Notes: generated by a model not told the origin, from the sequence alone. A stretch of DNA of 20,000 bases from an uncultured virus (IMG/VR IMGVR_UViG_3300012665_000858) (IMGVR_UViG_3300012665_000858); one strand, 5' to 3'; numbered from the stretch's first letter, positions 1 to 20,000 are shown. A program made the numbers and translations.

Positions 1-1
1 G

Positions 2-1132
2 ATACAAGAAAGTATTGACAGTTTAAAACTGAAACAAACTGCTTGGCAACGTTCTAAAGACTCTGATATTAGTAAAATTCAAAAAGCCATAGATGAACTT
101 GCAGGTGTAGACATTGATGCAGAAATTGCACAACACGACAAACTAAAAGTCTACGATGAATTGGCGGCTAAGATTAAAAGTCTTAACAAAGAAAAGGCCA
201 CATTAGAAACTGCGGTAATGCAGGCAGATAAAACTGTTAAAAAATATCAAAAAGAAGTATCACAGTTAGAGCATAATAAGTGTCCTGCTTGTGAACAGGA
301 TCTGCACGACCATAAACACGAAGAAATGATTAAAGCGGCAGAAAAAAACTTGGCCGATGCAGATACATACTTGTCCAAAGTAGCAGGAGACCTTGAGTTA
401 ATTTTAACTGAACTCGAGGGCATTGGCGATATTAATGGCCGTCCGAACACTTTCTACGATACACTAAATGAAGCCTATAACCATAGAAGCAATTTAGATA
501 GTCTTGCTGTACAATTAAAAAACAAACAAGATGAACGAGATACCTACCAAGAGCAGATTATTGAATTAGAACATACTGCACTTCAAGACGTGTCTTGGGA
601 TTCTGTTAACAGTTTAAATTTGATGAAAGAACATCAAGAGTTCTTGTTAAAACTGTTAACATCAAAAGATTCGTTTATTCGTAAGAAGATCATTGATCAG
701 AATCTTGCTTACTTGAATAACCGTCTCACTTATTACCTTGATAAGGTGGGTCTACCTCACACCGTTGTATTCCAAAATGACCTGACGGTAGAAATAACCC
801 AACTCGGACAAGATCTCGATTTCGATAACTTGAGCCGGGGAGAAAGGAATCGATTAATCTTAGGATTGTCGTGGGCGTTCCGTGATGTTTGGGAGTCATT
901 ATATCAAAACATCAATCTCTTATTCATTGATGAACTTATTGACAGCGGCATGGATGCTAATGGCGTTGAAAATTCTCTGGGCGTACTTAAAAAGATGGGC
1001 AGAGAACGCAATAAGAACATCTATCTAATCTCTCATAGGGATGAATTAGTGGGTCGAGTGAACAACGTGCTCAAGGTAATAAAAGAAAACGGGTTCACTA
1101 GTTACGCCAACGACATAGATATCTATGACTGA
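2..1132 (+). CDS. gp46: Recombination endonuclease ATPase subunit, T4 gp46/SbcC/Rad50-like (5'-truncated by the window)
   Basis: The frame is open from position 2 (IQESIDSLKLKQ...), so the TTG at 161 is not the true start. It shows a coiled coil with a CPAC zinc hook, ABC signature LSRGE, Walker B LLFIDE, D-loop IDSGMD and H-switch LISH. Confidence 0.9.
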   Translation: MQESIDSLKLKQTAWQRSKDSDISKIQKAIDELAGVDIDAEIAQHDKLKVYDELAAKIKSLNKEKATLETAVMQADKTVKKYQKEVSQLEHNKCPACEQDLHDHKHEEMIKAAEKNLADADTYLSKVAGDLELILTELEGIGDINGRPNTFYDTLNEAYNHRSNLDSLAVQLKNKQDERDTYQEQIIELEHTALQDVSWDSVNSLNLMKEHQEFLLKLLTSKDSFIRKKIIDQNLAYLNNRLTYYLDKVGLPHTVVFQNDLTVEITQLGQDLDFDNLSRGERNRLILGLSWAFRDVWESLYQNINLLFIDELIDSGMDANGVENSLGVLKKMGRERNKNIYLISHRDELVGRVNNVLKVIKENGFTSYANDIDIYD

Positions 1133-1352
1133 CGACATAAAAGACGATACACATGATATGCTGGTTAAAGCATTCATAGAGTATTCACGCTGGAACGAAC
1201 GTTTCGAACGTTACGGGTATCACGGTTCCAGTGTACAGGCTCGCGAGTTCCTACGAAACATAAGGGAACTATGCACAAAAAGGCGCATAGAAATACAGGC
1301 ACAACGACAATTAAACAAAAAAGCCAGGACGGAAGGCAGTGACGACGAGTAA
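1125..1352 (+). CDS. Hypothetical protein, 75 aa, predicted helical
   Basis: The ATG overlaps the gp46 stop by 8 nt (ATGACTGA), suggesting translational coupling. It fills the gap between two co-oriented genes. Confidence 0.7.
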   Translation: MTDDIKDDTHDMLVKAFIEYSRWNERFERYGYHGSSVQAREFLRNIRELCTKRRIEIQAQRQLNKKARTEGSDDE

Positions 1353-1356
1353 CTGG

Positions 1357-1362
1357 TATATA
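1357..1362 (+). promoter_or_regulatory. Late-promoter-like TATATA box, 5 nt before ATG 1368
   Basis: Same box-N5-ATG spacing as at 7498 and 7749; no Shine-Dalgarno is visible. Confidence 0.4.
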
Positions 1363-1367
1363 TGTGC

Positions 1368-1802
1368 ATGTCATGGCACTATCAAAATGTACTTGTCGAA
1401 ACTCTTCCGGAAGATTGTATAGGTTTTGTTTATATCATCACTAATACACTTACGGGCAGAAAATACATAGGCAAGAAACTAGCCAAATTCTCTAAAACGA
1501 CTACAAAAACAGTAAAGCTCAAAAACGGCACCAAGAAGAAAAAGAAGATTCGTAGTAAAATCGACAGCGACTGGCGAGAATATTACGGTTCAAGTCCTGC
1601 TCTTCAAGCAGACATCGACACACTAGGCATAGAAAACTTCCACAGAGAAATACTTTATTACTGTAAAAGTAAAGCAGAATGTAGTTACATCGAGGCTAGA
1701 GAACAATTCACAAACAAAGTACTAGAATCCGACGACTGGTACAACGGACATATTCAAGTTCGTGTACACGGTTCACATATTAAAAAACTCTCCCAAGGCT
1801 GA
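1368..1802 (+). CDS. Stand-alone GIY-YIG endonuclease (T4 EndoII/DenA- or Seg-like catalytic domain)
   Basis: GFVYIITNTLTGRKYIGKK (GIY...YIG), WREYYGSS, a conserved-type Glu helix (SYIEAREQ) and WYN. No C-terminal DNA-binding extension. ATG 1368 is preferred over 1362 on promoter spacing. Confidence 0.85.
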   Translation: MSWHYQNVLVETLPEDCIGFVYIITNTLTGRKYIGKKLAKFSKTTTKTVKLKNGTKKKKKIRSKIDSDWREYYGSSPALQADIDTLGIENFHREILYYCKSKAECSYIEAREQFTNKVLESDDWYNGHIQVRVHGSHIKKLSQG

Positions 1803-2180
1803 TTAAACGGTTACAGCTCGCGCAGGCCAACTTCATGCGCCCTAAACCTGGATCTCGGATCACAGGGATGGAATTCTCTTGCCGTTAAGAGTACTCAGCA
1901 ACTATCCTTAACAGGACGAGGATCACTAACTGCCGTGGTTTTGCTGTTTTAAGAATAAAAGGCCCAAAGAGAGGAGAGACACCTCACGTAAGCAAGTATG
2001 ATAGCGTATATTTGTTTGCCGCCGTTGTGATAAGACGGAGCTCGTGGTACCGGACAACCGCCACTGTAATGCTCTAACGCTGTGTGACATTGTGCAACTC
2101 AGATAATGTTTTTAACTTTGCCCTGTGCGGGCGAAGTGTGACTGAACAATCTAGATAATATTTAAAGTGCTTCGCACTTA
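1803..2180 (+). ncRNA. Putative large structured non-coding RNA of unknown class
   Basis: No ORF of 60 aa or more. About ten consecutive stems, several containing G-U pairs that work only on the + strand (1988-2000/2007-2019, 2115-2123/2129-2137, 1921-1926/1935-1940). The loop at 2001-2006 can pair with 2078-2083 to form a pseudoknot. Confidence 0.6.
2082..2163 (+). repeat. Imperfect direct repeat GTGTGAC-N5-7-AA(CTC/TCT)-AGATAAT(G/A)TTT, two copies
   Basis: 2082-2111 gtgtgacattgtgcaactcagataatgttt versus 2136-2163 gtgtgactgaacaatctagataatattt, flanking a 9-bp hairpin. Confidence 0.6.
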
Positions 2181-2250
2181 ATAGTTCTTAATAATTAAAA
2201 AGAAAGAAATAGTTCGAGCGAAGCGATGAACAGATGAACGCAGTGAATCT
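2165..2250. other. Cluster of three GNA-triloop mini-hairpins around an A/T-rich tract
   Basis: Minus strand AAGTGC-GAA-GCACTT (2165-2179). Plus strand GTTC-GA-GC-GAA-GC-GA-T-GAAC (2212-2231) and AGAT-GA-AC-GCA-GT-GA-ATCT (2232-2250). Confidence 0.6.
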
Positions 2251-2257
2251 TGAAGTA

Positions 2258-2494
2258 TTAGAAAAAAGGTAATCCTGATTTCTTAGTAGTTTCTAAATTC
2301 TCTTTGATAATGTTCGATATGATTTCACGATCTTCATAGGATAATGCAAATGCTTCATCTATGGTGATGCTACCTCTCATATACCAGCACAATTTAAATA
2401 ATTCGGTTTTAACAGACTTTGCTTCTTTATCTAGCCCCTCAACTACTCGTAGTGCCTCTTCGAGTGTTAGGCTGAAGAGCTTTACACGAAAAAA
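2258..2494 (-). CDS. Unannotated -1 frame ORF, probable frameshift extension of the gp26-like gene (gp51-/P2 gpE'-like tail assembly chaperone C-terminus)
   Basis: Reads FFRVKLFSLTLEEALRVVEGLDKEAKSVKTELFKLCWYMRGSITIDEAFALSYEDREIISNIIKENLETTKKSGLPFF*. The frame is open from 2521 but has no start codon before TTG 2392 or ATG 2380. It overlaps the upstream gene at TTTTTTC. Confidence 0.75.
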   Translation of the reverse strand, partial: FFRVKLFSLTLEEALRVVEGLDKEAKSVKTELFKLCWYMRGSITIDEAFALSYEDREIISNIIKENLETTKKSGLPFF

Positions 2495-3348
2495 TTCGAA
2501 GAGTCCAGTCCTATAGGAGTTTCAAACTCTGCTGGCGCACCTTGAGCTTGTTCTTCTTGGGTCGTTTGAATTTTAAATGATGGCATTTGGAACTTAATGC
2601 GTTGTTTTTCCAAGTGATCGATGATTTTGCTGTAAAACTCTTTGTCAGCATTATCTATAAACTCCTTGATGAACTCTGCATTATTAACTTCTCCATCAGG
2701 AGTAACAACTTTCACCAAGCCGTTGGCCACGGACCGCATAGTAATTTCAGTTAACGCCTTGAAACTTTTATTAAACTGTGCAATTTTTTGTTCTTCTGTG
2801 ATTTCTTGATTGTTAACAATGCTAAAAATTCGTTGTTCTTCCAAACTTTTTAAAGAACTTTGTGTGAATTCTTCATAGGTTAACGGACGTAAGAATGCAG
2901 TTAACTCGTCATTAATTTTTACTTCTGGGTCAAATGTTGCTTCTAGTAACTTATCCAGTGCAAATCGTAAATCGGTAGTGTATGTTTTTGTCTCAGGTAT
3001 ATTAGGAATAGCAATATCTAACTCTATTTGCTCACCGTATGTTGCTATACGAATAGCAATTAGTATAGCGTCTACATCGATACTAGGAATTACCCACGCA
3101 TTTTTAATATTAGGCATACAACTTTGAATAACATCCACGGTGCTCTGACCATTTAACAATGCGTCAGGAGTTTTAATAGAAATTTCATCTCTGGCAGTCA
3201 TTGCATATACTGGAAACTCCATATTCTGTGTAGGCTCTAATGCACCTGGTGGATAAAAGTTTCCAGAACTAGGCAACCGAACATATAGTTTTGGCTGTCT
3301 AAAGTACTTCTTTAACGGGTTTTGAGGTACTGCTACTTGATTTTCCAT
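2482..3348 (-). CDS. Baseplate hub/tail assembly protein, T4 gp26-like
   Basis: PKLYVRLPSSG, MTARDE...LLNG, IDVDAILIAIRIATYGE and a C-terminal xxFF resemble gp26-family proteins. GGAG SD and TATAAATA lie upstream, and the gene is adjacent to a tape-measure-like gene. Confidence 0.7.
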   Translation of the reverse strand: MENQVAVPQNPLKKYFRQPKLYVRLPSSGNFYPPGALEPTQNMEFPVYAMTARDEISIKTPDALLNGQSTVDVIQSCMPNIKNAWVIPSIDVDAILIAIRIATYGEQIELDIAIPNIPETKTYTTDLRFALDKLLEATFDPEVKINDELTAFLRPLTYEEFTQSSLKSLEEQRIFSIVNNQEITEEQKIAQFNKSFKALTEITMRSVANGLVKVVTPDGEVNNAEFIKEFIDNADKEFYSKIIDHLEKQRIKFQMPSFKIQTTQEEQAQGAPAEFETPIGLDSSNFFV

Positions 3349-3365
3349 GCGATTTTAACTCCAAC

Positions 3366-3371
3366 TAAATA
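3366..3371 (+). promoter_or_regulatory. T4-late-like promoter TAAATA for the tape-measure/portal operon
   Basis: cTAAATA in the intergenic gap; the same motif recurs at 7498, 8383, 12230, 14884 and 18342. Confidence 0.6.
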
Positions 3372-3390
3372 GTATACTGCTATATCATTA

Positions 3391-3398
3391 TATTTATA
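3391..3398 (-). promoter_or_regulatory. T4 late promoter consensus TATAAATA for the gp26-like gene
   Basis: Plus-strand tatttata reads TATAAATA on the minus strand, about 45 nt upstream of ATG 3348. Confidence 0.7.
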
Positions 3399-3423
3399 TG
3401 CGCAGTTTTTGATGGAAAAATAA

Positions 3424-5796
3424 ATGTCAGTAAAAGCCATGGTCCCCGGAGTGGGGACAATCATTGTAGAAAACGCTGCCGAAGATTCAACTCTTAGACA
3501 GATACTCGCGGCAATAAACAAAAGCGGAATACCCGCCGGAGGTAAGCCGGGTGCGGCTGCTGATGCTAGTGCGGCCAGCAGTGCTAAGGAACAAAATGAT
3601 CAGCAAATGAAACGTGGCACGGCGAGAGAAGAAGAACTTAAAGCCCGAATGAAGATTGCTGGAGATTCTGTTTCCCTTGGCGCAGATATGTTTGCTAGAA
3701 CTTTTTCGAATACTACACCCGCAATCAAAGATGGGCTAGGAGTTCTAGCGCAGATGCCTGGCGCAAATATCGCTGGTGTCAGTGATGTAATTCTGCAATT
3801 TGGCGGTACAGTAGCAGATCAAGTAGAAATATTTAGAACATTATCCAGTGTTGGTATCGACTTAGGTGATTCTTTACTACAAGCACAGTTATCAGCAGGT
3901 GAAGCAAGACTGCCATTGGAAATTTTTGGGAGAACTGTCAAAGATAATTCGCAAATGTTGTCCATGGCATTTGGTGGAGCAACCGCTGGAGCAACTAAAT
4001 TTGCTGAAACACAAGGTAAATTTATGGCACGTAGTGGCCAAACATTTGCAAAATTAGGTTTTAGCATGGATGAACTAGCAGGATATAATGCTAGTTACAT
4101 GGAACAGCAACAACGTGCAGGTCGTTTGTCCAGCATGAGCACAGATGAAATAGTTGCTGGCCAAGAACGATATAATATGGAATTAGATAAACTATCTAAG
4201 GCCACCGGGTTATCTAGACAACAATTAGACGAAGCCAACAAAGCAACACAACGTGATGCTAAAATGAAATTGGCATTAGGCAAGTTAGATACTGATCAAC
4301 AAGCGGCTGTAAATGCCAAGATTAAACAATTAGAACAACTAGATCCTACGGGTAAAATGGCCGCAGGCTTTAAAGATATTATTGCAGGCGGTGGTGTTGC
4401 TGTAACAGCAGAAGCAAGACAATTTGCACTAACAATGCAAAGCGCAGGTGTAGATGCCAGCAAAATGGGTCGAGATATCTTTAATGGAAGTAAAACCGCC
4501 ATCCAAGATATGAATTCAGGATTTGGACAAGCAGCCAAGGCCAGTCAGCAGATTACAGAAGGTGAACGCCGAACAGCAGCCGCTATGGGTGCCATGGGCC
4601 AGTATACTCCAATGCTGGGCAAAGCAGTGCTTCAAGGCATGGGCGATGTGGAGAAAGCGGCCAAAGCCGCAGAAGAAGAACAAAAGAAAAAGATAGGTTC
4701 GACAGATCCAACAAGAGCAGTTGCTGGATTAGACCAAACATTAACTAACGTACAAAATTCATTTAAGAAATCATTTATTGAAAGTGGTGTTTTAGATTTA
4801 ACAGCAAAAGGATTACAAACAGCCGCCACCGGTGCCGAAGCGGCCGCTAAGAAGTTTTCTGAACTTGACCCAGCCGCGAGAGTGCCAGTATTATTTGGTG
4901 CTGCCTTAGGTAAAACGATTGTAGAAGAAATGATCAAAGCAGGACTTGGTTCTGCTATTGGTGCAGCCGGCGCCAAGGCCGCAGGCATAGATCCAAAACG
5001 ATATGAAGAATTGAAAAAAGGCGGAGGAGAACTAAAGGGAGCGGAAACTAAAACTCCTACAGGTGAACCAGTTAAACCTGGATCGGCCGCCGGAGCCGCA
5101 GATGACGTGGCAAAAGCAAGTAAAATGGAAAAACTTATGTCTACGTTAAAGAATCCGTATGCGTGGGCCATTGCAACAACAGCAGGTTTAATCATTTACA
5201 GAGACGAAGTTATGGATTTCATAACTCCAGAATTTTTAAAGTCCAGCACACTTAAAAATGCCGCAGATGCACAAGCAGAAAAAAGTAATAACACAGTTCC
5301 GGGCGCAGAAATTCCAAAAGCAAATACAAATGCACCTAAAGGTCCTGAAACTCCAGGTGCTGATCCCGTGGGTAATATGAATCAAAGAGTCAACGACCTA
5401 AAAGCATCGTTACAGAATATAGACTATTCAAAATTAATGTTCCCAGATGCAGTCGGTGCAAGTATTGACGCCGGCAGTTTAAAGTTAAAAAACTTAACAG
5501 AATCGATCAATGTAACGACTTCATCTTTCAAAGATTTGAATAACGTGAGTTTGGAAAAACTCAACGACAGCATAACAAAATTAAGCGATGCCATGAACAA
5601 ACCAGCCGCTACTACTGGCGCTGAAAAAACTAAAGTTGGTGCTAAGAGCTCTGAAGAACTCTTGACAGAGATGGTATCCAAGTTAGATCAGTTAAATATG
5701 AGTATGGCCGTTGTGGCAGACGGACAGTCCAGTGCCGTAGATTATTTGAGCAAGACAGCCAAATACACTAGACAAACTTCAAATAATAGTGCATAA
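3424..5796 (+). CDS. Probable tail tape-measure protein (functional analogue of T4 gp29)
   Basis: 790 aa, rich in Ala/Gly/Gln/Lys and largely helical in pattern, with hydrophobic segments (VPVLFGAALG, YAWAIATTAGLIIY). It lies next to the tail chaperone-like frameshift gene. Confidence 0.6.
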   Translation: MSVKAMVPGVGTIIVENAAEDSTLRQILAAINKSGIPAGGKPGAAADASAASSAKEQNDQQMKRGTAREEELKARMKIAGDSVSLGADMFARTFSNTTPAIKDGLGVLAQMPGANIAGVSDVILQFGGTVADQVEIFRTLSSVGIDLGDSLLQAQLSAGEARLPLEIFGRTVKDNSQMLSMAFGGATAGATKFAETQGKFMARSGQTFAKLGFSMDELAGYNASYMEQQQRAGRLSSMSTDEIVAGQERYNMELDKLSKATGLSRQQLDEANKATQRDAKMKLALGKLDTDQQAAVNAKIKQLEQLDPTGKMAAGFKDIIAGGGVAVTAEARQFALTMQSAGVDASKMGRDIFNGSKTAIQDMNSGFGQAAKASQQITEGERRTAAAMGAMGQYTPMLGKAVLQGMGDVEKAAKAAEEEQKKKIGSTDPTRAVAGLDQTLTNVQNSFKKSFIESGVLDLTAKGLQTAATGAEAAAKKFSELDPAARVPVLFGAALGKTIVEEMIKAGLGSAIGAAGAKAAGIDPKRYEELKKGGGELKGAETKTPTGEPVKPGSAAGAADDVAKASKMEKLMSTLKNPYAWAIATTAGLIIYRDEVMDFITPEFLKSSTLKNAADAQAEKSNNTVPGAEIPKANTNAPKGPETPGADPVGNMNQRVNDLKASLQNIDYSKLMFPDAVGASIDAGSLKLKNLTESINVTTSSFKDLNNVSLEKLNDSITKLSDAMNKPAATTGAEKTKVGAKSSEELLTEMVSKLDQLNMSMAVVADGQSSAVDYLSKTAKYTRQTSNNSA

Positions 5797-5808
5797 TAGG
5801 AATTAATA

Positions 5809-7500
5809 ATGAGTTGGAAAAGACATTTCTCTCCAGTAACAACAGGCAACGTTAGCCCAATATCCGGTGCAGGCGGAAAAGCGGGCCCAGCTCGCTCCAA
5901 CTACAGTTCTTATCTTCCTGATGTTTATACTGGCAGTCCGAATCGTGTTGAACGCTATATGCAGTACGACACTATGGATTGGGACAGTGAAGTAAATGCC
6001 GCACTGGACATCTTAGCAGAGTTTTGCACACAGAAAAATAAAGAAAACGGCACACCGTTTACACTACAATTCAGAAATCGTGCTACAAATTCTGAAATTA
6101 AAATCTTAAAAGAGTATCTACAGCAGTGGACCAAGTTACAAAAACTTGACACACGTATGTTCCGTATTGCACGTAACTTATTCAAGTACGGCGACGGATT
6201 CTTTGTCCGCGATCCAGAAACACAGAAGTGGTTCTATGTTGATCCAGGCAAAGTTGTTAAAATTATTGTCAACGAAAGCGAAGGCAAGCAACCAGAGCAG
6301 TATGTTGTTCGCGACTTAAACATTAATTTGCAGGACTTGGTTGTAACACAGATTAATCCTAACTCATCAAATCAACAGCCTGGCGGAGCCGCATATACTC
6401 AAGGCGGTAGTGGTGCTCGAGGCATGACAGGATCATATCCTCAGCAGTCAGGTACACGTTTTAACAAGAGTCAAAACGAATTTGCCATTGATGCCAAGCA
6501 CGTAGTTCATTTAAGTTTAAGTGAAGGCTTGGATAACAATTATCCTTTTGGTAATAGTCTATTAGAATCTGTTTTTAAAGTTTACAAACAGAAAGAATTA
6601 CTAGAAGATGCTATCATTATCTATCGTATACAACGTGCTCCAGAGCGTAGAATTTTCTACATTGACGTGGGTAACATGCCGAGCCACTTGGCTATGAGCT
6701 TTGTTGAAAGAGTTAAAAATGAGATTCACCAAAGACGTATTCCTAGTAGCACAGGTGGCGGCAGTGCTATTGATAGCAGTTACAATCCGTTAAGCATTAA
6801 CGAAGATTACTTCTTCCCGCAGACAGCAGAAGGACGTGGATCTAAAGTAGAAACATTGCCAGGCGGTACTAACTTGGGCGAGATCGATGACTTAAAGTAC
6901 TTTACTAATAAGTTAATGCGAGCTCTGCGTATTCCAAGTAGTTACTTGCCTACAGGTGCAGATGACAGTCAAGCATCATTTAACGATGGGCGTGTGGGCA
7001 CAGCATACATTCAAGAATTGCGTTTTAACAAATACTGTGAACGATTACAGAACTTAATGGTTTCAACATTTGATACAGAATTTAAACTGTTCTTGTATAA
7101 CAAAGGTGTAAACATTGACTTCAGTTTGTTCGATATACGATTCCAAAGTCCACAAAACTTTGCCGCTTATCGTCAAGCAGAGCTAGATAACCAACGTATC
7201 AGTACATTTGCACAAGTTGTAGCACTGCCATTTATGAGCAAGCGTTTTAGTTTAAAACGTTTCTTAGGTATGACAGACGAAGACTTGGCAGAAAACGAAA
7301 AAATGTGGAAAGAAGAAAGCGGTATGGCCAAGTCAACAATGGATGCCGCTGGCGAATTACGTACCGCAGGTGTAAGTCCAACTGGTATTGCCGCAGATGC
7401 AGGAGCGATGTCAGGAGAAGCACCAGCGCCTGAAGGTATGACTCCTGAAGCAGGAGCAGAAGGTGCTCCAGAAGCCGCACCGGCAGCACCTCCAGCATAA
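5809..7500 (+). CDS. gp20: Portal vertex protein, T4 gp20 family
   Basis: LEDAIIIYRIQRAPERRIFYIDVGNMP, EDYFFP...GRGSKVETLPGG, YFTNKLMRALRIPSS and ELRFNKYCERLQ are hallmark gp20 motifs. Confidence 0.95.
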   Translation: MSWKRHFSPVTTGNVSPISGAGGKAGPARSNYSSYLPDVYTGSPNRVERYMQYDTMDWDSEVNAALDILAEFCTQKNKENGTPFTLQFRNRATNSEIKILKEYLQQWTKLQKLDTRMFRIARNLFKYGDGFFVRDPETQKWFYVDPGKVVKIIVNESEGKQPEQYVVRDLNINLQDLVVTQINPNSSNQQPGGAAYTQGGSGARGMTGSYPQQSGTRFNKSQNEFAIDAKHVVHLSLSEGLDNNYPFGNSLLESVFKVYKQKELLEDAIIIYRIQRAPERRIFYIDVGNMPSHLAMSFVERVKNEIHQRRIPSSTGGGSAIDSSYNPLSINEDYFFPQTAEGRGSKVETLPGGTNLGEIDDLKYFTNKLMRALRIPSSYLPTGADDSQASFNDGRVGTAYIQELRFNKYCERLQNLMVSTFDTEFKLFLYNKGVNIDFSLFDIRFQSPQNFAAYRQAELDNQRISTFAQVVALPFMSKRFSLKRFLGMTDEDLAENEKMWKEESGMAKSTMDAAGELRTAGVSPTGIAADAGAMSGEAPAPEGMTPEAGAEGAPEAAPAAPPA

Positions 7501-7503
7501 ATA
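7498..7503 (+). promoter_or_regulatory. Late promoter TAAATA overlapping the portal stop codon
   Basis: aTAAATA-atagt-ATG; there is no room for an SD. Confidence 0.55.
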
Positions 7504-7508
7504 ATAGT

Positions 7509-7748
7509 ATGATCCTACGCGAACTATTTTATTTTAATCGTGAAACTGCCGACTTCGAGCAGGACGACAAGTATATGGCAGACAGAGATACTGATGTCCT
7601 TAACGGTCTCGACGATACACGCAAAACTCGTTTGACGCTTGGTCAAATTAACGAGTTACGTAGAGCATCTGACCAACACGTCAAAGAAACTGAACTAGAG
7701 CTAGAGTTTATTGCTCGAATGTACGCGGCACCTCCACCGGCCGCTTGA
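7509..7748 (+). CDS. Hypothetical head-module protein, 79 aa
   Basis: The ORF fills the gap after the portal gene. It has an N-terminal LRE motif and a charged helical C-terminal half (KTRLTLGQINELRRA). Confidence 0.75.
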   Translation: MILRELFYFNRETADFEQDDKYMADRDTDVLNGLDDTRKTRLTLGQINELRRASDQHVKETELELEFIARMYAAPPPAA

Positions 7749-7759
7749 TAAATTAATAC

Positions 7760-8335
7760 ATGAATCACGCCTTTGTGTTAGGCAATGGTCGTAGCCGTAT
7801 GGCCATTGAACCTAACAGACTAAAAGCCCTCGGCAAATTATACGGCTGTAACGCACTGTACAGAGACTGTGACCCAGATTATCTAATAGCAGTAGATGCT
7901 AAAATGGTATTGGAAATCACAGATAAAGCAGTACATCGACGTATCCCAGTATGGACAAACGTCAATACAAAACTTAAAAATATCTACGATTTAAACTTCT
8001 TTAATCCAAGTAAAGGATGGAGTAGCGGCCCTACAGCACTATGGATGGCTAGTACACATGGATATGACACTATCTATATTCTAGGGTTTGACTATAAAGG
8101 AATCAACGACAAACTGAATAATGTTTATTCAGATACTCCTAACTATAGAAGAAGCACAGAGCCTGCTACGTTTCATGGAAACTGGCTACGACAAACCGAA
8201 TCTGTCATCAAAGAATTTCCTAACACTAAATACATTAGAATTACTGAACCTGGAGCATTAGAGTTCGGGTGGCAGAAATACAAGAATTATAGTACAATGA
8301 CGTATGAGGAATTTAAGTCTGTGATCTTTTACTAA
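7760..8335 (+). CDS. Maf/MptE(DUF115)-like or sialyltransferase-fold enzyme
   Basis: The motif series AFVLGNGRSR, LYGCNALY, PDYLIAVD, WSSGPTAL..A, GYDTIYILGFD matches the GNGPS / N / PD...D / SG / IYLLGFD pattern of this fold. The substrate is unknown. Confidence 0.65.
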   Translation: MNHAFVLGNGRSRMAIEPNRLKALGKLYGCNALYRDCDPDYLIAVDAKMVLEITDKAVHRRIPVWTNVNTKLKNIYDLNFFNPSKGWSSGPTALWMASTHGYDTIYILGFDYKGINDKLNNVYSDTPNYRRSTEPATFHGNWLRQTESVIKEFPNTKYIRITEPGALEFGWQKYKNYSTMTYEEFKSVIFY

Positions 8336-8349
8336 AATTTCGTATTTTG

Positions 8350-8372
8350 AACCGGTTTGCACCGGTTTTTTT
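8350..8372 (+). terminator. Intrinsic terminator
   Basis: AACCGGT-ttgc-ACCGGTT followed by a T-run, just after the stop at 8335. Confidence 0.8.
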
Positions 8373-8382
8373 ATGTACATAG

Positions 8383-8388
8383 TAAATA
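8383..8388 (+). promoter_or_regulatory. Late promoter TAAATA for the core/protease/scaffold/capsid operon
   Basis: Lies immediately after the terminator; AGGAGA SD at 8430-8435 precedes ATG 8441. Confidence 0.65.
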
Positions 8389-8440
8389 CATCGACAGCCT
8401 TGCGGGTGAATAACCCCATCACAAAACATAGGAGACATAT

Positions 8441-9229
8441 ATGACTGATCGCGCAAAGTTCGAGCAGATGCTTGAATATCTAATTAATGAAGACAAATCA
8501 AAAGCCGAAGAATTGTTCCACGAACTAGTGGTTGCAAAATCTCGCGAAATTTACGAAAACTTGTTGGACGATGACTTACAATTCGACCAACCAGCAGAAG
8601 AAGCATTTGGCCTAGAAGCCGCAGATGAGCCAGCAGATGACTTGCTAGGCGATATCGAAGCCGATGACGAAGAGTCAATGGACGGCATGGACGATATGGA
8701 AGGTGGCGATGAAGAGCCAGCAACTGTAGGCGACTTAGACCTAATGAAACAAGACATCATCGATGCACTAACCGCAGAATTTGAACAAATGATGGGTGGT
8801 GATAAGGGTGAAGAAGGTGGAGATGAATTCCCAGCAGGTGGATCAGAAGAAGGTCCAGAAGCACCTGAAGGCGAAGAAGAAGGCGAAGAAGAAGAAACTA
8901 AAGAAGACTTCGTTATGGAATATGTAGAAAAAGTGAGTGCTCCTAAAGGCGGCGACAACGGTGCAAACACTACGTCCACAGTAGCCAAGCCAAACAACAT
9001 GGGTGGCACAACTGCTAACATCGCTAAAGGCGGCGAAAGCAACAAGGGCGGAACACAAGGCGGATTGGCAAATCCAGCCACAAAGGATTTGAATTCTGGT
9101 AATGTAAACACACCAGGTTCAAAATCTGCAACAAAACTAAGTAGCGTAGCGAAAGGTCACGGAGCAGAGAAGAAAGGCGCAGGCGAAAGCGGTGCCGCTA
9201 CTAAAAGCATTATTGGTAGCAAAGGTTAA
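8441..9229 (+). CDS. Acidic low-complexity prohead core-like protein
   Basis: Strong SD. Located between portal and protease, where T4 has gp67/gp68. Very D/E-rich middle and G/K/S/T-rich C-terminus. Confidence 0.6.
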   Translation: MTDRAKFEQMLEYLINEDKSKAEELFHELVVAKSREIYENLLDDDLQFDQPAEEAFGLEAADEPADDLLGDIEADDEESMDGMDDMEGGDEEPATVGDLDLMKQDIIDALTAEFEQMMGGDKGEEGGDEFPAGGSEEGPEAPEGEEEGEEEETKEDFVMEYVEKVSAPKGGDNGANTTSTVAKPNNMGGTTANIAKGGESNKGGTQGGLANPATKDLNSGNVNTPGSKSATKLSSVAKGHGAEKKGAGESGAATKSIIGSKG

Positions 9230-9244
9230 TTAGGAACCGACTAG

Positions 9245-9877
9245 ATGAGTAATTTCTACTTACGCGAGAACCTAACATTCGATCAAGCCCGTATGGTTGT
9301 GGAATCTGATGGCGCCGATGGAAAAAACATGTACCTTAAAGGTATTTGTATCCAAGGCGGCATCAAAAACGCAAATCAGCGTGTGTATCCTGTGAGCGAA
9401 ATCGGCAGGGCTGTCAAAACACTAAACGACCAGATTACTGGTGGATATTCAGTTTTAGGCGAAGTAGATCATCCAGACGACTTAAAAATTAATCTAGATC
9501 GTGTAAGCCATATGATCACAGAAATGTGGATGGATGGTCCAAACGGTTACGGGAAGATGAAAGTTCTTCCAACACCAATGGGTAACTTAGTTCGCACTAT
9601 GTTAGAAAGCGGTGTTAAGTTAGGAGTTTCAAGTCGCGGATCCGGAAACGTCAAAGAAGACGGATCCGGTGAAGTGAGCGATTTTGAGATTATTACAGTT
9701 GATGTAGTAGCTCAACCGTCAGCCCCGGGTGCGTATCCAACGCCCATTTATGAGCATCTCATGAATACTAAGGGCGGATACAAGGCATTTTTAACAGCAC
9801 AAGAAGTTCAAGGCGACGCAAAGGCACAGAAATACCTAAAAGAAAGCCTATTAAAAATAATAGGCGGACTCCAATAA
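9245..9877 (+). CDS. gp21: Prohead protease, T4 gp21 family
   Basis: NANQRVYP, LGEVDHP (catalytic His), INLDRVSH, TPMG, LGVSSRGSG (catalytic Ser) and DVVAQPSAPGAY. Confidence 0.95.
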   Translation: MSNFYLRENLTFDQARMVVESDGADGKNMYLKGICIQGGIKNANQRVYPVSEIGRAVKTLNDQITGGYSVLGEVDHPDDLKINLDRVSHMITEMWMDGPNGYGKMKVLPTPMGNLVRTMLESGVKLGVSSRGSGNVKEDGSGEVSDFEIITVDVVAQPSAPGAYPTPIYEHLMNTKGGYKAFLTAQEVQGDAKAQKYLKESLLKIIGGLQ

Positions 9878-9892
9878 CAAGGGAGAATCACA

Positions 9893-10984
9893 ATGTTGGA
9901 TGCACTTAAATCATTATTTGAAAACAACGTGATTTCCGAAGAAATCAGGGCAGACATCGAGTCTGCTTGGACTGCCAGAATCGCTGAAAATCGCGAACAG
10001 GCTACTCAACAACTACGCGAAGAATTCGCGCAAAAATACGAGCATGACAAAAATGTAATGGTCGATGCAATCAATAACATGATTGAAGATCGTTTATCTG
10101 TCGAAATCCAAGAGTTTACTGAAGATCGCGCACAGTTAGCGGAAGCGAAAGCTCGCTATGCTGTAGCAATTCGCGAGCATTCAAGCAAACTTAACGAGTT
10201 TGTATTAAATTCTCTTGCTAGAGAAATTTCCGAACTTCACGAAGATCAGAAAGTGATGGCTGAGAATTTTGGTATGTTGGAGCAGTTCGTAGTTGAAGCA
10301 TTGGCTAAGGAAATTGCAGACTTCTATGATGACAAGAAAGACTTGGCTGAAACCAAAGTACGTCTTGTTAAAGAAGCAAAAGAACAGTTTGCTCACTTAA
10401 AGAGCAAATTCGTAAAGACTTCAGCAGAATTAGTTGAATCTGTTGTAAAACAAGGTCTTGAGAAAGAAATTACACAACTCAAAGAAGATATCGACCAAGC
10501 TCGTCAAAACGACTTTGGACGTAAGATTTTTGAAGCGTTTACATCTGAATATCAGAACAGTTTGATGAATGAGAAATCTGAGACAAGCAAACTATTAAAA
10601 GTAATCGCAGAAAAAGAACAAAAACTCGCAGAAGCACAAAGCATTATTTCAGAAAAGCAACAGTTAGTTGAGAGCAGAGATCAAGAAATTGTTCGTGCTC
10701 AAGAAACTGCTGAACGCCGTGAAGTGATGGGTGAACTTCTAAATCCTCTAAACAAGGACCAACAAGAAATCATGAGCGAGTTACTAGAAAGTGTGCAAAC
10801 TGCAAGACTACGTACTAGTTTTGACAAGTACCTACCATCAGTATTAAGTGGTAGCACACCGGAGAAGAAGAAGGCTCTTGTAGAGGCAAAAGAAATCACA
10901 GGCAATAAAGAAACCCATAGCATTAGTAGTGCTAATAGCCAGGCCGATGTAATTGACATTCGTCGCCTTGCTGGATTAAAATAA
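9893..10984 (+). CDS. gp22: Prohead core scaffold protein, T4 gp22-like
   Basis: Long E/K-rich coiled coil between protease and capsid genes, with GRKIFEAF; GGGAGA SD. Confidence 0.8.
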   Translation: MLDALKSLFENNVISEEIRADIESAWTARIAENREQATQQLREEFAQKYEHDKNVMVDAINNMIEDRLSVEIQEFTEDRAQLAEAKARYAVAIREHSSKLNEFVLNSLAREISELHEDQKVMAENFGMLEQFVVEALAKEIADFYDDKKDLAETKVRLVKEAKEQFAHLKSKFVKTSAELVESVVKQGLEKEITQLKEDIDQARQNDFGRKIFEAFTSEYQNSLMNEKSETSKLLKVIAEKEQKLAEAQSIISEKQQLVESRDQEIVRAQETAERREVMGELLNPLNKDQQEIMSELLESVQTARLRTSFDKYLPSVLSGSTPEKKKALVEAKEITGNKETHSISSANSQADVIDIRRLAGLK

Positions 10985-10994
10985 GGAGAAATTT

Positions 10995-12170
10995 ATGTCA
11001 GAACTACTAGAAAGCCGCTGGCAAGAAACTAAAGAGGCACTATTAGAAGGCCTTCAAGGTACCAAGCGCTCAGTGATGGGAGTTACTTTAGAGAATACTC
11101 GTAAGTATCTTTCAGAATCTGCAAGCACAGGCGCCACTTCTGCCGGTAACGTTGCAACCCTAAATCGCGTGATCCTTCCAGTGATCAGACGTGTGATGCC
11201 TACGGTCATCGCTAATGAATTAGTTGGCGTACAGCCAATGACTGGTCCAGTTGGTCAAATCCATACATTACGTGTTCGCTACAGCGATACACTAAGTGGC
11301 TCATATGGTGCTACTGCTGGTGAAGAGGCTCTAAGCCCATTCAAAATTGCTGAAGGTTATTCAGCAAATAACGGCGGTGCAAAAACTGCTGCCGCAACTG
11401 CCGCATTAGAAGGCGTTGCTGGTAAGCGTATGAGCATCCAAATCTTGAAACAAACAGTTGAAGCCAAGACTCGTAAATTGTCTGCACGTTGGACATTCGA
11501 GGCTGCTCAAGATGCACAAGCCCAACAAGGTATTGACATCGAAGCAGAAATCATGGCTGCATTGGCTCAAGAAATTACTGCTGAAATCGACCAAGAAGTT
11601 CTAGGTTCCCTAGCAACTCTTGCAACATCTAACGGTAACAACCAAGCATTCGACCAGGCTACTGTTTCTGGTACAGCAACATTCGTTGGTGACGAGCATG
11701 CCGCTTTGGCAGTTCTAATCAACCGTGCGGCTAACGTGATCGCTCAGCGTACACGTCGTGGTGCTGGTAACTGGGCTGTTGTTAGTCCATACGCATTGAC
11801 AATCCTACAATCTGCTACTACAAGCGCATTTGCTCGTACAACAGAAGGTACATTCGAAGCACCTACAAACACTAAGTTTGTTGGTACATTGAACAATGCA
11901 ATGAAGATCTACGTTAACACATACGCTGGTGACAGCGATGCAGTGTTAGTTGGCTACAAAGGTTCTAGCGAATCTGATGCGGCTGCATTCTATTGCCCAT
12001 ACGTTCCATTGATGAGCAGTGGTGTTGTATTAGATCCAACATCTTTCGAACCAGTCGTATCATTTATGACACGTTATGGTTATGTAGAGTTGAACAACAC
12101 AGCGTCATCTCTTGGTAACGCCGCTGATTACTTAGGTACAGTTAGTATCGCTAACGCTACATTCCAGTAA
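10995..12170 (+). CDS. gp23: Major capsid protein, T4 gp23 family
   Basis: VIRRVMPTVIANELVGVQPMTGPVGQI, VEAKTRKLSARWTFEAAQD, EITAEIDQE, TRRGAGNW, FYCPYVPL and FMTRYG; AAGGAGA SD. Confidence 0.97.
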   Translation: MSELLESRWQETKEALLEGLQGTKRSVMGVTLENTRKYLSESASTGATSAGNVATLNRVILPVIRRVMPTVIANELVGVQPMTGPVGQIHTLRVRYSDTLSGSYGATAGEEALSPFKIAEGYSANNGGAKTAAATAALEGVAGKRMSIQILKQTVEAKTRKLSARWTFEAAQDAQAQQGIDIEAEIMAALAQEITAEIDQEVLGSLATLATSNGNNQAFDQATVSGTATFVGDEHAALAVLINRAANVIAQRTRRGAGNWAVVSPYALTILQSATTSAFARTTEGTFEAPTNTKFVGTLNNAMKIYVNTYAGDSDAVLVGYKGSSESDAAAFYCPYVPLMSSGVVLDPTSFEPVVSFMTRYGYVELNNTASSLGNAADYLGTVSIANATFQ

Positions 12171-12195
12171 TCAACACTTAACAAGTGTAATAAGG

Positions 12196-12224
12196 AAAGG
12201 ACTCTTCGGAGTCCTTTTTCTTTT
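12196..12224 (+). terminator. Intrinsic terminator with cUUCGg tetraloop
   Basis: AAAGGACTC-TTCG-GAGTCCTTT then TTCTTTT, downstream of the capsid gene. Confidence 0.9.
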
Positions 12225-12229
12225 GTGGC

Positions 12230-12235
12230 TAAATA
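12230..12235 (+). promoter_or_regulatory. Late promoter TAAATA
   Basis: cTAAATA directly after the capsid terminator. Confidence 0.6.
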
Positions 12236-12319
12236 CAATGTCTAAATTATATTCGCACAGTGCGAACTTATGCAGAATCCCTCTGCGTAGACCTAAAACG
12301 TCATATTAAGGAGAATCAA

Positions 12320-12742
12320 ATGGGACGTCCATTAAAGAAAGATGTATACGGTACTAAAGTTACCCGTTCATTCACTGGCGCACAAGCCGGTATTTTAGTT
12401 CAAGGTTATTTCGGTGGCTCATTAGCCAGCGATTATCAAATTGTTAAACAACGTGGCAAAAGCACATACGTTGTTATCAAATCATCAACAGACGAATTCA
12501 CAGAAGCAGAAAGCATTAGCTCTATTACTGGTACTAACTTAAAAGTTGGTAAATTAGTAGTAGGTGAGCCAGCAGCCAACGGTGAAATTCGTATTCTTGG
12601 ATCTACAACAGGTCAAACTCCAGGCACTACTGCTATTGCTAAGTTAACTAAGCGTCTTGCTTATGACTTCAGCGGAAACAAGTACAAGTGGTATTTAGAT
12701 AACGATTCGTCAGCAGACGTATTGGTATTAATTGCAGTTTAA
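12320..12742 (+). CDS. Hypothetical virion protein, 140 aa (possible head decoration/accessory protein)
   Basis: AAGGAGA SD at 12308-12314 favours ATG 12320 (MGRPLKK...) over GTG 12260. It has its own late promoter and follows the capsid gene. Confidence 0.7.
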   Translation: MGRPLKKDVYGTKVTRSFTGAQAGILVQGYFGGSLASDYQIVKQRGKSTYVVIKSSTDEFTEAESISSITGTNLKVGKLVVGEPAANGEIRILGSTTGQTPGTTAIAKLTKRLAYDFSGNKYKWYLDNDSSADVLVLIAV

Positions 12743-12743
12743 T

Positions 12744-12766
12744 ATAAAGGGCTTTGGCCCTTTATT
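12744..12766 (+). terminator. Intergenic hairpin (weak terminator or processing/stability element)
   Basis: ATAAAGGGC-tttg-GCCCTTTAT with only a short, interrupted U-tract. Confidence 0.5.
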
Positions 12767-12777
12767 AAGGATTTGAC

Positions 12778-13794
12778 ATGGCAAGAATAGTTAAAGTACA
12801 AGACGACGCTTACAAATTATCAGTTAACTCTGGCGGAACAATTACGCTGAACACTGGTAATCAAATCGGCACGGTTCTTGTTACAGGAGACCTAACGGTA
12901 CTGGGTAATACTACAAGCATACAGACGGCTAACGTTGAAATAGAAGATAAAATTATTCTATTAAACAGAGGAGAGTCTGGAGTTGGTATCAGTCCAACAG
13001 GCACTGGCAAGTCAGGTATTCAGATAGCCAGAGGATCAAGACCAGATGTATCCATACTGTTTGACGAGTCACGCAACTGGTTAGATACGCAAACTGGTAC
13101 GACACGAAGCGGGTTGTTTGTATTTAAAAACGAAAACGACGAACTAATGGGAGTTCAAACTAACTCCATTACCACAGACGGATACAACTTAAACTTGCTA
13201 GGTACAGGCACAGCAGTTGTTAATGTCACTGGTACAGTTGACTACGAACAACAAGTGTTAGATTATAGTGCGCCAGGACTTCCTCCGTTGGATCCAGACA
13301 TTATTCCTAACATACAAGCAGTAACAGACTACGTTGGCGCATATTTCACAATTAACCCTCCATTTAAGATTCAAGACAGTGCCATAGTTGACGGGCTTAC
13401 AGTTTTGTATGATTCTTATTTAGAAGTCAGTGACTTTGAAGCAGATGGTGGTCCAAGTAATTTAACATTGACACTGGATAATATTGTTAATGCGGCATGG
13501 TTTGTAGATAGATTTGAAGTACAAAATTTAAAGTTTTATAATGCTACTATTGAAAGTAGATTAAGTAACGAAGATTTAGTTTTGCGCAGTGATGGTACTG
13601 GATGTGTTGGAGTAGACGATCACTTTAAACTATACTTACAGACTGAAGATCCAGCAAGTGTAGCGGACGGTGTAAAACTTTATGCTAAGAATGAAGCCCA
13701 AGGAGGCACAGGTTTGTTTTTTGTAAATTCAGAAAATAAACAAGATGAATTAATAAGTAAACGTAAAGCAATCGTTTATAGTATGATATTTTAA
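12778..13794 (+). CDS. Virion structural protein, fibre/baseplate-associated type
   Basis: Beta-rich G/T/N sequence (VTGDLTVLGNTTSIQT..VEIEDKIILLN); shares the SNEDLVLRSDGTG module with the downstream large proteins. Confidence 0.65.
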   Translation: MARIVKVQDDAYKLSVNSGGTITLNTGNQIGTVLVTGDLTVLGNTTSIQTANVEIEDKIILLNRGESGVGISPTGTGKSGIQIARGSRPDVSILFDESRNWLDTQTGTTRSGLFVFKNENDELMGVQTNSITTDGYNLNLLGTGTAVVNVTGTVDYEQQVLDYSAPGLPPLDPDIIPNIQAVTDYVGAYFTINPPFKIQDSAIVDGLTVLYDSYLEVSDFEADGGPSNLTLTLDNIVNAAWFVDRFEVQNLKFYNATIESRLSNEDLVLRSDGTGCVGVDDHFKLYLQTEDPASVADGVKLYAKNEAQGGTGLFFVNSENKQDELISKRKAIVYSMIF

Positions 13795-13803
13795 GGATAG
13801 AAA

Positions 13804-14139
13804 ATGGCAATCACAAGCAATCTAATAACTACAGTGGGCAGTGCAATTTATACTGCTCCTGGAACTGTTGGCTCAGACGACAGAGAATATGCTGTGACCT
13901 GCATGATGTTTTGTAACTATTCCGCAGATGATGTTATTTTAAATCTTTGGTTGTTAGCACCTTTACCATCGAGTATTTCTAATACAACTAAAGTTATTCA
14001 TAACTTAACTATCCCAGCAGGCGAAACATTTACATTCGATACAGAGAAGATTGTGCTAGGTTCAGCAGAAAGAATTTGGGCAACAGCAGATGCAAATACA
14101 CGACTAAGTGTATCACTAACTTCAATGAGAGTAAGTTAA
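13804..14139 (+). CDS. Small hypothetical virion protein, 111 aa
   Basis: AAGGA SD, beta-strand pattern (LTIPAGETFTFD), in an operon with structural genes. Confidence 0.7.
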   Translation: MAITSNLITTVGSAIYTAPGTVGSDDREYAVTCMMFCNYSADDVILNLWLLAPLPSSISNTTKVIHNLTIPAGETFTFDTEKIVLGSAERIWATADANTRLSVSLTSMRVS

Positions 14140-14852
14140 TGAAGTTTTTAAAACGTAATCAATTAAACAGTCGTAATGTAAAGGATAATCGCATTGCGGT
14201 TGAAATTACAGACGAGGTTAAGTTAGATACTGAAAACGTATTACTAATTCCCAACGGACCTACTACTAGCCGTCCTGGTGAATCGGGTACATTGACCAGC
14301 CCAGTAGAAGGACACATTCGTTATAACACAACGGATCACGAATTTGAAGGACGTCAAGGCACACCCGATGCATGGCGTAAATTTAGATTTAAAGAGCCTG
14401 CACTAATTACACAGCAAAATTTAGGCAACGGCGATGCAGCCGAAATATATTTCGGACCACTAGACTCAGGCTACTCTGATTATCCATACCCAGAACTGAC
14501 AACTCCACAAAACTTATTTGTATTAATCGAAAACGTTTATCAAATTTCTACAACAAACTACACACTAGTTGATGCTCCTGTAAGCACTATATCTGTGGCA
14601 AAAACAGATGGTAATCCAACACTAATAACTTCAGAAGCCACCGACAGCATGGTAGGCGCTACTGTTACTGGTACAGGAATTTCAGGAACTGTAACAGGCG
14701 TGAGCCCAGGTGTAAGTTTAACATTAAATTCAAATGCCACAGGATCGGGAACTGTTAATGTTACTGTAACCCGTAGTGGTCGCTTTGTAGAGTTTACTAG
14801 TGCTGTACCTTACGGTAAACCAGTCACTGTCATTCACGGTTTCGACCGTTAA
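14139..14852 (+). CDS. Virion structural protein, 237 aa
   Basis: The TAATG stop/start overlap favours ATG 14139 over TTG 14076. It contains the IPNGPTTSRP...GHIRYNT..EFEG module also found in the 1139-aa protein. Confidence 0.7.
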   Translation: MKFLKRNQLNSRNVKDNRIAVEITDEVKLDTENVLLIPNGPTTSRPGESGTLTSPVEGHIRYNTTDHEFEGRQGTPDAWRKFRFKEPALITQQNLGNGDAAEIYFGPLDSGYSDYPYPELTTPQNLFVLIENVYQISTTNYTLVDAPVSTISVAKTDGNPTLITSEATDSMVGATVTGTGISGTVTGVSPGVSLTLNSNATGSGTVNVTVTRSGRFVEFTSAVPYGKPVTVIHGFDR

Positions 14853-14883
14853 CTACCCACAGTTTTAATACTTCATAATCCAA

Positions 14884-14889
14884 TAAATA
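14884..14889 (+). promoter_or_regulatory. Late promoter TAAATA
   Basis: aTAAATA followed by a GGAGA SD and ATG 14909. Confidence 0.6.
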
Positions 14890-14908
14890 TTGTTGGAGAC
14901 TTAATCAC

Positions 14909-17900
14909 ATGCCTGTAGATATTGGCCGAATTTCCGGCGGAATGCTCAAAGACAACCTGTTGCGAGACGGTGTTGATCTTTCGTTTGAAACTGACTTACT
15001 ATACTTTGATGTTGGTACTAGTCGCCTCGGCATTAAGAATACTGCTCCTAATACTGAAGTAGAAATAACAGGCACTACTAGAAGTACTAATGTAATATCC
15101 ACAGATTTTAGCAACGGTGACATCACTGTAGATTTTTCTAGAATTGCTACAGCACTAGGCGCATTAAACATTACCGCAGTTAATCGTGTAGAAGCCACAG
15201 CAATATCCACAGACGACATTTTTATTAATAATAATATTATTGCTACGACCAGCAGTATTTTATTAGATCAATTAGACGGCGGACCAGCCGTTTCTAATCA
15301 AGATTTCTTTTTAGATTTAGGACTAGCATCCACAACAACATTCGATGATATTATCGATTTAGGAGATGCTGTATTATCTGCCGGAGCATCTAATACTAAC
15401 TTAGAAATTAGACCAAACGGCAACGGAACATTAGAAGTTTACAATGCGTTTAATATCACAGGCAATCTTCACGCTACTGGAGATATTACATTAGACGGTA
15501 CTATTACGTTCGGAACTAACGAAGACGACTCTGTAGATTTTAATGCAGATGTATCCAGCGATATTTTGCCCGACACTGATTCGTTCTACAAGTTAGGCGG
15601 GTCATCGACACGTCGTTGGAACGGGTTGTATACGAATTTAGTAAACGGGCAGTCAGTTACTACCAGCAGTTTGTCAACACCTAGCGGCGTTAACTACGCA
15701 TTACGTCCAGGTAAAATATGGTTTGTTGCCGAAAACGGTGATAACTTAAATCAAGGTGATCACGAAAACGGACCATTTGCCACAATTGAAAAAGCATTGA
15801 GTGTGGCCACAGCAGGCGACACAGTTAAAATATATCCAGGCACATACGCAGAATTATTACCTTTAGTAGTTCCAGCAGGTGTCTCCGTAAACGGATTAGA
15901 ACTACGAAGCGTTACTATTGTTCCAGACACTGCCAGTCAAAGTGAAGACGTATTTCACCTAAATGGTGAAACTACAGTTAACAACTTAACCATCAAAGAC
16001 TTCTACTACGATAGTATAAATGATAAGGGCTATGCGTTCCGTTTTGCTCCAAATGCACGGGTAACTAGTCGCAGTCCTTACATTCAAAATATATCAGTTA
16101 TCACACATGGTACTACAACAACGCCCGACGATCCACGAGGATTTGCCAGTGCGGATGCGGGTAAAGGTGCTTTAGTAGACGGCAGTGAAACAAATTATCT
16201 AACCAAAGAAGCAAGTATGTTATTCCATGCTGTGACATTTATCACACCTGGAGTAGACGCACTGACAATGACCAACGGTGTGCGTGTTGAGTGGTTAAAC
16301 AGTTTTACATATTTTGCCGACAAGGCCATCTATGCCCTACAAGGCACAGGCAGACTAACTGAAGATGGCAGCACATTAGCCTACGGTGCAGAGATTCGCA
16401 GTATTGGTTCAGCAAACGTATACGGTAACTATGGTGCAGTAGCAGACGGCGCCGATACATTAATGTATCTAATTCAACACAACTTTGCTTATATAGGTAC
16501 AGGCAAAGATGCTAGTAACGACGATACTCTGGTAATACAGACCAACGAAACTGTTGAACTAAACAGCGGTCGTGTTTACTATCAAAGCCAAGATCACAAA
16601 GGTACATTCCGTGTTGGTGATTTATTCTACGTTGACTTTGAAAACGGAACTGTGAGTTTTGATGCCAGTAGTTTAGACTCAACCGGCGCCAGCGGACTAA
16701 CAATTACTACCGGCACAGATGTAACTACAATCACCAAAGACTTTGTTACCACAGGTAATTTAAAAATTGCCGGCAATACTGTAGAATCGTTAGTTGGAGA
16801 TGTAAATTTATTATCAGCCAGCGGCGAAACTAATTTAACATTAAACGTTAACGTAGCCAAGGACTTAGATGTTACCGGCGATTTCAGTCTTAGCGGTGAA
16901 TTAATCTTAGGCAATCAAACAGCAGATACAGTAACATTTGGACAAGCACTAAATCAAAACTTTGAACCAGATGTGACAGAAACATACGATTTAGGATCCA
17001 GTTCTAAAGTATGGCGCGATACATATACTTCTGAAGCAAATATTAACGATATTAGAATCCGTGGCAATGTTATTGAAACAACTGTATCTAACAGTGACTT
17101 AGAATTACGTGCTAACTCCGCAGGTATTGTTCACTTAATGGATAATGTGGCGTTTGATCAAGCACTAACAGTCAGCGGTTTAACCACAGCACAATCTGTG
17201 AATATTATTGGAACATTAAACCAAATCGGATCAGTTGTACTATCGGGTAATAAATCAAATACTGGTTTCCTAGATATTAGCGGAACACTAACTGTTGGAT
17301 CTAGTGCATACTTTGATAATGTACAGATAGTTAATAACAGAATTTTTACCAGTGATTCAAACAGTGATTTAGAATTAAGCGCACATGCTTCGGGCGTTGT
17401 TGAAATGCCCGTTGACAATGTCAGTATCACGCAGAGCATGTCAGTGGCAGATGACATTTTTACTACAAATATCACAGCCAGCAACAGATACACTGCCGAA
17501 GAGTTTTATACCAGTGATATTTTAATTAAAGACAATTATATTGCCACAACCACCAGCAACTCAAATCTAGAATTGAGAGGCAATTCGGCAGGCGGCGTAT
17601 TCTTAGAAAGTACCAAGTTTACCAGTAATGTAATTTCTAACGCAGACAACATTGTAGTACAACCAAATACTGCTAAAAATGTAAAATTTAATACAACTGC
17701 CGCAGTATTATTGCCAAAGGGAACTACTGCGGATCGTCCTGCGCCTCAACAGGGCGATATCAGATTTAATACTGCAACCGGTATTTTTGAAGGATATGGT
17801 GCAGCCTTTGGAGGTGTGTATTCCTTAGATAGACAAACTTCTGTGGTAGCAGGTAGTACAGAAAATCTAAACTTTACAGCAAATAATATCTTAACTATGG

Positions 17901-18328
17901 ATATTACTGCCACAAGACTACGCACGAATGGATTGCTAGTAGATAACACATTATTTGATACCAATACTGTAATCACAACTAACAACGATTTAACATTTGC
18001 ACCAGGCGGATCTGGACTTAACAAAGTTGAAAATATAACGTTCGATGCAGAAAATATACAAAATGATCTCAATACAGCGATTACATTATCTAGTACCGGA
18101 CTAGGATATGTAAAACTTATAGGCACTGACGGATTTGTTATTCCTTACGGCGATAATAGCCAGCGTCCAGTCACTGCTGAAGTGGGCGATACTAGATATA
18201 ATATAGAAGAAGGTCAAATTGAAGTATGGGATGGCACTAAGTGGGGTAACGCCGGTGGCGAAGGTGAAACCGTTACACAACAATTCATGGAAGATACTTC
18301 CTATCTTTGGAACCTAATACTAGGTTAA
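14909..18328 (+). CDS. Large virion fibre/baseplate-type protein with a pectin-lyase-like beta-helix domain and internal repeats
   Basis: WFVAENG...GPFATIEKAL..ATAGDTVKIYPGTYAE is a typical beta-helix N-cap. Repeated N.I.T..SNSDLEL..N..G units and two C-terminal P.G....RP.....G..R(F/Y)N units are present. Confidence 0.7.
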   Translation: MPVDIGRISGGMLKDNLLRDGVDLSFETDLLYFDVGTSRLGIKNTAPNTEVEITGTTRSTNVISTDFSNGDITVDFSRIATALGALNITAVNRVEATAISTDDIFINNNIIATTSSILLDQLDGGPAVSNQDFFLDLGLASTTTFDDIIDLGDAVLSAGASNTNLEIRPNGNGTLEVYNAFNITGNLHATGDITLDGTITFGTNEDDSVDFNADVSSDILPDTDSFYKLGGSSTRRWNGLYTNLVNGQSVTTSSLSTPSGVNYALRPGKIWFVAENGDNLNQGDHENGPFATIEKALSVATAGDTVKIYPGTYAELLPLVVPAGVSVNGLELRSVTIVPDTASQSEDVFHLNGETTVNNLTIKDFYYDSINDKGYAFRFAPNARVTSRSPYIQNISVITHGTTTTPDDPRGFASADAGKGALVDGSETNYLTKEASMLFHAVTFITPGVDALTMTNGVRVEWLNSFTYFADKAIYALQGTGRLTEDGSTLAYGAEIRSIGSANVYGNYGAVADGADTLMYLIQHNFAYIGTGKDASNDDTLVIQTNETVELNSGRVYYQSQDHKGTFRVGDLFYVDFENGTVSFDASSLDSTGASGLTITTGTDVTTITKDFVTTGNLKIAGNTVESLVGDVNLLSASGETNLTLNVNVAKDLDVTGDFSLSGELILGNQTADTVTFGQALNQNFEPDVTETYDLGSSSKVWRDTYTSEANINDIRIRGNVIETTVSNSDLELRANSAGIVHLMDNVAFDQALTVSGLTTAQSVNIIGTLNQIGSVVLSGNKSNTGFLDISGTLTVGSSAYFDNVQIVNNRIFTSDSNSDLELSAHASGVVEMPVDNVSITQSMSVADDIFTTNITASNRYTAEEFYTSDILIKDNYIATTTSNSNLELRGNSAGGVFLESTKFTSNVISNADNIVVQPNTAKNVKFNTTAAVLLPKGTTADRPAPQQGDIRFNTATGIFEGYGAAFGGVYSLDRQTSVVAGSTENLNFTANNILTMDITATRLRTNGLLVDNTLFDTNTVITTNNDLTFAPGGSGLNKVENITFDAENIQNDLNTAITLSSTGLGYVKLIGTDGFVIPYGDNSQRPVTAEVGDTRYNIEEGQIEVWDGTKWGNAGGEGETVTQQFMEDTSYLWNLILG

Positions 18329-18341
18329 AAATACAAACGGC

Positions 18342-18347
18342 TAAATA
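18342..18347 (+). promoter_or_regulatory. Late promoter TAAATA
   Basis: cTAAATActa, 13 nt after the stop at 18328. Confidence 0.6.
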
Positions 18348-18351
18348 CTAC

Positions 18352-18477
18352 TAATTACAAAGGCGACCAACCTTTGTATGATTAAACTGTGGTAAACCAG
18401 CAAAGAGCCGTCAAAGCGGCTGCGGAGAAATCCAAAATAGGTTAACCGTGAAACACGGGGTTATCAGGAGTGATGTT
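18352..18477 (+). promoter_or_regulatory. Structured ~125-nt 5' leader (candidate cis-regulatory RNA)
   Basis: Hairpins at 18356-18378, 18390-18399, 18406-18421, 18424-18433 (GAAA loop) and 18446-18458, followed by an AGGAG SD at 18466-18470. Confidence 0.6.
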
Positions 18478-20000
18478 ATGGCCGTTGGTCGCATTTCCGG
18501 TCCGCTCTTAAAGGCAAACCTTCTACGCCAAGGTGTGGACTTAGCCTTTGAGACTGACCTTGTTTACTTACAAGTTACCGATCCAAACTCCGCCAACCAC
18601 AGAGTTGGTATTAAGACCACGAGTCCAACGCACACTCTAACTGTAGACGGCACTACAAAAACAACAAACTTATTAGTAGATACATTAGCAGAAATTGCAG
18701 ACATTAGCATTTCTGGCACAACAGTTTCAACATCACAAAGTGTACTTTCATTAATGCCCAGCGGTGCAAGCCCTGTGGTTTATCAAGCAAAGTTACGAGT
18801 AGACGACATTGAATTAGAAAACAATGTTATCAGAACTCACACAACAGATACAGATTTAGAACTGCGTCCAAACGGCACAGGTACTGTAGAAGTATTTGCC
18901 AACACTAATGTCTATGGTAACATCCATGCCACAGGAAATATCACAGCAGATGGTAATATCACATTAGGTGATGCTAACACAGACAATATTACATTTGCCG
19001 CAGATGTAGCCAGCAATATTATTCCAGATCAGGACAACACCTATACACTAGGTGAAAACGGCAAACGTTGGGCTGACGTATGGACCAACAACTTATTTGC
19101 CGATGTTATCGACACTGGCGACTTAGTTGTAGATAATATTAACTTAAATCTGCGTCAGGGTAACATCATTTATGTTGCTGTAAACGGTAGCGATACCTAC
19201 AGCGGCACACATCAAAACGATCCGTTTTTAACAATCAAACACGCTCTTAGTCAGGCAACCGCAGGCGATACAGTTTATGTATACCCAGGTGACTACGAAG
19301 AAATATTTCCACTAACAGTTCCACAAGGTGTGGCGATTGTTGGTGCTAACATACGTTCTGTGACTATTCGCCCAACAGTGGCAACACGTTCGTTAGACTG
19401 TTTCAAAATGAATGGCGAAACGACTATTCAAGACTTTACAATCACAGGATTCGAACACGAGCCAATCGGCAATACTGGACACGCATTTGTATTTGCACCA
19501 GGTATGACTGTTACTACACGCAGTCCTTATGTAAAGAACATCACAGTTTTAACTTTTGGTAGTAGCGTAAGATTAGGTACAAATGCAGTAGATGATCCTC
19601 GCGGATATGCCGCTGGCGATGCCGGTCACGGCGCATTCTTAGACGGTAGCATTGTTAACGCAAGTAGTAAAGAAGCGGCAATGTTATTCCATGCAGTGAC
19701 ATTTATTACACCTGCGGCTGAAACATTAATTGCTACCAACGGCGCAAGAGTAGAATGGTTAAATTCATTTACATACTTTGCTGATAAAGGTATGTACTTG
19801 TACAGCAGTAGCGAAGGCTTTGCCGGACAAGGTAGAACAGAAGTTAGAGTTACAGGTAACACAGGAACATTTGCCGTAGGTAATACACTGAGTTACTATG
19901 ATACAGACGGAGTTACTTTATTAGGTTCGGGTGTTATCGACGAAGTTGGCACAGATGGTAAAATTTACCTAACGGGTAAAGTTATTGGTTTAGAAACACA
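18478..20000 (+). CDS. Large virion protein, paralogue of 14909-18328 (3'-truncated; absent from the ORF track)
   Basis: Open from ATG 18478 to the window end: MAVGRISGPLLKANLLRQGVDLAFETDL...DPFLTIKHALSQATAGDTVYVYPGDYEE...MLFHAVTFITP...NGARVEWLNSFTYFADKG. It is colinear with the upstream protein. Confidence 0.9.
   Translation, partial: MAVGRISGPLLKANLLRQGVDLAFETDLVYLQVTDPNSANHRVGIKTTSPTHTLTVDGTTKTTNLLVDTLAEIADISISGTTVSTSQSVLSLMPSGASPVVYQAKLRVDDIELENNVIRTHTTDTDLELRPNGTGTVEVFANTNVYGNIHATGNITADGNITLGDANTDNITFAADVASNIIPDQDNTYTLGENGKRWADVWTNNLFADVIDTGDLVVDNINLNLRQGNIIYVAVNGSDTYSGTHQNDPFLTIKHALSQATAGDTVYVYPGDYEEIFPLTVPQGVAIVGANIRSVTIRPTVATRSLDCFKMNGETTIQDFTITGFEHEPIGNTGHAFVFAPGMTVTTRSPYVKNITVLTFGSSVRLGTNAVDDPRGYAAGDAGHGAFLDGSIVNASSKEAAMLFHAVTFITPAAETLIATNGARVEWLNSFTYFADKGMYLYSSSEGFAGQGRTEVRVTGNTGTFAVGNTLSYYDTDGVTLLGSGVIDEVGTDGKIYLTGKVIGLET

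Follow-up and report, generated by a model that had tools for sequence, protein, structure and literature searches.

The interval behind a stand-alone GIY-YIG nuclease gene in the genome of an uncultured virus (IMG/VR IMGVR_UViG_3300012665_000858; the 20,000-nucleotide stretch of DNA that was analyzed is referred to here as the window) is a real feature, and the region 1815-2250 belongs to a known, functionally orphan RNA family, the Polynucleobacter-1 RNA. We consider it probable, at roughly 0.7, that ~1815-2250 on the plus strand is a phage Polynucleobacter-1 RNA of ~430 nt with two pseudoknots, and that it is self-contained and acts in trans. Four features appear to be new: the presence of the RNA mainly in T4-like freshwater phages, its ~430-nt extent, the second pseudoknot, and a pair of repeats whose 7-mers change in lock-step.

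Identity and fold of the RNA

Reading of the ORFs together with Pfam and PHROG assigns T4-like phage gene content to the first 7.5 kb of the window. The genes around the interval are the following.

2-1132: gp46/SbcC-like gene, 3' part
1125-1352: 75-aa ORF
1362-1802, plus strand: SegE-like stand-alone GIY-YIG nuclease gene, 146 aa (PF19835, phrog_447), the usual upstream neighbor of the RNA
2258-2521, minus strand: -1 frame extension of the gp26 gene, an open frame of 87 codons
2482-3348, minus strand: gp26-like baseplate-hub/chaperone gene (PF12322), convergent with the RNA and bounding it
Beyond the gp26-like gene: a 790-aa gene, then the gp20 portal gene

The initial annotation of this DNA had described the interval as free of any substantial ORF, and this is confirmed: between the GIY-YIG stop at 1802 and position 2257 the sole listed ORF is one of 54 aa on the minus strand (1926-2090). 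It had also noted the lack of a terminator between the nuclease gene and the RNA, and the only plus-strand terminator-like site is indeed at 2165-2179. A blastn search with 1362-2480 against 50,697 phage records gave no match. At the other end of the interval, a heptamer TTTTTTC lies on the minus strand at 2494-2488, 4 nt ahead of the gp26 stop; together with the open -1 frame to 2258, the heptamer fits a putative gp26/gp51 -1 frameshift.

The single match of Rfam cmscan in the whole window is RF01718 (Polynucleobacter-1 RNA) at 1815-1949 on the plus strand, with 115.5 bits against a gathering cut-off of 37, model positions 1-141 of 141 covered, and E = 7e-25. The interval had been put forward as an undescribed RNA, and a clean Rfam match had been named beforehand as the finding that would remove the novelty; because just such a full-length match was obtained, that claim fails. 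Other Rfam models apart from RF01718 gave chance-level matches only. The statements that the RNA is neither a tRNA or tmRNA nor a group I or II intron hold, with 0 genes reported by ARAGORN in the window and no intron model of Rfam matching at E<=10 in 1700-2500. A group I intron with a GIY-YIG homing endonuclease was rejected, since there is no intron-model match and the flanking genes are complete. The first six stems that had been recognized by inspection are P1-P4 of RF01718; of these helices, numbers 1, 2, 4, and 6 pair in 94-100% of cells, and each has 3-5 compensatory pairs.

The Polynucleobacter-1 motif was described by Weinberg et al. (2010, Genome Biol 11:R31, PMC2864571), and in the literature searched the names Polynucleobacter-1 and RF01718 lead to that paper only. 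Its table places the motif in "Burkholderiales, fresh water/estuary" with the entries RNA "y" and "cis-reg? y" (PMC2864571). The Stockholm alignment and the drawing in its supplement (files 5 and 6) reach the equivalent of ~2085 in the window (PMC2864571). In the drawing one finds, besides the 13-bp long stem and the hairpin GGUACCGG..ACCGCC, a "pseudoknot?" that joins UAGCRU to YRCUR; the structure lines SS_cons and SS_cons_1 of the alignment match window positions 1971-2083 (PMC2864571). This published optional 3' extension, consisting of the long stem-loop and the pseudoknot, is present in the window. Because the 2010 alignment and drawing already carry both fold and pseudoknot, the first reading of the window amounted to an independent rediscovery of them. 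The table and supplement files 5 and 6 of the 2010 paper name no phages for the motif, whereas the RNA in the window resides in a T4-like phage genome, 3' of a GIY-YIG gene, and adds a second pseudoknot. The Rfam model ends at 141 positions and the 2010 alignment at ~2085; the RNA in the window is ~165 nt longer.

In our view the covariation in aligned phage copies is decisive, and settles that the plus-strand RNA fold is real. Alignment A3 comprises 34 distinct phage copies, in which the previously listed stems and pseudoknot were scored (87 pairs): 89.6% of the cells pair, compared with 79.1% in shuffles (0/500 reach the observed value) and 36-46% when the partners are slid, and compensatory changes on both sides are seen in 48 of the 87 pairs. 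The claim of a structured, pseudoknotted plus-strand RNA is therefore well founded. Folding energy against shuffled controls gave a marginal result that is weak evidence by itself: the plus strand folds at -109.3 kcal/mol with z = -1.76, and 5/100 shuffles are as good; the minus strand has z = +1.12 and the 3' part alone z = -1.55. The elements of the fold, all on the plus strand and with pairing percentages from A3 unless another source is given, are listed below.

1815-1949, plus strand: 5' domain, RF01718 Polynucleobacter-1 RNA, P1-P4 and three-way junction (Rfam); helices 94-100% paired
1820-24/1836-40, plus strand: stem, 99% paired
1847-54/1858-66, plus strand: stem, 94% paired
1876-80/1887-91, plus strand: stem, 78% paired; the alignment slips here
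1896-1901/1941-46, plus strand: stem, 99.5% paired
1921-26/1935-40, plus strand: stem, 100% paired
1971-74/1982-85, plus strand: small hairpin, 79% paired; the alignment slips here
1988-2000/2007-19, plus strand: 13-bp stem, 93% paired, 12/13 pairs compensatory; its loop 2001-06 is part of pseudoknot 1
2001-06/2078-83, plus strand: pseudoknot 1, 100% paired, 5/6 pairs compensatory
2024-28/2054-58, plus strand: pseudoknot 2, GUUGU with the hairpin loop ACAAC, 97% paired, 3/5 compensatory
2037-41/2071-75, plus strand: helix enclosing the hairpin 2044-64 (GGUACCGG..ACCGCC), from RNAalifold; one pair with 11 compensatory changes
2039-41/2071-73, plus strand: stem, 98% paired
2115-23/2129-37, plus strand: stem, 90% paired

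Most of the stems first proposed are retained, including the pseudoknot 2001-06/2078-83, for which a covariation check had been suggested. The stems 1876-80/1887-91 and 1971-74/1982-85 come out weaker, and 2022-26/2034-38 was discarded: it is 84% paired with 0 compensatory changes and is replaced by the pseudoknot 2024-28/2054-58. RNAalifold puts G2037 and G2038 in the helix 2037-41/2071-75. Pseudoknot 2 is not seen in the structure lines of the 2010 alignment (PMC2864571).

The repeat module, the tail, and a sibling RNA

Because conserved sequence continues past 2085 and past 2180, and the open -1 frame of the gp26 tail-chaperone gene starts only at 2257/2258, we take the interval to be entirely RNA; judged from this conservation the RNA would extend to about 2250, roughly 430 nt. 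Its 3' part contains the following elements.

2096-2107, plus strand: repeat 1, AACUC+AGAUAAU
2115-2137, plus strand: hairpin between the repeats
2148-2159, plus strand: repeat 2, AAUCU+AGAUAAU
2165-2179, plus strand: UUCG-looped, terminator-like hairpin with an A-rich tail after it
2212-2231, plus strand: tail hairpin with loop GAGCGAAGCGAU (GAGCG..AGCGA); conserved loop and differing stems, by eye
2232-2250, plus strand: last hairpin, decayed; likely the 3' end of the RNA, by eye

The hairpin 2165-79 is 46% paired in the MAFFT alignment and by eye has a UUCG or UACG loop on variable stems across relatives. Both tail hairpins (2212-31 and 2232-50) were found by eye in phage type 1, in phage type 2 (described below), and in bacterial copies. 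The last one has two mismatches in the clade of the window, which lost the downstream gene, and is intact in gene-bearing relatives.

The two direct repeats are 11 nt each, ACUC+N7 and AUCU+N7, and lie 36-61 nt apart. Their 7-mers change in lock-step, being identical within a copy and different between copies, with at least 20 distinct 7-mers. An exactly matching 7-mer pair in the same layout is found in 78/92 sequences; the matching layout is present in 73/74 usable loci of an RNA-first viral sample, which shares contigs with the gp26-anchored set used below and represents one phage lineage. Columns 2101/2153 and 2105/2157 agree in 34/34 copies of A3, and among the same 34 copies no third column covaries with the 7-mer columns. 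The 7-mer differs between close relatives, and also between the two copies in the bacterial genome G001, which are 18 kb apart. In L102 and L109 there are G/A mismatches between the repeats that would fit wobble pairing to U. A search for a cis complement of the 7-mers gave nothing consistent within -700 to +400 nt or over whole loci, and in genome G040 the 7-mer motif had 11 matches and the control also 11. RNAalifold over all three RNA classes returned 0 pairs for the repeat module, where the alignment is out of register.

Several other readings of the repeats were rejected. Two sigma-70 promoters would have the wrong spacing, and the type-2 and bacterial repeats are without a -10 box. Ribosomal bypass is known from T4 gene 60, and the phage 7-mers can be read as a codon plus TAA or TGA; a bypass of this type would require features that are missing here, as there is no ORF, the bacterial 7-mers are stop-free, and the spacing is out of frame. 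Box C/D-like elements or anticodon-loop mimics are a poor fit, and a target-site duplication of a mini-element is hard to reconcile with the age and strong conservation of the arrangement.

The distribution of the RNA in phages was followed in a gp26-anchored sample of 80 IMG/VR loci. Rfam finds RF01718 in 9 of the 17 related loci given to it, and a model built from the Rfam hits finds it in 46/80 gp26-anchored loci, always convergent with gp26. The nhmmer profiles of 1957-2100 and 2101-2182 are both contiguous with it in 46/46 of these loci, and blastn shows 1957-2180 to be 70-85% identical in nucleotides even in loci whose gp26 protein identity falls to 45%. In 19 gp26-anchored loci the nuclease gene is present and the RF01718 domain absent. 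The 10 of these 19 that were aligned (A4) have a different conserved element of ~400 nt in the same place, which we call type 2.

L016:5574-6135, minus strand: type 2 (A4)
L045:5868-6387, minus strand: type 2 (A4)
L036, L061, L075, L024, L027, L033, L040, L047: type 2 (A4)

Type 2 has its own 5' helices, with 20/66 pairs predicted by RNAalifold compensatory, and has the repeat module and tail in common with the RF01718-type RNA. A type-2 element searched against Rfam gave 0 matches at E<=1. As predicted from these alignments, type 2 is a second, undescribed RNA type that shares the 3' module at the same locus. For type 2, the RNAalifold consensus joins the invariant portions of the repeats to 5' segments, without compensatory support for these pairs; because of this predicted pairing the repeats may be structural and not free seeds.

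Relation to the neighboring genes

The reading that we prefer is that of an autonomous RNA acting in trans, because the plus-strand fold is conserved, conservation is stronger than in the neighbors (no other part of the locus is as well conserved as the RNA), and the RNA is independent of any one neighbor. It would be a self-contained RNA gene, neither a leader for the downstream gene nor a dedicated nuclease subunit. In this phage its transcription would probably come from read-through of the GIY-YIG gene, as neither a terminator nor a promoter-like site lies between the two. The conserved 3' module is probably where the RNA does its work; in it, two AAYYY+N7 segments, without a proven partner in the consensus folds, lie on either side of a hairpin and have an identical 7-mer. 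The 7-mer may then be a duplicated specificity determinant, serving either as a double seed that pairs with a nucleic acid or as two matched sites for a protein.

A different role was suggested by the initial annotation. The OMEGA/HEARO guide RNAs are large structured RNAs encoded beside a small nuclease gene (IscB, TnpB), and by analogy the RNA in the window could serve a ribonucleoprotein with the GIY-YIG nuclease as its guide or scaffold, which we think unlikely. It is likewise large, structured, and encoded beside a small nuclease gene in a mobile or viral genome; no terminator separates it from that gene, and the variable duplicated 7-mers resemble specificity elements. The nuclease consists of the GIY-YIG catalytic domain alone, with PF19835 matched at 2.4e-33 over profile positions 1-123 of 123. 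In the RNA-first sample (80 viral loci, of which 2 are cut and 78 were counted) the GIY-YIG gene ends <120 nt upstream of the RNA in 70/78 loci, and in the gp26-anchored loci it is directly upstream in 44/46, the other two being cut. Because the two sets overlap in their contigs and represent one phage lineage, these counts are not independent events and the adjacency is largely inherited gene order. The direct adjacency in 70/78 phage loci leaves room for a lineage-specific nuclease partnership.

Against a general partnership stands the fact that co-occurrence is not obligate in either direction, unlike what the analogy with OMEGA/HEARO would suggest. The RNA is found without a GIY-YIG gene in Polynucleobacter chromosomes and in 2/78 phage loci (L139 and L184, with none within 2.5 kb), and in 6/78 other genes separate it from the nuclease gene. 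Conversely, homologues of the nuclease occur across 495 phage records, largely of cyanophages, and RF01718 is absent from the two homologue loci inspected (Melnitz and S-ShM2; L081 and L082); the 10 aligned loci with a GIY-YIG gene and no RF01718 domain have another 5' RNA domain in its place. The enzyme also differs from the OMEGA/HEARO nucleases in being GIY-YIG and not RuvC or HNH, and the window locus showed neither a transposon end nor an adjacent guide. Candidate guide segments are the variable 7-mers, for which searches of whole loci and of genome G040 gave no target. The proposed test of co-occurrence thus went against the nuclease-partner idea: the RNA is a neighbor of the nuclease, not an obligate partner.

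The nuclease gene has, moreover, been exchanged among close relatives in which the RNA remained in place. Between the window and L001, nt identity is 58-70% in the nuclease gene, 76-97% in the flanks, and 91-99% in the RNA (RNA span 1884-2483), which looks like an allelic replacement of the GIY-YIG gene at 1400-1800 that stops where the RNA begins. The window GIY-YIG allele is closer (~80% at the protein level) to distant relatives such as L023 than to L001. The closest cultured relative of the nuclease is that of Methylophilales phage Melnitz, at 49% identity. PADLOC matches the window GIY-YIG to "homing endonuclease" at 6.2e-08, and a PDB sequence search with the nuclease gave nothing at E<=1. 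Extra genes that separate nuclease gene and RNA were seen at L183:1794-2438, L117:1521-2447, L131:1591-2442, and L146:1663-2463, the one in L183 resembling a second GIY-YIG homing endonuclease.

Also improbable, in our estimate, is that the RNA is a cis-regulatory leader or riboswitch for the downstream gene. The entry "cis-reg? y" in the 2010 table (PMC2864571) points that way, as do the same-strand gene that follows the RNA in most relatives and, in bacteria, a variable gene and then a recombinase downstream. The window, however, does not have the RNA in the presumed 5' leader position: it is followed by no same-strand gene but by a convergent one. That position is a role proposed for the motif and no part of its structural definition. 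In the window and 13 close loci the RNA persists at 88-95% identity although the downstream gene of the other relatives is missing. Where they exist, the downstream genes are unrelated between loci, and a Pfam search with ten downstream "gene X" proteins and four small ORFs returned sub-threshold matches only. In many of the relatives examined a TATAAATA or TAAATA box, which we take to be a T4 late promoter, lies between the RNA and the downstream gene. The leader model is weakened because the clade of the window is without the gene and because relatives have this late-promoter-like box; a length of 430 nt with two pseudoknots is also large for such an element. The only TATAAATA of the window lies at 3391-3398 on the minus strand, just ahead of gp26.

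Chromosomal copies and other possible roles

A motif scan of bacterial genomes, one genome per species, found 9 loci, mostly in Polynucleobacter, all with RF01718 at 86-99 bits; the copy in G040 has the same coordinates as the genomic hit of the 2010 paper. RF01718 is above the cut-off in 16/141 Polynucleobacter genomes, with 1-2 copies each. The bacterial copies have the full 3' extension, the repeat module, and the tail, and four of them have 1-2 mismatches between the 7-mers. The chromosomal module consists of a divergent DUF6641 gene, the RNA, a variable gene, and then a 188-189-aa tyrosine recombinase ORF, which comprises the PF00589 catalytic domain only and is present in 7/9 of the first loci. 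DUF6641 and the recombinase without a GIY-YIG gene are found in 11/11 further chromosomal loci (L109 being the L090 contig), and a twelfth locus, on a 9-kb MAG contig, is phage-type with a GIY-YIG gene. The patchy module lies at L101:4366-7054 and at 10 further loci (L098-L107, L109).

In all of the 20 bacterial rows examined (L083-L109; L090 = L109) the RNA is preceded, at a distance of 25-60 nt, by a [CT]TAAATA box, which reads TATAAATA in L085, L086, L099, and L107. The box is presumably similar to the T4 late promoter, and it could be just an AT-rich -10 box.

The position of the bacterial copies upstream of a minimal tyrosine recombinase gene recalls, in architecture only, the IS110 bridge RNA, which is encoded next to a recombinase gene and has two internal specificity segments with a short common core (Durrant et al., 2024, PMC11208160; Hiraizumi et al., 2024, PMC11208158). 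The Polynucleobacter recombinase is, however, of the tyrosine type PF00589 and not of the IS110 type, and neither IS110-like element ends nor donor/target sites were found in whole loci and genome G040; an IS110-type bridge RNA was therefore rejected. It is very unlikely, as we judge it, that the RNA, together with its type-2 sibling, is a programmable specificity module guiding minimal DNA enzymes devoid of DNA-binding domains, the 146-aa GIY-YIG protein in phages and the 188-aa tyrosine recombinase in Polynucleobacter. Under such a scheme each identical 7-mer would pair with one of two DNA partners sharing a common core, and the shared core would be comparable to the overlap regions of tyrosine-recombinase sites. 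This would be RNA-guided cutting or recombination of DNA of a new class, and much would be gained if the repeats did act as guides; if they do not, this is one more large orphan phage RNA.

We give only a very small probability to an element that works at the DNA level, whether a replication origin that uses a primer RNA, the second idea of the initial annotation, or a site of recombination or cassette exchange whose repeats function as DNA. Such an element would account for the 3' end of the RNA bordering a variable region in phages and bacteria alike, for the swapping of the nuclease gene on its 5' side as well, for iteron-like direct repeats that remain identical, and for the adjoining tyrosine recombinase gene in bacteria. 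The compensatory changes, G-U pairs included, instead show selection on a plus-strand RNA fold; they weaken the DNA-element models, as do the negative checks for inversion and repeats. Cassettes compared between genomes gave 1 weak inverted match against 153 same-sense matches, and around the bacterial module no inverted or direct repeats are common to the two loci examined. The direct repeats are, in addition, just 36-61 nt apart, and the tail motif occurs once per locus and not at every cassette joint.

Cross-talk between phage and host island, in which the chromosomal copy would belong to a phage-responsive island and one copy would mimic or compete with the other, is highly unlikely: it could draw on the same full-length RNA in T4-like phages and in the patchy Polynucleobacter module, on the late-promoter-like box upstream in the bacterial rows, and on a clamp-loader-like ATPase near the chromosomal module, but that box may be AT-rich -10 sequence, DUF6641 has no homologue in phage records at E<=0.001, and among ten proteins searched with PADLOC the module's own (the DUF6641 protein, the recombinase, and the cassette protein) had no match, the weak matches being to a nearby AAA ATPase (best TRIP13, 2.8e-06) and one other neighbor (0.0038). 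The name DUF6641 has no mention in the literature searched.

The autonomous trans-acting RNA that we favor is also comparable to GOLLD and ROOL, large orphan RNAs of phages and prophages that are hundreds of nt long and have multiple pseudoknots. The RNA in the window is likewise phage-borne, hundreds of nt in length, and equipped with more than one pseudoknot; it differs in having no sequence or model match to them, Rfam matches apart from RF01718 being at chance level. Polynucleobacter-1 has been an orphan motif since 2010, and its main home is now a T4-like freshwater phage lineage. The real RNA is ~3x the length of the Rfam model, and the 3' module with its lock-step 7-mers is common to the unmodeled type 2 and to chromosomal copies beside a minimal recombinase. 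Experimental handles exist in a culturable Polynucleobacter strain with the RNA (G040), in defined mutable positions, and in two candidate protein neighbors.

Contigs of three riverine-metatranscriptome runs (X1, X4, and X5, from three studies) cover the RNA of relatives at ~90-95% likeness; these are a weak hint of expression of the relatives' RNA, as such contigs give no strand, ends, or level and may derive from carried-over DNA, and stretches without coverage carry no information. One metatranscriptome contig of 1229 nt spans 1816-2500.
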